Positions 1 through 64,000 of a DNA stretch of 64,000 nucleotides are shown piece after piece. Source of the stretch: Nitrospirota bacterium (GTDB lineage: Bacteria > Nitrospirota > Nitrospiria > JACQBW01); contig JACOTA010000011.1 in the NCBI GenBank assembly GCA_016178585.1, positions 20,341 through 84,340 on the forward strand, read 5' to 3'. Within the stretch, counting starts at the first letter, position 1. Every line of letters begins with the position of its first letter. The translations under genes were made by a program, and so were the position numbers. The notes beneath the pieces are model-generated. The model searched no databases. It was given only the letters and a program-made list of their open reading frames with translations, and had not been told where the DNA came from.

Positions 1-741
1 TAGCGCCTCCTCGAAATGGAGGTGAGGAAGAATTCCGGGAATACGTTTGGCCAGCATCGTTTTTCCTGACCCGGGGGGCCCGACCATTAAAACATTATGA
101 GACCCGGCCGCTGAAATTTCCAAAGCCCGTTTGGCAGATTCCTGACCTTTGACATCGATAAAGTCGTCAACCTCATGCTCCTGGTTTAAAAATAAGGAAA
201 GGGGGTCAATTTGAAGGGGCGTTATTTTTTGATTCCCAAGAAGAAATTCTACCACTTCCGGAATGGTGTGAACGCCGAAAACATCAATACCGGAAACAAC
301 TGCGGCTTCTCTGGCGTTATCAATGGGAAGAATCAACCCTTTGAATTTCGCCTCTCTCGCCAGAAGGGCAATGGATAAAGCGCCTCGAATGGGCTTAATA
401 TTTCCGTCCAGAGAAACCTCGCCGACAATCAGATAATCTTTAATGACCTGAAGAGGAATCAGGCTGTCACTGGTCAGAATTCCAATGGCAATCGGCAGAT
501 CAAAAGCCGACCCTTCTTTTTTAAGGTCTGCCGGGGCCAGATTAATCGTGATTTTCTTGACGGGAAAATTAAACCCGGTATTTTTTAGCGCGGCACGGAC
601 GCGGTCTTTACTTTCTTTTACGGCGGCATCGGGCAAACCGACAATTGAAAAATTGGGGAGACCTTGGGAAAGATCGACCTCCACCTCAACGAGAAAGGCT
701 TCCAGGCCGAATACTGCGCTGCTTAAGACCTTAGAAATCAC
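1..741 (-). CDS. comM: YifB/ComM family Mg-chelatase-like AAA+ ATPase (N-terminal part; 3' end lies beyond window start)
   Basis: The reverse-strand translation reads [48 protein letters not shown]...[23 protein letters not shown]. It has a Walker A GPPGSGKT and a ComM-type N-terminal domain. The GTG start is at 739-741 (reverse complement). Confidence 0.85.
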
Positions 742-810
742 GGGAGAGTCCTGTATAAAATTAAATTAAAAAGTACTATATGCCAGCGTGGCATGAAAGT
801 CAATTTGGGA

Positions 811-1974
811 TTAAGTGGATCGGAGGGCCTGAACAATATTCCTTCGGGCTGCCTGAACGGCCGGGAGCACGCCTCCCGCAAACCCCATCATAAGGGTAAA
901 AAGGAAAGAAGCCAAAAAAATTGAGGGTGACAGGGAGAAAGAAAAAGCGATTTCAGAAAAGGTGGCAAAATTTGTTGTCGATACGGTGAGGGTTTGAAGG
1001 AAAGAAGCAAAAAAGAGCCCGGCTCCGCCTCCCACCAGGGAAAGAAAAAGAGATTCCATTAAAAATGCGGTGAGAATATGTCGTCGTCGAAAACCCAGCG
1101 CGCGCAAAGTTCCGATTTCAACGGTCCGGTTTGAGACTGAAGCATACATGGTAATCATCGCGCCGATGGTTGCGCCGAGACTGAAGATAACCGTTACGAA
1201 AATCCCGAGAATTCGGATAAACATCGCCAGAACTTTTGACTGCTTGGTGTAATATTCCTTCTCCCGTTCTGCCGTAACGGTCAGTCTGGGGTCGGCTTCG
1301 AGCCGGGTCTTGAGCGATGAAAAATCGTTTGGATTTTTGAGCTGGAGCGTGACAGAGGAGAAAATCGTCCGTTTGAAAGCCTGCATCAACTGTTCCGCAT
1401 CGATCCAAATTTCCGATTCAAAGGCCGCCCCGCCGGATTCAAACAGACCGACAACGGTCCAGTCTCTCATGGCAACATGAATGCTTTCTCCGAGACCAAT
1501 CCCTTGAAATCGTTTGGCTACAGAAGTCCCGACGATGATTTCCGATGAGCCTGGTTGCCAGAACCTCCCTTTTATCAATTTAACCTGGGACCGGAGGGGA
1601 ATGGATTCCGGCAAAACTCCCCTCAGCTCAACGTTAGAAGGCCTGTTGGTGGCCCTTTTTGGGAGATTAATCAAAACGAGAACCTCTCCGGTCACCAAAG
1701 CCTTGCCGTCGGGCCCGGTCGAGATTTCGGGCTGGCTTTTCAGAATATTGACCTGATCGCGGGTAATCATACTCTGGACCTCGGAGTCCGAGCCTTTCCG
1801 GAGAATAATGGCATTCTGATCGGATCCCGTCGAAACCAGGGTCTTTTCCAGGCCGTTAGCCAGCATTAAAACCGCCGAAAAAACGAACACCACCAGGGCC
1901 ATGCCGCCCGCTGTTAAAAGGGTGGTCATCCGGCGGATCCAGAGGTTTCTAAAACTATAACTCAAGGGGATCAT
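811..1974 (-). CDS. ABC transporter permease, FtsX/MacB-LolC family
   Basis: 387 aa with an N-terminal TM, a large periplasmic domain and a C-terminal FtsX-like 3-TM bundle (…LAMFIRILGIFVTVIFSLGATIGAMITMYASVSNRTVEIGTLRALGF…). It is the last gene of an efflux operon on the minus strand. Confidence 0.85.
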   Translation of the reverse strand: MIPLSYSFRNLWIRRMTTLLTAGGMALVVFVFSAVLMLANGLEKTLVSTGSDQNAIILRKGSDSEVQSMITRDQVNILKSQPEISTGPDGKALVTGEVLVLINLPKRATNRPSNVELRGVLPESIPLRSQVKLIKGRFWQPGSSEIIVGTSVAKRFQGIGLGESIHVAMRDWTVVGLFESGGAAFESEIWIDAEQLMQAFKRTIFSSVTLQLKNPNDFSSLKTRLEADPRLTVTAEREKEYYTKQSKVLAMFIRILGIFVTVIFSLGATIGAMITMYASVSNRTVEIGTLRALGFRRRHILTAFLMESLFLSLVGGGAGLFFASFLQTLTVSTTNFATFSEIAFSFSLSPSIFLASFLFTLMMGFAGGVLPAVQAARRNIVQALRST

Positions 1975-1980
1975 ATTTCC

Positions 1981-3138
1981 TTATCCGATCCTCCGTAGTC
2001 CGTCAGCAATTTTCAAGGTAATAGCCCGCCAAATCGGAAAGATGGCGGCGCCAAAGGCGACGCCGACTGCCGTCAACAGGCAGGCCAAATAGGTTGCCGT
2101 TTCAACCCTCAGAAGCGGAAAGAAATTTTCAAGTTTTTTCGCAAACACCGCAACGGCTGGCGCAGTCACGGCGATTCCCAATCCTCCTCCGAGGAGGGCG
2201 ATTAAAAGGGATTCCCCTGCAATGAGGGTCATAAGGTGGCGTGGCCTGAACCCCATGGCCTTTAAAACGGAAAATTCCTTTAATCGTTCACGAACGGTCA
2301 TCGCCATGGTATTACTTAAGACCACTAAAATGACCCCGATGATTAAAAAAGAGACAATTTTCAAGGCAATGAGAATCGATTCAGTCATGGAGACAAATCC
2401 CATCTGAAACGCTTTTTCCGATTCGGTCAAAGTCGCGGCAAGGGAATTCTTAAAACGCTGGTCAATGGCCTGGCTGACCGGTCCCGCCAATTCAGGGTTG
2501 GAAACCCGAAGGACATACCAGCCGACATGACCGGCCATGGGAGAATCGTTCTGCCGTTCCCGTTCTTCAACATATTGCCAGTGAAAGAAAAATTGCGTCT
2601 CATCCGTGGTCGGTTCGGCGCCCTTGTAGATTCCTCTGATGACAAAATCCCAGTCGCTTGGAAAAAAGGTCCCCCGCAAACGGACGGTATCGCCGATTTT
2701 CCATCCGTAACGGGTTGCCAGTTTAACCCCTACGATTGCCGCGTTCCGTTCACGCAAAAAGGCCTGCATCTGTTCGGGCGGGACTTTGAATTCCGGATAG
2801 AGATCAAAATAGGTTGGGGCGTCTATCGCAAATTGGGGAAAGAAGTTTTTTTCGTCAATGTAGACGCCGCCAAACCAGTCGCCGTAAGAAACACCGGTGA
2901 CGCCTGGAATCCCCTGAAGAACACCTTTATAGGCAAGGGGAAGCGGAAACGCAAGGGAAATGGCGTTCCGGGTTATCAGTCGGTTCTGGGAAGAGGCCTC
3001 GACGCCTCCATACCAGCCTGAAATGACGGTTCGGAGAAAACTAAAGCCGAGAATAGCGATGGCAATTCCGGCGATGGTTAAAAACGCCCTGAGCTTTTGC
3101 CGGAAGGTGTTCTTTAAAATAAGTCTAAATAACGCCAT
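1981..3138 (-). CDS. ABC transporter permease, FtsX/MacB-LolC family (second copy)
   Basis: 385 aa with the same architecture as its neighbour (…FSVLKAMGFRPRHLMTLIAGESLLIALLGGGLG…). Confidence 0.85.
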   Translation of the reverse strand: MALFRLILKNTFRQKLRAFLTIAGIAIAILGFSFLRTVISGWYGGVEASSQNRLITRNAISLAFPLPLAYKGVLQGIPGVTGVSYGDWFGGVYIDEKNFFPQFAIDAPTYFDLYPEFKVPPEQMQAFLRERNAAIVGVKLATRYGWKIGDTVRLRGTFFPSDWDFVIRGIYKGAEPTTDETQFFFHWQYVEERERQNDSPMAGHVGWYVLRVSNPELAGPVSQAIDQRFKNSLAATLTESEKAFQMGFVSMTESILIALKIVSFLIIGVILVVLSNTMAMTVRERLKEFSVLKAMGFRPRHLMTLIAGESLLIALLGGGLGIAVTAPAVAVFAKKLENFFPLLRVETATYLACLLTAVGVAFGAAIFPIWRAITLKIADGLRRIG

Positions 3139-3167
3139 CTAAAACCCTCTTTAACGCCCATTCGGCA

Positions 3168-3848
3168 TTAAACAAGCTCTCCCTTGTCCAACCGTCGGAT
3201 CTGATGCGCATGTTCCGCCGCACGGGGATCGTGTGTCACCATCAGGATGGTTTTTGAAAATTCTTTATTTAACCGGGAGAGGAGATTGAGAATTTCCTCG
3301 GCTGAAACCTTGTCCAGGTCCCCCGTAGGTTCGTCGGCAACTAAAAGGGTGGGATCGGTCACAACGGCCCGCGCAATCGCCACCCTCTGTTCCTGTCCTC
3401 CGGAAAGCTGTTTGGGCGTATGATGCATCCGGTCAGCCAGCCCGACAATTTGTAAAACAGCTTCGGCATGCTCCCTCCGCTCTTTTTTGGATAAAGGGGT
3501 CAGAAAAAGCGGCAATTCGACGTTTTCCAGGGCCGTTAAAACGGGGATCAGGTTATAGAATTGGAAAACAAATCCGATGTGTCTGGCTCGCCATCGGGCC
3601 AGGTCAGATTCTCCAAGCCGATTAATTTCGGTACCGGCCACCCGAATGTATCCTTTCGTCGGGTAATCAATTCCCGCGATCAGGTTGAGCAAAGTCGTTT
3701 TCCCCGAACCTGAAGGACCCATGAGGGCCAAAAACTCCCCTTTTGGAACCGTAAAAGAAATATCTTGAAGGACAGGAATCTCAATGCTATTCCGGTGGTA
3801 ACTCTTAAAAACATTTTGAATCTCAATAAGAGGCGTTTCGTTGTTCAT
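3168..3848 (-). CDS. ABC transporter ATP-binding protein (MacB/LolD-like)
   Basis: Walker [13 protein letters not shown], signature [14 protein letters not shown] and Walker [13 protein letters not shown]. Confidence 0.9.
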
Positions 3849-3855
3849 TGTTTTT

Positions 3856-4965
3856 CTATTCCTTTGATTGGATCATGATTTTTGAGCCGGACGACAATTT
3901 TCCGGAAGGATTAACCACCACGAGATCCCCGGGTTGAAGCCCCCTGGTTATTTCAACCCGTCCTCCTACCGGAGAGCCCGTCTCAACCGGTGTTTCAATG
4001 ACTTTTTTATTTCGGATTAAAAAGACCACTTTTCGGTCATTTTTCGTGACCAGGGCCGCCGGTTCGACCGCAATGACCTGCCTGTCGGATCCGCTGCTTT
4101 TAACAGGGGTCAAAAACGAAACTTTCGCGCTCATTTCCGGAAGAATCTTGTCGTCTTGATTTAAAATTGCGATTTTTGTTAAAACGGTTGCTTTGGCTCT
4201 ATCCGCGGTCGGAACGATTGTCTTGACTTTTCCTTTATACTGGAGCGAGGGATAGGCGTCCAGGACAATTTCACAAAGCTGTCCGGGGAAGACCTTTTCA
4301 ATGTTGGATTCTGAGACATCCGCATCGACCTCAAGTGAAGAGAGGTCGGCTATCGTCAGGACGGCGGATTTCGCCGAAACCGAAGAAGCAAAAGGCGCCA
4401 CCACCTCACCGACCTCAGCATTTTTTGCCAGGACCGTTCCATCAAAAGGGGCGCGGATAAAAGTATTTTCAACGTCGATTTCACCGGAACGAATAACGGC
4501 CTCCGCCATTCGAATTCCAGCTTCTGCGGAATTAAGGGATGCCTGAGCCCGAAGGTATCGGGCCTCAAAACCATCGAATTCCGATTTTGAAATGAGCCCC
4601 CCCTGAAGGAGGCTTTTTCCCCTTTGGAACGAAAGAGAAGCATCATTTATTTCCGCTTCTGCCTGTTTACGAGCGGATTGAGCCACCCCTAAACTGGCAC
4701 GTGCTTTGGAAAGTTCGGCCATGACGTCCGCATTTTCCAGTTGGGCCAGGACTTCTCCCTTCTTAACCCGATCGCCTTCTTTAACTTTTAAAGAGATTAA
4801 ACGGCCTGTTCCTTTGGAGGCGATGGCCGCTTTTCGTATGGCAATGACATATCCGCTGGCGTTTAAGACCGAAGAGGCCTGGAACGAAGCCATTGAAACG
4901 ACCGTAGCGACTTGAACTTGTTGAACCGGCTCCTTGAAAAGAAAAAAAGCGCCAATCACCAGCAA
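3856..4965 (-). CDS. efflux transporter periplasmic adaptor subunit (HlyD/MFP family)
   Basis: 369 aa with an N-terminal TM, coiled-coil-rich middle (…ARKQAEAEINDASLSFQRGKSLLQGGLISKSEFDGFEARYLRAQASLNSAEAGIRMAEA…) and a beta-barrel C-terminus. It lies upstream of the ABC ATPase and two permeases in the same operon. Confidence 0.85.
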   Translation of the reverse strand: MLVIGAFFLFKEPVQQVQVATVVSMASFQASSVLNASGYVIAIRKAAIASKGTGRLISLKVKEGDRVKKGEVLAQLENADVMAELSKARASLGVAQSARKQAEAEINDASLSFQRGKSLLQGGLISKSEFDGFEARYLRAQASLNSAEAGIRMAEAVIRSGEIDVENTFIRAPFDGTVLAKNAEVGEVVAPFASSVSAKSAVLTIADLSSLEVDADVSESNIEKVFPGQLCEIVLDAYPSLQYKGKVKTIVPTADRAKATVLTKIAILNQDDKILPEMSAKVSFLTPVKSSGSDRQVIAVEPAALVTKNDRKVVFLIRNKKVIETPVETGSPVGGRVEITRGLQPGDLVVVNPSGKLSSGSKIMIQSKE

Positions 4966-5125
4966 AATGAGAAGGACGATTCCCGAGAGAATCGCTGATT
5001 TTTTCCGGCTTTTGGGTTGGGAAAAAATTTCGGAGCCAGGGTTATCCCGGTTAATTTTTAAACGGTTGAGGTCGTGTTGTTCTGCGGTAATTTCAACCCC
5101 TCTTGCGGCGCAATCCAGGTTTAGA

Positions 5126-5500
5126 TCATTTTTTGGGTTTGTAAAGCCGATCTTCAGGAGCTGAAGACCAAATTAAGAAATGTGCAAGGGCATTGACAAT
5201 AGAAACAATCAATGCGCCCATGAAAGCCGACCAATAGTCGGCGATAGCCATTCCTTTAACCACGTTTCCGATGAAGTAAAAAATAAAACCGTTTATGAAA
5301 AAAGTAAAAAGTCCCAGGGTTAAAATATTCAAAGGAAGCGTCAGGAAAATAATAACAGGGCGAATAAAAACATTGATGATGCCTAAAACTCCGGCGGCGA
5401 CCAGTGCCGTGGACAGGTTTTCAATATAAATGCCGCGGACCAGATAACCCGCAAAAAGAATGCCGACGGATATGATGAGCCATCTTACAAATAACCTCAA
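5126..5500 (-). CDS. phage-holin-4_2 / DUF360 family small membrane protein
   Basis: 124 aa with four predicted TM helices (…GVLGIINVFIRPVIIFLTLPLNILTLGLFTFFINGFIFYF…) in the pattern typical of YvlD/DUF360 proteins. Confidence 0.6.
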   Translation of the reverse strand: MRLFVRWLIISVGILFAGYLVRGIYIENLSTALVAAGVLGIINVFIRPVIIFLTLPLNILTLGLFTFFINGFIFYFIGNVVKGMAIADYWSAFMGALIVSIVNALAHFLIWSSAPEDRLYKPKK

Positions 5501-5535
5501 AAAACCCCCTTAAACCGCGGACCCAAAAATCAACC

Positions 5536-5564
5536 TTGACTCGCTGTTGATTTCTCCTCATAAT
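5536..5564 (+). promoter_or_regulatory. sigma70-type promoter candidate for nfo (TTGACT-17 nt-CATAAT)
   Basis: TTGACT at 5536-5541, a 17-nt spacer and CATAAT at 5559-5564, about 40 nt upstream of the nfo ATG. Confidence 0.45.
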
Positions 5565-5606
5565 AATTTTTGCTGAATTAACCTTCTTTTTGTAAAGGTA
5601 TACTCT

Positions 5607-6473
5607 ATGCTATTGGGCGCTCACATGTCAATCAGCGGAGGCCTTCATCTGGCCATTGAACGGGGACAGCAGGTGCAATGCGAAGCTCTGCAGATTTTCA
5701 GCAAAAACTCCAATCAATGGAAATCCAGGCCGCTCCACGAAAAAGAAATCAGCCAATTTAAAGAATATCGCGAACAATGGGGGCGCTTTACCATTCTTGT
5801 CCATGATTCTTATTTAATTAATTTGGGAAGCCCTAAAGAACCCGACCGGAAGAAATCAATGGATGCGTTTTTGGATGAAATGGAGCGTTGCGAAATGCTC
5901 GATCTCCCCTATCTGGTCTTTCACCCCGGTGCCCATCTGGGAGTGGGCGAAGAAGAAGGGTGCCGTCTGGTTGCCGACAGTTTAAACCAGGTTTTTGAAA
6001 AGTCCTCCGGATTTCGCGTCAAAGTATTGATGGAAACGACCGCAGGCCAGGGAACCAATGTCGGGTACAAGTTTGAGCATCTGCGTCACATTATCGATCA
6101 GCTGAAATCCCCGGCCCGGGTTGGGGTATGTGTCGACACCTGTCATATTTTTGCCGCCGGCTATGACATTCGGACGCGGGAGGGATATGACCGGACCTTT
6201 GAGACCTTTGACCGCGTCGTTGGGACCGGTTTAATTCAAGCTTTTCATCTGAATGATTCGAAGAAAGAGTTTCTTTCACGGGTTGACCGGCATGAACATA
6301 TCGGTAAAGGCTTTATTGGATTAGAGGCTTTTCGATTTTTAATGAACGACCGCCGGTTTGAATCCACTCCCATGGTTTTGGAAACTCCCAAAGAGGAGGC
6401 CTTAAAACAAGATGCGGAAAACCTGGCTGTATTGCGGCAATTGATCCAGGTTTTGAAAACGACAGGGCCGTAA
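5607..6473 (+). CDS. nfo: deoxyribonuclease IV (endonuclease IV, AP endonuclease family 2)
   Basis: 288 aa (MLLGAHMSISGGL…HPGAHLG…FEHL…VGVCVDTCHIFAAGYD…HLNDSK…SRVDRHEHIGKG) with the characteristic metal-ligand His/Asp/Glu pattern of Nfo. Confidence 0.92.
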   Translation: MLLGAHMSISGGLHLAIERGQQVQCEALQIFSKNSNQWKSRPLHEKEISQFKEYREQWGRFTILVHDSYLINLGSPKEPDRKKSMDAFLDEMERCEMLDLPYLVFHPGAHLGVGEEEGCRLVADSLNQVFEKSSGFRVKVLMETTAGQGTNVGYKFEHLRHIIDQLKSPARVGVCVDTCHIFAAGYDIRTREGYDRTFETFDRVVGTGLIQAFHLNDSKKEFLSRVDRHEHIGKGFIGLEAFRFLMNDRRFESTPMVLETPKEEALKQDAENLAVLRQLIQVLKTTGP

Positions 6474-6604
6474 TAAAATAGAGCGAGGAACAGGCTTTGC
6501 CTGTGCGAGAGAGGGGTTCGGGGGCATCTGCCGAAAAAGAGTTATCGGTACTGCGGAAACGTGCCGAGAGCAAGCTTTATGGCACAGGCCCCTGAGTATA
6601 ATAG

Positions 6605-7861
6605 ATGAGTAAAAAGCTGACATGGGCCCTTGCCGGATTGCTTTCAATCGGACTGCTGACCTGGAGTTATTTTAAATGGGTCTATTCACCGATCATTTTT
6701 AAAATTTCTGCTCCGTTTGATAAACCCATTCCGCATCAAGTCGTTCCGGCCGGTATTTCCGGGATAAAAGCGAGCGATTGCGGGACCTGCCATACTGAAA
6801 TCTATCAGGAGTGGCAGGCGTCTATCCATGGAAATGCCTGGAAAGATCCCTTCTTTCAGGCGTACTGGAAAAAAGACAAACAGATCTGGATTTGCCTGAA
6901 TTGCCATACCCCGGTGGAAAACCAACAGGAATTTCTGATCCGCGGATTCCAAAACGAAGATATTGAAAAACCGGTTAAAGTTAAAAATTCCAACTTTGAT
7001 CCTGCTTTTCAGGAGGAGGGAATTTCATGCGCCGCCTGCCATGTGCGGAACGGCGTGGTTTATGGTCCCTTTAAAGACATGCAGGCGCCTCATCCAACGG
7101 AGGTTGATCCTAAATTCCGGACCGCCCAGATCTGCCTTAATTGTCATCATGTCCCGAAAGAAAAATTTATGTTTTACCGGGGGAATCCGTGTAATACGCA
7201 GGTCGAATGGGAGGACGGTCCATATGCTAAAAAAGGAATGATCTGTCAGGACTGTCACATGCCAAAAATCGAAAGGCCTTTAGTGACCGGGGGGCCTGTG
7301 AGAGAGGTCCGTCGGCATTTATGGTGGGGCGGCCACCAGCCAGCAATGCTTCACCGGGCGCTTCAGGTTGACCTTAAGGCGTCTCAGGCCGAATACCGGC
7401 CGGGGGAGACAGCCCTTTACATTTTAACTTTAAATAATGGCGGGGCAGGACATAAGCTCCCAACCGGTGATCCTGACCGCTATTTTACAATAGAATTTAA
7501 CGTTATGAATTCAGCAGGAAAAGTTATCCAGCACACATCAAAAACCATCGGCCGCTGGCTGATCTGGAAGCCGGTTATTTTTGAATATTATGACAACCGC
7601 TTAAACCCGCTCGAAAAAAGAGATTTCTTTTTTTCTTATCCTGTCCCTTCCGGAGGGGAAAAATTAAACCTTGAAGCTAAAGTGACCTATCACATTATGG
7701 CCCCAAAAGCGCATCAAAGGCTGGTCAAAAAATATGGCCTTTCACCCGCTGATCCCACTCCGATTGAAACCGTGCTTTTCGATGAATCCTTTTCGCTTGA
7801 AAAAGGGGCGCAGGCGGGGGTGGTTCAGGCAGGAAAAATTCACCCCGCATGCAGTTCATGA
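6605..7861 (+). CDS. pentaheme c-type cytochrome (multiheme cytochrome c family)
   Basis: 418 aa with an N-terminal TM/signal anchor and five CxxCH motifs (CGTCH, CLNCH, CAACH, CLNCH, CQDCH). Confidence 0.8.
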   Translation: MSKKLTWALAGLLSIGLLTWSYFKWVYSPIIFKISAPFDKPIPHQVVPAGISGIKASDCGTCHTEIYQEWQASIHGNAWKDPFFQAYWKKDKQIWICLNCHTPVENQQEFLIRGFQNEDIEKPVKVKNSNFDPAFQEEGISCAACHVRNGVVYGPFKDMQAPHPTEVDPKFRTAQICLNCHHVPKEKFMFYRGNPCNTQVEWEDGPYAKKGMICQDCHMPKIERPLVTGGPVREVRRHLWWGGHQPAMLHRALQVDLKASQAEYRPGETALYILTLNNGGAGHKLPTGDPDRYFTIEFNVMNSAGKVIQHTSKTIGRWLIWKPVIFEYYDNRLNPLEKRDFFFSYPVPSGGEKLNLEAKVTYHIMAPKAHQRLVKKYGLSPADPTPIETVLFDESFSLEKGAQAGVVQAGKIHPACSS

Positions 7862-7877
7862 CAGATTAACGATTATT

Positions 7878-8870
7878 TTATCGGTTGGAATTCATGTCTT
7901 TGTTGAAACTGAGGTCTTTGAGGACTGATTCTTCGCCCTGGATTATTTTTGAAAACTTAAACTGATCCTGAATGATCTGGGCGATCTCGCTTTCAAATTT
8001 CTTATCCCCTAAACCGCTTGAAAGAATTTCGCATTTCGCCACATGCCCGTCCGCGGCAATAATGATATTAACCTTCATCTTCCCTTTGAAATCTGGCCGG
8101 GTTTGAATGATTTTGTCATAAGTGGCTTTTAGGCGGCCTATGTAAGCATTAAAAGCCCGTTCAACGTCTTCAGGGGTTCTGGTGCTGCCGACCGGTCCGT
8201 TTCCGCCGCTTCCGTTTCCACCGCCCCCCCCGGAAAGGAGCTTGGTCTGATGTTCTCCGAGAGTGGCCTTTTTCCCTGTTTCCCCGCCCGGAATCCCTTT
8301 TAGAATTTGATCGATTCCTTGAAAATCGTTTGCGGAGATGCCGTCTGGATTTTCCTTCTTAACGAGAGCGGGGGCGCCTTTATTTGTAGTGATGACATTG
8401 GCCCCTTTGTTTCGAAGCACCTCTTCCGTTGTGTTTCCAAATACCGAGGCAAATTTATTTCTTGCGATCTCCTTGTTTTTTTCTAATTCCCTCGCCTGCT
8501 GGAGAGCCAACTGCGCCTGCCTCTTCCTTTCGATTTCTTCAGGCGATTCGGGAGGGGGCTGAGGTTTTTCTTTTGGTTGGATCATCGGCGGGGAGGATGG
8601 TTTTTTAGTTTTTTTAGGAACAATCGGGACAGGGAGAATCTTTTTAATTTCCGGCCGAACGGGAAGTGGTACGGGTTTTGCGGGAGGCGGAGGAATGGCC
8701 ATGATGATTTTCCGGGGAGTGGAATATTTGGGTGAGGCAGGGCGGAGATTTTCAATGGGAATTTCGTAAATAATAAAAACCAGTAGGGCGTAGAATAAAA
8801 AGGACCCGATCAGAAAAAGGTGAAACTCCCGCTCCCCCGCAGAGTAAGAGACGCTTTGGCGGGAATTCAA
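7878..8870 (-). CDS. tonB: energy transducer TonB
   Basis: 330 aa with an N-terminal TM anchor, a long Pro/Lys-rich spacer (PPPPAKPVPLPVRPEIKKILPVPIVPKKTKKPSSPP…) and a TonB-like C-terminal domain. It is the last gene of the exbB-exbD-exbD cluster. Confidence 0.8.
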   Translation of the reverse strand: MNSRQSVSYSAGEREFHLFLIGSFLFYALLVFIIYEIPIENLRPASPKYSTPRKIIMAIPPPPAKPVPLPVRPEIKKILPVPIVPKKTKKPSSPPMIQPKEKPQPPPESPEEIERKRQAQLALQQARELEKNKEIARNKFASVFGNTTEEVLRNKGANVITTNKGAPALVKKENPDGISANDFQGIDQILKGIPGGETGKKATLGEHQTKLLSGGGGGNGSGGNGPVGSTRTPEDVERAFNAYIGRLKATYDKIIQTRPDFKGKMKVNIIIAADGHVAKCEILSSGLGDKKFESEIAQIIQDQFKFSKIIQGEESVLKDLSFNKDMNSNR

Positions 8871-9328
8871 CCTCCCCCTCCTTTTTGGAATACAGCCAGG
8901 GAAATGTCGCTGAGGCCGTTTTGGGCACAGGTATAAATAACCTTTTTCAGCAGGTAATAAGGCGTTTTTTTATCTCCCAAAATCGTCACTTTTTTTTCTT
9001 TGGGAGGATTGGGGATTTTTTGAAGGAAGGAACTCAAGGCCTCGTTAAACTTTGGAATATCAGCAGTTTCTGGCGACAGAAAAGTCGAATCTTCAATCTT
9101 TGAATTTTCAAGAAAAAGGGCCTTTTCGGTTACTGTGACAACGATGGTCATTTCGGAGATCGTGCTGGCAGTCGAAACGGGGAGGTTGACCGGAACCGGT
9201 GCGGTTAAGTTACCTTCCGTCGCGTAGCTTTTTAATAAAAAGACGAGGAGGACGGTAAACACATCCACCATCGCCGTCAGATTTAAACGGGGGGGTTCCA
9301 GATGGCGCCGGGTTTTATTTCGTATCAT
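8867..9328 (-). CDS. exbD: biopolymer transporter ExbD/TolR
   Basis: 153 aa (…LNLTAMVDVFTVLLVFLL…) with a single TM plus periplasmic domain. It overlaps neighbouring genes by 4 nt. Confidence 0.8.
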   Translation of the reverse strand: MIRNKTRRHLEPPRLNLTAMVDVFTVLLVFLLKSYATEGNLTAPVPVNLPVSTASTISEMTIVVTVTEKALFLENSKIEDSTFLSPETADIPKFNEALSSFLQKIPNPPKEKKVTILGDKKTPYYLLKKVIYTCAQNGLSDISLAVFQKGGGG

Positions 9329-9345
9329 GACAAAACCTCATGCCG

Positions 9346-9825
9346 TTAATTCTCGGCGGGGAGATCGTCTCCCAGGGAAATATTAGAAAATTGAGCTTCG
9401 CGGCATTGGTCCATGGCCTGGATGATGACTTCATACGGGATCCGGGACGAGCTTGATAAAGTAATATTTTCTTCTTTTGGATTTCGTTCTTTTAACTCCC
9501 GCAAAGCGGACGCCAGGACGTCGTAATCGTATCGGTTGGTTTGATTTGGAATAACCCTTTCCCAGGAAAGGCCCTGGCTTAACGTAAAACTGTTGGTTTT
9601 AATTATCAGGCGAATCGGTTCCTTCGGGGGAATTTCCGGCACCTTATTGGCGGGAGCCGCAAGAGAGGGCGAAGGAATCATCAAATTTAAAATGGAAGTT
9701 TGCGAAAAAGTCGCGGACAGGAGGAGAAACGGAATTAGAATCAGCATCAAATTCCAGAGGGCCACGATATGAATGGCCTCATCGGTTTGCATTCTTCTTT
9801 TTTTTCTTTTTTCACGGTCAATCAT
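9346..9825 (-). CDS. exbD: biopolymer transporter ExbD/TolR (second paralog)
   Basis: 159 aa (…EAIHIVALWNLMLILIPFLLL…) with ExbD topology. Confidence 0.75.
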   Translation of the reverse strand: MIDREKRKKRRMQTDEAIHIVALWNLMLILIPFLLLSATFSQTSILNLMIPSPSLAAPANKVPEIPPKEPIRLIIKTNSFTLSQGLSWERVIPNQTNRYDYDVLASALRELKERNPKEENITLSSSSRIPYEVIIQAMDQCREAQFSNISLGDDLPAEN

Positions 9826-9842
9826 TTTAAGCCAGATTTCCT

Positions 9843-10484
9843 TTATTTCGCAAGCCGCTCGCTTAGCAGGTGGAGAAGTTTTAATGAATATTCATCAATT
9901 TCATCCTCCAGGGTAGCGCTTTTGGACTGCATTAAGGAGTAGGAGAGCATTAAAATAATGGCAATAAGCAAGCCAAAGGCCGTGTTATTTAAGGCGAGAG
10001 AAATTCCACTGGCTAAAAGCGCTGCTTTTTGATTCGGGTCTGCAATTGAAACCGCCGTAAAGGATTGAATGAGCCCGGTGACGGTTCCCAAAAGCCCAAG
10101 CAAAGTCGAGACATTGGAAAGGGCATATAAATAATGAATCCTTTTCTCAAGCGCCGGCTGAACCTCCAGGAGCATTTCTTCGATCGCGCCTTGAATCTCT
10201 TTTTCAGATGAGGATTCCATCCTTTTTTGAAGGCCGGAAGCTAAAATGCGGGAAAGGAATGTCCCTTTTTTTTCGCAAATTTCCAATGCTTCTTTTATCC
10301 GGTCCTTTTCCACCAGGGCTTTTACGGAAAGCCAGAGGGCCTTCCCACTCCCCCGGTTTCGGTAAAAAAGAGACAAGAGCCTTTCCAATATAATGGCGGT
10401 TCCGATTGCCATAACCCCTAAAATGGCATACATAAATATGCCGCCAGCTTTAAAACTTCCGATCAGGAAGGTTAAAATTTCCAT
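9843..10484 (-). CDS. exbB: MotA/TolQ/ExbB proton-channel family protein
   Basis: 213 aa with three TMs (…ALLASGISLALNNTAFGLLIAIILMLSYS…) typical of ExbB/TolQ. Confidence 0.85.
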   Translation of the reverse strand: MEILTFLIGSFKAGGIFMYAILGVMAIGTAIILERLLSLFYRNRGSGKALWLSVKALVEKDRIKEALEICEKKGTFLSRILASGLQKRMESSSEKEIQGAIEEMLLEVQPALEKRIHYLYALSNVSTLLGLLGTVTGLIQSFTAVSIADPNQKAALLASGISLALNNTAFGLLIAIILMLSYSLMQSKSATLEDEIDEYSLKLLHLLSERLAK

Positions 10485-10492
10485 AAGGACTC

Positions 10493-10837
10493 CTAGTTTT
10501 GTTTCATTTTTTGAGTTTCGTCTTCCAGGGGAGCCACGGGCCGGAAAATTTCTTTAATAAAACTCCGATGAAGGGGAGCCGCGTTTTCGTTTAAGCCTTC
10601 AGGACTTTTCCACGGAAGCTTGGTGGAAAGCTGAGGGTTTTCAAGCGTTCCCAATATTTCTGATTCCCTCAGGGTGGTTTTTCTTTCTTCGGTCTTGTCC
10701 CCTGAAGGTTGGGCCAAGTCCCTTTGAAATGCTTCAGCTATTCGGACTATTTCTTCCGCCTTTACGTCTCGAGGTAAAAATACAGCCCCGTTAAAAAAGA
10801 GGAGGCTTAAAGCGGTCAATATGAGTGTTTTTTTCAT
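10493..10837 (-). CDS. hypothetical secreted protein (signal peptide)
   Basis: 114 aa with an N-terminal signal peptide (MKKTLILTALSLLFFNGAVF). It sits in the operon between the TPR lipoprotein and exbB. Confidence 0.5.
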   Translation of the reverse strand: MKKTLILTALSLLFFNGAVFLPRDVKAEEIVRIAEAFQRDLAQPSGDKTEERKTTLRESEILGTLENPQLSTKLPWKSPEGLNENAAPLHRSFIKEIFRPVAPLEDETQKMKQN

Positions 10838-10840
10838 CCG

Positions 10841-13624
10841 CTATCCTTTTCCTTCGGCCTGCAGGCGGGAAAGCCGATCCGCGCTTTTTTTGATCCAATC
10901 ATTATCACCTTGAAATTTAAGGGTAACATTTTTTTGATAGACTTCAACCGCTTTACGATAGAGAGGGTCAATTTGATTTCTTAAAAGTTGCTCATAGATT
11001 TCATTTTGTTCCGCGTTCAGATCCTTTGGTCTTTCAGAGTGAATTAAATCGTCGGCAAATTGTTCAAAAAGATTTCCAATATGGTAAATGGCTTCAGAAG
11101 AAATTTCCAGTTGTCGGGATTGAGCGGCTGTCGAGAATGCTTCCATCGCCTCTTTTAATTTTTCCTTTTTTAACGGAAGACTTTTCTGAAGAGGATCGGC
11201 TAACAAAATAGAACCAAATTGGATCGCCAGCATCTCTCCTTTTAACAGAGCCGATTTCATAACCCATTCTTCCTCTTCGGGGTCGTGGTCGTTTTTTTTG
11301 TTAAATGCGGTCAGGTTATTCTCAATTGCTGAAAACGCGTCTTTTTCTTTCTTCAAATTCATGGCGGCAGCCGCATAAAAATAAAGCCATTTGAAATTGT
11401 CGATCGATTTTGTTTTATTATCCCTTTCCAGCGTTTGATAAAGATCTGCCCAGTCGCTTGCTCTGAAATAAAGCGTGTAGAGTTTGTCTGCCAAACGGTT
11501 TTTTTGATCAGGGAGCCGGGCATTTTTGATCAGAAATTCATATTCCTGGGCGGCTTCCTTCCATTTATTTTCCCTTTCAAAAAGGTTTGCAAGGGCGGTC
11601 TTTGCTTCTGTAACAAAGGAAGATTGAGGATATTGGTCCCTGACAGCCAGAAAGGCTTTCTCAGCTGAAGGATAGTCCTTCACTTCAAGAAAAGCGCTTC
11701 CTGAATTCATCAAGGAAGCCAGCGCGATTTCACCGTCAGGGAACTCTTCATAGATGTGATAAAACGCTGCTGCCGCTTCCGCCCATTTCAGGCTGTTTTT
11801 TAAGATTTCCGCTTTTTTAAATTGAATGGAGGCGAGAAAAGTTTTCAATGTTTTGGCCCCGGGTCCTTCCGGATCATGATAATCTGCCCGGCTGGTCCAA
11901 CGCATGGCTTCTTTAAATTCCATTTCGGCTTTATCATAATTTCTTTCCTCAAAATAACTTTTCCCTGTCAAATAATGGGCCTGAACCTGGGAATTCACCC
12001 CTGCCTTTTCGAGCGGGGCGGTGAGGACTTGCTGAGCAAAGACTCTTCCTTCCAACGGACGACCGCTTTGGAAGGAGAGCGTCATTGCTTTAACCAGCAC
12101 GTTAAATTTTTTATCGGATCCGGGAAAGGCCTTTAAAAAGGATTGGCAGGATTTCAGGAAGTTTAGATTGAGTGTGTCATTCTTTTCGTGTTCCCTGGAC
12201 AGGATTTTTTCATGGGAAATCAAGGCGGCAAGAGCGGCCTCCTCGCTATAGGTATGAAGCGGATATTGATAGGCAGCGGTTTCATATTCAACCGCGGCCT
12301 GTTCGAATTGGCCCGTTTCAAAAAACGCCTCGCCTAAAAAATATTCAATGCGAGGCGCTTCTCTTTCGCCCGGGAATTCCCGCAGAAAGGCCTGGTAACT
12401 CCTTATCGCCAAAAGGTAGTCGTCTTTTTTTTTGTTTTGCTGAGCTTCGGCATGGTAGGCTTGTGCCTGTTGAAAAAGAAGGTCCTTTCTGAGCAATTTT
12501 ATCTTCGCATGAGCCGAAGCGTTGTTTCCGTTCCACCAGGCGCCTTCCGGCTTGTAATTCTCGATAAAGGCCATTCCCGCGCGTTTGACGTAGTCCCATT
12601 TTTCGGCTTTTCGATAGGTTTCAATCAAATCCATTTGAAAATTGGGCGCTTCCTCATGAGTGGGATAAAGGGATAGGAAGGTTTCAAACGCCAGGGCGGC
12701 TTCCTGAAACTTTCCCCGGTTTAAATATAGATGGCCCAGGGGACGATAGATGAGGTTTTCATAGGAGACATGCCCATGAAAATCAAAATAATTTCGGGTC
12801 TTGGAAACGCCTCCCCAGAAATCAAAGGAAAGGACCGCCAGGTGCAGAAGCTCCTTCACCTGGTCCCAGGTCGGTTCTGAAAGCGATTCAATATCAAGGA
12901 GGGTGGTTCCGTCCGTTTTTTTAGAGGTATAACGATTTAAGGTATTAACGGCCTGATTGATGGTTTTTTGATAGTTTCCCATTTTAAAGTAAGCCCAGGT
13001 CATTTTATAGGAGATTTTTTCCGTTAAAGGCCGGCCGGGGTTGGCCTCCAGAGCTTTGAAGTAAGCTTCCGAGGCTTCCGGATATTTCCCTTCGTCAAAA
13101 TAAATTTCTCCGATTCTAAACGACGTTTCAGGGTAAAATCCGCTTTTTGAAAAACGGGTTGCCAGCTCATGGAGAGTGGCAAGGGCTTTCTCTTTTTGGT
13201 TTTCCTCGTAATACCCATGCGCCAGCTGATAAAGGACCTTGTCCATTCCTGGAGTCAGTGGATATTGGGAACGGATTCTTTCATAAATTCCGATCGAAAA
13301 ACGATGAGCATCCCGCTGAAAGAGCAAGCCTGGATTCTGACGGATTTGTTCTTCTTCCATGATCATGAATAAATGACCCAGCTGCTGAAGCGCTGCAGCC
13401 TGCTGTTGGCTCTGAGCATCCAGTTGGCCAAGAAAAATCTCGAATTCCTTCGTTAGATCATCCTGTGAAACTCGAGAGGTTTGCGCGGTTGCTTTCTCTT
13501 CCATGACTTTAGAGACCACCCTCTGAATTTTTTCATTTTCGACCTTTCGGGTGTAGGGTTGATCAGCGCAACCGAATTCTAAAGAACAGAGGGTTAAAAT
13601 GAGTGAACAGTAAATGACCTTCAT
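10841..13624 (-). CDS. large tetratricopeptide-repeat lipoprotein
   Basis: 927 aa with a lipoprotein-type signal (…LILTLCSLEFGCADQ) and many TPR-like units (repeated A/Y/F-rich 34-aa helical pairs). Confidence 0.75.
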   Translation of the reverse strand: MKVIYCSLILTLCSLEFGCADQPYTRKVENEKIQRVVSKVMEEKATAQTSRVSQDDLTKEFEIFLGQLDAQSQQQAAALQQLGHLFMIMEEEQIRQNPGLLFQRDAHRFSIGIYERIRSQYPLTPGMDKVLYQLAHGYYEENQKEKALATLHELATRFSKSGFYPETSFRIGEIYFDEGKYPEASEAYFKALEANPGRPLTEKISYKMTWAYFKMGNYQKTINQAVNTLNRYTSKKTDGTTLLDIESLSEPTWDQVKELLHLAVLSFDFWGGVSKTRNYFDFHGHVSYENLIYRPLGHLYLNRGKFQEAALAFETFLSLYPTHEEAPNFQMDLIETYRKAEKWDYVKRAGMAFIENYKPEGAWWNGNNASAHAKIKLLRKDLLFQQAQAYHAEAQQNKKKDDYLLAIRSYQAFLREFPGEREAPRIEYFLGEAFFETGQFEQAAVEYETAAYQYPLHTYSEEAALAALISHEKILSREHEKNDTLNLNFLKSCQSFLKAFPGSDKKFNVLVKAMTLSFQSGRPLEGRVFAQQVLTAPLEKAGVNSQVQAHYLTGKSYFEERNYDKAEMEFKEAMRWTSRADYHDPEGPGAKTLKTFLASIQFKKAEILKNSLKWAEAAAAFYHIYEEFPDGEIALASLMNSGSAFLEVKDYPSAEKAFLAVRDQYPQSSFVTEAKTALANLFERENKWKEAAQEYEFLIKNARLPDQKNRLADKLYTLYFRASDWADLYQTLERDNKTKSIDNFKWLYFYAAAAMNLKKEKDAFSAIENNLTAFNKKNDHDPEEEEWVMKSALLKGEMLAIQFGSILLADPLQKSLPLKKEKLKEAMEAFSTAAQSRQLEISSEAIYHIGNLFEQFADDLIHSERPKDLNAEQNEIYEQLLRNQIDPLYRKAVEVYQKNVTLKFQGDNDWIKKSADRLSRLQAEGKG

Positions 13625-14730
13625 GGAGATTCGCTTGTCTTGCCCGGCTCGGATTTTTCAAGAACCATATTCCTGGCCATTGCGATAGAAGTTTGAACCG
13701 AAAGATTTTCCAAAACTTTTTTTTGCTGGTGCAGTTGCTCCTGGATGTATTTTTGGAAAAGAAGATGAATCTTATTTCTGATTTGCAAAAGGTTTTGGCG
13801 GTTTTCAGGCGAAATTCGTTTAAAGTCAGGGTCCTTCTGTTTTAGCCGGCCTTCCATTTTCAGAAAGAGAGATGCCCATTGCATCATCGGGAATCCCTGG
13901 ACATCTCTTTTCATATCAAGAAGGCTGTGCGCCCATTTCGTATCAGGTTGATTGAAAATGAATTCAAAATTAAACGGAATTGAGGAAGCCTGGGAGTTTA
14001 TGAGGTCTTTCTGATCTTGAATCTTTCGGGTATAAACGTGAAGCGCTTTTTGATAACTTTCTGCGGCATTTTTAAAAGCGAGAAGTTTAGAATAACAAAA
14101 TCCGATTCTAAACAAGCTTTCGGACGCGTACTCTCCGTTTGGAAATTCCGCGGTCAAATCTTCAAATAGAGCAATCGCTTTCACATATTCTTCCATTTCC
14201 ATAAAACTCCAGGCGATTCCGAATCGAGCCTTTTCTTTAAAATCGGTTTCATCTTCAATTAAAATAAATTCCTCCATGGCTTCTTTAGGGCGTTTTTGTT
14301 CTAAAAAGATATATCCCAGGGTCGCGTGAATTTCTTTTTTTAAAAGTTCCGGAGTCTTTTTGGAATCCACGAGGTTTTCTAACGTTTGGATGGCGGAATA
14401 ACCATCGCCGTTTCGGAAAAAGCTTAAACTGGTCTCATATTTCAGATAAGCCGGATCGGAGAGCATGGTCTGAAAAGGGGGTTCGTTTACGGCGGTTCTG
14501 TATCTTTCAATTTGAGCCCGGAATTCAGAAAAAATTTTGGAGGACGGGCCTGTTTCGTCCTGTTCTTCCTGAGCCTGAAGGGATGGGACGATCACTAAAA
14601 GGGAAAAGAGTAAAAAAAGAGGGAAAGCCTTCAATCGGTTAAATGGTCTCTGTTGTGGTTTAAAAGGGACAACGAATGATTTCAGCGTAGCGTAAAACAT
14701 CAAAAAAATCAATGAATAACGTGTTTGCAA
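13621..14730 (-). CDS. tetratricopeptide-repeat protein (secreted)
   Basis: 369 aa with a signal peptide followed by TPR-like repeats. Its start overlaps the next gene by 4 nt. Confidence 0.65.
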   Translation of the reverse strand: MQTRYSLIFLMFYATLKSFVVPFKPQQRPFNRLKAFPLFLLFSLLVIVPSLQAQEEQDETGPSSKIFSEFRAQIERYRTAVNEPPFQTMLSDPAYLKYETSLSFFRNGDGYSAIQTLENLVDSKKTPELLKKEIHATLGYIFLEQKRPKEAMEEFILIEDETDFKEKARFGIAWSFMEMEEYVKAIALFEDLTAEFPNGEYASESLFRIGFCYSKLLAFKNAAESYQKALHVYTRKIQDQKDLINSQASSIPFNFEFIFNQPDTKWAHSLLDMKRDVQGFPMMQWASLFLKMEGRLKQKDPDFKRISPENRQNLLQIRNKIHLLFQKYIQEQLHQQKKVLENLSVQTSIAMARNMVLEKSEPGKTSESP

Positions 14731-14783
14731 AAGCTGTTTTGTTTGGCATTGTATGTGTTTTATGGGTTTGCTATGATGTCCCT

Positions 14784-16157
14784 ATGCTGTCGGTTCAACA
14801 GTTGAGACAACTTGAGGGAATTCTTCCCAGGCCCTGGACTTCTTCAGAAAAAGAAGATTTGATCTGTTACGGTTTTGACGCAACCCGGATTGAGTCCATT
14901 CCGGATGTGTTGGTACGTCCGACTTCCGCGCAGGAAATTTCAAAAATTCTAATCTTTGCCAACCGGGAAAAGATTCCTGTTGTTCCCCGGGGAATGGGAA
15001 GCGGATTTAGCGGCGGGACGGTTCCAGTGAAAGGGGGAATTGTTCTTTCTCTGGAACGGATGAATCGAATCCTGACAATTGATGAAGACAATTTAATGGC
15101 GGTTGTGGAGCCGGGAGTGATCACTGGCGAATTACATCGGACCGTTCAAGCAAAAGGGCTTTATTATCCGCCCGATCCTACGAGTTCTGATTTCTGTACG
15201 ATCGGCGGGAACATTGCCGAGGCAGCGTCCGGTCCCCATTCTGTAAAGTATGGGGGGACACGTGACTATGTGCTGGGTCTTGAAATTGTTCTTCCGACAG
15301 GGGAAATGGTGCGGACCGGGGGAAAAACGGTAAAAAGGGCCGTTGCCTATGATCTGACCCGTTTAATGGTCGGGTCCGAGGGCACACTGGGGGTTGTGAC
15401 CCAGGCCAATTTAAAACTTCTGCCGTTTCCGGAGTATCGCCAGAGTCTTCTTGCGGTGTTCCCGAGCATTCAGGCCGCCGCCCGGTGCATTTCACACATT
15501 ATTCGTTCAAAATTCAGGCCCTCTGTCCTGGAATACATGGATGAAGCTTCTTTGAAAATTGTAGAAGCCCACAGCCGGTTTGGATTGCCAAAAGAGGCCA
15601 AATCGATCTTATTGATCGAAACCGACGGGTCTAAACGAACCGCTATGGATGAAGCGGAACAACTGACCGCGCTCTGCCGGGAAAACCATGCCATTTGGGT
15701 TGAAGTTGCTGAAGCGGAGGAGGATAAAAAGAAGATCTGGAAAGCCAGAAAAGCCTTATCTCAATCCCTATATCAATTAAAACCGGCAAAAATCAATGAA
15801 GATATCGTGGTTCCACGAAGTAAAATTGCTGAAATGGTTTGCGGATTAGACGGCCTGTCTGAAAAATACCGGTTGATCATCGTCAGCTTTGGGCATGCGG
15901 GGGAGGGCAACCTGCACGTGAATATCATGGCCGATCCAAAAAACAGAGATGAATGGGAAAAAGCTCAACAGGCCGTTAAAGAGGTTTTTGAGCTGACCCT
16001 CAAGCTGGGGGGGGCCTTATCCGGCGAGCATGGAATCGGGCTGACCAAAAGGCCTTATTTGTTCCTTGAAATGGGGCCGGCGGAGATTCAATTGCTAAGA
16101 AACATTAAAAAAGCCTTTGATCCGAACGGAATACTTAATCCGGGGAAAATCTTCTGA
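14784..16157 (+). CDS. FAD-binding oxidoreductase, glycolate oxidase GlcD / D-lactate dehydrogenase family
   Basis: The FAD-binding PCMH-type N-domain (…FANREKIPVVPRGMGSGFSGG…) and C-terminal (…GGALSGEHGIGLTKR…) match GlcD. The start is set at the ATG at 14784 (MLSVQQLRQLEGIL…), because the longer ORF from 14712 would overlap the divergent TPR gene. Confidence 0.8.
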   Translation: MLSVQQLRQLEGILPRPWTSSEKEDLICYGFDATRIESIPDVLVRPTSAQEISKILIFANREKIPVVPRGMGSGFSGGTVPVKGGIVLSLERMNRILTIDEDNLMAVVEPGVITGELHRTVQAKGLYYPPDPTSSDFCTIGGNIAEAASGPHSVKYGGTRDYVLGLEIVLPTGEMVRTGGKTVKRAVAYDLTRLMVGSEGTLGVVTQANLKLLPFPEYRQSLLAVFPSIQAAARCISHIIRSKFRPSVLEYMDEASLKIVEAHSRFGLPKEAKSILLIETDGSKRTAMDEAEQLTALCRENHAIWVEVAEAEEDKKKIWKARKALSQSLYQLKPAKINEDIVVPRSKIAEMVCGLDGLSEKYRLIIVSFGHAGEGNLHVNIMADPKNRDEWEKAQQAVKEVFELTLKLGGALSGEHGIGLTKRPYLFLEMGPAEIQLLRNIKKAFDPNGILNPGKIF

Positions 16158-16178
16158 AGATAAGGGTAAAATAAAACG

Positions 16179-16361
16179 ATGATCATGAAAGATCAAATCG
16201 AGATTTTAAGAGGACAACCGGTTGAAGTCATTTCCAATGGAATCCTTTATAAAGGAATACTCATGGGGGCTTCTGAGGAAAACCTTAGTCTGCAAACGCC
16301 TCTGCAATGGGTGGAGCTCCCGCTGGAGGACGTTTCATCGGTTCGGAAGAGCGGGTCATGA
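16179..16361 (+). CDS. small hypothetical protein (60 aa)
   Basis: Its stop TGA overlaps the ATG of the downstream M50 protease (ATGA), and its ATG is preceded by a purine-rich stretch. The coupling architecture supports a real gene. Confidence 0.4.
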   Translation: MIMKDQIEILRGQPVEVISNGILYKGILMGASEENLSLQTPLQWVELPLEDVSSVRKSGS

Positions 16362-17248
16362 TAAAAAGTCTAAAAAGTTTCCTCCCGGCCTCTGCGGTTG
16401 TTACCGAAAAGAAGAAAGAAAAGATAGGACTGCCACTTTTTCTTTTTGTCCTCACGATCATTACGACCTTATTCGCGGGAGCGTTTCTTGTCGGAGCAAA
16501 TCCTCTTCAGCATCCGTGGGACATGACCAGGGGGATTTCGTTTTCGTTTACGCTGATGCTCATTTTGTTATCCCATGAGCTGGGCCATTATCTCGCCGCC
16601 CGTTATTACGGGGTTGATGCGTCGCTCCCTTACTTTATACCGGCTCCGCCGTACCTTTTTTTGCTTGGCACCTTTGGAGCCTTTATTCGCATGCGTTCTC
16701 CGATTTTATATAAAAACGCCTTGTTTGATATCGCCGTAGCCGGCCCCATTGCCGGGTTTGTATTGTCCTGCGCGGCGCTCGCGGTCGGCATTCCTCTTTC
16801 GGAGGTGATCAACAGACCTCCGGAACCGCACGACCTTTCTATAGGGAGTTCTCCCATTTTTTATTTTTTTGTCAATCAGCTGATTGGGTCTCTTCCCCAG
16901 GGTTATGGTATCGATTTCCATCCGATTGCTTTTGCCGGATGGCTGGGGCTATTTGTCACCAGCCTCAACCTTCTTCCCATTGGGCAGTTGGACGGAGGAC
17001 ATCTGATTTACGCGTTAGCCGGAAGAAGACATCGGCTGATATCAATTTTGACGGTCATACTTTTAATAGTGATCGGATTTTTGGGGTGGCCGGGTTGGTG
17101 GATTTGGGGGCTTTTGGGAGCTTTTATCGGCCTGCGGCACCCCCCTCTTGCAGATCAGGAAATTCGGTTAAATAAGACCCGAATCTTTATAGGGTGGGCG
17201 TCGTTATTTATTTTTATCGGGACGTTTATTCCAGTGCCTTTTTCCTAA
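16358..17248 (+). CDS. site-2 protease family (M50) zinc metalloprotease
   Basis: HExxH motif (LSHELGHYLAARYYG) within a multi-TM protein, plus a downstream LDGG motif (…GQLDGGHLIYAL…). Confidence 0.8.
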   Translation: MIKSLKSFLPASAVVTEKKKEKIGLPLFLFVLTIITTLFAGAFLVGANPLQHPWDMTRGISFSFTLMLILLSHELGHYLAARYYGVDASLPYFIPAPPYLFLLGTFGAFIRMRSPILYKNALFDIAVAGPIAGFVLSCAALAVGIPLSEVINRPPEPHDLSIGSSPIFYFFVNQLIGSLPQGYGIDFHPIAFAGWLGLFVTSLNLLPIGQLDGGHLIYALAGRRHRLISILTVILLIVIGFLGWPGWWIWGLLGAFIGLRHPPLADQEIRLNKTRIFIGWASLFIFIGTFIPVPFS

Positions 17249-17360
17249 ACTGCAATGATCCTTCCTCATAATTCTCTGTGACCTTAATCAAACGGTTAAA
17301 CGCCTATTCAAGTGAACTGACATTTCTTTAATTTTATGACAGCGTTATAAACGTTTTAAG

Positions 17361-17389
17361 TTGACAATATAACTGTCATCCAATAGAAT
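17361..17389 (+). promoter_or_regulatory. promoter (TTGACA-17 nt-TAGAAT) with embedded inverted repeat TGACA-N7-TGTCA, candidate TA operator
   Basis: TTGACA at 17361-17366 and TAGAAT at 17384-17389. The perfect inverted repeat TGACAatataacTGTCA (17362-17378) overlaps the spacer, and an extra TGACA half-site lies upstream at about 17338. Confidence 0.5.
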
Positions 17390-17415
17390 AAAGATATTAA
17401 TTGAAGGAGATGATT

Positions 17416-17778
17416 ATGTCTACAGCCGCGAGGCAAAGACTCACGCGTGTAAAAAAGTCCGATAACCCTTTGGTTGAAATCCGTCACCTGTTAAATCCTT
17501 CGGATGAAGAGCTTTCCCTTTTGTTGAATACCGGCATCCGAACCGTATACCGCTGGCTTGAAGATGGCCCTCCAGGTCAACATTACCCTTTGATTAAATT
17601 GGAGGAGCTGATCGACCTTGCCAAAAAGTCCCTGAAACCCGAAGCGATCGCAGAATGGTTCCACGAATCCAACCGGGCGTTGGGAGGCTCAATTCCAATA
17701 CGTCTTATCTTGGATCCTCACGGTTTTGATCTGGTCCGCCAGGAACTGGGGAATGCTGCATCCGGAATGCCGTTGTGA
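17416..17778 (+). CDS. Xre-like/DUF2384 antitoxin of RES-Xre toxin-antitoxin pair (MbcA/ParS-like)
   Basis: About 120 aa. An ATG at 17416 lies 6-7 nt after a GAAGGAG RBS, and the track ORF from the TTG at 17401 is in frame. The C-terminal region (…AIAEWFHESNRALGGSIPIRLI…GFDLVRQELG) matches the toxin-binding DUF2384 domain. The gene overlaps the downstream RES gene by 4 nt. Confidence 0.65.
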   Translation: MSTAARQRLTRVKKSDNPLVEIRHLLNPSDEELSLLLNTGIRTVYRWLEDGPPGQHYPLIKLEELIDLAKKSLKPEAIAEWFHESNRALGGSIPIRLILDPHGFDLVRQELGNAASGMPL

Positions 17779-18314
17779 CCCCTGAGCCGGACCAGCGGTT
17801 TTATTCCCAATTGAAAAATATTTCTCTTCGCTCTCTCACCGGAGTTTACTACCGCACTGTTCCGGAACAGGCAGCAGACTACATCCTTGAGGATGGCCCC
17901 TCCTATCTATTCAAAAACCGCTATAATATTTTTAACGAATTTGGCGCCCTTTACTTTGGCGACCGGGAAGAGGTGTGCAGAGCGACTTTTGAAAAACGGG
18001 GTCTCCTTTCCTCCCGCCGTCTCTCATTTGTTCTCGTCAGCTTTGATATAGAGGTAGACGGGCTCCTCGACCTAACAGATACTGATAACCTAAAGGTTTT
18101 AAAACTTCAGCGGGAGGATTTGGTTCAAACCCGGGAAAAACCAGCGGCTTACGATATTCCCCAGAGATTGGCAAAAGCGGCTTATCAGAGCGGCCGGATT
18201 CTGGGTCTTCATGTCCCCGACGCGTCTGAAACAGGAAATACCCTGGTCCTTTATCCTGGAAGAATTCTGTCTAAACAGATTGTCCGAGTTCGTGAAAAAG
18301 TTCTCTTAAAATAA
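17775..18314 (+). CDS. RES domain toxin (RES-Xre TA family, putative NAD+-targeting)
   Basis: 179 aa with the typical RES-family pattern (…YYRTVPEQAAD…NRYNIFNEFGALYFGDREEVCRATFEKRG…LVSFDIEV…). It is operonic with the upstream antitoxin. Confidence 0.6.
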   Translation: MTPEPDQRFYSQLKNISLRSLTGVYYRTVPEQAADYILEDGPSYLFKNRYNIFNEFGALYFGDREEVCRATFEKRGLLSSRRLSFVLVSFDIEVDGLLDLTDTDNLKVLKLQREDLVQTREKPAAYDIPQRLAKAAYQSGRILGLHVPDASETGNTLVLYPGRILSKQIVRVREKVLLK

Positions 18315-18568
18315 TGGAATTGAACTAAATTAAATCAATCCCCTTTACGCAATTGATTTGAAAAAAAAGATCCTTATCAGCAATCCGTTGTTTCTGTAAT
18401 TAACACCTTTGCAGCCCTCAAAAATATTGAACACTTCAAATGGGATTAAATGATTTATTTCGTATAGCGGGATTTATTTCTCACAAACAATAGGCATAAA
18501 TTTGACTTTTTTCCTCCCTTAGAATAAATTCTAGATTCATTTTCAAGTAATAAAGAGAATCTGTCTTT

Positions 18569-19708
18569 ATGAATTCAAAAATTAAGATTCTGATTTTTGG
18601 TTTATTTGTTTGTTTTCTTGTTGTTTTAACATCATATCTTTATCTTAATCATTCAAATAATCAAGTTATCTCCACCTTAGAAAAACCGGATCAGCCATTA
18701 AAAAATCCTCTCTTACCAGATCTTCAAGAACGCATTAAACCTGACATTGCCAAACAAGGGAAAAAAATCGAAATTGATGAAAAATCTCCCCTGCAACAAA
18801 AATCTGCCAGTCCAAAAAAACATCTTTTGAAAGGAATAAAAAAAACCGGGGATACTGATCATTTGTTTCAAAATAAGATATTTCCTTCACAGGAGGCCTT
18901 AATTGCGAACCCATCGTCTTCCGGAGAGGAAAGAGAAATTTATACAGTCGTTGCTCCATATGTGGCCCTTGATGGATATGAAATCATGAAAAAAACATTA
19001 AAAATTAAAAGACCCAGAGATGAGTCTACTACGGTTACATTTCGTCTCATTTTCAAAGAAAAAGATGAAAAGAGTATTGTTACCAAACGATATTGGAAAC
19101 AGTTTGATGAAAAAGATGACATCCAATCAAAAACTCTTATCTTAGTTGATGACGCTGGAAGTGCAGAGTTTAGATGGACTGTTTTAATGATGACCGCTTT
19201 TGTGGTCAATCCAGAGGATGAAATTTCTTGGATTCTTCCGTCTTTAAGGAAAAAGGAGCTTGAAATCACACATGCTAAGGATGGGAACTTTTTAGGTTCG
19301 GATTTTACTATTGAAGATTTATCAGACCAGAAACTTGGAGAAGGAGAACACCATTTCTTGAGACAAGAAGATTGCAGGAGTGGCGGTAGAGAAAAATGTT
19401 ACCTTGTGGAGACAATATTTAAAAAAGGGCCCTATAGTAAACAGATTCGTTGGATAAAGGAGCAAGATTTTACGACGACGAAAATCGAGCACTATGATCA
19501 AAAAGGGAATCTTTTTAAAACTCAGTACATAGATTGGCAAACAATAGACGACTATAAGGTATGGCTCAGTTCGGAAATGGTAAATAATCAAAACATGCAT
19601 AAAACAAAATATGATATTTCGTTTTTAAAAATAAATTCAAACTTAAAAGACAGCCTGTTTGATATAAAGTCATATACAACAAAAGGAAATTGGAAAAATT
19701 TGCCTTGA
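18569..19708 (+). CDS. LolA-like outer-membrane lipoprotein-sorting family protein (DUF/LolA_like), secreted
   Basis: 379 aa with an N-terminal signal/TM. The C-terminal region carries the hallmark GSDFTIEDL motif of LolA-like proteins. The coding sequence is very AT-rich (about 30% GC). Confidence 0.5.
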   Translation: MNSKIKILIFGLFVCFLVVLTSYLYLNHSNNQVISTLEKPDQPLKNPLLPDLQERIKPDIAKQGKKIEIDEKSPLQQKSASPKKHLLKGIKKTGDTDHLFQNKIFPSQEALIANPSSSGEEREIYTVVAPYVALDGYEIMKKTLKIKRPRDESTTVTFRLIFKEKDEKSIVTKRYWKQFDEKDDIQSKTLILVDDAGSAEFRWTVLMMTAFVVNPEDEISWILPSLRKKELEITHAKDGNFLGSDFTIEDLSDQKLGEGEHHFLRQEDCRSGGREKCYLVETIFKKGPYSKQIRWIKEQDFTTTKIEHYDQKGNLFKTQYIDWQTIDDYKVWLSSEMVNNQNMHKTKYDISFLKINSNLKDSLFDIKSYTTKGNWKNLP

Positions 19709-19963
19709 GTGGATTAAAAAATTTCCGACTTATAGGAAGAGGTTTTCTGATAACAATAGTTTTTGTAAAAATCAGAATAGGATTGTTCCTCCAAAAAATA
19801 GAAAGGTACTTCCTGAAACAGCCGTAACATCTATACCACGATACACTATTTCTACCGGCATTCAACAAAAAAGGTTATCCATTTTGTCAAGAATGACATT
19901 AAAGCGTTCAACGATTTCCGCTGGCATCAGCATTTCCATGGTTTTCTATCTTCGATTATAGAT

Positions 19964-19992
19964 TTGCAAAGTTTATGGTTATTCATTAATAT
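19964..19992 (+). promoter_or_regulatory. sigma70-like promoter candidate (TTGCAA-17 nt-TAATAT) reading into cassette array; followed by direct repeats CCAGATAC CAGATAC and core site GTTGGGC (20014-20020)
   Basis: TTGCAA at 19964-19969 and TAATAT at 19987-19992. A tandem CAGATAC x2 lies at 19993-20007, and the GTTRRRY-type core GTTGGGC at 20014-20020 sits exactly at the AT-to-GC composition jump. Confidence 0.35.
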
Positions 19993-20049
19993 CCAGATAC
20001 CAGATACTTAATTGTTGGGCTTGCTGTTTCATTGCAGTAGAGGTCTTTC

Positions 20050-20424
20050 ATGGCCAAGAAACCGAAGCGCGACCCAGAGCGCGAGGAGCGCATCATGATG
20101 GAGATCGTCGTCGATGCCTATGGCGCACAAGAAAGGGCGATGGGGTGGTACTACTATCTGGAAGACCAGCTCCAGTTTCCGTTCACGGCGATTTGCACTA
20201 CCAAGCGAGCTATTTCTCCTCTCCGCGTGAAAGATGAGGTCGAGGTCATCGGGACGTGCGGTGAGGATGAATGTGAACACGAGATATTTGTCACGATCCG
20301 CTGGGAGAAGGAGGGTCTGGCCGTGCCGTTAGCGCAGCTGAAGCCGATCAGCGAGACGGAAGAACGGACGAAGGAGGCGGTAGCAGATTGGCATTACTGG
20401 GTTCAGATGGGTTATGAGTTCTGA
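20050..20424 (+). CDS. CcbP-like acidic calcium-binding protein family (cassette gene)
   Basis: 124 aa, acidic (MAKKPKRDPEREERIMMEIVVDAYGAQERAMGWYYYLEDQLQFPF…EDECEHEIFVTIRWEKEGLAVPL…WHYWVQMGYEF). The family assignment is from memory of CcbP-like calcium-binding proteins. Confidence 0.5.
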   Translation: MAKKPKRDPEREERIMMEIVVDAYGAQERAMGWYYYLEDQLQFPFTAICTTKRAISPLRVKDEVEVIGTCGEDECEHEIFVTIRWEKEGLAVPLAQLKPISETEERTKEAVADWHYWVQMGYEF

Positions 20425-21003
20425 GAAAGGCGAGCCGATCGCATAAAGCCGTCGCATTTGAGGGGCATTATTTTGTGGCGGCTCACCCTAATCGTTGAGA
20501 CTGTAGAAATGCCTCCCCGCGAAAACTTTTGGAGAAACTTGAAACACGAGACTGCGTAGAATGCCCTATATTGAACGATCGGATACCTGGGAAGGGTTCT
20601 CTCAGACACCCTCCCTAAATCGATTGTATGGATGCTCCAAGTACTTCTTCTACGGGCTCGTTATGAAGTATTTTCTCGGTAATCATCAAATTTTATGGTC
20701 TCCATTTTCGATAAATCAAAGGTGGACACTCCGCCGAGAGCTGCTTCCTGAAGTCGAGTAATTGGGAACATTCTTATTCGTTGTAGATTTCAAGTGGAAA
20801 GCGGAAGATCTTATGCTGATCCGCATATGACGCCATCATAACAAGGTCTAATTGATGCAAGTAGCCGAGACTTAGGAGGTTATGAGAGTTGTATTATCCG
20901 AATCGCCCGTATATTATATGGATCGGGAACCGATGTTTCGCAGATTATGCGGATCAATCTAACCATAGTTAGGCGGCTTAACAACCGGCGGCGGAGGTAG
21001 CAG

Positions 21004-21405
21004 ATGGGACCTGATGAACGAGAAATCCGCGAGGTTCATTCGACCTGGATCAATGCCGTCAATGCCGGCGATCTGGTTCGCTTGCTCACGTTGATGGCGG
21101 ACGATGTCGTGTTCCTCAATCCGGGCCAAGCGCCGTTCGGCCGGGATGGATTCTCCGCCAACTTCTCGGCCGCGCACCAACAGGCTCGGATCCGTTGCAG
21201 CAGCGAGTTGGAAGAGGTCGTAGTCATCGGCGAAGTCGCGTACACTCGGAGCCGGGACGCGTTGTCGGTGACCCCGCGCGCAGGCGGGGAAGCGACGCAG
21301 CTCGCCGGTCATCGGATCACGGTATACCGCAAACAGCCCGACGGCCGCTGGCTCTTGTCCCGCGATGCCCATACGCTGTCCCCGGTTGAGGAATTGAGAT
21401 CGTAA
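21004..21405 (+). CDS. NTF2-like / SgcJ-EcaC (DUF4440) family protein (cassette gene)
   Basis: 133 aa (…IREVHSTWINAVNAGDLVRLLTLMADDVVFLNPGQAPFGRDGF…) with the typical SnoaL/DUF4440 N-terminal motif. It starts 30 nt after a GTTAGGC core. Confidence 0.65.
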   Translation: MGPDEREIREVHSTWINAVNAGDLVRLLTLMADDVVFLNPGQAPFGRDGFSANFSAAHQQARIRCSSELEEVVVIGEVAYTRSRDALSVTPRAGGEATQLAGHRITVYRKQPDGRWLLSRDAHTLSPVEELRS

Positions 21406-21437
21406 GAAAGGCGTTCTCGGCGGCATAAAGGTACGCC

Positions 21438-21497
21438 GCCTAACAATTCATTCAAGCCGACGCCGCTTCGCGGCGCGGCTTAATTCAGACGTTAGGC
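21438..21497 (+). repeat. integron attC site (59-be), aadA-type
   Basis: GCCTAACAATTCATTCAAGCCGACGCCGCTTCGCGGCGCGGCTTAATTCAGACGTTAGGC. It has an R'' inverse core GCCTAAC, a palindromic centre GCCGACGCCGC/GCGGCGCGGC and an R' core GTTAGGC. From memory it is near-identical to the aadA1 59-base element (…CTAACAATTCGTTCAAGCCGACGCCGCTTCGCGGCGCGGCTTAACTCAAGCGTTAGAT). Confidence 0.75.
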
Positions 21498-21504
21498 CTC
21501 GGGT

Positions 21505-22326
21505 ATGTCGCGCAATCGCATAACCATCCTCCATGACTCGTTCGGAAAGCGCGCCGACCTGACCAAGGATTGGGGTTTTGCCGCGCTGGTCGAGTTCGCC
21601 GGAAAGCGCATCTTGTTCGATACCGGCAACAATGCGCGGACCTTTGCTCAAAACACTGAGGCACTTGGCGTCGATCTGCGGAAACTTGACTTTGCGGCAA
21701 TCTCTCATCGACATGGCGACCACACAAGCGGGCTGAACCACCTGTTTAAGCTAAATCCCGGCATAACGGTGTATACGCCCGACGAGACGTACGGAGTTTT
21801 CGGTTCCAGTCTTCCCGGCATCTTCTATCCGCGCTGCCATTCGCTTCCGGCATATATGCAGTACTACGATGGTCAGCCGCCGGAAACTATTCGCCACGGG
21901 ACACCATGGCCGGAGGCCAAATTCGTCTGGGTCAAGGAGACGACTGAGATCGCCCAAGATGTCTGGCTAGTCGCGGTGGTTTCGGACATGCCGGGCACTC
22001 GCGAGATGCGTGAGCTGTCTCTGGCACTGCGGACACCTCGCGGATTGGTTCTAGTGGCGGGCTGCTCTCATCCAGGAATCGAGAATATTCTCGCAGCGTC
22101 GCGTGCGGTCTACGACCACCTCTACTGTATTTTCGGAGGCCTTCATCTAGTTTTGACAAAGGAGCCAGAAATTCGACGCATCGCAAATGCTCTACGCGAG
22201 CAATGGCGCGTGGATCAGATTGCGCCCGGACACTGCACCGGCGAGCCCGCATTCCTGGCACTAAGCGAAGCGTTCGGAGAAAGATACATATGCGCTGGTT
22301 TGGGAGACACAATTGATCTTCCCTGA
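21505..22326 (+). CDS. MBL-fold metallo-hydrolase (cassette gene)
   Basis: 273 aa with an HxHxDH motif (AISHRHGDHTSGLNHL) and downstream His/Asp ligands. The ATG lies 8 nt after the attC R' core. Confidence 0.75.
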   Translation: MSRNRITILHDSFGKRADLTKDWGFAALVEFAGKRILFDTGNNARTFAQNTEALGVDLRKLDFAAISHRHGDHTSGLNHLFKLNPGITVYTPDETYGVFGSSLPGIFYPRCHSLPAYMQYYDGQPPETIRHGTPWPEAKFVWVKETTEIAQDVWLVAVVSDMPGTREMRELSLALRTPRGLVLVAGCSHPGIENILAASRAVYDHLYCIFGGLHLVLTKEPEIRRIANALREQWRVDQIAPGHCTGEPAFLALSEAFGERYICAGLGDTIDLP

Positions 22327-22343
22327 CCCGACGACTTCACTAG

Positions 22344-22401
22344 GCCTAACCACGCTTTGCAGCCGACGCGCAAACGGCGCGGCTGAATGCGGACGTTATG
22401 C
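22344..22401 (+). repeat. integron attC site
   Basis: GCCTAACCACGCTTTGCAGCCGACGCGCAAACGGCGCGGCTGAATGCGGACGTTATGC. It has the same R''/centre/R' organisation as attC1, with a bulged imperfect palindrome. Confidence 0.65.
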
Positions 22402-22697
22402 ACCCTTTCTTTCCGAAATCCTTATATTCCCAGGATCTTCTTCCTTGAGGATTCGTAGGTGCTATCCTCAAAAGATACAGGTTTTTAGACACTAATATTT
22501 ATTTTTTATTTCGACATTTTTTAAAAGGGTTCCACCTAAGTTGTGGGGGAACAAACCAGAGACTCCTTCTGGCTACCGCGGCAGTATCGCCACTTTCTGG
22601 ACGGCCGTTGCAAACCCCGGCTTGAAGAGGACCCGCAGGTTATGGTGTCTTTATTACAAAGAGGGGGGTGAAAGAAGGGAATTTTAAACTATGAAGC

Positions 22698-23498
22698 CTA
22701 AGGTAAGGGTTGTTTTTTCGTTTGGATCGTCTGGAGCATCTGAACCATTGAGGCATGAATACGTCCGTTTGTTGCTAAAATATTTTTTGAATAAATAGAA
22801 TAAGGTTCCCCATTAAATCCGGTGAGTTTTCCCCCGGACTCTTCAACGAATAAACTTCCTGCGGCAACATCCCAGGGGGAGAGTTTCATTTCCCAGAAAC
22901 CGTCAAAATGACCGGCGGCAACGTAGCAGAGGTCTAAAGCGGCAGACCCTGTTCTTCTGACGGCCTGGGCCGAACGGCTAAAATGATAGAAATGGTCAAA
23001 GTTATTATCTGGACTTTCCCGAAAATCATATGAAAATCCGGTGACCAGGAGGGCCTGACCAAGTTCGGAATTTTCAGATACATGGAGGGGATTTCCGTTA
23101 AGGAATGCCCCTTTCCCTTTCTCACCGTAAAAAAGATCATTTCGGACAGGGTCATGAACGACTCCCGCAATGACCGACCCTTCAAACTCCAGAGCGATAG
23201 AAACCGCGAAAAAAGGAAATCCATGAATATAATTGGTGGTTCCATCCAGGGGGTCGATAATCCATTTGTAGGAAGAATCTTTTTGCTGAAGTCCTCCTTC
23301 TTCGGCCAGGACTTGATGCTTTGGATAATGTTCTTTGATAAGATCGGTAATCACCTTTTCAGAATCGACGTCGATATTGGAAACGACGTTGTGTTTTCCC
23401 TCCCCCTTGAAATTAACTCGAATTTGGGACGTCCCTCGAAGGAGGACTTCTCCGGCTAATCGTGCGGCTGCCATGGCGACATCTAAGAACGACTTCAT
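22698..23498 (-). CDS. suhB: inositol monophosphatase family protein
   Basis: 266 aa (…WIIDPLDGTTNYIHGFP…, …ALDLCYVAAGHFDGFWE…) with IMPase signature motifs. Confidence 0.85.
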   Translation of the reverse strand: MKSFLDVAMAAARLAGEVLLRGTSQIRVNFKGEGKHNVVSNIDVDSEKVITDLIKEHYPKHQVLAEEGGLQQKDSSYKWIIDPLDGTTNYIHGFPFFAVSIALEFEGSVIAGVVHDPVRNDLFYGEKGKGAFLNGNPLHVSENSELGQALLVTGFSYDFRESPDNNFDHFYHFSRSAQAVRRTGSAALDLCYVAAGHFDGFWEMKLSPWDVAAGSLFVEESGGKLTGFNGEPYSIYSKNILATNGRIHASMVQMLQTIQTKKQPLP

Positions 23499-26143
23499 CG
23501 GGATCTATTCTCTCTTTTTTCCAAAGACATCTTGAGATGGTGAATAAAATTTAAAGCCTCCAGAGGGGTTAGATTTAAAGGGTCGATTTTCTTTAATTGA
23601 TCAATAATTTGGTCGTGGGGGTCTTCCTGGTTTGAAAGAAATAAATCGACCTGGGTATCTTTTAAGGGAGATTCTTCCCCGGCGTGAGAATGGGAGATTT
23701 TAGGGAGACCGTTTGGGTCCAGCGTTTCCCCTTCCAGATTTTCTAAAACTTCTTTAGAGCGTTGAATGACCTCAGGGGGAATCCCGGCCAGCCGGGCAAC
23801 CTGAATTCCGTAACTTCGATCGGCGATTCCCGTAACAATTTTTCTCAGAAAGATAATTTCATCATTCCATTCTTTAACAGAGATATTGTAGTTTTGAACA
23901 TTGTTAAAAGAAAGGGCGAGGCCCGTGAGTTCGAGGTAATGTGTCGCAAAGAGGGTTCGAGTGTGGAGATTTTTCAGAATGTATTCAGCGATGGCCCAGG
24001 CGATGCTGATGCCGTCATAGGTGCTCGTTCCTCTCCCGATTTCATCCAGAATGATCAGACTTTTTGAGGTAGCGCTGGTTAAAATATTGGCTGCCTCCGT
24101 CATTTCGACCATAAAGGTGCTTTGTCCCTGGGTTAAATAGTCCGCCGCGCCAATTCGGGTGTACATCCGGTCGACCATTCCAATGGCACACTCCCTGGCT
24201 GGAACAAAGCTCCCCATTTGAGCCATGATAACGATTAAAGCGACCTGACGCATATACGTTGATTTTCCCGCCATGTTAGGACCGGTAATGATCATCATCT
24301 GGTTGTTTTCGCTCAGAAACGTATCATTCGGGACGAATTGTCCGGTTGGGAGGATTTTTTCAATGACGGGATGCCTTCCCTCGACAATTTTTAACCCGTT
24401 TTCCCACTTGATAACAGGCCGGACATAATGATTTTCCCTGGCAATTTCCGCAAACGTGTTCAGGAGGTCCAAAATGCTCAGCGTGTCGGCCATGGCCAGA
24501 ATCCTTGCCGATTCTACGGAGATTTGGCGCCTTATTTTTTCAAAAAGAGCCTGTTCCACCTCTTTAATCGATTTTTCGGCCTCATTAATTTTAATCTCAA
24601 ATTCCGATAATTCAGAAATAGTGTAACGTTCCGCATTCGTAAGCGTTTGTTTCCGTTGATAGTGAGCGGGGACACGATCGAGCTTTCCCTTTGGAATTTC
24701 AATATAGTAGCCAGCCACCTGGTTATACCGGATTTTTAAAGAGTCGATTCCAGTTTGCTCCTTTTCCCGAATTTCCAGAGAGGTGATAAAAGATTTCATA
24801 TTTCGGCCTAGCGATTTTAATTCATCTAATTCCGATGAATAGCCCTCTTTAAATAAAAAACCCTCTTTTGTTAAAAAAGGCGGCTCCTCAGAAATCGCTT
24901 CATCAATCAGACGATAGAGATCTTCGAGATTGTCCCACTTTTTCACAAGGTCTTCTATCAGGAGCGGGAGGGGGATTTGAAGGAGCTTTTGAATGGATTT
25001 TAAAGGGGGGAGGGAGGCTTTTAGCGCAAGAAAATCCCTTCCGTTACAGCCCTTCAAGGTGATTCGGCTCACGATTCTTTCAACATCATGGATAGACTTT
25101 AGTTCGCTTTTGATCCGTTGCGACGACTCGAAATGGGTATAAAAAAACTCCACGGCCTCGTATCTTCCTTCAATTTCTTCTTTGTGAATCAATGGTCGAG
25201 TCATCCATTTCTTTAAGAGCCGGCTTCCCATAGGGGTCTGGTTTTGGTCAAAAACCCACAATAAAGAATGCTCTCTTTTTCCGTCATAGGTGTTTTGGAA
25301 TAAGTCGAGGCTTTTGTGAGTGGAAGGGTCCATGACCATAAAGGTTTCAGATCGAATCCGTTTAAGCCGGATGACATGGTCTAAAGGGGATTTTATCATG
25401 TTCAGGAGGTAAGACAGAAGGGTTCCCGCGGCGCAAAGAGCGGTTTTTTGATTCTCACAATCGAATCCCGACAGGTCGGTAAGGTTAAAATGTTGAAGGA
25501 GGGTTGAATATGATTTTTCAAAAGCAAATGAATCGGCGGGGAGTCGATGAATCTTCCAATTCTGATTTATTTTGATCCATTGAAAGCCGGGATTGGAATC
25601 GGACTCTTCCGGCATCAGGATTTCTTTAGGGAGAAGCGCGTTAAGTTCCTTGCACAAATCCGAATCTGAGGATTCTTCTTTAAATTCAACGCAGTTAAAA
25701 TCTCCCGTGGAAATGTCGAGATACGCCAGGCCGATGATTCCCGCGTTAAAACAAACGCTGGCAAAATAATTGTTAGTCTGGCTTTCCAGAAGTTCGGATT
25801 CAATCAGGGTGGCTGGTGAAATGACCCTTACCACTTCTCTTTTAACAATTCCTTTGGCCAGGCGGGGATCCTCGATTTGCTCACACAAAGCGACCTGGAG
25901 CCCCGATTTAATGAGTTTGGCGAGATAATTGTTTAAAGCATGGAAGGGAATGCCGCAAAGGGGGACCGGGTTTTCTTTCGACTTATCTCTGGAGGTCAAC
26001 GCGATGTTTAAGATTTTTGACGCAGAAACCGCATCTTCAAAAAACATTTCGTAAAAATCGCCCACGCGAAACAGGAGAATCGCATCGGGATAATTTTTTT
26101 TTATCTCCAGGTATTGTCTCATCAGGGGCGTATTATCCATCAA
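23495..26143 (-). CDS. mutS: DNA mismatch repair protein MutS
   Basis: 882 aa with an N-terminal mismatch-binding domain (TPLMRQYLEIKKNYPDAILLFRVGDFYEMFFEDA) and a Walker A ITGPNMAGKSTYMRQ. Confidence 0.95.
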   Translation of the reverse strand: MMDNTPLMRQYLEIKKNYPDAILLFRVGDFYEMFFEDAVSASKILNIALTSRDKSKENPVPLCGIPFHALNNYLAKLIKSGLQVALCEQIEDPRLAKGIVKREVVRVISPATLIESELLESQTNNYFASVCFNAGIIGLAYLDISTGDFNCVEFKEESSDSDLCKELNALLPKEILMPEESDSNPGFQWIKINQNWKIHRLPADSFAFEKSYSTLLQHFNLTDLSGFDCENQKTALCAAGTLLSYLLNMIKSPLDHVIRLKRIRSETFMVMDPSTHKSLDLFQNTYDGKREHSLLWVFDQNQTPMGSRLLKKWMTRPLIHKEEIEGRYEAVEFFYTHFESSQRIKSELKSIHDVERIVSRITLKGCNGRDFLALKASLPPLKSIQKLLQIPLPLLIEDLVKKWDNLEDLYRLIDEAISEEPPFLTKEGFLFKEGYSSELDELKSLGRNMKSFITSLEIREKEQTGIDSLKIRYNQVAGYYIEIPKGKLDRVPAHYQRKQTLTNAERYTISELSEFEIKINEAEKSIKEVEQALFEKIRRQISVESARILAMADTLSILDLLNTFAEIARENHYVRPVIKWENGLKIVEGRHPVIEKILPTGQFVPNDTFLSENNQMMIITGPNMAGKSTYMRQVALIVIMAQMGSFVPARECAIGMVDRMYTRIGAADYLTQGQSTFMVEMTEAANILTSATSKSLIILDEIGRGTSTYDGISIAWAIAEYILKNLHTRTLFATHYLELTGLALSFNNVQNYNISVKEWNDEIIFLRKIVTGIADRSYGIQVARLAGIPPEVIQRSKEVLENLEGETLDPNGLPKISHSHAGEESPLKDTQVDLFLSNQEDPHDQIIDQLKKIDPLNLTPLEALNFIHHLKMSLEKRENRSR

Positions 26144-26163
26144 AACACCTCGGGGAATTGACG

Positions 26164-26460
26164 CTAAAAAGGGTTGGGAGGTTTGACGCTATTTCTCAAT
26201 TGTCCCGCCTCTTCCTCAAGCGAATCGATTTCTTTTTTTTGGCGCCGGGACTCAAGCTTTAACTTTAACCAGCTGGGAAAGAGGAGAATGACAGCCGTCC
26301 CCAGTCCTGAAACAAACGTCCCGAGAAAAAGGAGATACAAAGGGATTGGGTCGCTGCTTTTCCCGAAGGTATAATGAATTTGAACGACCTGATCCTTGTT
26401 ATTGAACAGGATAAAAAAGAGGATAAACAAAATAAGCATGAAAAAAATCATTCGAATCAT
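26164..26460 (-). CDS. LapA-family (DUF1049) inner-membrane protein
   Basis: 98 aa with two TMs and a C-terminal charged coiled tail (…KLKLESRRQKKEIDSLEEEAGQLRN). Confidence 0.55.
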   Translation of the reverse strand: MIRMIFFMLILFILFFILFNNKDQVVQIHYTFGKSSDPIPLYLLFLGTFVSGLGTAVILLFPSWLKLKLESRRQKKEIDSLEEEAGQLRNSVKPPNPF

Positions 26461-26580
26461 CGGACCCCTCTCATTTATAGGGGCTCACGTCGCCCCCTTC
26501 ATCGGCAAAGCCGAGTGAAGCTTCCCCCTCACGCTTGCTTTGCTCGCTGGGTTTCGCACTGACAAAGTCAGGTGCTTCAC

Positions 26581-27057
26581 TTATTTAAAAAAAGGAAGAA
26601 TTTTACGATAGGTTAACTCCAAATGTTCAGGCATCGCTTTTACTTCGGCAAGGAGGGGCATGAAATTCGTGTCTCCCGTCCAGCGCGGGACGATGTGAAT
26701 ATGTACGTGATCTTCGATTCCTGCTCCGGCGGCTTTTCCCATATTAACGCCGATATTAAAACCGTCAGGATGAAAAGCTTGCTTGAGAGCGGAAATTGAA
26801 AGCTGAACCGTTTCCATCATTTCCGCGGCTGTTTCTTTGGATAAAAGATCGAGTCCGTTAACATGGTCATAGGGGCAAACCAGCAGATGGGCATGATTAT
26901 AGGGGTAAATATTCATCATGACAAATGACCGCTTGTTCTTAAAAAGAATAAAATTGTCGAGGTCTTTGCTTTCTTTGGGTTTTACACAAAATATGCACTC
27001 ATCCGTTTTTTGACTTTTGATGAACGTCATGCGCCAGGGGGCCCATAATTGTTTCAC
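26581..27057 (-). CDS. HIT family protein (histidine triad hydrolase)
   Basis: It begins V/MKQLWAPWRMTF… (typical HIT N-terminus) and carries the HIT motif HVHIHIVPRW. The GTG start at 27055-27057 overlaps the TGA stop of the upstream UDG gene (GTGA). The longer track ORF is rejected because it runs into the UDG gene. Confidence 0.75.
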   Translation of the reverse strand: MKQLWAPWRMTFIKSQKTDECIFCVKPKESKDLDNFILFKNKRSFVMMNIYPYNHAHLLVCPYDHVNGLDLLSKETAAEMMETVQLSISALKQAFHPDGFNIGVNMGKAAGAGIEDHVHIHIVPRWTGDTNFMPLLAEVKAMPEHLELTYRKILPFFK

Positions 27058-27773
27058 TTGTCTTTTCCCTTTCTCACTTCGAGGTTGAGTTCTTTCATAA
27101 TGGTTTGAATATCTTCCCAAACGGTTTTCTTTTCCACCGGGTTTCTTAATAAATAAGCCGGATGGTAGGTTGGCATCACCTTGATACCGTGATATCCATG
27201 AAATTTCCCCCGCAATTTTGAGATTTTTTCTTCCGTATTTAAAAGAGTCTGAGTGGCAAAAGTTCCCAGGGTACAGATGACTTTCGGTTTCAACGCGTAT
27301 AGCTGGGCAACCAAAAAAGGGGAACAAGCGCTGATTTCATCCGGTTCGGGATTACGATTTTTTGGAGGCCGGCATTTGACGATATTGGCAATGTAAACAT
27401 CTTCCCGCCTTAACCCCATGGCTTCAATCATTTTAGTCAGGAGCTGACCCGCTCTTCCCACAAACGGTTTCCCCTGAAGGTCTTCCTCTTCGCCGGGGCC
27501 CTCCCCGACGAAGACCAGATCGGGATGAGGGTTGCCGGTTCCAAACACAATTTGGGTTCGGGTCGAATGAAGCTTGCACCGTCGACAATCACCCAGCCAA
27601 TTCCTAACTTCTTCAAGAGTTTCACAGATCGTTTTTTCGGAGTGGACAGGAGGGGGAGTCGGAAGGGCCGGGACTTCTTCAATCCCCGTTTCCTGAGCAT
27701 AGCGGAGATGATCTTCAACCGATTTCAGGATCGATAAATATTCTTCTTGCAGGTTTTTGGGCGGTTTTTTCAT
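27054..27773 (-). CDS. uracil-DNA glycosylase, family 4
   Basis: 239 aa (…GTGNPHPDLVFVGEGPGEEEDLQGKPFVGRAGQLL…HPAYLLRNP) with an upstream Cys cluster (CRRCKLH) typical of family-4 UDGs. Confidence 0.88.
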   Translation of the reverse strand: MKKPPKNLQEEYLSILKSVEDHLRYAQETGIEEVPALPTPPPVHSEKTICETLEEVRNWLGDCRRCKLHSTRTQIVFGTGNPHPDLVFVGEGPGEEEDLQGKPFVGRAGQLLTKMIEAMGLRREDVYIANIVKCRPPKNRNPEPDEISACSPFLVAQLYALKPKVICTLGTFATQTLLNTEEKISKLRGKFHGYHGIKVMPTYHPAYLLRNPVEKKTVWEDIQTIMKELNLEVRKGKDK

Positions 27774-28234
27774 ACAGTCTCTGTTAAAAGATAGCGGTAA
27801 CTGTTTCCTCTTGCCGTGAAATCCAGTTTTCTTTTATCTTTCCCTTCCACGGAAAATTCAATTTCGATTCGATCTGCAGGAAGAATATTTTTTGCCTTTT
27901 CAGGCCATTCGATGACCAAAACGGTCCGGGTTTCTTCCTGTTCAAACAAACCGAGCGTTCGTATTTCCTGCGAGTCCTCCAGGCGATAGAGATCGACGTG
28001 GGCCAACGGAAATTTCCCGGAGTAATCCGCCCTCAAAATAAAAGTGGGACTGGAGATTTTTTCGGGAACGATTCCGAGAGCCATCCCGATTCCTTTGACA
28101 AAGGAGGTTTTTCCGGCTCCAAGAGGCCCGGACAGGGTGATGACCTCATTCCCCTTAAATTTTTCCCCAAAGTGTCTCCCGGCCGAGACCGTTTCCTCCT
28201 GGCCGTTCGTTTCTATGAAAAACCGGGCGCTCAA
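27770..28234 (-). CDS. tsaE: tRNA threonylcarbamoyladenosine biosynthesis protein TsaE
   Basis: 154 aa with a Walker A LSGPLGAGKTSFVKG and the YjeE family pattern. Confidence 0.85.
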   Translation of the reverse strand: MSARFFIETNGQEETVSAGRHFGEKFKGNEVITLSGPLGAGKTSFVKGIGMALGIVPEKISSPTFILRADYSGKFPLAHVDLYRLEDSQEIRTLGLFEQEETRTVLVIEWPEKAKNILPADRIEIEFSVEGKDKRKLDFTARGNSYRYLLTETV

Positions 28235-28842
28235 GGAACCGATTCAATCGCTTCGGCTAAATTGCTTAATAAATCAAAACCCTCTGAAACCGCTTCGGGC
28301 AGGGTATCTTTAACGCCATCGTAAGGCTTGCTGATAATAATGGCATCCGGACCACATTGAATTGCGGAATACTTTTCAAGTTGAGGAAGCGCTTTGAGGA
28401 GCGTCTCATTCTTAAAAAATATTTGAGTTCGCTCCTGGTCATTACTCCGGACTTCAAAGCGGGGGTCGAGATCCGGAATGACCTTCCCGGCATTTTTTTC
28501 GATCCGGTTGTTCTGAACGGGTCTGAAAAAATCTTCTTTTTTTAGAAAAAAAGAAAATGGCGCTCTCGTTTCAGCGGAACTGGTAAAGTAGATGACGCTG
28601 GTCTGTTTCCCTTCCGCGGTATGGAAAAAGGCGGAAATTTTCCGGTTCCGGAATTTTCCCTCAAAAGATGGGAACGATAAAATATTTTTCCGGATTGCCT
28701 TTCCTTCCATTCCCTTGAATCGGGAAGTCAATCTTTGAAGATTATTGAAAATTTTACTCCGGCTTCGGTAGGTATGGGTAAACATGCTGAGCGCCAGAGC
28801 CACCATCAAAATGCTGAATAAAACAGAGAGTTGAAAAATCAT
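28231..28842 (-). CDS. hypothetical membrane-anchored protein
   Basis: 203 aa with an N-terminal TM and no recognisable motifs. It sits in an operon between nnr and tsaE with 4-nt overlaps. Confidence 0.5.
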   Translation of the reverse strand: MIFQLSVLFSILMVALALSMFTHTYRSRSKIFNNLQRLTSRFKGMEGKAIRKNILSFPSFEGKFRNRKISAFFHTAEGKQTSVIYFTSSAETRAPFSFFLKKEDFFRPVQNNRIEKNAGKVIPDLDPRFEVRSNDQERTQIFFKNETLLKALPQLEKYSAIQCGPDAIIISKPYDGVKDTLPEAVSEGFDLLSNLAEAIESVP

Positions 28843-30398
28843 AATGGGTTTTTTCCTGTCGTTAGGTGTTGTACGGCCAATGGAATTTTTTCTATCATAT
28901 CACTGGCCATTAAACTGATCTCCCCCTTTTCTTCAAGAGCCAGATCGCCTGATAACCCGTGTAAATAGACGCCGATTTGAGCGGCTTCCGGAAAAGGGAT
29001 ACCCTGCGCGCAAAAACCCGCAATCATTCCTGTTAACACGTCTCCTGTTCCCGCTGTGGCCATTCCCGGATTGCCGGTCGGGTTGATCCAAACCGAATGA
29101 TTCGGGTCCGCAATGAGACTATAGGCTCCTTTTAAAAGGATCGTACATCCATATTGGCTGGCGGTTTCGGACAAAAGGGCTACTCTTTCTTTTTGAACCG
29201 CCCTGGCGTCCAATCCCAGAAATTTTCCAAATTCTCCCGGATGAGGGGTCATCAGAACCGGGACCCGGATCTTTTTCAACAGCCCTTTTTCTTCCGTCAG
29301 AAGAGTGATCCCATCGGCATCAAGAATGATCGGGCAGGTGATCTGCGGGAGGAGGCGTTTGATTAATTCCCGGGTTTCAGGGTGGGTAGAGAGTCCAGGT
29401 CCGATGGCAACGGCATTTTTGTTTTTGGCAAACGATAAGAGGGGTTTTTCCGCTGCGAGACTCAGGGTTCCTTCGGCTGTTTCCGGGAGCGGAAGCGTCA
29501 TGGCCTCAGGGATAAACGAGTCAGGAATATCCAGTCGTTCAGGGAGGGCCCAGGTGACCAAACCAGCCCCGGAACGCAGAGCGGCTTTACAACAAAGAGC
29601 GCCGGCGCCCCGCTTCCCTCGTGAACCTGCAATCACCAGGAGATGACCGAAAATGCCCTTATGGGAATCCTGAGGCCTTTTCCTGGGGAAAATTTTTTGA
29701 ATGAAGGGACGCTCCAGGATCTCTGTTTTAAAAGATTCTTTTTCAATCAGAGTCGATGGGATGCCAATTTCTTCGACATACAATTTTCCGCGAAAAGAAG
29801 CCCCGGGAAATAAAAAATGGCCCTTCTTGGGAAGGCCATAAGTCGAGGTCAGATCGGCCTTCACAGCCCCGCCCCATAGCGCTCCAGTATCTGCCGAGAC
29901 GCCGGAAGGAATATCAAGCGCCACCACCTTTTTCCCTGAGGCGTTTATTTTTTGAATCGTTTCGAGAATTTTCACCTCCATGGGCCGGTTAAGCCCGGTT
30001 CCAAATATGGCATCGACCAGGATATCGGAATTCTGAATGAGGGAATCAAGGGCGCTCGGGCTGCCCTTTCCATCAAAAATCCGTCCGCCGATTTTTTTGA
30101 AGATATCGTAATTAACCTTCGCCTCTTTTTTTAAAGAGAGATCTCCTGAAACCAGGTACACCGCAGGGTTTGATCCGGTCTGAAGGAGATGCCGGCCCAA
30201 GACTAATCCGTCTCCACCGTTGTTGCCGGCGCCTGCGAAAATCAAGATGGATTTATCCTTTAGAGAGCCAAAGAGGGAGTTTAACCGGGAAAAGGTTTTC
30301 TGACCGGCGTTTTCCATGAGCAAAAGGGCCGGGATCCCGTATTCCTGAATGGTCAACTGATCCAGCCTTTGCATTTCTCCGGAGCTAACGACCTTCAA
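28839..30398 (-). CDS. nnr: bifunctional NAD(P)H-hydrate repair enzyme Nnr (epimerase + ADP-dependent dehydratase)
   Basis: 519 aa with an N-terminal YjeF-N domain (GAGNNGGDGLVLGRHL) and a C-terminal carbohydrate-kinase-like domain (…GTGDVLTGMIAG…). Confidence 0.88.
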   Translation of the reverse strand: MKVVSSGEMQRLDQLTIQEYGIPALLLMENAGQKTFSRLNSLFGSLKDKSILIFAGAGNNGGDGLVLGRHLLQTGSNPAVYLVSGDLSLKKEAKVNYDIFKKIGGRIFDGKGSPSALDSLIQNSDILVDAIFGTGLNRPMEVKILETIQKINASGKKVVALDIPSGVSADTGALWGGAVKADLTSTYGLPKKGHFLFPGASFRGKLYVEEIGIPSTLIEKESFKTEILERPFIQKIFPRKRPQDSHKGIFGHLLVIAGSRGKRGAGALCCKAALRSGAGLVTWALPERLDIPDSFIPEAMTLPLPETAEGTLSLAAEKPLLSFAKNKNAVAIGPGLSTHPETRELIKRLLPQITCPIILDADGITLLTEEKGLLKKIRVPVLMTPHPGEFGKFLGLDARAVQKERVALLSETASQYGCTILLKGAYSLIADPNHSVWINPTGNPGMATAGTGDVLTGMIAGFCAQGIPFPEAAQIGVYLHGLSGDLALEEKGEISLMASDMIEKIPLAVQHLTTGKNPL

Positions 30399-30765
30399 GA
30401 ATAACCTGTCCTAACGAATAATCGGCGTCATGGGTGATGGAAACATGAATCGCTTCCACTTTTTTTTCCTCCAGGATTTCTTTAATCCTTCCAAAAACAC
30501 GCACCATTGGCTGACCGCCGGGGAGATGATCGACTTCCACATCTTTCCATTTTATTCCGGCCCGCCAGCCGGTCCCCATGGCCTTAAACATCGCCTCTTT
30601 GACAGCAAACCGTCCCCCCAGGAATGGGTGCGGATCTTTATGCCGAAAACAGTAGTCCTGCTCTCCAGGCGTGTAGACCCGGTTGAGGAACCGTTTTTCC
30701 CATTTTTCAATTGCCTCTCTGATCCGGTAAGTTTTAACGATATCGATTCCAATTCCTATAAGCAT
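30385..30765 (-). CDS. acpS: holo-[acyl-carrier-protein] synthase
   Basis: 126 aa (MLIGIGIDIVKTYRI…FAVKEAMFKAMG…). Confidence 0.88.
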   Translation of the reverse strand: MLIGIGIDIVKTYRIREAIEKWEKRFLNRVYTPGEQDYCFRHKDPHPFLGGRFAVKEAMFKAMGTGWRAGIKWKDVEVDHLPGGQPMVRVFGRIKEILEEKKVEAIHVSITHDADYSLGQVILEGR

Positions 30766-30773
30766 CTTTTTAA

Positions 30774-31529
30774 TTAAGCTTTCTCATAAGGGCTGACCCG
30801 TTTCTTCATTTCGCTGACCGCCTGCTGTAAACCGACCAGGACCGCTCTTGAAATGATACTATGTCCTATATTAAATTCCTCGATTTCTAGCATTTTTGCC
30901 AGCGGGGCGATATTTCGATAGTCTAATCCATGGCCGGCATTGATCCCTAAACCCAGCTTCTGCGCCATACTGAGGATTTGGGAAATTTTCTTAAGTTCTG
31001 CTTCTTTTTCAGCCGGTTTTTTTGCTTTGGCAAATTGTCCGGTGTGAACCTCAATGAGATCGGTATTTATTTTGTGCGCCATTTTTAACTGTTCAAGGTC
31101 AGGATCAATAAAGAGACTGACTCTGATATTGCTGTCGTGAAGGAGGTCAATGGCATTTTTCAAAGAAATCTTGTGAATCAAAACATCCAGCCCCCCTTCT
31201 GTCGTAAGTTCCTTTCGTTTTTCCGGAACAAGCGTCACGAGATCAGGCTGTATCGAGACAGCGAATTTTACCATTTCTTCCGTTGCCGCCATTTCTAAAT
31301 CGAGAGGGACGTTAACTGTTTCCCGAAGACGGCGGACATCTTGATCCTGAATGTGCCGGCGGTCTTCGCGTAAATGCACCACAATACTGTCTGCTCCGCC
31401 AAGTTCTGACAAAATGGCAGCAGCCACGGGATCGGGTTCAGCGCCGCCGCGAGCCTGACGGAGTGTCGCAACATGGTCAATATTTACTCCTAGTTTAGCC
31501 ATTGATTCCTCATCAGAAGTCCAGGTCAT
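30774..31529 (-). CDS. pdxJ: pyridoxine 5'-phosphate synthase
   Basis: 251 aa (…AKLGVNIDHVATLRQARGG…EPDPV…) with PdxJ signature motifs. Confidence 0.9.
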   Translation of the reverse strand: MTWTSDEESMAKLGVNIDHVATLRQARGGAEPDPVAAAILSELGGADSIVVHLREDRRHIQDQDVRRLRETVNVPLDLEMAATEEMVKFAVSIQPDLVTLVPEKRKELTTEGGLDVLIHKISLKNAIDLLHDSNIRVSLFIDPDLEQLKMAHKINTDLIEVHTGQFAKAKKPAEKEAELKKISQILSMAQKLGLGINAGHGLDYRNIAPLAKMLEIEEFNIGHSIISRAVLVGLQQAVSEMKKRVSPYEKA

Positions 31530-31574
31530 TTATTCCCCTGATTATGACAAAAAGATCACAGGATGGCAAGGCTG

Positions 31575-32618
31575 TTAGGGAATAAGGATTTTGTTCTTTA
31601 AATTGGAGGAAATGAGAATTTTCCCATTTTGATCGACGATCACTCCGCCAATGTGAGGGAGCTTTTCAATGAGCGCCATTCCTTTTTCCGGCCCCATAAT
31701 AAAAATACCGGTTGAAAGGGCGTCGGACATTGTTCCATCACCGGCAATGATTGAAACCGATTGACACCCCCGTGCGGGTTGCAGGGTTTTCGGATCCAAC
31801 AGATGGTGGTACCGGATGCCGTCTTTAATAAAAAAGCGTTCATAATCCCCGGAGGTCGAAATGGCCTGGTTAGATAAATCTATCGTTGCCAGAACTTTTC
31901 CGGGTTGGCGGGGATGTTTAATTCCCACGCGCCAGGGGAGCCCATTGGGTTTTATCCCAAAGACCTTCACGTCTCCCGCCATTGCGACCATTCCGGCCTC
32001 AATTCCATGACGTTTTAAAACTTTTTCGACCCGGTCGGCCGCATAGCCTTTTCCAATTCCTCCCGAGTCTATTTTCATTCCTTTATCTTTTAAAAACACG
32101 GAATGAATTTGAGGATTTAGAATGATTTTGTCCAAATTGACCAAAGGTCTGATTTGATTAAGTTCTTCCGGAGTGGGAACATGCTGTGACTCAGTGACTC
32201 CCCAAAGCTTGACCGCAGGCCCAATCGCCAGATTGAAGCCCCCTTCGGTCAGTCTGCCGGTCTCTAACCCTTTTTGAATAATGTCATACACTTCCGGGCT
32301 GACCGAAACCTCTTGAATTCCGGCCATCTGGTTGATTTTCGAAAATTCACTGGTTTCTTGATAAACACTCATCAGCTGTTCAAGCCGTTTAATTTCCGCA
32401 AACCCCGCAGTCATCGCCTCTTCAGCCTTTTTCTCTGAAGAAGAAACGACGGTAAGCTCAACAATCGTTCCCATCTGGTACCGGCTTCTGTCAAAAATTT
32501 TCAGCCGGGGTGTGCAGGAGGAGGAGAACAGCGCCAAACAGATGAGGGAAGCGATCCATTGAAGAAGAATCCGCTTCATGGCGTCGGGGGCAGAGTTATG
32601 ATGGTGATTGAGACGCAT
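31575..32618 (-). CDS. apbE: FAD:protein FMN transferase (ApbE family)
   Basis: 347 aa with a lipoprotein-like N-terminus and the ApbE motifs (…DSGGIGKGYAADR…). Confidence 0.85.
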   Translation of the reverse strand: MRLNHHHNSAPDAMKRILLQWIASLICLALFSSSCTPRLKIFDRSRYQMGTIVELTVVSSSEKKAEEAMTAGFAEIKRLEQLMSVYQETSEFSKINQMAGIQEVSVSPEVYDIIQKGLETGRLTEGGFNLAIGPAVKLWGVTESQHVPTPEELNQIRPLVNLDKIILNPQIHSVFLKDKGMKIDSGGIGKGYAADRVEKVLKRHGIEAGMVAMAGDVKVFGIKPNGLPWRVGIKHPRQPGKVLATIDLSNQAISTSGDYERFFIKDGIRYHHLLDPKTLQPARGCQSVSIIAGDGTMSDALSTGIFIMGPEKGMALIEKLPHIGGVIVDQNGKILISSNLKNKILIP

Positions 32619-32735
32619 AGGTATTTATGATATAAATAAAAACTCGGAAAAATTTTTTTAGAAAACGGCCTGATTTAAAATGAAATATACCATAAAAAAA
32701 CATGAAGGCGCCAATCCGTTTTTAATTGATTACCA

Positions 32736-33230
32736 ATGTCTGTTTATCAGGAACAGGGAGTTTTTATGAAACTCATTTTAAAATTTCTTCACCTTTCTTC
32801 GTTAACGGTATGGTTTGGAGGCGTGGTTTTCTTATCCTTTTTTGTCGCCCCGATCATGTTTAGAACTTTTCCCAGAGACCACGCGGGGGATGTCATGGCG
32901 GCGATTTTTCCGTGGTTTTACATGATGGGTTATATTGCCGGATTCACCGCGTTTTTTACCTTAATTCTTTTATATAAAAAAAGAGCCCGGTTTCGTTCCT
33001 TTTTAATTTTGGTCATGCTTTTGGCCACTTTGTATGGCGGGTTGGCGGCAGGGAAAAAGGCCGATCATTTGAGACAGGAAATCAGGCATGAACAGGATAG
33101 CAGCCGGTTGAAGGTTCTGAGGGATAATTTCCATATCCAACATCGCTTGTCGATGATTTCAAATATGGTAGTATTGATTTTAATACCGGCTGTTCTTCTG
33201 TTAACCGCCAGAAATCTGTCGGAGTCGTAA
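32736..33230 (+). CDS. DUF4149-like integral membrane protein
   Basis: 164 aa with four TMs (…LHLSSLTVWFGGVVFLSFFVAPIMF…). Confidence 0.5.
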   Translation: MSVYQEQGVFMKLILKFLHLSSLTVWFGGVVFLSFFVAPIMFRTFPRDHAGDVMAAIFPWFYMMGYIAGFTAFFTLILLYKKRARFRSFLILVMLLATLYGGLAAGKKADHLRQEIRHEQDSSRLKVLRDNFHIQHRLSMISNMVVLILIPAVLLLTARNLSES

Positions 33231-33257
33231 ACCCGCGTGAGATTAAACAAAGGATGA

Positions 33258-34469
33258 ATGAATAATTTTATTCTGCACAATCCGACCAAAATTGTATTTG
33301 GGGTCGGGGAAATTGAAAAAGTTGGTCTGGAAGCAAGGCGCCTGGGGAGGCGGGCTTTTATTACCACCGGTAAAACCGCTGTTCATCGTTTTGGAATCCT
33401 GGAACGTGTGGTTAAAACGTTGAAAACTTCCGGTATCGAGTCGGTGGTTTATGATCAAATCGAACCCAACCCGCGAACAAAATCCATTGATGAAGGGGGA
33501 AAACTTGCCAAAAAAAATCAGTGTGATTTTGTCATTGGCCTGGGGGGCGGGTCCTCCATGGATGCGTCCAAGGGGATTGCCGCAATGGCGGTTTTGGAGG
33601 GCTCCATTTGGAACTATATCAAAAGCGGTCCAGGGGGTCATCGGAAAATTACGGGGGCGCTGCCGGTGATGACCATTCCCACTTTCGCGGGAAGTGGATC
33701 GGAAGCGAACTCGTATGGTGTTGTAACCCATTGGGAACTGCGTCAAAAAGCTGTTTTTGCCGGGGAATGCCTGTTTCCGAAGGTCGCAGTTGTCGATCCC
33801 TCCCTGACGCTGACCGTTCCTCCCGCTTCAACGGGGGAAGGGGGGATCGACATGCTCTGTCATCTTTTAGAAAGCTATTTTACAGGGAATGATTCCTCTC
33901 CCGTTCAAGACCGGCTCACCGAAGGCCTTGTTGCGATTGTGGTTGAAAATTTAGGAAAAGTCATTCAAAACCCAAACGATCTGGAAGCCCGTACAGCCCT
34001 CTCCTGGACCAGTACGCTCGCACTTTCGGGTTTTATTGATGCGGGAAGGGCCGGAGGATTCCCGATTCATTGGCTTGAGCATTCGTTGAGCGCCCATTAC
34101 GATATCCCCCATGGCCGGGGTTTGGCGATTCTGCTTCCGCGGGTTGTGGCGTATACCCTGGAGGCCAGGCCCGGTCGGTATGCCCAATTGGCGAAACGCG
34201 TTTTTGGCCCCCATGTTGTCGGAACCGGAAGGTCCAATCTCGAAGCCGCCTATATTTTTCATCAGGAGTTAATTAAATGGATGGCGGAAGTTAAAATGTA
34301 TTCCTCCCTCAGGGAGGTGGGTATTGATGCCGCGTTATTTGACCGAATGGCCGATGACGTCCTTTATCTCTACGGAAAGGGACAGGACTTTTTGGAGAAC
34401 CCCCGCAGGATCACTAAAGAGGGGATTTTGGAGATTTTCAATAAATCGCTGGACGTTCACGGGTCTTGA
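33258..34469 (+). CDS. iron-containing alcohol dehydrogenase family protein
   Basis: 403 aa (…DFVIGLGGGSSMDASKGIA…, metal-binding His in the C-terminal half) with the Fe-ADH fold. Confidence 0.85.
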   Translation: MNNFILHNPTKIVFGVGEIEKVGLEARRLGRRAFITTGKTAVHRFGILERVVKTLKTSGIESVVYDQIEPNPRTKSIDEGGKLAKKNQCDFVIGLGGGSSMDASKGIAAMAVLEGSIWNYIKSGPGGHRKITGALPVMTIPTFAGSGSEANSYGVVTHWELRQKAVFAGECLFPKVAVVDPSLTLTVPPASTGEGGIDMLCHLLESYFTGNDSSPVQDRLTEGLVAIVVENLGKVIQNPNDLEARTALSWTSTLALSGFIDAGRAGGFPIHWLEHSLSAHYDIPHGRGLAILLPRVVAYTLEARPGRYAQLAKRVFGPHVVGTGRSNLEAAYIFHQELIKWMAEVKMYSSLREVGIDAALFDRMADDVLYLYGKGQDFLENPRRITKEGILEIFNKSLDVHGS

Positions 34470-34961
34470 ATGTCCAGAAAACCCGAATATTTTCTTAAAT
34501 TCATTATCTGGGAACGTTTGGTAAAAGGCACGCTCCTTATCCTGATTTCTCTCAAGGGGTTTTCCCTTATAAATCGGGACCTCCATCAGGTTGTGGATCA
34601 ACTGATTGCCCAGTTTAACCTGGATGTTGACCGGTCTTTGATTGCAATTTCTTTAAAGAAAATCGGAATGATTAATGGACATTTTTTGTTCATGATTTCG
34701 ATTGCCGTTTTTTTATACGGCGTTTTGGATCTTGTAGAAGCCTATGGGCTTCATAAACGGAGAAAATGGGCGGAGTATCTGACGGTTTTTGCAACAGCCC
34801 TGTTTATTCCGTTTGAAATTTACGAGGTGCTGGAAAAAATCACAATCATCCGGACCGGAGCTCTGATCCTGAACTGCATGATCGTTGTTTTTCTCATTCG
34901 TCACAAAGAGTTGTTTCCCAATGCTCCGTTTCTGGGTAAGAAACGGACGGTTCAGGAATAA
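34470..34961 (+). CDS. DUF2127-like membrane protein
   Basis: 163 aa with four TMs. Its start abuts the stop of the ADH gene. Confidence 0.5.
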   Translation: MSRKPEYFLKFIIWERLVKGTLLILISLKGFSLINRDLHQVVDQLIAQFNLDVDRSLIAISLKKIGMINGHFLFMISIAVFLYGVLDLVEAYGLHKRRKWAEYLTVFATALFIPFEIYEVLEKITIIRTGALILNCMIVVFLIRHKELFPNAPFLGKKRTVQE

Positions 34962-34963
34962 TT

Positions 34964-36370
34964 TTACTTCCGTTGTGAAACACCGGAGGCGACCGCCGCT
35001 TTAAGAACCTCCTGTGCCACTTTTTCACCCGCCATTTTATTGAAAATACTTGGGATAATATAATCATTTGACAGCTGATCATCTTGAACGATCGACGCAA
35101 TTGCATAGGCGGCGGCCATTTTCATGGGTTCGTTAATTTCGCGTGCCCGGCAATCAAGGGCGCCCCTGAAAATACCGGGGAAACAAAGGACATTATTAAT
35201 TTGATTCGAATAGTCTGACCGGCCCGTGGCCATGATCCGAACATAGGGCTCGGCCTCTTCCGGCATGACCTCAGGAGCCGGATTTGCCAACGCGAACACA
35301 ATAGGGTCTCTTGCCATCCTTTTAATCCATTCCGCTTTCATTGCGCCAGGTCCCGAAAGTCCCAAAAACAGGTCGGCGCCCTTAAGGGCTTCAAACAAGC
35401 CTCCGGTCAGACGGCCGGAATTTGTATTTTCTGCCAGCCATGATTTCTGACGGTTCATGTTTTCTGTTCTCCCCCGGTAGATGATCCCCTGGCGGTCGCA
35501 CCCAATGATATCCCGGACACCCGCCGATAGTAACATTCTGGCGCAGGCTGTTCCCGCGGCGCCTGCTCCGTTGATTACGACCTTAATTCCCTTCATCGGC
35601 TTTTGAACGATTTTCAAGGCGTTCATCAATGCAGCCAGGACGACGACGGCTGTTCCGTGCTGGTCATCATGGAAAACGGGTATGTCCAGGGTTTCCCGAA
35701 GCCTCTCTTCAATTTCAAAACATCGGGGAGAAGAAATATCTTCTAGATTGATGCCCCCAAAAACGGGTGAAATGGCTTTCACGGTTTTAACAATCTCTTC
35801 CGGGTCCTGAGTCGCCAGACAGATCGGAAAAGCGTTGATCTCTCCGAACTCCTTAAAAAGCATGGCTTTACCTTCCATGACCGGTAGAGCGGCCTTCGGG
35901 CCGATATTCCCTAAACCGAGGACGGCGCTGCCGTCCGACACGATTGCCACGCTGTTTTTCTTAATCGTCAGATGATACACCTCTTCGGGGTTTTTGACGA
36001 TGGCCTCGCAAATCCGGGCAACGCCTGGCGTGTAAACTCTGGACAAATCCTCCCGGGTTTTTAAAGGGGTTTTGCAAACGATTTCAATTTTTCCACCCTG
36101 GTGAAGTAAAAAGGTCTGGTCGGAGACATTTAATAATCTGACCCCTTCAATGGTTTTTAACTTTTCAATGATTCCATCCCCATGGGTGGAATCCCTTATA
36201 TTGATCTTAATATCGCGGATTAACCGATTGGAGTAGGCCGAAACAATATCGACGGACCCGATGTCTCCGTCTAGTTGTCCAATGGCTGAAGTAATTTTTC
36301 CCAGCATACCGGGCTTGTTATGGATTTCAAGACGGAGGGTCAGGCTATAGCTGGGATTAATATGGGACAC
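34964..36370 (-). CDS. NAD(P)-dependent malic enzyme with N-terminal ACT domain
   Basis: An ACT-like domain (…LEIHNKPGMLGKITSAIGQLDGDIGSVDIV…) is followed by malic enzyme motifs (…VYTPGVARICEAI…, …ISDGSAVLGLGNIGP…, …GAGAAGTACARML…). The start is placed at the GTG at 36368-36370. The longer track ORF overlaps queG by about 130 nt. Confidence 0.8.
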   Translation of the reverse strand: MSHINPSYSLTLRLEIHNKPGMLGKITSAIGQLDGDIGSVDIVSAYSNRLIRDIKINIRDSTHGDGIIEKLKTIEGVRLLNVSDQTFLLHQGGKIEIVCKTPLKTREDLSRVYTPGVARICEAIVKNPEEVYHLTIKKNSVAIVSDGSAVLGLGNIGPKAALPVMEGKAMLFKEFGEINAFPICLATQDPEEIVKTVKAISPVFGGINLEDISSPRCFEIEERLRETLDIPVFHDDQHGTAVVVLAALMNALKIVQKPMKGIKVVINGAGAAGTACARMLLSAGVRDIIGCDRQGIIYRGRTENMNRQKSWLAENTNSGRLTGGLFEALKGADLFLGLSGPGAMKAEWIKRMARDPIVFALANPAPEVMPEEAEPYVRIMATGRSDYSNQINNVLCFPGIFRGALDCRAREINEPMKMAAAYAIASIVQDDQLSNDYIIPSIFNKMAGEKVAQEVLKAAVASGVSQRK

Positions 36371-37298
36371 TGGAGTGCTCCTTTGAGGATTCCTGATTTT
36401 CCCGCGCGATTTCGAGGTTTCTCGACAATCCCTGGTATTTGATCCGTTTAATCGGACTTTTCTTAAATCTGTCATTAAAATCATTTTCATGCAGACTTTG
36501 AACGGATAGCCTTTCTAAGGCCGGATTGACGTCGAGAAAGCCCGGTTCTTCGGTTACCTGGGGAGACGCATTCCACGGGCAAACGTCCTGGCATTCATCG
36601 CATCCATAAACCCATTCACCGATCCCTTTTTTAAGGTCCGGGGGAATCTCCCCTCTTTTTTCAATGGTGAGATAAGAAATGCATTTTGTCGAGTCGAGGG
36701 AATAAGGGGTTAGCGCGTTAGTGGGACAGGCCTGAATACAGAGTGAACAATTTCCGCATAGGTCAGCGCCGGGGTCATCATAATCTAAATTAACGTCTGC
36801 CAAAATTTCCCCCAAAAAGAGGTAAGAGCCGTGATCGGAAGAAATTAAATTAGTATTTTTTCCGATCCATCCCAACCCTGCTTTTTGCGCCCAGGGTTTC
36901 TCCATCACCGGACCTGTGTCCACATAATATTTAGCTTTTGCGGAGGGGAATAAAGAAAGAAAAAAGGCCGTCAGTTGCTTGAGCTTGTCCTCCATGAGGA
37001 CGTGGTAATCCTCTCCCCACGCATATCTTGAAAATTTAAGCCCTTGAATATTTTCTAACGATTCGGAAATGTAATAATTCATTCCGACCATCACAATGGA
37101 TCGAACATTGGGAAGAACAAGAGAAGGATTCTGGCGTTTTCCCCTGGTTCGTTCCATCCAAAGCATTTCACCGTGCCTTCCGTATTCAAGCCACTCGTCA
37201 AGAGCGCTCAACTGAGGAAAGGGCTCCGCCCTGGCGATCCCGATTTTAAAAAAACCTAGCTGGCGCGCCTTTTCTTTGATTTGCGAGGTTATAGACAT
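36357..37298 (-). CDS. queG: tRNA epoxyqueuosine(34) reductase QueG
   Basis: 313 aa with two 4Fe-4S ferredoxin motifs (CGNCSLCIQACP, CDECQDVCPWN) and a QueG N-terminal domain. Confidence 0.85.
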   Translation of the reverse strand: MSITSQIKEKARQLGFFKIGIARAEPFPQLSALDEWLEYGRHGEMLWMERTRGKRQNPSLVLPNVRSIVMVGMNYYISESLENIQGLKFSRYAWGEDYHVLMEDKLKQLTAFFLSLFPSAKAKYYVDTGPVMEKPWAQKAGLGWIGKNTNLISSDHGSYLFLGEILADVNLDYDDPGADLCGNCSLCIQACPTNALTPYSLDSTKCISYLTIEKRGEIPPDLKKGIGEWVYGCDECQDVCPWNASPQVTEEPGFLDVNPALERLSVQSLHENDFNDRFKKSPIKRIKYQGLSRNLEIARENQESSKEHSSVPY

Positions 37299-37313
37299 GT
37301 GGGACGTGTCGGA

Positions 37314-37754
37314 TTATTTTTCAGGGTTTAAGATTTTAAACCCGCTAATTTTGCAGATGTCCAAAAAATGGATGTCTGAGGCAACGATCGTTGGCTTTAA
37401 TGCAAAGATCTCAATCGCATAGGCTAGCTGAAGGGCAGTTGCATATCTAAGGAAAGAGTGTTGGAGAAGGAGGAGTTTGCTGTTTTTGATCACCGTCGGG
37501 GTCATGTCGATGAACTGAAATAATCCATGTTCCATCTCCGATTCGAATTTGTAAACAATCGTATAAAAATCATCCCGGGTAATATCAGCCCGCCGAACTT
37601 TCTTGTTCAAAGTTGAAAAAAGCTCGGTCACCGTGCATTCCGCCAGGACAACATGGCTCTTTTTTTCATTGAGAATTTCATTAATTTTATGGGTACCCAG
37701 TTCGAGGCTATAACGTTTTGCAAGCGCCGTGGTATCAAAAAAGAAATAAGCCAT
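37314..37754 (-). CDS. PIN-domain toxin (VapC-like)
   Basis: 146 aa (MAYFFFDTTALAKRY…) with a PIN-domain acidic residue pattern. It starts 1 nt after the stop of the upstream small gene. Confidence 0.65.
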   Translation of the reverse strand: MAYFFFDTTALAKRYSLELGTHKINEILNEKKSHVVLAECTVTELFSTLNKKVRRADITRDDFYTIVYKFESEMEHGLFQFIDMTPTVIKNSKLLLLQHSFLRYATALQLAYAIEIFALKPTIVASDIHFLDICKISGFKILNPEK

Positions 37755-37984
37755 TATAATTGCTCCCTATCGATCAGGATTTCCTGTGAAAATGTCCGCC
37801 TTGATTTAGATAAACGATCTTGAACTTCTTCTAAAGGGACTTCAGAAAACCCAAGCTTTTTTAACATGTTTTTTATTCCTAATTCCTGAGCGGTTTTGGT
37901 CGCTTTTGCGATTCGTTTCAAAACGACCTCTTTCGGGGAGAATCCGTATTCCTGTCTGGTAATTTTCTTTGACCCTTCTCTCAT
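37754..37984 (-). CDS. putative antitoxin partner of PIN toxin
   Basis: 76 aa, immediately upstream of and abutting the PIN gene. No strong motif was recognised. Confidence 0.45.
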   Translation of the reverse strand: MREGSKKITRQEYGFSPKEVVLKRIAKATKTAQELGIKNMLKKLGFSEVPLEEVQDRLSKSRRTFSQEILIDREQL

Positions 37985-38163
37985 GATAAAGTCCTCAAAT
38001 GATTCGCCCTTTTTTTTAAATCAGGGAAATTTTTTTGCGCATTCACATTTCAGTAAACTAAAATAGTCCTGCGGGTGGAAGAATGTCAAGACGAAAAGTT
38101 TGAAGGGTAAAAGCATATGGACTTTAGTGTTCCTGTTTTGGTATTCTACATTTCTTTCCAAAA

Positions 38164-38240
38164 TGCCCCCGTAGCTCAGTTGGATAGAGCAGCGGTTTCC
38201 TAAACCGTTGGTCGTGCGTTCAATTCGCGCCGGGGGCACC
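38164..38240 (+). tRNA. tRNA-Arg (anticodon CCT)
   Basis: GCCCCCGTAGCTCAGTTGGATAGAGCAGCGGTTTCCTAAACCGTTGGTCGTGCGTTCAATTCGCGCCGGGGGCACCA. It has a 7-bp acceptor stem GCCCCCG/CGGGGGC, a D-arm, the anticodon loop tTCCTAa and a T-arm GTGCGTTCAATTCGCGC, with an encoded CCA. Confidence 0.9.
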
Positions 38241-38442
38241 AATTTTTTCAAAGACTTACAAATCCGCGTTTTTTATTAAACCCCGTATTTTTCCTGATCC
38301 TTTGACCTTATAGCCTGGTTTGGGATAAGGTAGGCGGCAAGATTTATTAAACCGGGGTCAAAAGAGTTTTTTAAGACAGTCGGTCTGGAAGATTGAATAC
38401 CCGCAAGTTTTACGCAGGCAAAAAATAAAGGGGAGATAAATA

Positions 38443-38946
38443 ATGGGATATCAGGAACACAGGGAGAAAGCTTTCAAGGAGGTCAGGTGTGCTGTTATGG
38501 CTGTGAGTGACAGCAGGACACCAGAAACGGATACGGGGGGAAAGCTGATCATTAAATGTCTGCAGGATCAGTCTCACTCCGTGCTTTTATATCGAATTGT
38601 AAAAGATGTTCCGCAAGAGATTCAGATGACACTGGAAGAAATCGTGATGTATGAAAAAATCCAGGCGGTGATCCTCACGGGCGGAACCGGACTTTCAAGA
38701 AGGGACGTCACTTATGAAACAATTGAAAATTTGATGGAAAAGCAGATTACCGGTTTTGGAGAATTGTTTCGTTATTTGAGTTATCAGGAAATTGGGCCCG
38801 CGGCAATGATGAGCCGGGCCACAGCTGGAATTTACCAGGGAAAATTGGTTTTTTCCCTTCCGGGTTCGGAAGCGGCGGTCAGGCTTGCCATGGAAAAACT
38901 TATCCTTCCAGAATTAGGGCATATGGTATGGGATGTTAGCCGATAG
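38443..38946 (+). CDS. moaB: molybdenum cofactor biosynthesis protein B (MogA/MoaB family)
   Basis: 167 aa (…VILTGGTGLSRRDVTYE…, …GSEAAVRLA…). Confidence 0.85.
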   Translation: MGYQEHREKAFKEVRCAVMAVSDSRTPETDTGGKLIIKCLQDQSHSVLLYRIVKDVPQEIQMTLEEIVMYEKIQAVILTGGTGLSRRDVTYETIENLMEKQITGFGELFRYLSYQEIGPAAMMSRATAGIYQGKLVFSLPGSEAAVRLAMEKLILPELGHMVWDVSR

Positions 38947-39266
38947 AGGAGAATTAAAAGATAGGGATAGGTTAAAAACGAAAAATTGAGTGTCTAGACA
39001 AATAGACAGATTATTTTATTTGAAAAGGCAGGTTTATTTATTTAACACCTCATTGACCTGTCTATTCCATTATACGACTGGGACATTTAGCCCGTAATTT
39101 CCTCTTTTTTTGTTTTGAAAAATATTCTAATCGTCTAATATAACGCGTTGTTTTTACAAAATATTTAGGTTTGTCGAGGTTATTGAGTTTTCTCATTTTC
39201 TTTTGGCATAATCATTGCTTTTTTTCAAGATATACGGTGAAAAGGACGATAAGAAAAGGGTGGTGC

Positions 39267-39470
39267 ATGATGGAATGTCCAAGATGTAAAGGAAGCATGA
39301 TGGTGGATACTTTTTTGGATCTTCGGGATGATACGGGGCGTTTTGCCTTTCGGGGGTGGAGATGCTTAATCTGTGGAGAGGTATTCGACCCGGTCATTTC
39401 TGCCAACCGAAAGCTCCATCCTCCTCCCGTTACGGGGAAAAAAAGAAAGGCGGTTATCGGCGTTAACTAG
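39267..39470 (+). CDS. YgiT/MqsA-type zinc-ribbon small protein
   Basis: MMECPRCKGSMMVDTFLDLRDDTGRFAFRGWRCLICGEVFDPV… with two CxxC pairs about 25 aa apart. An ATG at 39267 follows the GGTGG at 39260-39264. The long 5' extension of the track ORF is rejected. Confidence 0.55.
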   Translation: MMECPRCKGSMMVDTFLDLRDDTGRFAFRGWRCLICGEVFDPVISANRKLHPPPVTGKKRKAVIGVN

Positions 39471-39605
39471 GGATGACGTCTCGGCCTTTTTGGAGGTGAA
39501 ATCCTGCCGGTGGTTTCAGAAGTTCGGCGAGGTCTTTTTCGAGACCACGTCAGGGAGATGTTTTTTGCCTAAAAATCAAGGGGGTGCGCTTATCGAAAGG
39601 GAGAG

Positions 39606-40262
39606 ATGATTTTTAAAGATCGACGGCAAGCTGCCCGGCAATTGGCTGAAAAATTAAAAAGGTACGACGGAAAAAATCCCCTTGTTTTAGCCATTCCACG
39701 CGGGGCGGTTCCGATGGCGCAAGTAATGGCCGATGCTTTGAATGGCGAAATGGATGTCGTTCTTGTCCATAAGTTACGAGCTCCCTATCAACCTGAACTC
39801 GCAATTGGCTCTGTGGACGAGAGCGGCCACCTTTATCTAAGCCGGCATGCGGCCGATCTTAAAATAGACGAAACCTATATCAGGGAAGAAAAAGAGAGAC
39901 AGCTTAAAATCTTGCGTCGGCGCCGGGCGCACTATACGCCGGTCCATCCGCCCGTTAGTCCTGTTCATCGAATTGTAATTGTTGTTGATGATGGGATCGC
40001 AACAGGCGCCAGCATGATTGCGGCGCTTCGTTCTATTCGGGCCCAAAAACCGGCTAAATTAATTGCGGCGACATCCGTGGCTCCTCATGAGGGTCTCGAA
40101 AAGATTCGGGGTTTGGCGGATGAAGTCGAGTGCCTCCTCGTGCCTGACAATTTTTACGCAGTGGGGCAGTTTTTTGAGGAATTTTCACAGGTCTCCGACG
40201 AAGAAGTTATTGCCATTTTACAGACAAGCCGCCTTTCCCCGCCCGAAAACGAAAAAGATTAG
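39606..40262 (+). CDS. phosphoribosyltransferase family protein (COG1926-type predicted PRTase)
   Basis: 218 aa with the PRPP-binding motif VVDDGIATGASM and the N-terminal pattern RRQAARQLAEKL…. Confidence 0.75.
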   Translation: MIFKDRRQAARQLAEKLKRYDGKNPLVLAIPRGAVPMAQVMADALNGEMDVVLVHKLRAPYQPELAIGSVDESGHLYLSRHAADLKIDETYIREEKERQLKILRRRRAHYTPVHPPVSPVHRIVIVVDDGIATGASMIAALRSIRAQKPAKLIAATSVAPHEGLEKIRGLADEVECLLVPDNFYAVGQFFEEFSQVSDEEVIAILQTSRLSPPENEKD

Positions 40263-40324
40263 ACGCGAATACCAGCTTCACATGTTTCTTGAACCACCGG
40301 GCCGCCTTTTCCGGTATCAAGTTA

Positions 40325-40519
40325 TCATTTTGTGGCTTTTCTTCTGGCTCTCGATGTCAGAGCCGGAATCCTGTTCTGTCGATGAGCGTCGATGAGCGGG
40401 TCGAGGATTTTACCGCACAAAATACACCTCCACCCGGTGAAACTGGCTTTCCCGGTATCATCCTGGTAATCGTAAAACTGTTCAAAGACCATGAGACCTT
40501 TACATTTTGGACATTCCAT
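40325..40519 (-). CDS. YgiT/MqsA-type zinc-ribbon small protein (paralog of 39267..39470)
   Basis: MECPKCKGLMVFEQFYDYQDDTGKASFTGWRCILCGKILDPLIDAHRQ… shares the architecture of the upstream paralog and is about 50% identical to it. Confidence 0.55.
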   Translation of the reverse strand: MECPKCKGLMVFEQFYDYQDDTGKASFTGWRCILCGKILDPLIDAHRQNRIPALTSRARRKATK

Positions 40520-40615
40520 TTTATTTGCCCTCCGGCATACTCCTTAGTTGTTTAAGGACAGGTTAAGTCAGCACCGGTTAAGAATCTTAATATTAAGATA
40601 TTTCTGAAAAAAATA

Positions 40616-41155
40616 TTAGAAATCTTGAGCCGGGAGACCAATTAGTTTTCTGCACATACAAAAAAGTTTTTTTTGTTCTTCTCGTGTTAAAACTTTGAAT
40701 TCTTCCTGGATAAAAGAGGAAACCTTTGGGATAACTTCAGTGATGACCTTTTTCCCTTCGTCGGTTAGATATATTCTGATAAAGCGTCGGTCTTCGCCCT
40801 GTCGCTCTCGCCTTACCAGGGCCCTTTTTTCTAAGTTATCAATGACCAGGGTGATATTTCCGCTGCTTTTAAAGATTTTCTCTCCCAACTCCTTCTGACA
40901 TTGGGCTCCGCTCCGGCAAAGCGTTTCTAATATTCCGAATTGGCTGATTGTTAACCCCTGATTTTCACAACGAAAACTCAACTGGGTAGCCAGGTAATCA
41001 CTTGCCCTAATTAAAGTAAGGAAAGAGGAAAGAGCCCCAGTACATACCTCAGGATTTTCATTACGATTAGTTTCCAAAAACTCCTCCAAAAAATACCTTA
41101 ATATTAAGCTAATGTATTTTAAGATATTTGTCAAGAGATAAAGAAAAGCCCTCAT
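40616..41155 (-). CDS. MarR family transcriptional regulator
   Basis: Winged-helix region (…LTISQFGILETLCRSGAQCQKELGEKIFKSSGNITLVIDNLEKRALVRRERQGEDRRFIRIYLTDEGK…). The N-terminal 35-40 aa of the track ORF are probably not translated. Confidence 0.7.
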   Translation of the reverse strand: MRAFLYLLTNILKYISLILRYFLEEFLETNRNENPEVCTGALSSFLTLIRASDYLATQLSFRCENQGLTISQFGILETLCRSGAQCQKELGEKIFKSSGNITLVIDNLEKRALVRRERQGEDRRFIRIYLTDEGKKVITEVIPKVSSFIQEEFKVLTREEQKKLFCMCRKLIGLPAQDF

Positions 41156-41252
41156 CCTTTGAAGAACTTTGAAAAGAAAATGAGAGTAGACCGTCGAAAT
41201 ATTTTCATGTTACTATAAATGTTTATAAATTGAGATTTCGACAGGAAAAACC

Positions 41253-44066
41253 GTGAACCCAAAGACGATCAGGATCAAAGGCGCCCGGGAACATAATTTA
41301 AAAAATATCGACGTAGAAATTCCCCGCGATCAACTGGTTGTGATTACGGGACTTTCCGGTTCCGGAAAGTCCACCCTGGCGTTTGATACGATCTATGCAG
41401 AAGGGCAAAGGCGGTATGTCGAATCCCTTTCCACCTATGCGCGCCAATTCCTGGAACAAATGGGCAAGCCCGATGTCGATTCGATCGAAGGGCTTTCTCC
41501 GGCAATTTCCATTGAACAGAAAACAACCAGTAAAAATCCCAGATCAACCGTTGGGACGGTGACGGAGATCTATGACTATTTCCGTCTTTTATTTGCACGG
41601 GTCGGCCATCCGCATTGTTATCAATGCGGTAAAGAAATTACGGCTCAAACCGTGACGCAGATCGTTGACGCGGTGATAGGCTATCCGGAAGGTTCCAAAA
41701 TTCAGGTGATGGCGCCACTCATTCAAGGCAGAAAAGGGGAATACCGGAAGGAACTCCTGCAGATCAAGAAAAGCGGATATGTGCGCGCCAGAATCGACGG
41801 TAAAATGGTTGAACTGTCGGAAGTCCCTCAGCTGGATAAGAATAAAAAACATACCATAGACATCGTCGTCGACCGGATTATTTTAAAACCGGGAATTGAA
41901 AAGCGGCTGGCCGATTCTCTGGAGACCGCTGTTTCTCTTTCCGGCGGATTGGTTGTGGTTGCACGGGAGAATCGGGAGGATGTTTTGTTCAATGAAAAGC
42001 TTGCCTGCACGACGTGCGGTATCAGCTATCCCGAAATTGCCCCCCGTATGTTTTCGTTTAACAGTCCGCAAGGGGCTTGCCCGGCCTGTGGCGGGCTGGG
42101 GACGACCCGAGATCTCGACCCTGACATGATTGTTCCTGACAAAACCCTTTCGTTGAGGGAGGGAGCGATTAAACCATGGGAAAAACGGAGTTCGGGGTTT
42201 TACTTTCAGGTCATGGAAGCGTTAGCCAATCATTTTAAATTTGATTTAAAGACTCCTTTTAAATCTTTAAAGCCTGATTTTCAAAAAGCCATTCTCTACG
42301 GTACCGAAAATGAGACGATTACCTTTTATTTTGAAAGGGAAGGGAAAAGAGAGTTCTACCAAAAACCCTTTGAAGGCGTCCTTCATAATCTTGAAAGACG
42401 GTATCGGGAAACAGATTCCGTTTACATCCGCGATGAAATTGAAAAGTATATGAGTATCCGTCCCTGTCCGGACTGCGGAGGTGACCGGTTAAAAAAGGAG
42501 AGCCTGGCGATTAAAATAGGAGGCAAATCGATTACCGAAGTGACCCGATTTTCTATTCGAGATGCCGATCAATTTTTTTCTCAACTTGATTTGACTGAAA
42601 AAGAAAGGTTGATCGCGCACCGGATTTTAAAAGAAATTAAAGAGCGGCTGGGTTTTCTGATTAGCGTCGGCGTGGACTACCTCGCTTTAGACCGGACAGC
42701 AGCGACCCTTTCCGGGGGGGAAGGTCAGCGGATTCGCCTGGCAACTCAGATTGGATCGAGCCTCGTCGGGGTGCTTTATATTCTGGACGAACCTAGCATC
42801 GGGTTACATCAGCGGGACAACGAACGACTTCTCAACACGCTTAAAAGGTTAAGAGACCTTGGAAATACGGTTCTGGTGGTGGAACATGATGAAGAAACGA
42901 TCCTGGATGCCGATTACGTTATTGATATGGGTCCGGGAGCGGGTGTTTTAGGGGGGAAGATTGTTTCTCAGGGCACGCCTGAGGAGATTAAGAGGGACCC
43001 CCTGTCTCTGACGGGAAAATATTTAAGCGGGCAAATTTCCATCAGGCTTCCCAAAAGGCATCGGCCGACCCGAAAATTTTTAAAAATTAAAAGCGCGTCT
43101 GAAAATAACCTGAAAGGAATCGACGTCTCCTTTCCGTTGGGGTTGTTTACCTGTGTTACCGGTGTTTCGGGATCAGGCAAAAGCACCCTGGTGATCGATG
43201 TGCTGTATAAAAACCTGGCCCACCACTTTTACCGTTCTTCCGAAAAACCGGGTGCCTGTTCCCACATTACCGGGTTGGAGGAACTTGATAAAGTGATTAA
43301 TATCGATCAATCTCCCATAGGGAGAACCCCCAGGTCGAACCCGGCGACTTATACGGGACTCTTTACCCATATTCGCGATCTTTTTACCCAGTTGCCCGAA
43401 TCGAGAGCAAGGGGCTATAAACCTGGCCGGTATAGTTTTAACGTCAAAGGGGGCAGGTGCGAGGCTTGCCAGGGAGACGGCGTCATTAAAATTGAAATGC
43501 ATTTCCTTCCTGACGTTTATGTGACCTGCGAGCTTTGTAAAGGGAAACGTTATAACCGTGAAACCCTTGAGATAAGGTATAAACATAAAAATGTCGCTGA
43601 TATTTTAGATATGAGCGTGGAAGAAAGTGTAATTTTCTTTGATTCGATTCCTCTCCTTAAGAACAAACTGGAGACGTTATACGATGTAGGGCTTGCCTAT
43701 GTTAAGCTCGGTCAGTCGGCAACAACCTTATCGGGCGGAGAAGCGCAAAGAATTAAATTATCAAAAGAACTTTCAAAGCGTGCCACAGGGCGTACCTTGT
43801 ATATTCTTGACGAGCCGACGACCGGTCTTCACTTCGCCGATATCCAGAAACTTTTAGATGTTTTAAACCGGTTGGTGGAGGGAGGAAATACGGTCGTTGT
43901 GATTGAACATAACCTTGATGTCATAAAAAATGCGGATTATGTCATTGACCTGGGCCCGGAAGGAGGGCTAAACGGGGGAGGGGTCGTGGTCACGGGAACC
44001 CCTGAAGAGGTTGCTCAGTTTCCGGGGTCTCATACGGGCAAGTTCCTCAAAAAAGTCCTCTCTTAG
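41253..44066 (+). CDS. uvrA: excinuclease ABC subunit A
   Basis: 937 aa with two ABC ATPase modules ([23 protein letters not shown]), zinc-finger Cys clusters and LSGGE signatures. Confidence 0.97.
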
Positions 44067-44149
44067 GCCGCTGAAAAAGCTCATCCCGTCTGATTGGACA
44101 AGAGATATAAAAATTGACTTTTGACCGGCATTTCGATTAAAATAAGTTC

Positions 44150-45388
44150 ATGACATTTGATGATCTTTCTCTTTCTGAAGGGTTGCTTCGAAAGATAAAG
44201 AAGCTGAACTTCTCTCTATGTACCCCCATCCAGGAAAAAACGCTTCCTTTAACGCTTCAGGGAAAAGATGTTGCAGGCCAGGCCCAAACCGGAACGGGAA
44301 AAACCGCGGCATTTCTGATTGCGCTTTTTAACCGCCTTCTTTCTTTACCTTCGTCTTCGCAGGAAGACCTGGCGCCGCGGGCATTGATTATTGCGCCTAC
44401 GCGGGAACTCGCCGTTCAGATTCAGCAGGATGCTATTTCCCTGAATCCCGATGACCAATTTAAAATTCATGCCGTATTCGGGGGTATGGATTATGAAAAA
44501 CAACAGAACCAGTTTAAACAGGGTGTTGATATTTTAATCGGAACCCCCGGACGCCTGATTGATTTTTTTAAGCAGAAAAATTTCAACTTAAAGTCCATTA
44601 AAATCCTTGTGATTGACGAAGCAGACCGGATGTTCGATATGGGTTTTATCCCGGATTTGCGGTATATTCTGAGAAAAATGCCTCCTTACCATCAGCGCCA
44701 GACCCTTCTTTTTTCTGCGACCTTGAATTTCCGGGTGATGGAATTGGCCTATGAACATATGAATAACCCCGTAAAGGTGGAAATTTCACCTGATCAGCTT
44801 ACCGCGGACAGGGTTCAACAGACGCTTTACCATGTCGAAAAAACAAAAAAGTTTTTTCTTCTTCAGGGGTTATTAGAAAAAAAAGGCATGGACCGTGTCT
44901 TGATTTTCATAAATACCAAGCAGGCAGGGGAACTGATCTGCAATCGCCTGCAACGAAGGGAAAAGTCGGTCGAAGCCATTACCGGCGATATCCCCCAGGC
45001 CAAACGGCTGAAAATATTGGACGATTTTAAGAATGGAAGATTAAACTTCCTGGTTGCAACCGATGTTGCTTCGAGAGGATTGCATATCGAGGGGGTAACG
45101 CATGTCATTAATTACGACGTTCCCCAGGACCCCGAAGATTATGTTCACCGAATCGGGAGAACGGCAAGAGCCGGAGCCCAGGGAATTGCCATTACCCTTG
45201 CCTGCGACGAATATGTCTACGGGCTAGAGGCGATTGAAAAATTTATTAATCAAAAAATTCCTGTGGAATGGGCAGAAGACGACCTTTTTATCGATTTACC
45301 GCATGCGCCGTTTCGTGGAAAAAGAGGACAACCTCCTCCGGTCAGAAAAAAAGGCCAATTTAAAGCGCGGTCGCGGCCCCATTCATAA
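44150..45388 (+). CDS. DEAD-box ATP-dependent RNA helicase (RhlE-like)
   Basis: Q-motif, Walker A AQTGTGKT, PTRELA, DEAD (VIDEAD), SAT and HRIGRTAR motifs, plus a basic C-terminal tail. Confidence 0.92.
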   Translation: MTFDDLSLSEGLLRKIKKLNFSLCTPIQEKTLPLTLQGKDVAGQAQTGTGKTAAFLIALFNRLLSLPSSSQEDLAPRALIIAPTRELAVQIQQDAISLNPDDQFKIHAVFGGMDYEKQQNQFKQGVDILIGTPGRLIDFFKQKNFNLKSIKILVIDEADRMFDMGFIPDLRYILRKMPPYHQRQTLLFSATLNFRVMELAYEHMNNPVKVEISPDQLTADRVQQTLYHVEKTKKFFLLQGLLEKKGMDRVLIFINTKQAGELICNRLQRREKSVEAITGDIPQAKRLKILDDFKNGRLNFLVATDVASRGLHIEGVTHVINYDVPQDPEDYVHRIGRTARAGAQGIAITLACDEYVYGLEAIEKFINQKIPVEWAEDDLFIDLPHAPFRGKRGQPPPVRKKGQFKARSRPHS

Positions 45389-45401
45389 CTCAACTTCTCT
45401 T

Positions 45402-46022
45402 TTAAATTTTCTTATAGACCCGGTCGTTGACTCTGACCATTTCCCTAACCTGAAGACCGATGGTTTGTCCCGGCCCAGCCTCTTGAATATTCTCGTGTTC
45501 GATCTGCATCGTATTGACGACCTGTTCAAAATCGGTCGTATGTCCCTTGATATGAAGGGCATCCCCGATTCGAAGCTTTCCCTGTTGCCCCAATTCAACG
45601 ATTCCGATTCCTATATGACTGTAATAATGGGTGATCTTCCCGACCTCCTGTTCCTTTATCAAAGGGGGAGTTTTTTGAATGGGCGATTCAGTCTCGGGGG
45701 CTATGTAAAACACCTTGGCGGATTCCCGGATGACCGTTGTCCCGAATACCTCAAGGGCCGGGGTCGTCTTAACGCTCTTGTTTAAGGGGACCTTTTTCCT
45801 GTTTGAAGTTTTGACAACCGTTTTTTTGATTGTTTTCTTAACGGTTTTTTTTACGGCTTTCTTAGTTGTTTTTTTGGCTGTCGTTTTCCCGACGCTTTTC
45901 TTTGCCGCCGGTTTTTTCTTCGGTTTTGCGGTAGTTTTCTTTTTTTTGACCGTAGAGGTCACTTTCTTTTTGGGGAGAGTTTTTTTTCTGGCGCCCGATG
46001 AAGACTTTGCTTTTGTTTTCAT
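45402..46022 (-). CDS. lysine-rich histone H1-like protein with C-terminal beta-barrel domain
   Basis: 206 aa. The first ~80 residues are K/A/T-rich repeats (KKTTAKPKKKPAAKKSVGKTTAKKTTKKAVKKTVKKTIKKT) and the C-terminal ~110 aa form a distinct globular domain. Confidence 0.6.
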   Translation of the reverse strand: MKTKAKSSSGARKKTLPKKKVTSTVKKKKTTAKPKKKPAAKKSVGKTTAKKTTKKAVKKTVKKTIKKTVVKTSNRKKVPLNKSVKTTPALEVFGTTVIRESAKVFYIAPETESPIQKTPPLIKEQEVGKITHYYSHIGIGIVELGQQGKLRIGDALHIKGHTTDFEQVVNTMQIEHENIQEAGPGQTIGLQVREMVRVNDRVYKKI

Positions 46023-46061
46023 TTTAACCTCCTGGTTTTTAAGAAGTGTATGAAAATCGAG

Positions 46062-47249
46062 TTAAGACTCTCTTTGACTAAGCGGGGTATATTTTTTGTT
46101 CCTTTCCCCTTCGTAAATTTCAGTCGGTCTGAAGATATGATTATCCTGGACCTGTTCAAGCCAGTGTGCAAGCCATCCGGCTATTCTCCCCATGGCAAAG
46201 ACCGGCGTAAAAAAATCTATATCAATCGACATTTTTTGGTAAACAAACCCGGAATAAAAATCGACATTGGCATAAATCCCTTTATGGGATAAAAGTTTTT
46301 CCGCGACTTTTTCTACCTCTTCGGCTATTTCATACAATGGAGATTTTCCGTTCTGTTGAAAAAGCTGCCTTGCCAGTTTTTGAAGGAAAACCGCCCGAGG
46401 ATCTTTGACCTTGTATTCACGGTGTCCCATCCCCATGATTCTTTCTTTATTGGCAAGTTTCTTTTCAAGATAGCCTTCCGCGTTGGCCTTAGATCCTATC
46501 TCCCTCAACATCATCAGGACTTCCTCATTGGCTCCCCCATGCAAAGGTCCCCTTAACGTTCCAACAGCCGAAGAGATGACCGTATAAGGATCGGCGAGTG
46601 TTGAAGCCGTGACCATGCCTGAGAAGGTTGAAGCATTCATGGTATGTTCGGCATGCAAAATCAGACAACTGTCCAAAACTTTTGCCACCAGGGGGTGGGG
46701 CACCTTTCCGTGAAGCATATAAAGAAAATTTTCGGAATGGTTTAAATCTTCCCGCGGAAGGATATGTTCGTCTCCCCGTCTCATTCGGTAATACGCGGCA
46801 ATAATGGTGGGAATTTTCGCAATCAAGCGAACGGCGGAAATATATTGTGTTTCAGGATTGGTCACATCCTTGGCCTCATAAAACATCCCCAGCGCCGCGA
46901 CGGTTGCCTGTAAAGCATACATGGGATGACCGCTTTCAGGAAAGCATTTCATCAGGTCTGTGATCCTGAACTTGATTCGGCGGTGTTCCCTAATGTCCAA
47001 ATCAAACTGTTCTAACTCTCTTTTTGTCGGGAGGCTTCCAAATAGGAGGAGATAAGCGGTTTCAATGAAGGTGCTTTGTTCGGCCAGTTGTTCAATCGAA
47101 ATCCCCCGATATTCGAGGATTCCTTTTTGGCCATCAAGGTAGCTGACTTTTGATTTAGCGGCTGGTACGCCTGATAAGCCTGGTGAAAACTTTTCCATGA
47201 GCGTTTCTCCATCCGGTGTCATTGTATTGATCTTCAATTCAAAAAGCAA
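46062..47249 (-). CDS. gltA: citrate synthase (type II / 2-methylcitrate synthase-like)
   Basis: 395 aa (…GYRGI…, …LHAEHTMNAS…, …MGMGHREYKVKDPRA…) with the catalytic His/Asp motifs of citrate synthase. Confidence 0.9.
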   Translation of the reverse strand: MLFELKINTMTPDGETLMEKFSPGLSGVPAAKSKVSYLDGQKGILEYRGISIEQLAEQSTFIETAYLLLFGSLPTKRELEQFDLDIREHRRIKFRITDLMKCFPESGHPMYALQATVAALGMFYEAKDVTNPETQYISAVRLIAKIPTIIAAYYRMRRGDEHILPREDLNHSENFLYMLHGKVPHPLVAKVLDSCLILHAEHTMNASTFSGMVTASTLADPYTVISSAVGTLRGPLHGGANEEVLMMLREIGSKANAEGYLEKKLANKERIMGMGHREYKVKDPRAVFLQKLARQLFQQNGKSPLYEIAEEVEKVAEKLLSHKGIYANVDFYSGFVYQKMSIDIDFFTPVFAMGRIAGWLAHWLEQVQDNHIFRPTEIYEGERNKKYTPLSQRES

Positions 47250-47419
47250 CTTTTGGTTAACTTTTATTCATTTTTTTAAATATCACGATGAACTGAAAAG
47301 TTCGAGGGTTTTAATCTTTCCTGCCGCTTTCCAAAATTATACCATGCTATCTTTTTTGGGCAACTCGGAAAACGGCTTTGGTTGAAATATTCCCTGAAAT
47401 ATATTATAGTATCTTCCAT

Positions 47420-48229
47420 ATGAAAAAAACGGGTAATTTGCGGATCGAAGCCGAAAAGTATTTTAACGGGCTAAGAGACCGTATCTGCGAAAAATTCGAA
47501 GAAATCGAAAACGGCCAAACCTTTCAGAGAACCCCCTGGCAGAGAGACAGCGGCGGCAGCGGAGTCATCTCTGTCATGAAAGGAAAGGTTTTTGAAAAAG
47601 TGGGGGTAAATTGTTCTGCCGTATTTGGAGAACTTGACCCTGAATTTGGGAAAAACATTCCCGGATATCAAAAGTATTTCTTTGCCACAGGAATTTCACT
47701 GGTTGCCCATATGTTTAATCCCCTTGTGCCCGCCGTCCATATGAATTTAAGGTATATTGAAACTGATCATTCCTGGTTTGGCGGAGGGACCGATATGACC
47801 CCTTTTTTCCCTTTTGAAGAGGATAAACAGGAATTTCACCAAGCGTTAAAAAATGCTTGTGACAAACATGATCCGGAGTATTACCCAAAATTTAAAAAAT
47901 GGTGTGACGAATATTTTTATTTAGAGCACCGAAAAGAGCCTCGCGGAATCGGAGGCATTTTTTTTGATTATCTGGATAAAAATCTCGAAAAGGATTTTCC
48001 TTTTGTGCAAGAGGTGGGCGAAGCCTTTTTAAAGGTTTATCCGAAGATCGTTTCCCGGCGTAAAGACCTTCCCTTTACAGAGGAACAAAAGGAGTTTCAG
48101 CTTTATCGCCGGGGCCGTTATGTAGAATTTAATTTAATGTATGATCGTGGGACGCTCTTCGGGTTGAAGACGGGTGGAAATATTGATGCGATATTGATGT
48201 CCTTACCACCCGTAGTCAAATGGAAGTAG
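47420..48229 (+). CDS. hemF: oxygen-dependent coproporphyrinogen III oxidase
   Basis: The start is the ATG at 47420 (MKKTGNLRIEAEKYFNGL…), since the track's upstream M is TTG. HemF motifs are present (…RDSGGSGVISVMKG…, …GGIFFDYL…). Confidence 0.88.
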   Translation: MKKTGNLRIEAEKYFNGLRDRICEKFEEIENGQTFQRTPWQRDSGGSGVISVMKGKVFEKVGVNCSAVFGELDPEFGKNIPGYQKYFFATGISLVAHMFNPLVPAVHMNLRYIETDHSWFGGGTDMTPFFPFEEDKQEFHQALKNACDKHDPEYYPKFKKWCDEYFYLEHRKEPRGIGGIFFDYLDKNLEKDFPFVQEVGEAFLKVYPKIVSRRKDLPFTEEQKEFQLYRRGRYVEFNLMYDRGTLFGLKTGGNIDAILMSLPPVVKWK

Positions 48230-48512
48230 GGGAGTCGCTGAAAAACCCCCATCCATGGCTGAACACAACTAATACGACCTCCTTCTGAAAGCAACCGGTT
48301 TACCGCTCTCCATTCCATAAATTCAAGACATTCCCTCAAAAATAGCCCCTTTCTCCGAGCGCTTATATTGCGCCAGGCCTTATCCGATGTCAAACTTGCG
48401 CCAGAATCCAAAAACTCCCAATTTCGGCCCTTTTTGACAAAATGAAAATTAAAGCTAAACTTAGTATAACCATCTTTTTGATCTACCAAAAACTCTTTTT
48501 ATAAGGTTTCGA

Positions 48513-49433
48513 TTGAAAAAAAAGATCTCAATCTTGATTGTGGATGACTCCACTACTTTCCGAAAGGAAATTATTCGAATCCTCTCTTCCCGGAAAATTG
48601 CCGAAAACTTTATAGAAGCGTGCGATGGATCTGAAGGGTTGCAGATCCTTTTATCCAAAAAAAAGGTGGATTTAATTATCAGCGATTGGCTGATGCCCAA
48701 AATAGACGGGATTAAATTTCTCCAAACGGTCCGTTCTTATCCCGATCTTTATGACATCCCTTTCATCCTCATTACCGTTAAAGATCAAATGAAAGAAAAA
48801 ATACTCGGTTTTCAGCAAGGAGCTACGGATTATATCTCAAAGCCGTTTCATCCGGATGAATTTACCGTTCGGGTAATCAATCTTTTAAAAATCCGGGAGG
48901 TTCAAGAATCCCTCAAGGAAAAGAACAAGAAATTAGAGAAATTATCCACCCTTGACCCGCTTACCGGGTTATATAACAGAAATTATTTAAAACAGGCTTT
49001 AACGAAAGAATGGACAAGAAGCCAGCGATTTAAAAATTCGATCGGATGTTTGATGATGGATATCGATTTGTTTAAAAATATTAACGATATTCTGGGTCAT
49101 AAAGCGGGGGATGAGGTTTTAAGAGAAATGGCAAAAATCATCTCTTCTTTGCTCAGGGGATATGATTTTTCCTGCCGTTATGGCGGAGATGAATTCATTA
49201 TCATCCTTCCGGAAAACTCGAAGGCGGGAGTCAAAATCGTTGGAGAGCGGTTAAGAGAAAAAGTCTCCCTTCATCCCTTCTTAAAACGGCATAAGCTTCG
49301 GATAACCGTATCCATTGGCGGGATTTCAATAAAAGGAGATAAAGCCAAAGACGCTGAAAGTATTATTGCCAAAGCAGACAAGGCGCTCTACCGGGCCAAA
49401 AGGGGCGGAAAAAACCGGATCTGCGTGCTTTAA
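48513..49433 (+). CDS. response regulator receiver + GGDEF diguanylate cyclase (PleD/WspR-like)
   Basis: REC domain (ILIVDDS…DLIISDWLMP), a coiled linker and an intact GGDEF active site (RYGGDEFIIIL) with an upstream RxxD. Confidence 0.85.
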   Translation: MKKKISILIVDDSTTFRKEIIRILSSRKIAENFIEACDGSEGLQILLSKKKVDLIISDWLMPKIDGIKFLQTVRSYPDLYDIPFILITVKDQMKEKILGFQQGATDYISKPFHPDEFTVRVINLLKIREVQESLKEKNKKLEKLSTLDPLTGLYNRNYLKQALTKEWTRSQRFKNSIGCLMMDIDLFKNINDILGHKAGDEVLREMAKIISSLLRGYDFSCRYGGDEFIIILPENSKAGVKIVGERLREKVSLHPFLKRHKLRITVSIGGISIKGDKAKDAESIIAKADKALYRAKRGGKNRICVL

Positions 49434-49512
49434 ACACTCCTCCCGTATGACTTACCTTTGACAGCTTGAGCTTATGTGCTATCTTTTAATAGAAGTCAGC
49501 AAATGACAAGGG

Positions 49513-51050
49513 TTGCCTCAGCCTCTTACAGGTCGATTGACTGGTTTATCCAGAATCGGGGTTCGGGCCAATTGGACCCATGAGTGCGAAGATCAGCAAA
49601 AAGAGAGCGCCAACATGAAAGCTCCTTTACCGGATAACGAATTAGAAAGGCTTAACGCCCTTCACCAGTACAAGATCCTGGATACCCTTCCAATCAAAGC
49701 CTGGAAAATGAAATTGTAGAGCGCAAGCGGGCAGAACAACAAATCAATCATCAAGCCTACTACGACCTATTAACCGACCTCCCCAATCGGGTCTTCTTCC
49801 AGGAGCAACTGAAACAGACTCTTCTGATTACAAAGCGTGAAAACAAACCGCTCTATCTTCTAATCATGGATATAGACCGTTTCAAGGAGATCGGCAATGC
49901 CATCGGGCATCAGAAGGGAGATTTGATGTTACAGCAGTTCGGTCCGCGCGTCAGAGAGGCGCTCAGGGAGTCCGACCTGTTGGCCCGGTTGGAAGGGGGT
50001 AAATTCGCGGTGCTTCTTCCGTCAGCAGATATCGAAGGGGCGGTTGGGGTAATACGAAAGATTTTAAAGGTTCTGGAACGCCCTTTCATCATTGAAGGAC
50101 TAACGCTTTATGTGGAAGTGAGTATCGGGGTTGCAAACTATCCCGAACATGGGAACGAGGCCTCCATTCTTCTCCGGAGAGCGGATATTGCCTTGCAGCT
50201 GGCGGAGCAGACCGATGGTAAGTACTTTGTTTATGCTTCCGATAAAGATGAATATGACCCGTACCGCCTTGTTCTGATGGGAGAATTGCGCAATGCGCTG
50301 GACCGTGATGAGTTGTTTTTACTCTACCAGCCAAAGATTAACCTCAAGACAAACCGCATTTCAGGTGTAGAGGCCCTGGTGCGCTGGAAGCATCCCCAGC
50401 GGGGAATCCTTCCGCCGGACCAGTTCATCAGACTGGCGGAACAGACCGGACTGATCAAGCCTTTAACGCTCTGGGTACTTCACTCAGCCCTGCGCCAATG
50501 CCAGGCTTGGTGCAGGGAAGGGATTGAAATGAGTGTGGCAGTGAATCTATCAGCCCGGAACTTGCTCGATCCGAAACTGCCGAATCAGATTGCAGAGATA
50601 CTCCAGTCGTGCGCCGTAACAACAGACTGCCTGGAACTGGAAATTACCGAAAGCATCATCATGGCTGACCCGGCCCGGGCCATGGAGGTTCTGACGGGTC
50701 TGAGCAAAATGGGAATACGCCTGTCCATTGACGATTTCGGCACCGGCTATTCCTCCCTGGGTTATCTCAAGAAACTTCCTGTGAATACGATCAAAATTGA
50801 TAAATCTTTTGTCTTGAAAATGGCCACGAACAGGGACGACGCGGTGATTGTGGGTTCAACCATCGACCTTGCCCACAATCTGTCCCTAAAGGTCGTGGCT
50901 GAGGGGGTGGAAGACCGGGAAACATGGGATCAGCTGACTGCCATGGGTTGCGATACGGCACAAGGGTATTATATGTGCCGTCCTATTCCTCCGGTGGAAC
51001 TGACCCGCTGGTTGGAGGAGTCGCCCTGGGGTTTCCAGAGGCTCTCTTAA
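49513..51050 (+). pseudogene. disrupted GAF-GGDEF-EAL signalling gene; intact EAL phosphodiesterase ORF 49866..51050
   Basis: 49513-49719 encodes only the first ~25 aa of a GAF domain (LPDNELERLNALHQYKILDTLP) and then stops. The linker and GGDEF (ENEIVERKRAEQQINHQAYYDLLTDLPNR…) continue in another frame with no start codon until the ATG at 49866. The GGDEF motif is degenerate (GGKFAVLL) and the EAL motifs look intact (EALVRW…, …DDFGTGYSSL…). Confidence 0.6.
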
Positions 51051-51154
51051 AGCCTGGGACCACCGTCCACCGCATAAGGTCCGACCACTATTTAAGGGTG
51101 AGGCTTTACTCATCTCTGTCCCTCATTCTGGAAGGTGTAAAAAGACGAAGGGTT

Positions 51155-51463
51155 TTAAAAAGTGGCGGTTTGGTCGATTTCGACGTGTAAGCGGATTTCT
51201 TTCAAAATATTGGCGACTTTTATGCATTTCTCCAGGTTTCCTGAATAACAGATGGCTCTCCCCTTGTTGTGTGCTTCCAAACAAATTTCAACGGACTTTT
51301 CAAGCGAAAAACCCGTTGCTTTTTGAACCTGAAGGATCACTTCGTCGAAAGAGTGGACGTCATCGTTATAGAGAATCACATTCCACGGCAGGTCGGTTTG
51401 CAGGCCGCTTTCCGTTTCCTCCAGTAAAATCGTTCCCGGTTGTTCCAGCGATAAGATTGACAA
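51155..51463 (-). CDS. clpS: ATP-dependent Clp protease adaptor ClpS
   Basis: 102 aa (…WNVILYNDDVHSFDEVILQVQKATGFSLEKSVEICLEAHNKGRAIC…). Confidence 0.85.
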   Translation of the reverse strand: MSILSLEQPGTILLEETESGLQTDLPWNVILYNDDVHSFDEVILQVQKATGFSLEKSVEICLEAHNKGRAICYSGNLEKCIKVANILKEIRLHVEIDQTATF

Positions 51464-51473
51464 ATAGGTCCTC

Positions 51474-53549
51474 TTAATTATTTTTTTTTCGGGTCATCAG
51501 GTTTTTTAGATCTTCCCAGTGCGTTACCGGGGGTGAACAGGTAAAATTTTCGCAAAAATATGCGGTGACCTGGCCATTTACCATTCGTTTTTCCGAAATG
51601 GTTTTGAGCGGACCTGAGCCTTCGACCTCTTTTTCAGTCACCGGATAGATTGCGGTATGAGGAAGGTAGATCTCCTTTAAACGGTCCAGCCACGGATTGA
51701 TATCCTCCAGGTTTGGTCCAACAAGCACCACCTGGTTTTTTCTGACGTTATCATCGTAGGCGCAAAGAAAGCTCCCGAAACCAAAGGGATTCCCTTCCAT
51801 TTGTTCAGCATAGATTTTAAATAAAACCTTTGCGAAATCGAGATAAACCTTTTGTTCCGTATGATCATAAAGACGGCTTAAATTCCGGGCGGCAACCGCA
51901 TTTCCAGACGGAATGGAGTGATCCTGCCCGCTTTTAGGACGGTTGATGAGAATTTCGTGGTGGGAGCCGGTAAAAAAGAAGCCGCCCTCTTCCTTATCCC
52001 AGAAATTGGCAAGCAGAGTATCAGTCAACACAATGGCTTTCTCGAGCGTCTCTTTTTGATGCGTGGTTTCATAAAGGTCGAGAAGCGCCGCAGTCACAAA
52101 AGCATAATCATCCAGATAACCGTTTAATTTTGCCGTCCCGTCCTTATAGGTTGCCAGTAATATTTCGTTTTGATAAAGATGCTTAAATAAAAATTGGATT
52201 CCCTTTACGGCGGCGGCTAAATAAGTTTCGTCTCCAATCACGCGGTATCCTTCTATCAATCCGGAAATCATTAACCCGTTCCAGCTGGTTAGAATTTTTT
52301 CATCACGGTCCGGTTTGATGCGGGTCTCTCTTTTTTCAAAGAGGGTTTTCTTCGCGTCACGGATGATTTTTTCGATAACTTCTGGCGGTTGGTTAAATTC
52401 GCCCGCAACCTTTTTGAGTTCATAGGGGGTGTTGAGGATCGTGCGGCCTTCGAAATTCCCCTGCTGGGTGATATCGAAATAACGGCAAACGACGGAACTG
52501 GTTTCGGGCGATAAAATCTGGTTAACTTCCATGAGCGTCCAGACAAAGAATTTTCCTTCCACTCCCTCGCTGTCCGCATCCTGAGTGGAGTAAAAACCCC
52601 CTTCGGGAGAGGTCATTTCCCTCAGAACGTAGTCCAGGGTTTCAGCGGCAATCTGTTTAAAAAAGGGATTTTGTGACAGTTGAAAACCCAGGAGAAAAAG
52701 AGGAACCATTTGCGCGTTATCATAAAGCATTTTTTCGAAATGGGGAACAAGCCAGCGCTCATCCACGGAATAGCGGTGGAATCCGCCTCCGAGCTGGTCG
52801 TAAATTCCACCGGTGGCCATTTTATGAAGCGTGTGAAGCACCTTGTTCAAGTACGATTCGTCGCGACTGCTTTCATAAAACCTTAAAAAGAGCTGGTGAA
52901 TCATCGTGCTGGGAAATTTAGGCGCTCCTCCAAAACCTCCGTAGGCCGGATTATAAAACTGGGCTAAAGCTTCAACGCTTTTTTTGATCAAGTCCTGAGG
53001 AATTTCATCCTTTTTGGGATAAACCTTCCCCATTTTAGAAAGGCCCATCAACGCCTGAGTTGAGTTTTTAATGACTTCGTCATGATTGTCGGTATAGGCT
53101 TTTGCCACAGCTTCGAGTGCCCGTGGAAAGCCGGGGAGATTGTAGCGATCTTCCGGAGGAAAATAAGTCCCACCATAAAACGGAACTTGTTCCGGCGTTA
53201 AAAACATGGTGAGGGGCCACCCACCTCCCCTTTTGATAAAAAATTGAACGGCATTTTGATAAATCTGATCAAGGTCTGGCCGCTCTTCCCGATCGACCTT
53301 AATATTGATAAAATAACGATTCATTAAAGCGGCCGTCTCCTCATCTTCGAACGACTCTTTTTCCATGACATGGCACCAGTGGCAGGCCGAATAGCCGATG
53401 CTTAACAAAATCGGTTTATTTTCTTTTTTTGCGCGGGTTAACGCCTCTTCTCCCCATCCGTACCATTCAACGGGGTTATGCGCATGTTGAAGCAGGTAGG
53501 GGCTGGTTTCTTTGATGAGAGAATTTGTAAATCGTTGTTCTTTAGACAT
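51474..53549 (-). CDS. thioredoxin-domain protein, YyaL/DUF255 family (N-terminal thioredoxin + six-hairpin glycosidase-like domain)
   Basis: 691 aa with an N-terminal DUF255 (…[33 protein letters not shown]…) and a C-terminal alpha/alpha-toroid region. Confidence 0.8.
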
Positions 53550-53653
53550 GACTGTCCCTTATAAGTGTTTAGACCATTATTTTAAGAGGGTTTTGCGTTG
53601 GAGTAAATAAAAAAGCACTAGACAGCCTAAACGTAAAAAAGCTATGATTAAAA

Positions 53654-54232
53654 ATGCGTTTGAAACGCGAATTCTTTTTGAGATCCCCTGAAATCGTTGC
53701 CCGAAATCTTCTGGGAAAGTCGTTATTTTTTCGGGGCAAACGTGTTATTATCGTCGAAGCAGAGTCTTATGGCGTGAATGATCCTGCCTGTCATGCCTTT
53801 CGGGGTAAAACTCCGCGAAATGAGCCGATGTTTAAAGAGGGCGGAAGAAGTTACGTCTATTTTATTTACGGAATGCACTACTGTTTTAATGTCGTCACGG
53901 GGAAAGAAGGAATTCCCTCTGCTGTTTTAATCAGGGGAGGTTTCCCGATTGCGGGTTTAAAAGAAATTAAGAAATTACGGGGAAAAAGCGAACCGGAAAA
54001 GAAAATCCTTATCGGTCCAGGAAATTTTTGTAAAGGTCTGGGAATCGGGCGCGAAGAGAATGACCTTAATTTATGTGAATCTACGGATTTTTATTTTTAT
54101 GAAGGGGATACCGAAGCGGCGGGATTAACAATTGGAACTTCTCCCCGAATCGGGATTTCTGAAGGAAAAGATAAACTTTGGCGGTTTTTTCTAAAAGACT
54201 TTTCGATTGAACAAATCAAGGTTGCGCGGTGA
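53654..54232 (+). CDS. mpg: DNA-3-methyladenine glycosylase (Mpg/AAG family)
   Basis: 192 aa (…RIVEAESYGVNDPACHA…, …GPGNFCKGLGI…). Confidence 0.85.
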   Translation: MRLKREFFLRSPEIVARNLLGKSLFFRGKRVIIVEAESYGVNDPACHAFRGKTPRNEPMFKEGGRSYVYFIYGMHYCFNVVTGKEGIPSAVLIRGGFPIAGLKEIKKLRGKSEPEKKILIGPGNFCKGLGIGREENDLNLCESTDFYFYEGDTEAAGLTIGTSPRIGISEGKDKLWRFFLKDFSIEQIKVAR

Positions 54233-54248
54233 AAGGAAATAAAGAAGG

Positions 54249-55811
54249 ATGGTACCCAAACAGGTAAATTCTTTTGCTGAGATTTACCATCAAAAAACCA
54301 AATATTTCAGGGAGGAAATTGCCGGCAATCCCAGACAATTGGACTGGAGCGCCCAACCCTCTCCTTTTAAAGATTACCATTCGGAAAATAAGATTGATTT
54401 AACGCCCTATCTTCCCTTTCAGAAAAACCCCTTTACCGGGAAGTCTATGGCTTATCCCCCGTTTGGTGACGATGAAGGGTTAAGTTTGGGAAACATTTCA
54501 CGTCTTTTATATTTTACAAACGGTGTGACCGGGATTTTGCAATATCCGAACGGCGCAAAGCTATACCTCAGGGCCGCTCCAACCGCGGGAGGGTTATATC
54601 CCACTGAAATTTATGTCGCTGTCAGGGATATCCTCCGCATGCCTAACGGAATTTATAATTTTCAGGTCAAGGATCATTCGCTGGTGCCCCTCTGGGAAGG
54701 AAACTTTTGGAATGAATTCAGCCAGTATTGTTTTGGCCATGAGGCGATTGACCAATCGAATTTACTCATCATTATGACGGCGGTATTTCAGAGAAGCGCC
54801 TGGCGATATGAGGACAGGGCCTATCGGAGAATCCTCCTTGATACGGGGCATATCCTCGGTAATTTAAATGGGTCTGCCGAAAAAGAGGGCCTGGGGGTCT
54901 ACCCGATCAGCGGTTTTTTTGATCAGGCGCTCAATCAACTTCTTTTCCTTGACGAAACTGAAGAGGGGGTGCTCATGATGAATGCCCTTCCGTCGTTAAA
55001 GACTCTTAAAGCGACAGAGATTCGAAGGAGTTCCGTTTATGCCTCTTCTACAAAAAAGGAAGAACCTGATCTTAAGAAAGGCCTTCTTTTGGGCCTGCAC
55101 GAAGCCTCTTATTTGGGTAAAGACGATTTTCTATTAGAAGGGATCATGCCGGATACCGATTCCATCGAAGATAAATATTCGTCCCGTACATCCATCTCTT
55201 TGAAGGGGAAACCCCTGGATTTTGGGAATAAGGGGATTGAACAAACCATTCTCGAAAGGCGGTCAACGCGTGCGTATTCCGGCCAATCGTTATTTAAGGA
55301 TGAGTTGGCGGATTTGCTGGCTTATGCCTATGATCCGGCTATTTTAAAGGATGAAACGGATTCCGAGAATAGGGGGCTTCCTCAGGTTTTTGACCCTTCG
55401 TTACTCGAGACTTTCGTGATTATTCACGGCGTAATTGAAATCGAGTCGGGGGTTTATTATTATGCCCCGATGCAGCAGGAATTAAGGCTGATTCGAAGTG
55501 GTCAATTCAAGCAGGCAACCTGGGAGTTTTGTTTGGGTCAGGAATTGGGAAGAGATGCTTCGGTGATTGTCGTCCACGCTTCCCATTTACCGAATTCCGT
55601 TTCAAAGTATGGCAACAGGGCCTACCGGTATCTTCACCTTGACGCGGGACATTTGGGACAAAGGCTAAACCTCGCAGCCATTCGACTGGGGTTAGGCGCC
55701 AGCGGTATTGGCGGTTTTTTCGATGATGAGGTCAACGCGTTGCTTCAGTTGTCTTTGGATTATGCCATTGTGTATATTACAACCATCGGCAGACCTGTAA
55801 CCGCATCATAA
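54249..55811 (+). CDS. SagB/ThcOx-family dehydrogenase (tandem nitroreductase-like domains)
   Basis: 520 aa, reading as two nitroreductase-fold halves. The second has a clear RRSTRAYSG FMN-binding motif and a C-terminal GIGGFFDDEV. It lies 17 nt downstream of mpg. Confidence 0.6.
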   Translation: MVPKQVNSFAEIYHQKTKYFREEIAGNPRQLDWSAQPSPFKDYHSENKIDLTPYLPFQKNPFTGKSMAYPPFGDDEGLSLGNISRLLYFTNGVTGILQYPNGAKLYLRAAPTAGGLYPTEIYVAVRDILRMPNGIYNFQVKDHSLVPLWEGNFWNEFSQYCFGHEAIDQSNLLIIMTAVFQRSAWRYEDRAYRRILLDTGHILGNLNGSAEKEGLGVYPISGFFDQALNQLLFLDETEEGVLMMNALPSLKTLKATEIRRSSVYASSTKKEEPDLKKGLLLGLHEASYLGKDDFLLEGIMPDTDSIEDKYSSRTSISLKGKPLDFGNKGIEQTILERRSTRAYSGQSLFKDELADLLAYAYDPAILKDETDSENRGLPQVFDPSLLETFVIIHGVIEIESGVYYYAPMQQELRLIRSGQFKQATWEFCLGQELGRDASVIVVHASHLPNSVSKYGNRAYRYLHLDAGHLGQRLNLAAIRLGLGASGIGGFFDDEVNALLQLSLDYAIVYITTIGRPVTAS

Positions 55812-55836
55812 AGTGTAACAACGGGCTATTGCCAGT

Positions 55837-55900
55837 GACGGATTGTGGAATGGTCGTAGTTAGACCGAGACGGATTGTGGAATGGTCGTAGTTAGACCGA
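55837..55900 (+). repeat. perfect tandem duplication, 2 x 32 nt (GACGGATTGTGGAATGGTCGTAGTTAGACCGA), followed by a degenerate third unit
   Basis: Positions 55837-55868 and 55869-55900 are identical. The next ~30 nt (GCGGAACGCGGGGTTCGGGGGCAT…) share weak periodicity with the unit. Confidence 0.9.
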
Positions 55901-56015
55901 GCGGAACGCGGGGTTCGGGGGCATTGAGAGCGGAGCGAGCAGGCCCCTGAGTCTAATAAGATCATGGGTCGATGTCTGGAACCGGCTGATGACGAGGAAG
56001 AAAGGGTAGCGAAAA

Positions 56016-56261
56016 ATGGATGATTTTAAAGAAGGAAAAAATCAGTTTTTGCAGATCCTTAAACAAATTGATCCGGATGTGCAGGCGGTGATCCCGGTTA
56101 CGCCCTCCAACGGACATTTTTTAATTTCTTTGACCCGCAAAAGCGCCAGAAAATTTATAATGATCGGAGAGGATGATATTTTAGATCTCCCGGCTGACCA
56201 TACCATTCGAAATGAGGTCGAAGAACAAATTAAAGAAACAGTTCAATCAATGAGAGACTAA
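56016..56261 (+). CDS. hypothetical small protein (81 aa)
   Basis: The ORF is preceded by GGAAGAAAGGG and followed by the hairpin CAACCGGCtttGCCGGTG. No motifs were recognised. Confidence 0.4.
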   Translation: MDDFKEGKNQFLQILKQIDPDVQAVIPVTPSNGHFLISLTRKSARKFIMIGEDDILDLPADHTIRNEVEEQIKETVQSMRD

Positions 56262-56422
56262 AATATAAAATAATAATATAAAGTGAAGCAACCGGCTTTG
56301 CCGGTGCGGAACGCGGGGTTCGGGGGCATCTGGAGGCTCCGAGCTTGCTTTGGGAGCGATCCCCGCAGCGGACATATGGTTTAAATCATGTCTCCGCACG
56401 GGTCCCTGAATATAATGGAGAA

Positions 56423-57037
56423 ATGATGGAAAAAACATTTGATGATGTCGTAGGATTTCACGGACATTTGTGTCTGGATATCGCAATGGGATATCGGATT
56501 GCCAAAGCCGCTGTCCGGGAGATGGGGTCTGAACTTAAAAACATGAAAGAGGTCGTCGCAATGGTGGAAAATGAAACATGCGCCGTTGACGCAATTCAGG
56601 AGTATACCGGATGCACGCTTGGAAAACGAAATCTCACGATGACGGCAACCGGTAAGCCGGTTTACCTCCTCCAAAACACCAAAACCCAGAACGCGGTCCG
56701 GCTTTATTGTCATTATTGGGAAACGTTTGATCCGGATGGTTCCCACAGCGCCAGGCGGAAGGCGATGACGGGGCCAGGCGCCACGCCGGAGCAGAAAGAA
56801 GCTTTTCAAAAAGAATTGAATGAAAAGATCCAGGAAATTTTAACGCTTCCGGAAGAGAAGCTCTTCAGGGTTAAAAAAATAAAATTACCGCCTCCTCCGA
56901 AAGTCGGAAAATACAAGGCCAAACCTTGCGGAAACTGCGGAGAGTATACCCACGAAGGTCGTTTTAAAGAAATTGACGGAAAAAAGGTCTGTATCTCCTG
57001 CTATGAAGCGGCCCTCGAACGAAAAAAATGGACCTAG
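56423..57037 (+). CDS. FmdE-family protein with C-terminal zinc ribbon
   Basis: An ATG at 56423 follows a GGAG RBS. The FmdE hallmark FHGHLCLDIAMGYRIAKAA is present, along with a C-terminal CGNCGE…CISC zinc ribbon. Confidence 0.7.
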   Translation: MMEKTFDDVVGFHGHLCLDIAMGYRIAKAAVREMGSELKNMKEVVAMVENETCAVDAIQEYTGCTLGKRNLTMTATGKPVYLLQNTKTQNAVRLYCHYWETFDPDGSHSARRKAMTGPGATPEQKEAFQKELNEKIQEILTLPEEKLFRVKKIKLPPPPKVGKYKAKPCGNCGEYTHEGRFKEIDGKKVCISCYEAALERKKWT

Positions 57038-57195
57038 GCGATTTTCGTCTCTTTACGTCTTCCAGCCTATCGGGTATATTTAACATAGACCGAATGAACC
57101 CAGCAAGGTCTCTCTCTTATTTAAATTGAATCCTTGTTCCCTCGACAGACGAAATCCGTTTTCCGGGATAAGAAGTATTTGTTTAGGTTTTCGTT

Positions 57196-58521
57196 TTGCA
57201 TAAAAAAGATGATTCTGGTTCCGAAAAAAGCCTTTCTTATGGCATAAAGGATGGCGCTTCCTATTCCATGATGACGGGGATAGGTGAAAGCTATCTCATT
57301 CCCTTTGCCCTTTTTTTTAAAGCTTCGAGCACTGAGATTGGTTTTATTGTGTCTGTTCCCCAATTATTTGGCGCTTTCTTTCAACTTTTTTCGGTTTACC
57401 TCCTTTCCAGTTTAAATAATCGCAAACAACTGATCTTATCCGGTGTCGGCCTTCAAGCCGTGGCCTGGCTTCCTTTATTATGGATGCCTCTCCTGATTCC
57501 TGAACACGCCCTTTTTTTTCTGGGTCTTGGCGCTTCACTTTATTTCTTGCTCGGTAATTTAGCCAGCCCCCCCTGGAACAGCCTGATGGGAGATTTGGTT
57601 CCTCGCGGCCAGCGGGGGAACTATTTTGGCCGGAGAACAAAAATTATGAGCCTCTGTTCTTTTTCGGGGCTTTGCGCAGGGGGAGTGACGCTTCATTTCA
57701 CTCATGCGGCGGGACACCCGGCCGCGGGATTTATTCTGATTTTTATGCTGGCGGCCGTCTTCAGGATTTTTTCTTTTTATTACCTAAAAAAAATGGAGGA
57801 ACCTTCTTTAAGTTCCTCCATTGAAAAATTTTACCTGACCCATTTTTACCGGCACTTTAAACATTCAAACTTTTTAAGGTTTGTGATTTTTTCGGCCCTC
57901 ATTTCATTTTCCGTTCAGGTTGCCGCTCCTTTTTTTGCTGTTTATATGCTCCGCGACCTCCATTTTACCTATCTGCAATATATGCTGGTTGCGGCGACGG
58001 CTGTTTTAAGCCAATATTTGACTTTTCTCTACTGGGGAAATTTTTCCGACCGTTTTGGAAACCGGATGGTATTAAAGATTACAGGATTAATGTTGCCGTT
58101 CCTTCCCATCATGTGGCTTTTTTCGCCCAATTTCTATTATATTCTAACGATTCAAATTCTTTCAGGATTTATCTGGGCAGGATTCAGCTTAAGTATCACC
58201 ATATTTATCTTTGACGCGGTTTCTTCTGAAAAAAGGGCGGTCTGTATTGCCGTTTATAGCACCCTCAACGCCCTGGGCATTTTTTTTGGCGCAATGGTTG
58301 GAGGGCTTTTAACGAATATCTTTCCAGTCTCTTTCGATATCCTTCACTGGAGTTTCCACCTTAGATCAAAACTTTTGTTTTTGTTTTTCATTTCAGGAGC
58401 ATTACGACTTATCGTCTATCTGACGTTCCTTCCAAAAATTCAGGAAGTCCGGGAAGTGGAAGCTTTTTCCTTCAAACAGGCGTTCTACAAACATCTACGT
58501 TCTACCCACCCTTATAAATAA
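57196..58521 (+). CDS. MFS transporter
   Basis: 441 aa with about 12 TMs and the MFS loop motif (…GDLVPRGQRGNYFGRR…). The track start at 57196 is TTG, and an internal ATG at 57268 is possible. Confidence 0.7.
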   Translation: MHKKDDSGSEKSLSYGIKDGASYSMMTGIGESYLIPFALFFKASSTEIGFIVSVPQLFGAFFQLFSVYLLSSLNNRKQLILSGVGLQAVAWLPLLWMPLLIPEHALFFLGLGASLYFLLGNLASPPWNSLMGDLVPRGQRGNYFGRRTKIMSLCSFSGLCAGGVTLHFTHAAGHPAAGFILIFMLAAVFRIFSFYYLKKMEEPSLSSSIEKFYLTHFYRHFKHSNFLRFVIFSALISFSVQVAAPFFAVYMLRDLHFTYLQYMLVAATAVLSQYLTFLYWGNFSDRFGNRMVLKITGLMLPFLPIMWLFSPNFYYILTIQILSGFIWAGFSLSITIFIFDAVSSEKRAVCIAVYSTLNALGIFFGAMVGGLLTNIFPVSFDILHWSFHLRSKLLFLFFISGALRLIVYLTFLPKIQEVREVEAFSFKQAFYKHLRSTHPYK

Positions 58522-58586
58522 AAAACTCCCATTTGACCCGTGACCGTGATGGAATCCTCCTCCCATGGCCTGAAAAAAGGGATGTT

Positions 58587-59906
58587 TTATTTTTCCTTAT
58601 CTTTTTTACCTTTTGACATCCATTCTTTGATCTGTTTTTCATAACCGGAATCTTTGGGAAGATAAAACCTTTCGTGAAGGAGTTTATCCGGTAAATAGGT
58701 CTGCTCTTTAGCCTTCACAGGTTCCGAATGAGGGTACTGATACCCCTCTCCATACCCAAGTTCTTTCATTAAAGAGGTGGGGGCATTCCGAAGGTGAAGC
58801 GGAACCGGGAGACTTCCCCTTTTTTTAACGGCTTCCAAGGCGTTTTTATAGGCCATGTAGCTTGCGTTGCTTTTTGGGGCGGTGGCCATATAGGTGACGG
58901 CCTGACTTAGCGGGATCCATCCCTCGGCAAGACCAACGGCCTGAAACGCCTGCTGGGCGGCGACAGCAATCGGCAAGGCGTTGGGGTCAGCGTTTCCGAT
59001 ATCTTCCGAGGCGAAAACAATCATCCTTCTGGCGATAAAAAGAGGGTCTTCCCCAGCCTCCAGCATTCTCGCCAGCCAATAGACAGAAGCGTCAGGATCA
59101 CTCCCTCTCATGCTCTTGATAAAAGCCGAAATCGTATTATAATGTTCTTCGCTCTGTTTATCGTAAAAAAGAATCCGGCTTTGAGCCGCTTCGCGAACCT
59201 CTTTATCGGTCACAACCTTTTGATCATGAAGTTCCGGGGCGAGGTTTACGCAAGCTTCTAACAAATTGAGCGCCCTTCTGGCATCTCCTTCAGCCCACTC
59301 CGCAATCTCTCTTAAAACAGGGTCGTCAATCTTCAGCGTCATTTTTCCTAACCCCTGCCCGGGGTCATCGATGGCCCTTTGAAGTATGGCAGTGACCTGG
59401 TGAAGCTCTAACGGTTTAAGGGCGAGGACTTTACACCGTGAGAGGAGCGGGGCGTTGACTGAAAAACTCGGATTTTCCGTGGTGGCGCCCAATAGAATCA
59501 GGGTGCCATCTTCAAGATGGGGGAGAAAGGCGTCCTGTTGACTCCGGTTAAACCGGTGAATTTCATCGACGAATAATAGGGTTTTTTGACCCGAGCTTTG
59601 AAACCTGAATTTGGCTTCGGCAACAATTTCCCGCACCTCTTTCACCCCTGAAAGAACCGCTGAGAAGAAAACATAAAAACAACCGGTCATATGGGCAATT
59701 AAATGGGCGAGGGTTGTCTTTCCCGAACCGGGAGGCCCCCACAAGACCAGCGAAGGAGGGTGGTTTTTCAGCGCTTCGGGGGATAAAATCTTGCCCGGGC
59801 CGATTAAATGCTCCTGGCCAAAAAACTCTTCAAAGGCTTTTGGCCGCATACGGTCGGCTAAAGGCCGATCCGGGTTTTGCTGGCCACTCTGTGAAAAAAG
59901 ATCCAT
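58587..59906 (-). CDS. rarA: replication-associated recombination protein A (RarA/MgsA AAA+ ATPase)
   Basis: The start is set at MDLFSQ… (ATG at 59904-59906 reverse complement). Walker [16 protein letters not shown], Walker [11 protein letters not shown] and a MgsA C-terminal domain are present. The 39-aa N-terminal extension of the track ORF is rejected. Confidence 0.88.
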
Positions 59907-59973
59907 AAATAATTCTCTACTTGTTGAAGAATCGAAGCGTTGAAATGGAGAATGAAAAAAAGAAGAAGTCGAA

Positions 59974-60852
59974 TTAGGCGAGGCCGGCTTTTTGAATGAT
60001 CTTGGGTAGCAGATGTTCCGCATTGATGGCCATAATATGAACCCCGTCGCACAAACCCTTTAAATCTTTAATGGTATTGACCGCGATATCAATTCCAAGG
60101 TCGAGGGCCTTTTCTTTTCCAGCTTTTTCGAGCGAAAGAATGAGGGTTTCGGGAACTTTAATTCCCGGAATGTTCTTATTCATATAGGTTGCCATTCCGG
60201 CCGATTTAAGAAGGATAATCCCCGCAATAATTTTCACAGAAAATTTCCGGGCATGGGTCATAAATTTTTCAAACTGAGGGACGTTATAAATCGCCTGGGT
60301 TTGAAAAAACTGTGCGCCCGATTGGACCTTTTTCTCAAACTTTGCGCATTCCAGGTCAAAATTATCCGCTTCAGGGGTTGCCGCCGCTCCGGCAAACAGG
60401 CTGGTGGGCCCGGTTAAATCGTTCCCGGCAAGATCTTTGCCTGAGTTAAGAGCCTTAACGGTTCCCAAAAGTTGATCTAACTGGAGGTCAAAAACAGGTT
60501 TGGAGTCCTTATGGTCGCCGATATGAGGGGGATCGCCGGTTAAAGCAAGAAGATTACGAATTCCCAGAATGTGAGCGCCCAATAGATCAGATTGAATCGC
60601 CAGCCGGTTTCGATCCCGGCAGGTCATCTGCATAATCGGGTCAATTCCAAGATCAATGAGTATTTTTGAAATGGCAAGGGGGCAGGTTCTCATGACGCCG
60701 CTCTGGTTATCGGTGATGTTGACCCCGTCCACCATTCCGGCAACCGCCTTCCCGTTTTTAACCAGGGTGTCGATGTCGGTCCCTTTCGGGGGTCCAAATT
60801 CGGCCGTGACCGCGAATTTACCTTTTTTAAGTGTCTCTTGAAACCGTTTCAT
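59974..60852 (-). CDS. metF: methylenetetrahydrofolate reductase
   Basis: 292 aa (…FAVTAEFGPPKG…, …NITDNQSGVMR…, …LALTGDPP…). Confidence 0.85.
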   Translation of the reverse strand: MKRFQETLKKGKFAVTAEFGPPKGTDIDTLVKNGKAVAGMVDGVNITDNQSGVMRTCPLAISKILIDLGIDPIMQMTCRDRNRLAIQSDLLGAHILGIRNLLALTGDPPHIGDHKDSKPVFDLQLDQLLGTVKALNSGKDLAGNDLTGPTSLFAGAAATPEADNFDLECAKFEKKVQSGAQFFQTQAIYNVPQFEKFMTHARKFSVKIIAGIILLKSAGMATYMNKNIPGIKVPETLILSLEKAGKEKALDLGIDIAVNTIKDLKGLCDGVHIMAINAEHLLPKIIQKAGLA

Positions 60853-60951
60853 AAATTCTTAAATCAGGTGAAAAATTCCTTAAAATCCAGACAATTTTGG
60901 GACATCCTAGTGTAGTGTCCGCTAAATAACTGGACAACTATTTATGATTAT

Positions 60952-61036
60952 ACCCCTCCCTTGATGGGAGGGGTAGGGGAGGGTGAAAGGTGATCTGTTC
61001 CCCTCTCCCAGCCTCTCCCACAAGGGGAGAGGAGTC
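60952..61036. repeat. cluster of G/C-rich palindromic hairpins (CCCCTCCC ttgat GGGAGGGG; GGGGAGGG…CCCCTCTCCC; CTCTCCC acaa GGGGAGAG)
   Basis: A perfect 8-bp stem-loop lies at 60953-60973, with two further related hairpins within 60 nt. All sit in the divergent metF/HIT intergenic region. Confidence 0.7.
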
Positions 61037-61234
61037 GTGTAATACTGGAAGGAAAATCAAAGGGGCTTGCAAAACTCCTATTCAAACTGCATTGGTCCTC
61101 CCATAACTCCGGGTAAGGTTTTGCAATATAACATTTTTCGATCATTTTGCCCGCAGTTTTGACTTGAACGAAATCGGTTTTTCTCTTATTCTAAATCAAT
61201 TTAGACTAAAATTTTTTAACGATTTGGAAAAAAA

Positions 61235-61648
61235 TTGAATCATCGCTGTGCTGTTTGTCAGCACCTCAGGGAACCTTCCTTTCTAAAAATTAAAGAATAC
61301 CCCGACTCCGTTCTTTACCTGAACGAAGACCAGTTTTTTAAAGGCTATTGTATCCTGGAATATAAAAAACATGTGAAAGAGTTTTTTGACCTGTCCGAAG
61401 AAGAGAGGAAAAACCTGATGAATCATGTCTGCTTTACGGCGAAGGCCTTACAAACAGTATTTTCTCCCGATAAAATAAACTATGAGCTTTTGGGGAATAA
61501 GGTGCCGCATCTCCATTGGCATATTATTCCGCGGTTTAAGACAGACCCTGCCTGGCCGGAACCCGTCTGGACCCGTCCGCATCCTCCAAAAAAATATTCT
61601 ATCGAACAGGCCCAACAGGTCATTTTTGAGATTCAAAAGTGGTTATGA
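61235..61648 (+). CDS. HIT family protein
   Basis: 137 aa with an N-terminal CAVC and the histidine triad HLHWHIIPRF. Confidence 0.8.
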   Translation: MNHRCAVCQHLREPSFLKIKEYPDSVLYLNEDQFFKGYCILEYKKHVKEFFDLSEEERKNLMNHVCFTAKALQTVFSPDKINYELLGNKVPHLHWHIIPRFKTDPAWPEPVWTRPHPPKKYSIEQAQQVIFEIQKWL

Positions 61649-62292
61649 AGAAAGTTAAAGCGGTTTTTTTTGATCTTGACGGGACCCTGGTCGATTCTTT
61701 TCCTGCCATCCAGACCAGTTACAACTACGCTTTAGGCCAGATGAAAAAAGACTTCCAGCTGAGCCTGGCGGAGGTTAAGAAAATAGTTGGGGGAGGTTTA
61801 AGGGAATCTTTTTTTGATCTGGTGGGGAAAGACGATTCTGATAGAGCGGTAACGCTTTTTCGTACAAAATATAAGGAGGTTTATATTCATGAAACTTTTC
61901 TTCTCCCTTATGTTTTTCATGTGATTTCGACTCTTTCCCGTAAAAATCTGATTCTTGGAGTGATTTCCAACAAGTTTGGGGATTTTTCGAGGGGGATTCT
62001 ATCCGAATTTAAACTCCTCCCCTATCTCCCGACCGTTATAGGCGATGGAGACGGTTTTCCATTGAAACCTGATCCGGCCGTCATGAGAGAATTAACAGTC
62101 AAATTTAATCTTTTTCCTGAGGAAGTGATCTACGTGGGAGATGGTCCCATCGATATTAATTTTTGCAGGGCCAGCGGCGTTTACGCTTATGGCATCGCTA
62201 CCGGGAATTATACGCGCGCCGAACTTACGCGGCATTCTCCGGATAGGTTGATGGATTCCCTGGATGAACTTCTGACCGCCCTGGAGTCCTGA
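61639..62292 (+). CDS. HAD-superfamily hydrolase (phosphoglycolate phosphatase-like)
   Basis: Motif I (FFDLDGTLVDS) and motif IV (VGDGPIDI). It overlaps the HIT gene by 10 nt. Confidence 0.8.
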   Translation: MVMKKVKAVFFDLDGTLVDSFPAIQTSYNYALGQMKKDFQLSLAEVKKIVGGGLRESFFDLVGKDDSDRAVTLFRTKYKEVYIHETFLLPYVFHVISTLSRKNLILGVISNKFGDFSRGILSEFKLLPYLPTVIGDGDGFPLKPDPAVMRELTVKFNLFPEEVIYVGDGPIDINFCRASGVYAYGIATGNYTRAELTRHSPDRLMDSLDELLTALES

Positions 62293-62345
62293 TCCGGCTC
62301 ATGGCTTAAGATATCATCGAATCTTTTACGAAATGAAATCTTTGT

Positions 62346-63092
62346 ATGCCTAACGTTATTCTGCAGGTCAAAAACCTCGTTAAAAAATTTGAGAAGACCC
62401 GGGCGGTTAACGGGGTCTCATTTCATGTTTATGAAGGTGAAATCCTGGGGCTGTTAGGGCCTAACGGCGCGGGCAAAACCACTTTAATTGCCATGTTGTT
62501 AGGGGTATTAACGCCGACATCGGGAACGATTTCAATTTTTGACCTTGACTTTCAACACAACCGTGAGAAAATCTTAAGTCAGGTGAATTTTTCATCGACC
62601 TATATTTCCATGCCTCTTTCGTTAAGCGTAAAAGAAAACCTGATTTTTTTTTCTAAACTTTATCATGTCCCCGATTATGAAACGAGGATACGCGAACTTC
62701 TAAAACTTTGTGAAATTGAGCATTTAGGCACTCATTTGACCCGGGATCTTTCTACGGGGCAATTGTCCAGGCTGAATCTGGTCAAGGCCCTTCTCAATCG
62801 TCCCCGCATTTTATTTCTGGATGAGCCAACCGCAAGCCTCGACCCTGATATGGCCGATAAGGCACGGGAATTATTGAAAAATCTTAAAAATCGTTTTCCA
62901 TGTACGATCATCTATACCTCGCATAATATGAAGGAGATGGAGCAAATTTCTGACCGAATTATCTTTTTAAATAGAGGCGAGATTATTGCCGAAGGATCCC
63001 CCCGGCAGATCATGGCGCTTTATCGAAAGAAAAACCTTGAAGAGGTCTTTCTCGAAGTTGTCAGAGGGGAGGTTCCGGATGAAACTTTATAG
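62346..63092 (+). CDS. ABC transporter ATP-binding protein (ABC-2 type exporter ATPase)
   Basis: Walker A GPNGAGKTT, signature LSTGQLSRLNLVKAL and Walker B LFLDEPT. Confidence 0.88.
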   Translation: MPNVILQVKNLVKKFEKTRAVNGVSFHVYEGEILGLLGPNGAGKTTLIAMLLGVLTPTSGTISIFDLDFQHNREKILSQVNFSSTYISMPLSLSVKENLIFFSKLYHVPDYETRIRELLKLCEIEHLGTHLTRDLSTGQLSRLNLVKALLNRPRILFLDEPTASLDPDMADKARELLKNLKNRFPCTIIYTSHNMKEMEQISDRIIFLNRGEIIAEGSPRQIMALYRKKNLEEVFLEVVRGEVPDETL

Positions 63093-63870
63093 AATTTCCG
63101 CGATCATCTACCGCCATTCTCTCCTTTATAAAAGGAGTATGACCCGGTTAATGGAAATCATCTACTGGCCGGTCCTTGACCTGATGGTTTGGGGATTTGT
63201 CAGCCTATACCTTCAAAAATTTCAAGGGAGTCTTCCGCTTTTTGTTTCGTTTTTCTTGGGGTCGTTGATCTTATGGGACATTTTCTTTCGAGCACAACAG
63301 GGAATTTCAATTTCGTTTCTGGAAGAGGTTTGGTCTAGAAATTTACTCAATTTATTTGTCAGTCCTCTGACTTTAAGCGAGTTTATCATGGGAACGTTAA
63401 TCGTCAGCTTAATGAAGGTCGTCGCCACATTTTTGGTGACTTTTTCTCTCGCCCTGATTTTCTACTCATTCAATGTCTTCTCTCTGGGCCTTCCTTTAAT
63501 TTTGTTTTTGTTGAACCTTGTCCTGATGGGGTGGGCGATCGGAATAATGACAACCGGAGCGATTCTCCGTCTCGGACAGGAGGCTGAAGTCCTGGCATGG
63601 GGATTAGCTTTTCTGTTTCAACCGGTGTCAGCGGTTTTTTATCCGGTAACTGTTCTTCCTCCGGTCCTCCAAAAGATTGCTTTTTGGGTTCCTGCCTCCC
63701 ATATTTTTGAGGGAATGAGGGAGGTGATTAACCATCAAACCTTTCCGCTGGTTGAATTGGGATGGGCTTTCGGGTTAAACGGGTTGTATGGGTTAAGCGC
63801 CGTCTTGTTTTTTTCCTCCATGGTAAGACAGGTAAAAGAAAAGGGTTTATTGCTTAAAAGCGGAGAATAA
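63079..63870 (+). CDS. ABC-2 family transporter permease
   Basis: The start is at ATG 63079 (MKLYRISAIIY…), overlapping the ATPase stop by 14 nt. Six TMs are predicted. Confidence 0.8.
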   Translation: MKLYRISAIIYRHSLLYKRSMTRLMEIIYWPVLDLMVWGFVSLYLQKFQGSLPLFVSFFLGSLILWDIFFRAQQGISISFLEEVWSRNLLNLFVSPLTLSEFIMGTLIVSLMKVVATFLVTFSLALIFYSFNVFSLGLPLILFLLNLVLMGWAIGIMTTGAILRLGQEAEVLAWGLAFLFQPVSAVFYPVTVLPPVLQKIAFWVPASHIFEGMREVINHQTFPLVELGWAFGLNGLYGLSAVLFFSSMVRQVKEKGLLLKSGE

Positions 63871-63887
63871 TTGAAAAGGAGAGGTTT

Positions 63888-64000
63888 ATGATGTCGATCC
63901 ACGATAAGTTAAAAAAAATGAATATTAGTCTGCCCCCTCCGCCCATTCCTGTGGCCGCTTATGTTCCAGCCGTAACAGCAGGAGATTTGGTTTTTATCAG
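63888..64000 (+). CDS. RidA/YjgF-family protein (N-terminal fragment; continues beyond window)
   Basis: MMSIHDKLKKMNISLPPPPIPVAAYVPAVTAGDLVFIS matches the RidA N-terminal pattern (LP.P..P.G.Y.P....G.L.F.SGQ). Confidence 0.55.
   Translation, partial: MMSIHDKLKKMNISLPPPPIPVAAYVPAVTAGDLVFI

Follow-up and report, generated by a model that had tools for sequence, protein, structure and literature searches.

Clusters of attC sites without an integron integrase (CALINs) were first proposed to be degraded integrons (PMC4889954), and an intI pseudogene lies near only 5% of them (PMC4889954). Two-cassette clusters are the commonest class (1362/2961 CALINs; 10.1101/2022.09.11.507474), and the same study reported a GWT consensus for the insertion of cassettes into genomes. 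The phylum already has two reported CALINs, both from Ca. Nitrospira inopinata. The locus described here lies in a stretch of 64,000 nucleotides (the window) of an uncultured, deep-branching Nitrospirae metagenome-assembled genome (MAG) from groundwater. With a probability of roughly 0.9, we consider it a two-cassette CALIN, the cassettes of which would have entered a G|TT site of the genome through an integrase acting in trans. As a small CALIN, it is a real but ordinary example of a well-known kind of element. Its features are collected in Table 1.

Table 1. Features of the cassette locus, numbered from the first nucleotide of the window.
Feature	Position	Strand	Description
CcbP-like module	19967–20462	+	ORF 20050–20424, PF11535, E = 3e-40; with AT-rich leader
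Spacer	20463–20968		506 bp, 43.9% GC, host-like; between the CcbP segment and the cassettes
Left junction	20957–20974	+	AATCTAAC-CATA-G|TTAGGC; crossover G20968/T20969
Cassette 1	20969–21491	+	523 nt, 61.6% GC; NTF2-like ORF and attC1
NTF2-like SgcJ/EcaC/DUF4440 (SnoaL) ORF	21004–21405	+	133 aa, GGAGG upstream; Pfam and NCBIfam matches
attC1	21438–21497	+	60 nt, aadA/sat2 type; R'' GCCTAAC, R' GTTAGGC
Cassette 2	21492–22395	+	904 nt, 57.0% GC; MBL-fold ORF and attC2
MBL-fold metallo-hydrolase ORF	21505–22326	+	273 aa; Pfam match
attC2	22344–22401	+	58 nt; R'' GCCTAAC, R' GTTATGC; crossover G22395/T22396; last site of the array

attC sites and cassettes

The attC sites were scored with a covariance model, R1, whose 20 training sites all come from loci outside the window. 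In the model structure, 90.5% of the cells are paired, and its covariation was matched by 0 of 500 shuffles; R1 also recognises attC sites of other arrays that were left out of training. On the + strand, attC1 scored 63.1 bits (E = 4.6e-13, vs 16.6 bits on the − strand) and attC2 scored 49.1 bits (E = 1.2e-9). The attC architecture proposed at both positions by an earlier reading of this DNA (the sequence-only reading) is therefore borne out by an independent model. Each site has R''/R' inverse cores, an L''/L' stem, bulges on one arm, and a length within ~57–141 nt, and the two are direct repeats of each other (45/60 identical). Folding, which the same reading had put forward as a check, gave imperfect hairpins at both sites; the DNA fold z-score was −5.3 at attC1 and a weaker −1.8 at attC2. 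The bulges fall at 5'-arm alignment columns 16 and 23. In attC1, the unpaired bases lie on the R''/L'' arm, which makes the − strand the recombinogenic bottom strand.

attC1 is identical at 55/60 positions to the sat2 attC of Tn7, at 53/60 to the aadA1 attC, and at 57/60 to the attC of a cassette in metagenome contig L042. By BLAST it matched more than 5000 plasmid records, the best being the sat2 attC (85% over ~80 nt, E = 2e-17). attC2 had no significant match in plasmids (best E = 0.2, a Desulforapulum plasmid); it is identical at 51/59 and 50/58 positions to the attC sites found after the orthologous MBL cassette in arrays L034 and L038. Judged by sequence and predicted fold, 21438–21497 and 22344–22401 are bona fide attC sites. 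By analogy with the experimentally active aadA1 and sat2 sites (53–55/60 identity), attC1 is likely to be recombined by an integron integrase. R1 found no further attC in the 64 kb, its next-best match having E = 1.1 once opposite-strand matches at the same sites were excluded. Beyond the two sites, a heuristic scan for R''/R' hairpins returned only two weak hairpins in coding regions, at 8505 and 47506, which the covariance model did not support.

Two complete cassettes lie head to tail at 20969–22395, each with one ORF and one attC. From core to core (20968–21498, 531 nt), the first is 96.0% identical to the cassette in L042, an unrelated 145-kb contig with an array of at least 20 attC sites, and the homology begins exactly at 20968. 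The NTF2-like protein has ~2950 homologues at E ≤ 1e-20, the best 120 of which are 86–100% identical; the hosts of the homologues are Acidobacteria, Myxococcota, and other MAGs. MBL proteins 84–85% identical to that of the second cassette are found in L034 and L038, where the cassettes have the attC family and the G|TTAGGCCTCG..ATG start seen in the window and different neighbours; the DNA homology to L038 stops at GTT. The nearest solved structures to this protein are the uncharacterised MBL-fold proteins 7dck, 3h3e, and 2p4z. Each cassette is a unit of ORF and attC bounded at G|TT that recurs in arrays with different neighbours; by these comparisons, both are true mobile units that circulate in the cassette arrays of unrelated organisms. 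Within the fetched flanks of arrays L034, L038, L042, L043, and L097 we found no intI.

CcbP-like gene, spacer, and left junction

Domain matches recovered the three co-oriented + strand ORFs of the sequence-only reading (CcbP-like, NTF2/DUF4440, and MBL-fold). That reading took them as a three-gene cassette array beginning from a GTTGGGC core at 20014, which we consider very improbable. The CcbP-like gene is co-oriented with the cassettes, the GC content of its ORF (55.7%) is above that of the host, its homologues turn up in great numbers on short metagenomic contigs, and the homologue in L049 has GCGTTAGGCC 40 nt 5' of its start. Nevertheless, no attC follows the gene here, and none was found in L048 or L049. 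Moreover, JGI contig L048 is 92.5% identical across the entire 496-nt module, including 83 nt 5' of the ATG, and the homology crosses the proposed core at 20014, where L048 reads TTAATTTGGGC and has no GTT. GTTRRRY motifs are at chance frequency in the window (98 observed vs 105 expected). The array is thus reduced to two cassettes; neither the CcbP-like gene nor the 506-bp spacer can be shown to derive from an integron, and the gene is a neighbouring acquired module rather than a demonstrated cassette. The conserved, AT-rich leader of the gene contains a weak promoter-like TTGCAA-17-TAATAT, which is under the scan threshold. In the block, counts of sigma-70 promoters and terminators were not above those of shuffled sequence, and 19700–22750 had no Rfam match at E ≤ 1 and no tRNA.

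The window has 45.9% GC, and GC drops to 43% past attC2 (43.4% in the right flank). The ~60% GC block of the earlier description holds for the two cassettes, and does not extend to the CcbP ORF or the spacer. To the left, the block is neighboured by genes for an M50 peptidase and GlcD, and to the right by those for inositol monophosphatase (IMPase) and MutS; no IS or transposase was found among the called genes around the locus. The spacer contains no ORF with homologues, no attC, and no RNA family, and its six-frame translation has no Pfam match. A decayed cassette was considered and rejected, as comparisons of the spacer at the DNA level and by tblastx with every fetched array and with the remainder of the window showed no similarity. 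An 82-aa reverse frame had a sole match in 1.84 billion proteins (E = 2.6e-4), a spurious "protein" translated from a repeat. The spacer is probably host intergenic DNA, formerly contiguous with 22396–22697; its host origin is an assumption because the 5 kb of flanking sequence is a patchwork of acquired DNA as well (a RES/Xre toxin–antitoxin pair, a LolA-like gene of 34% GC, and CcbP).

At the left junction, the NTF2 cassette proved to begin precisely at the previously noted core (20968–20974). The interpretation of this core as a truncated attC gained no support from R1, with which 20957–20974 scored only 11.3 bits (E = 1.6). The upstream half of the junction (TCTAAC) is inverted relative to the cassette-borne GTTAGG and, seen from sequence alone, gives an attI-like L/R layout. 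The junction may represent an attI-like target, a secondary-site (attG) target, or a collapsed attC stump.

The last option belongs to a reading of the locus as the remnant of a once-complete integron, whose intI, attI, and other cassettes were deleted or decayed. The spacer would then represent a dead cassette or the eroded remains of the platform, and hairpin slippage would have removed the centre of an attC to leave ATCTAAC-CATA-G. We regard this history as possible but doubtful. It would account for the R''-like ATCTAAC 4 nt from the core, it agrees with the original view of CALINs (PMC4889954), and the RES/Xre pair, a module type common in chromosomal arrays, lies 2.6 kb to the left. However, the base at −2 of the left crossover is A, vs the nearly invariant C of attC sites, the GC content of the spacer is host-like, and the spacer has no informative homologue, its single weak protein match being the artefact described above. 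Neither tblastn nor the six-frame Pfam search revealed an integrase relic; a 36-aa match at 20854–20961, tried as an intI relic, had E = 2.2, the wrong orientation, and no Pfam support. The low frequency of intI pseudogenes near CALINs (5%; PMC4889954) also speaks against a remnant.

Absence of an integrase and proposed origin

No tyrosine recombinase is encoded in the whole 64 kb, which extends the absence noted earlier for 17.4–23 kb. The best tblastn match of IntI1 in the window had E = 0.44, and the same query picked up intI2 of R721 at E = 1e-80. Every IntI-sized ORF of the window was assigned to another Pfam family, and none of the genes called in the 10 kb to the left and to the right had PF00589. 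With two + strand attC sites 847 bp apart and no integron-integrase gene nearby, the locus is a CALIN; a complete integron would have intI, attI, and Pc beside the first cassette, and here intI is absent. The suggestion of an attC cluster without an integrase is therefore upheld by model-supported attC sites, recurring cassettes, and the lack of intI or a relic of it in the 64 kb.

The alternative offered with that suggestion, the distal end of a larger chromosomal integron, fared less well. Here, intI and more cassettes would lie elsewhere on the chromosome, split off by rearrangement. Logan contigs from the same samples have ends at 21438, 21459, and 22349, all of them within the attC sites, and these breaks hint at the same attC k-mers elsewhere in the community. 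Nevertheless, housekeeping genes adjoin the block on both sides, no attC or recombinase lies within ~21 kb to the left or ~41 kb to the right, no IS or transposase is nearby, and the arrangement is identical in seven samples. In our view, a split-off segment is unlikely.

We also considered an assembly chimera or contamination, in which cassette DNA of foreign origin would have been joined wrongly to a Nitrospirae contig. In favour of this, the source is a MAG, cassettes of 57–62% GC lie in a 46% GC contig, and assemblers are known to be misled by attC repeats. Nevertheless, both junctions are spanned at 99.9–100% identity in independent per-run Logan assemblies of seven SRA runs: L009 spans 19134–22349, L002–L005 reach IMPase and MutS from a start in attC or in the MBL gene, and L052–L054 run from RES to NTF2 or MBL. 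A mis-join is extremely improbable. Contig JACPZL010000031.1 of GCA_016195515.1 is ~99.98% identical to the source MAG.

According to the mechanism we propose, an integron integrase acting in trans would recombine a cassette attC, as its folded bottom strand, with a secondary site in the genome (5'-G|TT-3', attG or GWT type). The gene for this enzyme may have resided elsewhere in the genome or on a transient mobile integron, and the cassettes may have entered at once as a two-cassette circle or singly in succession. The target, ...ATCTAACCATAG|TTATGCACCC..., would be host intergenic DNA 3' of the IMPase gene, and its partial inverted repeat, TAAC-N4-GTTA, may aid integrase binding. The junctions reconstruct to CCATAG|TTATGC, with G|TT at the crossover and flanks host-like in GC, and are compatible with such an insertion. 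The event is inferred rather than observed because no empty site or cassette-free relative was found. The nearest IMPase relatives are 51% identical in GTDB genomes and 58–60% in JGI metagenomes, none of them syntenic; a 22-mer of the left flank does not occur in JGI metagenomes, and every contig with the exact IMPase or CcbP protein has the arrangement of the window.

It is also conceivable, though rather unlikely, that ATCTAAC-CATA-G|TT is a natural attI-like proto-site in host DNA rather than a random GWT site or a dead attC. In that case, a chromosomal inverted repeat would have captured two cassettes from a transient integrase, giving a snapshot of how a new cassette-acquisition locus is founded in a phylum with hardly any known integrons, and there would be a direct link between the environmental cassette pool and the aadA1/sat2 lineage of attC sites in clinical integrons. 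Lacking intI, attI, and Pc, the cassettes are now sedentary, and their expression would need read-through or fortuitous upstream promoters. Their attC sites are both intact, so excision would still be possible should the cell acquire an integrase again.

Comparison with known systems

The locus adds one well-documented, minimal integrase-less cassette cluster, with both junctions resolved to the base, from an uncultured member of the Nitrospirae. As in described CALINs (PMC4889954, PMC9024848), there are two attC sites on the same strand and no intI within 4 or 10 kb, the cassettes have no resistance genes and no assigned function, and, like 95% of CALINs, the locus has no intI pseudogene that can be recognised. 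Nothing essential sets it apart, except that it has the minimum size (two sites) and that its host has no close sequenced relative. The attG insertions, SALINs, and small CALINs of Loot et al. (10.1101/2022.09.11.507474) are similar in that the G|TT crossover fits the GWT consensus, the proposed insertion would be intergenic and outside an integron platform, and two cassettes are the modal class. In contrast to those insertions, the event in the window is read from its junctions only, and its target has the additional TAAC-N4-GTTA inverted repeat, which is outside the published consensus. The locus supports the existing view that small CALINs can arise from cassette insertion outside integrons.

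attC1 resembles the 60-nt "59-base elements" of aadA1 and sat2, known from class 1 and class 2 integrons (Tn21/Tn7), in length, R''/L''/L'/R' layout, and bulge positions. Unlike them, it is carried by an NTF2-like gene and not a resistance gene, in an environmental chromosome without an integrase nearby. A cassette with an attC almost identical to those clinical sites circulates among environmental Acidobacteria, Myxococcota, and Nitrospirae, which supports the existing view of a common attC pool of clinical and environmental cassettes. Among sedentary chromosomal arrays, such as that of L042 or the superintegrons of Vibrio and Xanthomonas, the L042 array contains the NTF2 cassette with the same attC. 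The attC pair of the window differs from such arrays in being heterogeneous (45/60), with no host-specific attC family and no integrase.

Two attC sites and the absence of an integrase

The segments at 21438-21497 (attC1) and 22344-22401 (attC2) are direct repeats of each other, and each folds into an imperfect hairpin. The sequence-only reading had taken both for integron recombination sites, which we examined with a covariance model built in this analysis (not attc_4.cm) from 20 aligned attC sites outside the window: three came from the array of plasmid R721 and 17 from metagenomic arrays to which cassette-protein homologues had led. Covariation in the model alignment backed the R''/R' and L''/L' structure: 90.5% of cells were paired, a value reached by 0 of 500 shuffles, and sliding the 3' partners gave at most 46%. 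In a search of the 64 kb with filters off, the + strand gave 63.1 bits (E 4.6e-13) for attC1 and 49.1 bits (E 1.2e-9) for attC2, so the two sites stand as proposed. All remaining matches had E ≥ 0.09, the best among them being attC1 in reverse. Moreover, the model recovered many untrained attC sites in other arrays and found no attC sites in the control loci.

Searched against plasmids, attC1 gave more than 5000 matches, led by the sat2 attC of Tn7-type class 2 integrons (E 2e-17); no plasmid counterpart of attC2 was found. In the R721 array, which we read directly, the sat2 attC was identical to attC1 at 55 of 60 positions and the aadA1 attC at 53 of 60.

An IntI1 query, validated by its recovery of the R721 intI2 (46% identity, E 1e-80) and, at an unrelated locus, of a Xer-like recombinase, reached a best E of only 0.44 in tblastn against the window. 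Every IntI-sized ORF of the window had another Pfam assignment, and PF00589 was absent from the called genes up to 10 kb to the left and right. The element thus fits the definition of a CALIN (cluster of attC sites lacking an integrase) given in PMC4889954: its two attC sites lie on one strand, 847 bp apart, and an integrase is missing.

The cassette array is not an assembly artefact: both junctions were reproduced at 99.9-100% identity by independent per-run assemblies of seven SRA runs. Several per-run contigs (L010; L002, L003, L007 and L008; L009) end at window positions 21438, 21459 and 22349, respectively, i.e., inside the two attC sites, which hints that attC k-mers or sequences are also present at other places in these metagenomes, whether within further cassettes or as variants of the array. 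Cumulative GC skew climbs across the window, weakly suggesting that the + strand is the leading strand and, in consequence, that the recombinogenic bottom strands would lie on the leading-strand template, in the orientation reported to be stable in sedentary arrays.

The two cassettes and their relatives in other arrays

The crossover points were placed at G20968|T20969, G21491|T21492 and G22395|T22396. Three genes had been read as cassettes from the sequence; the NTF2-like and MBL-fold genes held up, as both recur in other arrays, but the CcbP-like gene did not, having no attC after it. Comparison with homologues shows both cassettes to be intact and of full length; neither carries a cassette promoter (Pc).

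Features of the locus, in window coordinates
Feature	Coordinates	Strand	GC	Context
GlcD	14712-16157			left flank, housekeeping
M50 peptidase	16307-17248			left flank, housekeeping
Xre/RES toxin-antitoxin pair	17401-18314			mosaic
LolA-like gene	18569-19708		33.8%	mosaic
CcbP-like gene	20050-20424		55.7%	mosaic
506-bp spacer	20463-20968		43.9%	no recognisable content
Cassette 1	20969-21491			
NTF2-like gene	21004-21405		GC-rich	mosaic
Cassette 2	21492-22395			
MBL-fold gene	21505-22326		GC-rich	mosaic
Inositol monophosphatase	22698-23498	minus		right flank, housekeeping
MutS	23495-26143	minus		right flank, housekeeping

About 2950 homologues of the NTF2-like cassette reach E ≤ 1e-20. Identity is 86-100% for the best 120, and the labels of the source MAGs include Acidobacteria and Byssovorax. 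On L042, a 145-kb ENA contig, this cassette is one member of a long array (more than 20 cassettes) whose attC sites form a homogeneous 76-nt family, and it retains its own 60-nt aadA-type attC; its DNA is 96.0% identical to that of the window over 531 nt, and the match extends precisely between the cores, 20968 to 21498. The L042 array (L042:654-15130) contains at least 20 attC sites, mostly of the 76-nt family, and several toxin-antitoxin cassettes, with the aadA-type NTF2 cassette embedded as a "foreign" one; it looks like a sedentary chromosomal integron whose integrase lies outside the fetched stretch. In an Acidobacteria MAG (L043:6761-7340 versus window 20987-21497), the NTF2-like ORF shows 89.7% DNA identity and is paired with a quite different, 99-nt attC, whereas the window and L042 share the 60-nt aadA-type. 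The joining of one NTF2-like family to two attC types therefore implies attC exchange or independent cassette genesis.

MBL-fold proteins 84-85% identical to that of the window are present in two other arrays, L034 and L038, whose MBL cassettes share the attC2 family (51/59 and 50/58 positions, respectively). Both start with G|TTAGGCCTCG..ATG, as in the window, amid entirely different neighbours, and the DNA homology to L038 stops at GTT. Directly upstream of the L034 cassette is an IS3-family element (HTH_Tnp_1 and rve; L034:8644-9898), which seems to have truncated the preceding attC, leaving the 3' half alone.

The nearest solved structures to the cassette products are structural-genomics entries, and the products are uncharacterised. 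The MBL-fold protein has a weak match to PF23023 (Anti-Pycsar Apyc1) in precomputed annotation, and JGI names its homologues dihydropterin-related synthase; support for either assignment stops at the generic MBL-fold level.

The surrounding mosaic and the origin of the array

Contig JACPZL010000031.1 of MAG GCA_016195515.1, whose proteins NCBI labels 'Nitrospirae bacterium', matches the window at 99.98% identity. Between the left and right housekeeping genes lies a 5.4-kb mosaic. At the left edge of this acquired mosaic, next to the M50 peptidase gene on its right, stands a type II toxin-antitoxin pair: the gene for an antitoxin of Xre/MbcA/ParS type (PF09722) shares 4 nt with that for a RES-domain toxin (PF08808). 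The LolA-like (TP_0789-like) outer-membrane lipoprotein-sorting gene is AT-rich relative to the window mean of 45.9% GC, as are the 341 bp past it (34.6% GC), and was probably acquired horizontally in a separate event; neither an attC nor a mobility gene adjoins it.

Window 19967-20462, which holds the CcbP-like gene and an 83-nt AT-rich leader, is 92.5% identical in DNA to a JGI contig (L048:1-494). The homology spans GTTGGGC at 20014, previously proposed as a core, where L048 has TTAATTTGGGC. In none of three loci (the window, L048 and L049, a further locus with a homologue) is CcbP followed by an attC, and GTTRRRY motifs in the window are at chance level (98 observed, 105 expected). The change in GC at 20014 therefore marks only the passage from leader to coding sequence within a single conserved unit, and the proposed core falls away. 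The homology to L048 ends within a hairpin, 38 nt past the stop codon; the downstream L048 genes are unrelated, and no attC, IS or recombinase accompanies the CcbP module. The spacer that follows resembled neither other loci nor the remaining window, and it had no six-frame Pfam match and no Rfam family; its sole match in 1.84 billion proteins was a repeat-translation artefact.

With the cassettes removed in silico, ...ATCTAACCATAG joins TTATGCACCC..., which yields a G|TT site, CAATCTAACCATAG|TTATGCACCCTTTC, with host-like GC on both sides (left 43.9%, right 43.4%). Such a site is what would be expected had an integrase inserted a cassette circle into a genomic secondary site (attG, consensus GWT), the probable origin of the array. 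Experiments have demonstrated attG insertion by IntI1, IntI2 and IntI3, and small CALINs were proposed to arise in this way (10.1101/2022.09.11.507474). Four bases upstream of the left crossover lies TCTAAC, in inverted orientation to GTTAGG; the resulting attI-like L/R layout may have favoured integrase binding. The same TCTAAC is also readable as the remaining R'' of an attC whose centre was lost, i.e., as a trace of a decayed integron. We consider this unlikely, given that there is no integrase relic, that the spacer GC is host-like, and that position -2 relative to the crossover holds A, whereas attC sites almost always have C. For attG insertion, no empty site was observed, and the searchable collections hold no close relative. 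We must also note that TTATGC, found after the right crossover (22396-22401), recurs at 20944-20949, 19-24 nt upstream of the left one, which may be chance or a trace of earlier recombination at the site.

Comparison with known integrons

As a small CALIN, the element is a textbook case. Genomes contain CALINs about as often as complete integrons, and two CALINs were previously reported in this phylum (PMC9024848); exactly two cassettes were present in 1362 of 2961 CALINs (10.1101/2022.09.11.507474). The clinical aadA1 and sat2 attC sites are near-identical to attC1. This likeness and the wide environmental spread of the NTF2-like cassette are mildly notable, and both agree with current ideas of shared cassette pools.

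Follow-up and report, generated by a model that had tools for sequence, protein, structure and literature searches.

The array considered here lies in a window of 64,000 nucleotides (the whole stretch of DNA that was analysed) belonging to a Nitrospirae MAG, where it occupies the space between a LolA-like gene and suhB/mutS. In order, its four segments carry a CcbP-family gene, 474 bp without a recognisable gene, a SnoaL gene and a gene for a protein of metallo-beta-lactamase fold. Unless stated otherwise, the features described below are on the plus strand.

The LolA-like (outer-membrane lipoprotein-sorting-like) gene spans 18569-19708 (Pfam PF17131, E=1.4e-26) and has a G+C content of 34%. 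A search of 5.8 billion proteins returned, besides the protein itself, a single match at 28% identity; by this measure the gene is essentially an orphan. Upstream, an Xre-antitoxin/RES-toxin pair (17401-18314) is followed by a block of 30-34% GC that holds the LolA-like gene, and the entire region from an M50 peptidase gene to suhB/mutS, array included, looks like a small composite island. No transposase was found in the 64-kb window. Relatives of SuhB in GTDB representative genomes are no more than 51% identical to it, and the contigs that encode exact copies of the SuhB, CcbP, SnoaL or LolA-like proteins have the identical arrangement and come from the same MAG and sample series. Elsewhere in the window, at 55837-55905, a 32-nt unit (GACGGATTGTGGAATGGTCGTAGTTAGACCGA) is present in 2.2 tandem copies with 97% identity.

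Organization of the Cassette Array

The first segment (20015-20494) consists of a CcbP-family ORF of 124 aa (20050-20424; PF11535, E=2.9e-40), with the ribosome-binding sequence GAGG at 20040-20043 ahead of its ATG at 20050, and of a degenerate attC. The encoded protein has 3877 homologues, many of them 75-92% identical and mostly on short contigs. Its attC (20434-20500) reads GCCGATC at R'' (20434-20440), where GCCCAAC is expected, and GTTGAGA at R' (20494-20500). The site is homologous to a full-length attC located 3' of the CcbP gene in another locus (L121), and it folds no better than shuffled sequences (z=0.23). The second segment (20495-20968) is the gene-less one of 474 bp; a Pfam search with the small ORFs in 20425-20990 gave no match, and its 3' end is a collapsed, non-hairpin site, TCTAAC CATA G↓TT, the arrow marking the crossover point.

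The SnoaL/DUF4440 (SgcJ/EcaC-type) cassette follows at about 20969-21497, with its ORF at 21004-21405 (identified by Pfam) and a canonical attC at 21438-21497 whose hairpin has a z of -4.9. The sequence of the site shares about 90% identity with the aadB/aadA-type attC of class 1 integrons, so the Nitrospirae MAG holds a cassette of the same attC lineage; sites of this type are present in thousands of clinical class 1 integron plasmids. The SnoaL protein has about 2900 homologues. The best 120 have identities of 86-100%, and MAGs named Nitrospirae, Acidobacteria and Byssovorax are among their sources. The number and identity of these homologues suggest that the cassette is very widely shared; plasmid matches reach 41-45% identity only, and no homologue of the SnoaL cassette was found among the loci fetched for comparison.

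The metallo-beta-lactamase-fold cassette (about 21492-22401) is the final one ahead of suhB/mutS, with its ORF at 21505-22326 (by Pfam) and its attC at 22344-22401 (by scan and fold). A weak precomputed match of its protein to PF23023 (Anti-Pycsar Apyc1) was recorded, and the protein may be a candidate cyclic-nucleotide-degrading enzyme carried as a cassette. In both canonical cassettes, SnoaL and metallo-beta-lactamase-fold, the R'' of the attC (GCCTAAC) pairs exactly with G followed by TTAGGC, the 5' sequence of the cassette itself. An R'' complementary to the cassette's own 5' end is the signature of a circularisable cassette.

A CALIN is defined by at least two close attCs in the same orientation and by the lack of an integron integrase within 4 kb. 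The array has two such canonical sites (21438-21497 and 22344-22401), besides the two degenerate ones, and no integrase is present within that distance or anywhere in the 64 kb. It is therefore an integrase-less cassette array (CALIN) in a Nitrospirae MAG.

Promoter, Repeats and Core at the Head of the Array

The stretch 19709-20049, between the LolA-like gene and the CcbP start codon, contains no plus-strand ORF of at least 50 aa. A minus-strand ORF of 100 aa (19566-19868) overlaps the 3' end of the LolA-like gene and had no match in a Pfam search. The head itself is an AT-rich, non-coding module (19761-20013), of which the portion 19761-19871 shows patchy, collinear homology to a second locus (L045, described below), while the downstream part forms a promoter block.

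The predicted promoter within this block (19964-19992) is of the sigma70 type and faces the cassettes as a Pc promoter does; it combines TTGCAA (19964-19969) and TAATAT (19987-19992) across a 17-nt spacer, and its -10 hexamer ends 21 nt 5' of the crossover G. A preliminary description of this DNA had called the promoter a good one. The hexamers and the spacer lie where it placed them, but the adjective overstates a match to 8 of the 12 consensus positions; a promoter scan with a threshold of 9/12 does not list TTGCAA-17-TAATAT. Sites that match the consensus as well or better number 349 in the 64-kb window, 18 of them on the plus strand of the AT-rich interval 18315-20049.

Two other reported features were found exactly where the preliminary description had them. 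Two tandem CAGATAC heptamers (19994-20000 and 20001-20007) follow the promoter and overlap the predicted transcription start. The core GTTGGGC (20014-20020), with the crossover between G20014 and T20015, sits at a composition boundary, the G+C content being 33% to the left (19709-20013) and 55% to the right (20015-20494). The window has three places with perfect tandem heptamers, and GTTRRRY is present 49 times on each strand. Taken alone, the promoter, the heptamers and the GTTRRRY core are each at chance level; the features of the head exceed chance only because they are conserved and recur in register in other contigs.

The 5' Boundary of the CcbP Cassette

The proposal that the GTT at 20014 marks a cassette junction is borne out by contigs in which the same CcbP cassette stands behind a canonical attC. 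In L039, L123/L124 and L121/L122, the CcbP gene lies 3' of a canonical attC ending in GTTAGGC or GTTGAGC, and the attC upstream of CcbP in L039 folds with a z of -4.8. In a five-way alignment, the homology of all loci starts exactly at the TTGGGC/GGCTTGCT motif and extends rightwards, and many more distant CcbP homologues have a GTTGGGC or GTTGGAC core 22-52 nt ahead of the start codon. The attC-linked relatives and the onset of homology together identify TTGGGC as the 5' end of the CcbP cassette and place the DNA to its left outside the cassette. As in an attI site, the crossover falls within G↓TT where the first cassette begins.

The left flank of this boundary is not an attC, having neither a hairpin nor similarity to attC sequences. 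The interval 19940-20025 folds no better than shuffles on either strand (z of 0.14 and -0.25), and the related heads introduced below, including an attI adjacent to an integrase gene (L081), are also unstructured (z of -1.2 to +0.75). The lack of an attC-type hairpin, expected of an attI, is weak evidence for a double-strand-type site, because some true AT-rich attCs fold poorly. A scan for attC sites found no RYYYAAC partner for GTTGGGC within 140 nt, and the promoter block was compared with four attC sequences without a significant match; the R''/R' cores and L''/L' stem hairpin that make up an attC are thus absent from the head junction. The regex-plus-fold attC scanner was too strict for classing all 86 loci, and no frequencies are claimed from it. 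The resemblance of ATTCATT and CTTAATT in the flank to attC 21438-21497, considered as the trace of a decayed attC, was no better than in shuffles and was rejected. The head region had no match among plasmids (blastn) or viral contigs (pattern search).

Conservation of the Head and CcbP as a Unit

Two further contigs carry the head joined to CcbP: L045 (Ga0209810_1006761, 50% GC) and L035 (JGI sample 3300018006, 56% GC), the latter beginning inside the block and so holding no upstream sequence. L035 aligns to window positions 19967-20462 with 92.5% identity, and L045 is 82% identical to the window from TTTGCAA to the junction. In L045, TTGCAA-17-TAATAT is identical to that of the window despite three substitutions in the spacer; in L035 the -10 reads TAATTT and the -35 is cut off by the contig end. 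The promoter hexamers are thus conserved together with the junction in independent contigs. The tandem heptamers are also kept, with both copies altered (TCGAGAA TCGAGAT in L035, GCAGAAA TCAGACA in L045). Block identity to the homologues is 82-87%, against a third-codon-position identity of 76-92% in the linked gene, and these values are so close that the hexamers could owe their conservation to nothing more than co-inheritance.

Upstream of the block, L045 and the window remain collinear, with patchy homology, as far as about 19761. The whole head scores 49 against L045, compared with 12.5 ± 1.8 for shuffles (0/300 reach the score), and the head without the promoter block has a relaxed local score of 24.5, compared with 12.4 ± 2.2 (2/500). 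Since the LolA-like protein, apart from its single distant match, has no homologue elsewhere, the shared module ends short of the LolA-like gene.

The surroundings of the unit differ among the three contigs. Upstream of it, L045 carries the truncated end of a DDE transposase (the last ~56 aa) and a DUF3987 gene, and no attC was found downstream of its CcbP gene; L035 continues downstream into unrelated GC-rich genes. In neither contig is the unit part of an array; it stands there as a solitary gene. A 14-nt inverted repeat near the transposase end in L045, considered in connection with an outward promoter of an IS, is probably due to chance. By sequence comparison, the head, CcbP and the start of the CcbP attC are one module found in three contexts (the window, L045 and L035), and in this subtype of head CcbP is always the joined cassette. 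The crossover itself is damaged in both relatives, reading GT-GGGC in L045 and lacking the G in L035. Together with the decay of the CcbP attC in the window, these indels suggest that the junction between head and CcbP is old and now fixed.

A Family of Related Heads

For a test in register, the 30 nt immediately 5' of G20014 were scored against 86,907 G-anchored sites, taken from either strand of all fetched loci and of the window. The best non-self matches were L045 (23/30), L040 (20/30), L060 (19/30) and L036 (19/30), followed by a next best of 18, and all four are cassette 5' boundaries. The junction sites were picked for comparison after inspection, so these rank statistics are partly post hoc. 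When L040 is compared with the 2100 GTT sites of the window, the head junction scores highest, over 25 nt and over 45 nt alike. Gapped local alignment over about 95-150 nt gave scores reached by 3/300 shuffles for the window and L036 and by 4/300 for L060 and L036; the window and L060 did not align significantly (22/300).

L036 and L040 hold the same CcbP cassette behind a different AT-rich segment of 175 nt. In L036 the related site is located downstream of a canonical attC and hence inside an array rather than at its head. In L060, genes resembling mrfA/mrfB are followed by 374 nt of AT-rich DNA, a GNAT cassette and a CcbP cassette, in that order. The AT-rich DNA ends in ...GTAAGTTATCCAGAAACTTTATACTCACTTG↓TTATGC, directly 5' of the GNAT cassette, and R'' of the GNAT attC (GCATAAC) is the exact complement of G plus TTATGC, which means that the cassette attached at this position to the related head of L060 is a different one. 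Repeated use of the same G↓TT may hold at the level of the family, through the GNAT cassette of L060; the subtype in the window is found only with CcbP.

Sequences related to the head of the array thus recur at other cassette boundaries, once with a different cassette (L060). On these comparisons, the head module is one of a small family, whose members are AT-rich sites of the double-strand type, without secondary structure, located at cassette 5' boundaries in unrelated contigs.

Absence of an Integrase and Comparison with an Integrase-Linked attI

As the preliminary description had observed, no intI is adjacent to the head of the array, the upstream gene being the LolA-like one. Its suggestion of a decayed integron platform fared less well. 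A tblastn search with IntI1 gave a best E of 0.28 in the 64-kb window, and the environmental IntI of L081 gave nothing at E≤1; no intI pseudogene fragment is present in 18.3-20.0 kb or in the whole 64 kb, and a decayed platform is therefore without direct trace. An attI is accompanied by an adjacent intI or a recognisable remnant of one, and the window contains neither. Likewise, no intI or fragment was found upstream of the related heads in L045 (4 kb), L060, L036 (2 kb) and L040 (244 nt). In L050 (964-1056), L051 (3182-3274) and L057 (759-851), the cassette strand encodes, about 700 nt upstream of a CcbP cassette, a stretch of 31 aa that shares 61% identity with the C-terminal end of IntI1; a truncated same-orientation remnant of this kind is absent from the window.

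The only integrase-linked relative of the head is L081, whose intI is 37% identical to IntI1 over 251 aa (E of 1e-43 to 1e-50) and has its start codon about 148 nt from a G↓TTAGGC junction. The 148-nt intergenic region is AT-rich and unstructured and carries TTGACC-17-TATAGT, with a -10 hexamer that ends 21 nt 5' of the crossover G, the same offset as in the window. This 21-nt offset is common to TAATAT (window and L045), TGTTAT (L036/L040), AGTTAT (L060) and L081. The in-register agreement of L081 with the window amounts to 13/25 and 22/45 positions, the latter being rank 29 of 86,722 sites, and that with L036 to 16/25. By gapped local alignment, L081 is not significantly similar to any of the heads. 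Being also the most distant of them, it provides a weak link between the family and an integrase. As regards a Pc promoter, sigma70 hexamers upstream of the crossover and facing the cassettes are present in the window, at 8/12 of the consensus, and the comparisons with L045, L035 and L081 extend their conservation to homologous platforms.

Two details of the attI-like reading in the preliminary description found no clear support. The GTTGGGC core had been taken as part of a simple site; the R box is there, yet no inverted GCCCAAC-like L box was found. The CAGATAC copies, proposed as integrase-binding direct repeats, are unlike the GTTRRRY/RYYYAAC core. They do align in register with CTGTAAC...CTAATAAC of the L081 attI and with CAGAAAC...TCTAAAC of L036, the only likeness of this kind, and they end in ATAC where the aligned boxes of L081 and L036 end in ...AAC.

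Possible Junctions of a Second Type

The junction that leads into the SnoaL cassette (20949-20974, GCGGATCAATCTAACCATAG↓TTAGGC) also lacks a hairpin. Positions 20949-20973 match the junction left of a CcbP cassette at 20/25 sites in L075 and at 19/25 in L074, and its TCTAAC approximates the R'' expected for the 474-bp segment (TCTCAAC). With its inverted CTAAC/GTTAG, it resembles the simple site of an attI more closely than the junction at 20014 does. These features would suit a collapsed attC as well as a delta-attI-like site.

A repeat of about 90 nt (...GGCAAGGTCAATAGCATACGG.GGGGTAATCCTGGTTAATGCAATAATCGGTTTTTATATGGG) is found between unrelated accessory genes in L065 (2711-2745, 3254-3288 and 4826-4860), L074 (2988-3022, 3818-3852 and 5849-5883) and L075 (3286-3320 and 3928-3962). 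A CACGGGC..GCCCGTG hairpin often stands 3' of it, and in L065 a CcbP cassette lies directly 3' of one copy. The repeat is not attC-shaped and has no match in Rfam; it may represent a different kind of cassette boundary. Apart from the last ~30 nt, 20760-20968 of the window resembles this repeat only weakly and not convincingly. A possibility is that the junction at 20949-20974 and the repeats of L065, L074 and L075 mark a second class of non-attC cassette boundary.

Origin of the Head

The head is best explained as an orphaned attI-type site with a Pc-like promoter at the front of a CALIN, now mainly driving CcbP, a reading to which we assign a probability of about one half. Its membership in the family of heads and its in-register likeness to the attI/Pc region of L081 make an attI-type site separated from its integrase the most likely source. 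On this account, the last ~50 bp of the head (19963-20014) would act as the module, comprising the cassette-facing promoter, the two heptamers and the G↓TT crossover to CcbP, and would descend from an attI-type site and Pc promoter that parted from their integrase. Transcription would start near 19999 and proceed into the promoterless CcbP cassette and possibly further downstream, and the heptamers may be former integrase-binding or operator sites. The site itself would now be essentially fixed, recombining only if an integrase were supplied in trans. The fallback offered in the preliminary description, a predicted promoter that simply drives the cassettes, is the best-supported part of that description. 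A broader version of the orphaned-attI reading, in which the family consists of portable "orphan attI-Pc" modules, short AT-rich recombination sites with a promoter but no integrase gene in cis, placed at or inside arrays on diverse chromosomes, where they would rely on trans-acting integrases and found small expressed arrays remote from integron platforms, is considered unlikely.

The main rival, to which we also give a low probability, is insertion at a secondary site of the attG type. An integrase acting in trans would have put the CcbP cassette into a GTT of ordinary AT-rich DNA downstream of a resident promoter, the promoter-gene unit would have been kept through its expression, and the similar flanks would reflect the target preference of the integrase and not attI ancestry. 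Integrases are documented to insert cassettes at genomic GWT sites, and a resident promoter close by then leads to their expression (bioRxiv 10.1101/2022.09.11.507474). The attG and SALIN insertions of that study share with the head a cassette joined at GWT to DNA that is neither attC nor hairpin-forming, and a dependence of expression on a promoter that precedes the point of insertion. The units of L045 and L035, solitary and outside arrays, look like single inserted cassettes, and an origin of this kind would fit the lack of intI in the window and near four of the five related heads. However, the left flank of an attG is the resident DNA of the recipient, whereas the flank in the window moves with the cassette: it is common to L045 and L035, which have other neighbours in unrelated contexts, related flanks occur at other cassette boundaries, and the shared module stops before the LolA-like gene, which lacks a homologue elsewhere. 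In addition, the same 21-nt offset of the -10 hexamer in five types of head, the intI-adjacent attI among them, is hard to obtain by target preference alone. Secondary-site insertion therefore fits the absence of intI, but neither the mobility of the flank nor the fixed hexamer offset.

It is quite improbable that the head was never an att site and is an ordinary promoter and 5' leader of a domesticated CcbP gene, its likeness to L060, L036/L040 and L081 being an AT-rich coincidence. Such an origin agrees with the chance level of every feature taken alone, with a block identity that roughly follows synonymous-site identity, with scores for L060 and L036 that exceed the next best by one base (19 against 18 of 30), and with gapped local alignments to L060 and L081 that are not significant. 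A coincidence, on the other hand, would hardly put all of the four best in-register matches, out of about 87,000 sites, at the exact 5' boundaries of cassettes, nor make the L040 match the best of the 2100 GTT sites in the window at both 25 and 45 nt, nor yield alignments over about 95-150 nt as significant as those of L060 with L036 (4/300) and of the window with L036 (3/300). Finally, a decayed or collapsed attC of a lost upstream cassette, with the LolA-like or a deleted gene as the previous cassette, is very unlikely: a collapsed attC-like site does end the second segment (TCTAAC CATA G↓TT) and the CTTAATT that precedes the GTT is similar to L' of attC 21438-21497, but the head has no hairpin, no RYYYAAC partner within 140 nt and no significant similarity to the four attC sequences compared, and its conserved parts are promoter hexamers, not stem halves.

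Relation to Known Systems and Implications

Compared with known attI/Pc regions, both attI1/Pc of class 1 integrons (seen in L006) and that of L081, the head shares the position at the 5' boundary of the first cassette, the G↓TT crossover, an unstructured and AT-rich composition, short direct repeats before the crossover and a sigma70-type promoter facing the cassettes, whose -10 lies 21 nt from the G as in L081. It differs in having no intI in 64 kb and no inverted L box. From attI1 in particular it is distinguished by repeats without the GTTA core of DR1/DR2 and by an in-register match of only 6/25, with no sequence similarity.

As a CALIN, the array has the usual attributes of at least two canonical same-orientation attCs within 1 kb, promoterless small ORFs, no integrase nearby and a G+C content different from that of the host; the attCs of its first two segments are degenerate. 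The head does not enter into the definition of a CALIN; here it is a conserved, promoter-bearing module common to other contigs. A further parallel is found in the delta-attI-type gene cassettes (Sci Rep 2026, PMC12901181), in which attI-derived sites inside mobile integron arrays replace attC and are carried with the cassettes. The related site inside the L036 array, and possibly 20949-20974 of the window, are comparable; the published sites differ in being fragments of attI1 or attI2 from clinical class 1 and 2 integrons that were shown to recombine with IntI1.

The origin and expression of CALINs are debated, with integron decay set against insertion at genomic sites. According to Loot et al. 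(bioRxiv 10.1101/2022.09.11.507474), small CALINs and SALINs may arise by genomic insertion, and 95% of CALINs have no intI pseudogene nearby. The head of the CALIN in the window is a conserved module and not arbitrary DNA; its predicted promoter stands at a fixed distance from the crossover, and the module recurs at other cassette boundaries. An integrase-less array with an upstream promoter is to be expected; the recurrence of related heads without integrases is less ordinary.

Thus, the locus is a CALIN whose conserved, promoter-bearing head probably derives from an attI, a modest addition to what is known of such arrays. If the heads of this family are true attI-type sites and function with no integrase next to them, new cassette arrays could arise and be expressed at a great distance from integron platforms, and surveys keyed to intI would undercount active sites of cassette capture.

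Follow-up and report, generated by a model that had tools for sequence, protein, structure and literature searches.

A Xanthomonadales-like attC site in a two-cassette CALIN of a Nitrospirota genome

An attC site resembling the aadA1 59-base element of clinical class 1 integrons lies in a Nitrospirota contig, and the question is from which cassette pool it came and how it reached this locus. The window, which means here the whole stretch of 64,000 nt that was analysed, had been read from its letters only in a first-pass annotation, where the site was taken as nearly identical to the aadA1-type element and the host as environmental and non-proteobacterial. The 60-mer was written there exactly as it stands in the DNA. 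The aadA1 element was also given correctly, with a 60/60 match in plasmid R100 directly downstream of aadA1. The view of the host is borne out too, as the contig belongs to a Nitrospirota MAG, and both suhB (85% identity) and the gene order are nearest to those of a Nitrospiria MAG. With high probability the site, designated as attC1, is an ordinary Xanthomonadales-like cassette site in a horizontally gained Nitrospirota CALIN (cluster of attC sites lacking an integron integrase), most likely acquired via attG-type insertion.

Sequence, fold and relatives of attC1

The bottom strand of an integron attC folds to a hairpin by pairing of R'' (RYYYAAC) with R' (GTTRRRY) and of L'' with L'. The strand is marked by two bases that stay extrahelical in this hairpin, and IntI cuts at bottom-strand AAC, corresponding to G|TT on the top strand. 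The Xanthomonadales-type attC1 (21,438-21,497, plus strand; GCCTAACAATTCATTCAAGCCGACGCCGCTTCGCGGCGCGGCTTAATTCAGACGTTAGGC) is 60 nt long, within the range of about 57-141 nt of attC sites, and has the core boxes, L boxes and stem-loop of such sites. Its cores, R'' GCCTAAC at 21,438-21,444 and R' GTTAGGC at 21,491-21,497, are complementary at 7/7 positions and are the only fully complementary pair with a strong fold in the window. The interior consists of unpaired spacers of 5 and 6 nt, an L''/L' stem and a 3-nt terminal loop. The stem is broken by two unpaired top-strand bases, the extrahelical C21453 and A21460 (C16 and A23 of the site; bottom-strand G and T). The site begins 32 nt past the stop codon of a DUF4440 ORF and has the same orientation, as expected of a cassette attC.

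Folded as DNA, the bottom strand forms a hairpin of -21.8 kcal/mol (z = -5.3). The covariance-model score is 84.3 bits (E 9e-19) on the plus, that is top, strand and 37 bits in the opposite orientation. The model was built in this analysis from 52 related attCs, and the scan pattern used below likewise; they are not the published authors' own. Stems of these 52 sites covary, as 92.8% of their cells are paired versus 23-40% when the partners are slid, and the L-box pair 13/47 occurs as AU in 21, GC in 15, and CG in 8 of them. In shuffled sequence, 0.00 chance matches to the attC-family pattern are expected. The similarity of attC1 to the attC family is far beyond chance. Judged from its sequence, attC1 appears to retain all hairpin, extrahelical-base and cleavage-site features of working attCs, and by its near-identity to the aadB and aadA1 types it would presumably serve an integron integrase as substrate once its bottom strand is folded.

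Among clinical sites, the aadA1 59-base element is present at 99% identity or more in 1,962 plasmid records. Its exact copy in R100 (Tn21/In2) lies 2-4 nt past aadA1 and upstream of qacEdelta1-sul1. It matches attC1 at 53/60 positions overall and at 42/46 between the R'' and R' cores, which makes four central differences where about three had been claimed earlier. Two of the four form a compensatory pair of the L stem, A13/T47 in attC1 versus G13/C47 in aadA1. The likeness is not confined to the R'' and R' cores, as the palindromic centre is common to both sites. The qacF and aadB attCs match attC1 at 57/60 positions each when compared in the 60-nt frame. A blastn search of plasmids (E 2e-21) had matches in more than 5,000 records; the best of them (61/62) is the attC after qacF in a class 1 integron of Escherichia coli plasmid pTB221, and aadB attCs rank second.

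One genome per bacterial species was scanned with the pattern CTAAC-N10-AGCCGACGC-N3-15-GCGCGGCT-N10-GTTA, which fits both attCs of the window. At least 120 loci were found, and among the matches listed, 64 belong to Xanthomonadales/Lysobacterales by record title, 44 to other or unclassified Proteobacteria, and 12 to non-proteobacterial or unclassified MAG contigs. The listed Xanthomonadales include Luteimonas, Lysobacter, Pseudoxanthomonas, Xanthomonas, Stenotrophomonas, Cognatilysobacter, Thermomonas, Arenimonas, Rhodanobacter, and others. Tandem arrays are present at many listed loci, with up to at least 12 sites in Cognatilysobacter lacus, and many listed arrays adjoin IntI homologues with 50-57% identity to IntI1 (tblastn). 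When 124 distinct 60-nt chromosomal sites from the matches listed, mostly of Xanthomonadales, were combined into a consensus, attC1 agreed with it at 59/60 positions; the sole mismatch is G versus A at 21,489. The exact consensus occurs in at least 12 sites at no fewer than 11 loci, among the matches listed in Luteimonas, Lysobacter, Pseudoxanthomonas, Xanthomonas, Thermomonas, Methylobacillus, and Ottowia. Sites with 58/60 or more are found at 27 loci among the matches listed, 23 of Xanthomonadales and four of Betaproteobacteria.

By these alignments, attC1 is placed as a Xanthomonadales-like attC, with the clinical aadA1, aadB, and qacF attCs as fellow members of the clade. Counted in substitutions, its nearest relative is not aadA1, from which it is seven away versus one from the Xanthomonadales consensus. 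What was called a clinical aadA1-type attC is hence of the same lineage as the aadA1 element, but it is nearer to the Xanthomonadales consensus and has nothing of class 1 around it.

In the published classification, the XL attC clade includes aadA1a, aadB, and qacF among 19 resistance cassettes (Ghaly et al. 2021, PMC8352920). Many clinical resistance cassettes, aadA1, aadB, qacF, and catB3 among them, are predicted to stem from this clade (PMC8352920). Of the Xanthomonadales-type attCs in complete chromosomes, 935/941 (99.4%) lie in Xanthomonadales, and because of this the authors could not decide whether XL is a taxonomic or an environmental grouping (PMC8352920).

Compared with XL attCs of sedentary chromosomal integrons, such as those of Xanthomonas, Luteimonas, Lysobacter, Pseudoxanthomonas, Stenotrophomonas, and Thermomonas, attC1 has the same length, R and L boxes, extrahelical bases, and 3-nt loop. 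The host is different, a Nitrospirota MAG with 45% GC, no IntI nearby and no recognisable attI, whereas XL chromosomal integrons reside in Xanthomonadales genomes. The array is also smaller, with two cassettes versus several to a dozen or more sites in the fetched Xanthomonadales stretches. Class 1 attCs of aadA1, aadB, and qacF (R100 Tn21/In2; pTB221; KP1768_p1) are of the same lineage, with a central stem-loop identical to that of attC1, but the class 1 integron platform and its resistance cargo are absent around attC1.

Such sites are also carried by other non-proteobacterial MAG contigs among the listed loci, although most of these contigs have little length and may be binned wrongly. A site of the attC1 type with 80 bits is present on a 130-kb contig of an Acidobacteriota MAG. 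Among the matches listed, no non-proteobacterial MAG site is as near to the consensus as attC1.

Two cassettes without an integrase

Exactly two attCs, attC1 and attC2, were found by the covariance model in the 64-kb window. Cassette boundaries were placed at the G|TT crossovers of the flanking cores. Cassette A (20,969-21,491, plus strand) is 523 bp long; a short leader with the ribosome-binding site GGAGG precedes a single ORF, and attC1 follows as far as the crossover G. The ORF (21,004-21,405, plus strand) codes for a protein of 133 aa from the SgcJ/EcaC family with a DUF4440/SnoaL-like fold (Pfam PF14534, E 2.3e-16; NCBIfam TIGR02246, 61.9 bits, above cutoff). The cassette has G+C content of 61.6% versus 45.5% in the rest of the window, and the GC3 of the ORF is 0.73. 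Three high-GC contigs from other samples carry this ORF with 91-95% nt identity. Cassette A was found at 94% identity in Logan contig L137, which comes from another study and has 60-70% GC; in two further high-GC contigs the ORF has 91-94% identity. Homology to L137 starts exactly at GTTAGGC (position 20,968), and this confirms the left boundary of cassette A; upstream of it L137 has another core pair, which is attC-like. The dN/dS of the ORF against its homologues is 0.18-0.26, which indicates that the gene is functional.

Cassette B (21,492-22,395, plus strand) is 904 bp long, has G+C content of 57%, and consists of one ORF and attC2. The ORF (21,505-22,326, plus strand) codes for an MBL-fold metallo-hydrolase of 273 aa (Pfam Lactamase_B_2, Lactamase_B). 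This protein was considered as a resistance beta-lactamase and rejected, as NCBIfam class B/B3 models scored 19-23 bits versus cutoffs of 100-240; its best solved structures are the uncharacterised MBL-fold hydrolases 7dck, 3h3e, and 2p4z. The cargo of the cassettes is of environmental-type genes and not of resistance genes.

The second site, attC2 (22,344-22,401, plus strand), is 58 nt long, starts 17 nt past the stop codon of the MBL-fold ORF, and forms the right junction with non-cassette DNA. It has the R' box GTTATGC with crossover at G22395|T22396, and its cores GCCTAAC/GTTATGC are complementary at 6/7 positions. The covariance-model score is 54.1 bits (E 5e-11), and the bottom strand folds with -15.7 kcal/mol (z = -1.8). 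Both attCs have a common architecture, spacing, and stem (AGCCGACGC...GCGCGGCT), but they are of different subtypes, and in the pairwise alignment suggested by the first-pass annotation 43 of 60 aligned columns are alike. Among the matches listed, the nearest relatives of attC2, with about 80-85% identity, are on contigs of Pelomonas, Comamonas, and other Betaproteobacteria.

The two cassettes have G+C content of 57-62% and GC3 of 0.61-0.73, above the host values of about 45% and 0.43-0.49, and the pair is for this reason considered to be of foreign origin. The proteins of cassettes A and B are absent from the sampled arrays (tblastn, 120 loci listed), so the donor taxon is indicated by the attC type and GC only.

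No integron integrase was found in the 64-kb window by tblastn with IntI1 (best E 0.45), and no integrase domain is present among the Pfam-scanned ORFs near the array. The same query does recover IntI homologues beside many of the sampled arrays. A complete integron has intI, the gene of a tyrosine recombinase with an IntI-specific insertion, adjoining the array, as well as attI and a Pc promoter before the first cassette; no intI was detected within these 64 kb. Upstream of the first crossover there is a mini-palindrome only, with no plus-strand promoter-like site; attI sites are too diverse to be excluded by sequence. The array is not of class 1, as it is without intI1/attI1, 5'-CS/3'-CS, qacEdelta1/sul1, Tn402 tni or other transposon genes, and resistance genes, and the genes flanking the cassettes are Nitrospirota housekeeping and accessory genes.

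According to the definition of IntegronFinder, a CALIN has at least two clustered attCs and no integron integrase within about 4 kb. With attC1 and attC2 lying 846 bp apart in an integrase-less cluster of 1.43 kb, the cluster is a two-cassette CALIN. Two cassettes are the commonest size class of CALINs, and in complete genomes of the phylum Nitrospira only two CALINs and zero complete integrons were recorded (PMC9024848). In structure the cluster does not differ from known CALINs, and its one striking trait is to have attCs of a type characteristic of another phylum.

Arrival of the cassettes in the chromosome

The cassettes lie in an interval (17,250-22,697) reaching from a Peptidase_M50 gene to suhB, in which an Xre/RES toxin-antitoxin pair, a LolA-like gene, a CcbP module, and the two cassettes were recognised (Pfam). 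In the closest long relative, the Nitrospiria MAG contig L139, the surrounding gene order TPR-TPR-FAD oxidase-M50 ... suhB-mutS-LapA-HIT-UDG-TsaE-...-ApbE is kept, while the interval between M50 and suhB holds three unrelated genes. As the content of the interval differs in this relative and is a patchwork here, the cassettes are taken to sit in a variable chromosomal spot. The LolA-like neighbour (34% GC) has no homologue but itself at E<=1e-40 and is unusable as a synteny anchor, and the conserved spacer proximal to suhB matched no Rfam family.

The left junction (20,957-20,974, plus strand) is a mini-palindrome ATCTAAC-CATA-GTTAGGC with a putative crossover at G20968|T20969. An R''-like and an R'-like core follow each other there without L boxes in between, and the attC-model score of the palindrome, 11 bits (E about 4.5), is not significant. 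The arrangement CTAAC-N3-6-GTTAG occurs once in the window versus 0.03 occurrences expected by chance. The CTAAC 4 nt upstream of the left crossover is thus unlikely to be there by chance, and it could be the stub of an attC with deleted centre or a target that mimics an R box.

Under the favoured explanation, the cassettes would have come horizontally into the Nitrospirota population from a pool circulating mainly in Xanthomonadales and related Proteobacteria. Most likely one or two circular cassettes were inserted by IntI into a non-attI genomic GTT site ('attG'-type) in the already variable interval, with an integrase that acted in trans or was encoded at another place of the genome. Insertion at a target G|TT would leave the target G plus cassette TTRRRY as the left junction and the attC G plus target TT as the right one. 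The left junction reads ...ATCTAACCATAG|TTAGGC, where TTAGGC belongs to cassette A according to L137, and the right junction reads ...GCGGACG|TTATGCACCC; the 300 bp right of attC2 are not cassette DNA and have a conserved counterpart in a sister strain. The R' box GTTATGC of attC2, with its one R-stem mismatch, may be a hybrid with target DNA, which is what insertion would give, and CATAG|TTATGC, the target as reconstructed, agrees with the GWT consensus that attG sites are reported to have. At present both attCs are probably passive but recombination-competent, with no integrase in cis, and expression of the cassette genes would depend on upstream read-through transcription.

Insertion of XL-type cassettes such as aadB into secondary sites, as well as small CALINs, are documented (10.1101/2022.09.11.507474), and older secondary-site cases are those of aadB in RSF1010 and pRAY. 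The attG insertions of Loot et al. (10.1101/2022.09.11.507474) have G|TT at both ends, a hybrid terminal R', non-cassette flanks, and no integrase in cis, as here. Differently from them, there are two cassettes here and not one, and the event is deduced without an empty site. A further difference is the R''-like CTAAC in the left flank, as attG sites are not known to need it. The empty site CAATCTAACCATAGTTATGCACCC was not found in JGI metagenome contigs, and neither was the conserved stretch of the flank on the suhB side. The contig of the closest strain (L136, suhB 97%) stops 15 bp short of the junction, and L139 has other genes in the interval. As no empty site was recovered, insertion is the event to which the junctions point and not one that was shown.

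An alternative held with much less confidence, doubtful but to be reckoned with, is that the cluster is what remains of an integron once resident here, or of a larger array fragment received by the Nitrospirota lineage, after loss of integrase and attI and deletion of the centre of one attC, so that two cassettes were left. The R''-like CTAAC exactly at the left boundary (0.03 expected) is in its favour. Some attCs of the attC1 type start with GCCTAACCAT... and some finish with ...AGAGTTAGGC, and an internal deletion between such ends could yield the stub. Toxin-antitoxin genes and small one-directional modules, which are frequent in chromosomal arrays, are nearby, and integrase loss is a recognised origin of CALINs. 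Against a remnant speak the zero signal of an intI pseudogene in 64 kb and the stretch 20,748-20,968, which resembles nothing in the sampled integron loci or their attI regions among the matches listed. No third attC of the attC1 type is present in the window, and the upstream CcbP unit is not cassette-like, as its homology ends off attC cores and it has no attC fold. According to the literature, moreover, 95% of CALINs are not near intI pseudogenes.

Returning to attG-type insertion, a more specific form of it is offered tentatively and is rather unlikely to hold in all its parts: an integron-free Nitrospirota locus would have taken cassettes of the Xanthomonadales pool by integrase-mediated insertion at a CTAAC-N4-GTTA palindrome mimicking an R box. 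If true, the locus would show the attG route, described only recently, at work in nature and across phyla. A preference of natural insertions for palindromes resembling an R box would also be hinted at, and with it a wider reach of the pool feeding clinical integrons.

That attC1 goes back to aadA1, aadB, or qacF cassettes which reached the environment with mobile class 1 integrons of clinical or anthropogenic origin is hardly credible: thousands of plasmid class 1 integrons do carry attCs 88-98% identical to attC1, with the qacF site of pTB221 as the best, but the Xanthomonadales consensus is closer than any clinical attC tested (53-57/60), class 1 backbone and resistance genes are missing, the cargo is environmental-type, and published work derives clinical attCs from the Xanthomonadales pool and not the reverse (PMC8352920).

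The locus itself is present in two NCBI MAG contigs of 81 and 92 kb, both labelled Nitrospirae/Nitrospirota. Contig JACPZL010000031.1 (GCA_016195515.1) is identical to the window but for two SNPs, and the proteins of the second MAG, with its 92-kb contig, are exactly those of the window. Both junctions are spanned by Logan assemblies of six other runs with at most two SNPs. The left junction is crossed by contigs L004 and L009, which join host genes, CcbP, cassette A, attC1, and cassette B, and the right one by L007 and L008, which join attC1, cassette B, attC2, suhB, and mutS. Several Logan contigs stop inside attC1 (at 21,438, 21,459, and 21,467); such breaks are expected of an imperfect palindrome or a repeat common to other cassettes in the sample. 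A mis-join by assembly or binning, which would have brought high-GC proteobacterial cassettes to a Nitrospirota contig at a repeat, could explain the sharp GC jump at the cluster and the break-point at attC1 in some samples, but contigs of independent runs cross each junction and two separate MAG assemblies agree over 81-92 kb, and a chimeric join at the cassette cluster is very unlikely.

The attC1 cluster is a clear cross-phylum example of a known phenomenon and not a new kind of element or mechanism; it supports the existing picture of cassette transfer, CALINs, and attG insertion. The window contributes a well-supported case in which an XL attC that differs from the consensus at a single position has become fixed in a chromosome of a distant phylum, with no integrase close by. 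The foreign GC that is still kept argues for recent movement of the cassette pool between phyla and for persistence without a local integrase. The pattern scan points likewise, with 44 loci of other or unclassified Proteobacteria and 12 of non-proteobacterial or unclassified MAGs among the matches listed. The interest of the cluster is that of a cleanly assembled and apparently recent cross-phylum case of a clinically relevant pool, and of a candidate natural attG-type insertion.

Other candidate sites and the CcbP unit

Further stretches were considered as attCs and rejected. The fold of a long candidate at 20,817-20,975 is unconvincing. The match at 62,459-62,504 (14 bits, E about 1) is due to chance, as it falls within an ABC ATPase gene, in the part coding for Walker A. 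An attC-like stretch at 20,434-20,496, after CcbP, is without AAC/GTT pairing, has a fold no better than that of shuffled sequence (z = -0.6), and had no model match.

A palindrome similar to that of the left junction, ACCTAAC-TTTTA-GTTAGGT, is present in an intergenic position on Nitrospiria contig L134, with no cassette detected adjoining it. This suggests, if only weakly, that palindromes of this kind may belong to the native DNA of these genomes.

CcbP (20,050-20,424) was also considered as a third cassette, with the array starting at G|TTGGGC at 20,014, and was rejected, as homology ignores that boundary. No attCs were found on the CcbP-bearing contigs L133 and L134 with the model or with a crude core-plus-fold scan. 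The unit has 92-94% identity on a JGI contig and on a Nitrospiria MAG contig, where homology runs from 19,816/19,857 to 20,463/20,747. The homology starts inside the AT-rich upstream region; the CcbP ORF itself is high-GC. The CcbP unit seems to be of another kind, small and either mobile or variable.

A variable interval between Peptidase_M50 and suhB

The Peptidase_M50 gene and suhB flank a variable spot (window 17250-22697). When compared with L139 (10808-15890), the more distant relative from a Nitrospiria MAG, the flanking gene order is conserved but the contents are wholly different. In the window, the interval carries an Xre/RES pair, a LolA-like gene, a CcbP gene, and the two cassettes, while a 409-aa protein, a histidine kinase, and a response regulator are encoded in L139. 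The Xre-family antitoxin (PF09722) and RES-domain toxin (PF08808) genes are located at 17401-18314, and their stop and start codons overlap. Directly downstream of the pair is the gene for a LolA-like/TP_0789-like lipoprotein (18569-19708), which has a GC content of 34% and GC3 of 0.29, far lower than its neighbours. Only its own alleles were recovered, and no other homologue, when the protein was searched against 5.8 billion proteins at E<=1e-40.

Between suhB and attC2, the second attC site of the cassette cluster, the non-coding sequence (22416-22697) is mostly about 85-90% conserved in the sister-strain contig L136, with long identical runs, e.g., GCGATACTGCCGCGGTAGC (- strand). It is absent from L139. 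No Rfam family matched this spacer, even with a threshold of E<=1. The spacer may encode a small RNA or serve as a regulatory region.

The CcbP unit

The CcbP unit (PF11535, calcium-binding; window 19816-20747) consists of the gene with some 200 bp of AT-rich sequence before it and some 320 bp after it. It is repeated with 92-94% nucleotide identity on L133, a 73-kb JGI contig, and on L134/L135, a Nitrospiria MAG contig, and in each recurrence it is surrounded by toxin-antitoxin genes and small same-strand ORFs. Furthermore, three scattered 16-17-nt segments of the CcbP upstream region recur on L133, 81-88% identical and about 940-980 bp away, before a Gp49/HTH_37 pair. The unit resembles a small mobile element or module, and no attC was detectable with it. 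On L134, a second CTAAC-N5-GTTAG mini-palindrome, ACCTAACTTTTAGTTAGGT, is located in an intergenic region (5540-5558), and it is similar to the left-junction palindrome of the window's cassette cluster (20957-20974).

attC sites and contig ends

Four Logan contigs from different runs start or end inside attC1, the first attC site of the cluster, within 21438-21467 (at 21438, 21459, 21459, and 21467). These breaks reflect either a split of the assembly graph at the imperfect palindrome or the presence, in those samples, of this attC next to other cassettes.

Xanthomonadales-type attCs scoring 65-80 bits were also identified outside Proteobacteria bins (L096 2926-3528, L020 1601-1660, and L043 2466-2949), on contigs binned to Acidobacteriota, Longimicrobiaceae, and Chthoniobacterales MAGs; the Acidobacteriota-binned contig is 130 kb long. 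L096 has an additional weaker attC of 37 bits. No IntI homologue was identified on the fetched stretches of the three contigs. A single attC site without integrase is designated as a SALIN, and these sites may be further cross-phylum CALINs (clusters of attCs without integrase) or SALINs, or binning errors on short contigs.

In the window, the attC covariance model matched weakly at 62459-62504 (14 bits, E about 1), with cores CCCTAAC...GTTAGGC. This candidate was rejected as a chance resemblance, because it falls within the part of an ABC transporter ATPase gene that codes for the Walker A motif (GPNGAGKTT).
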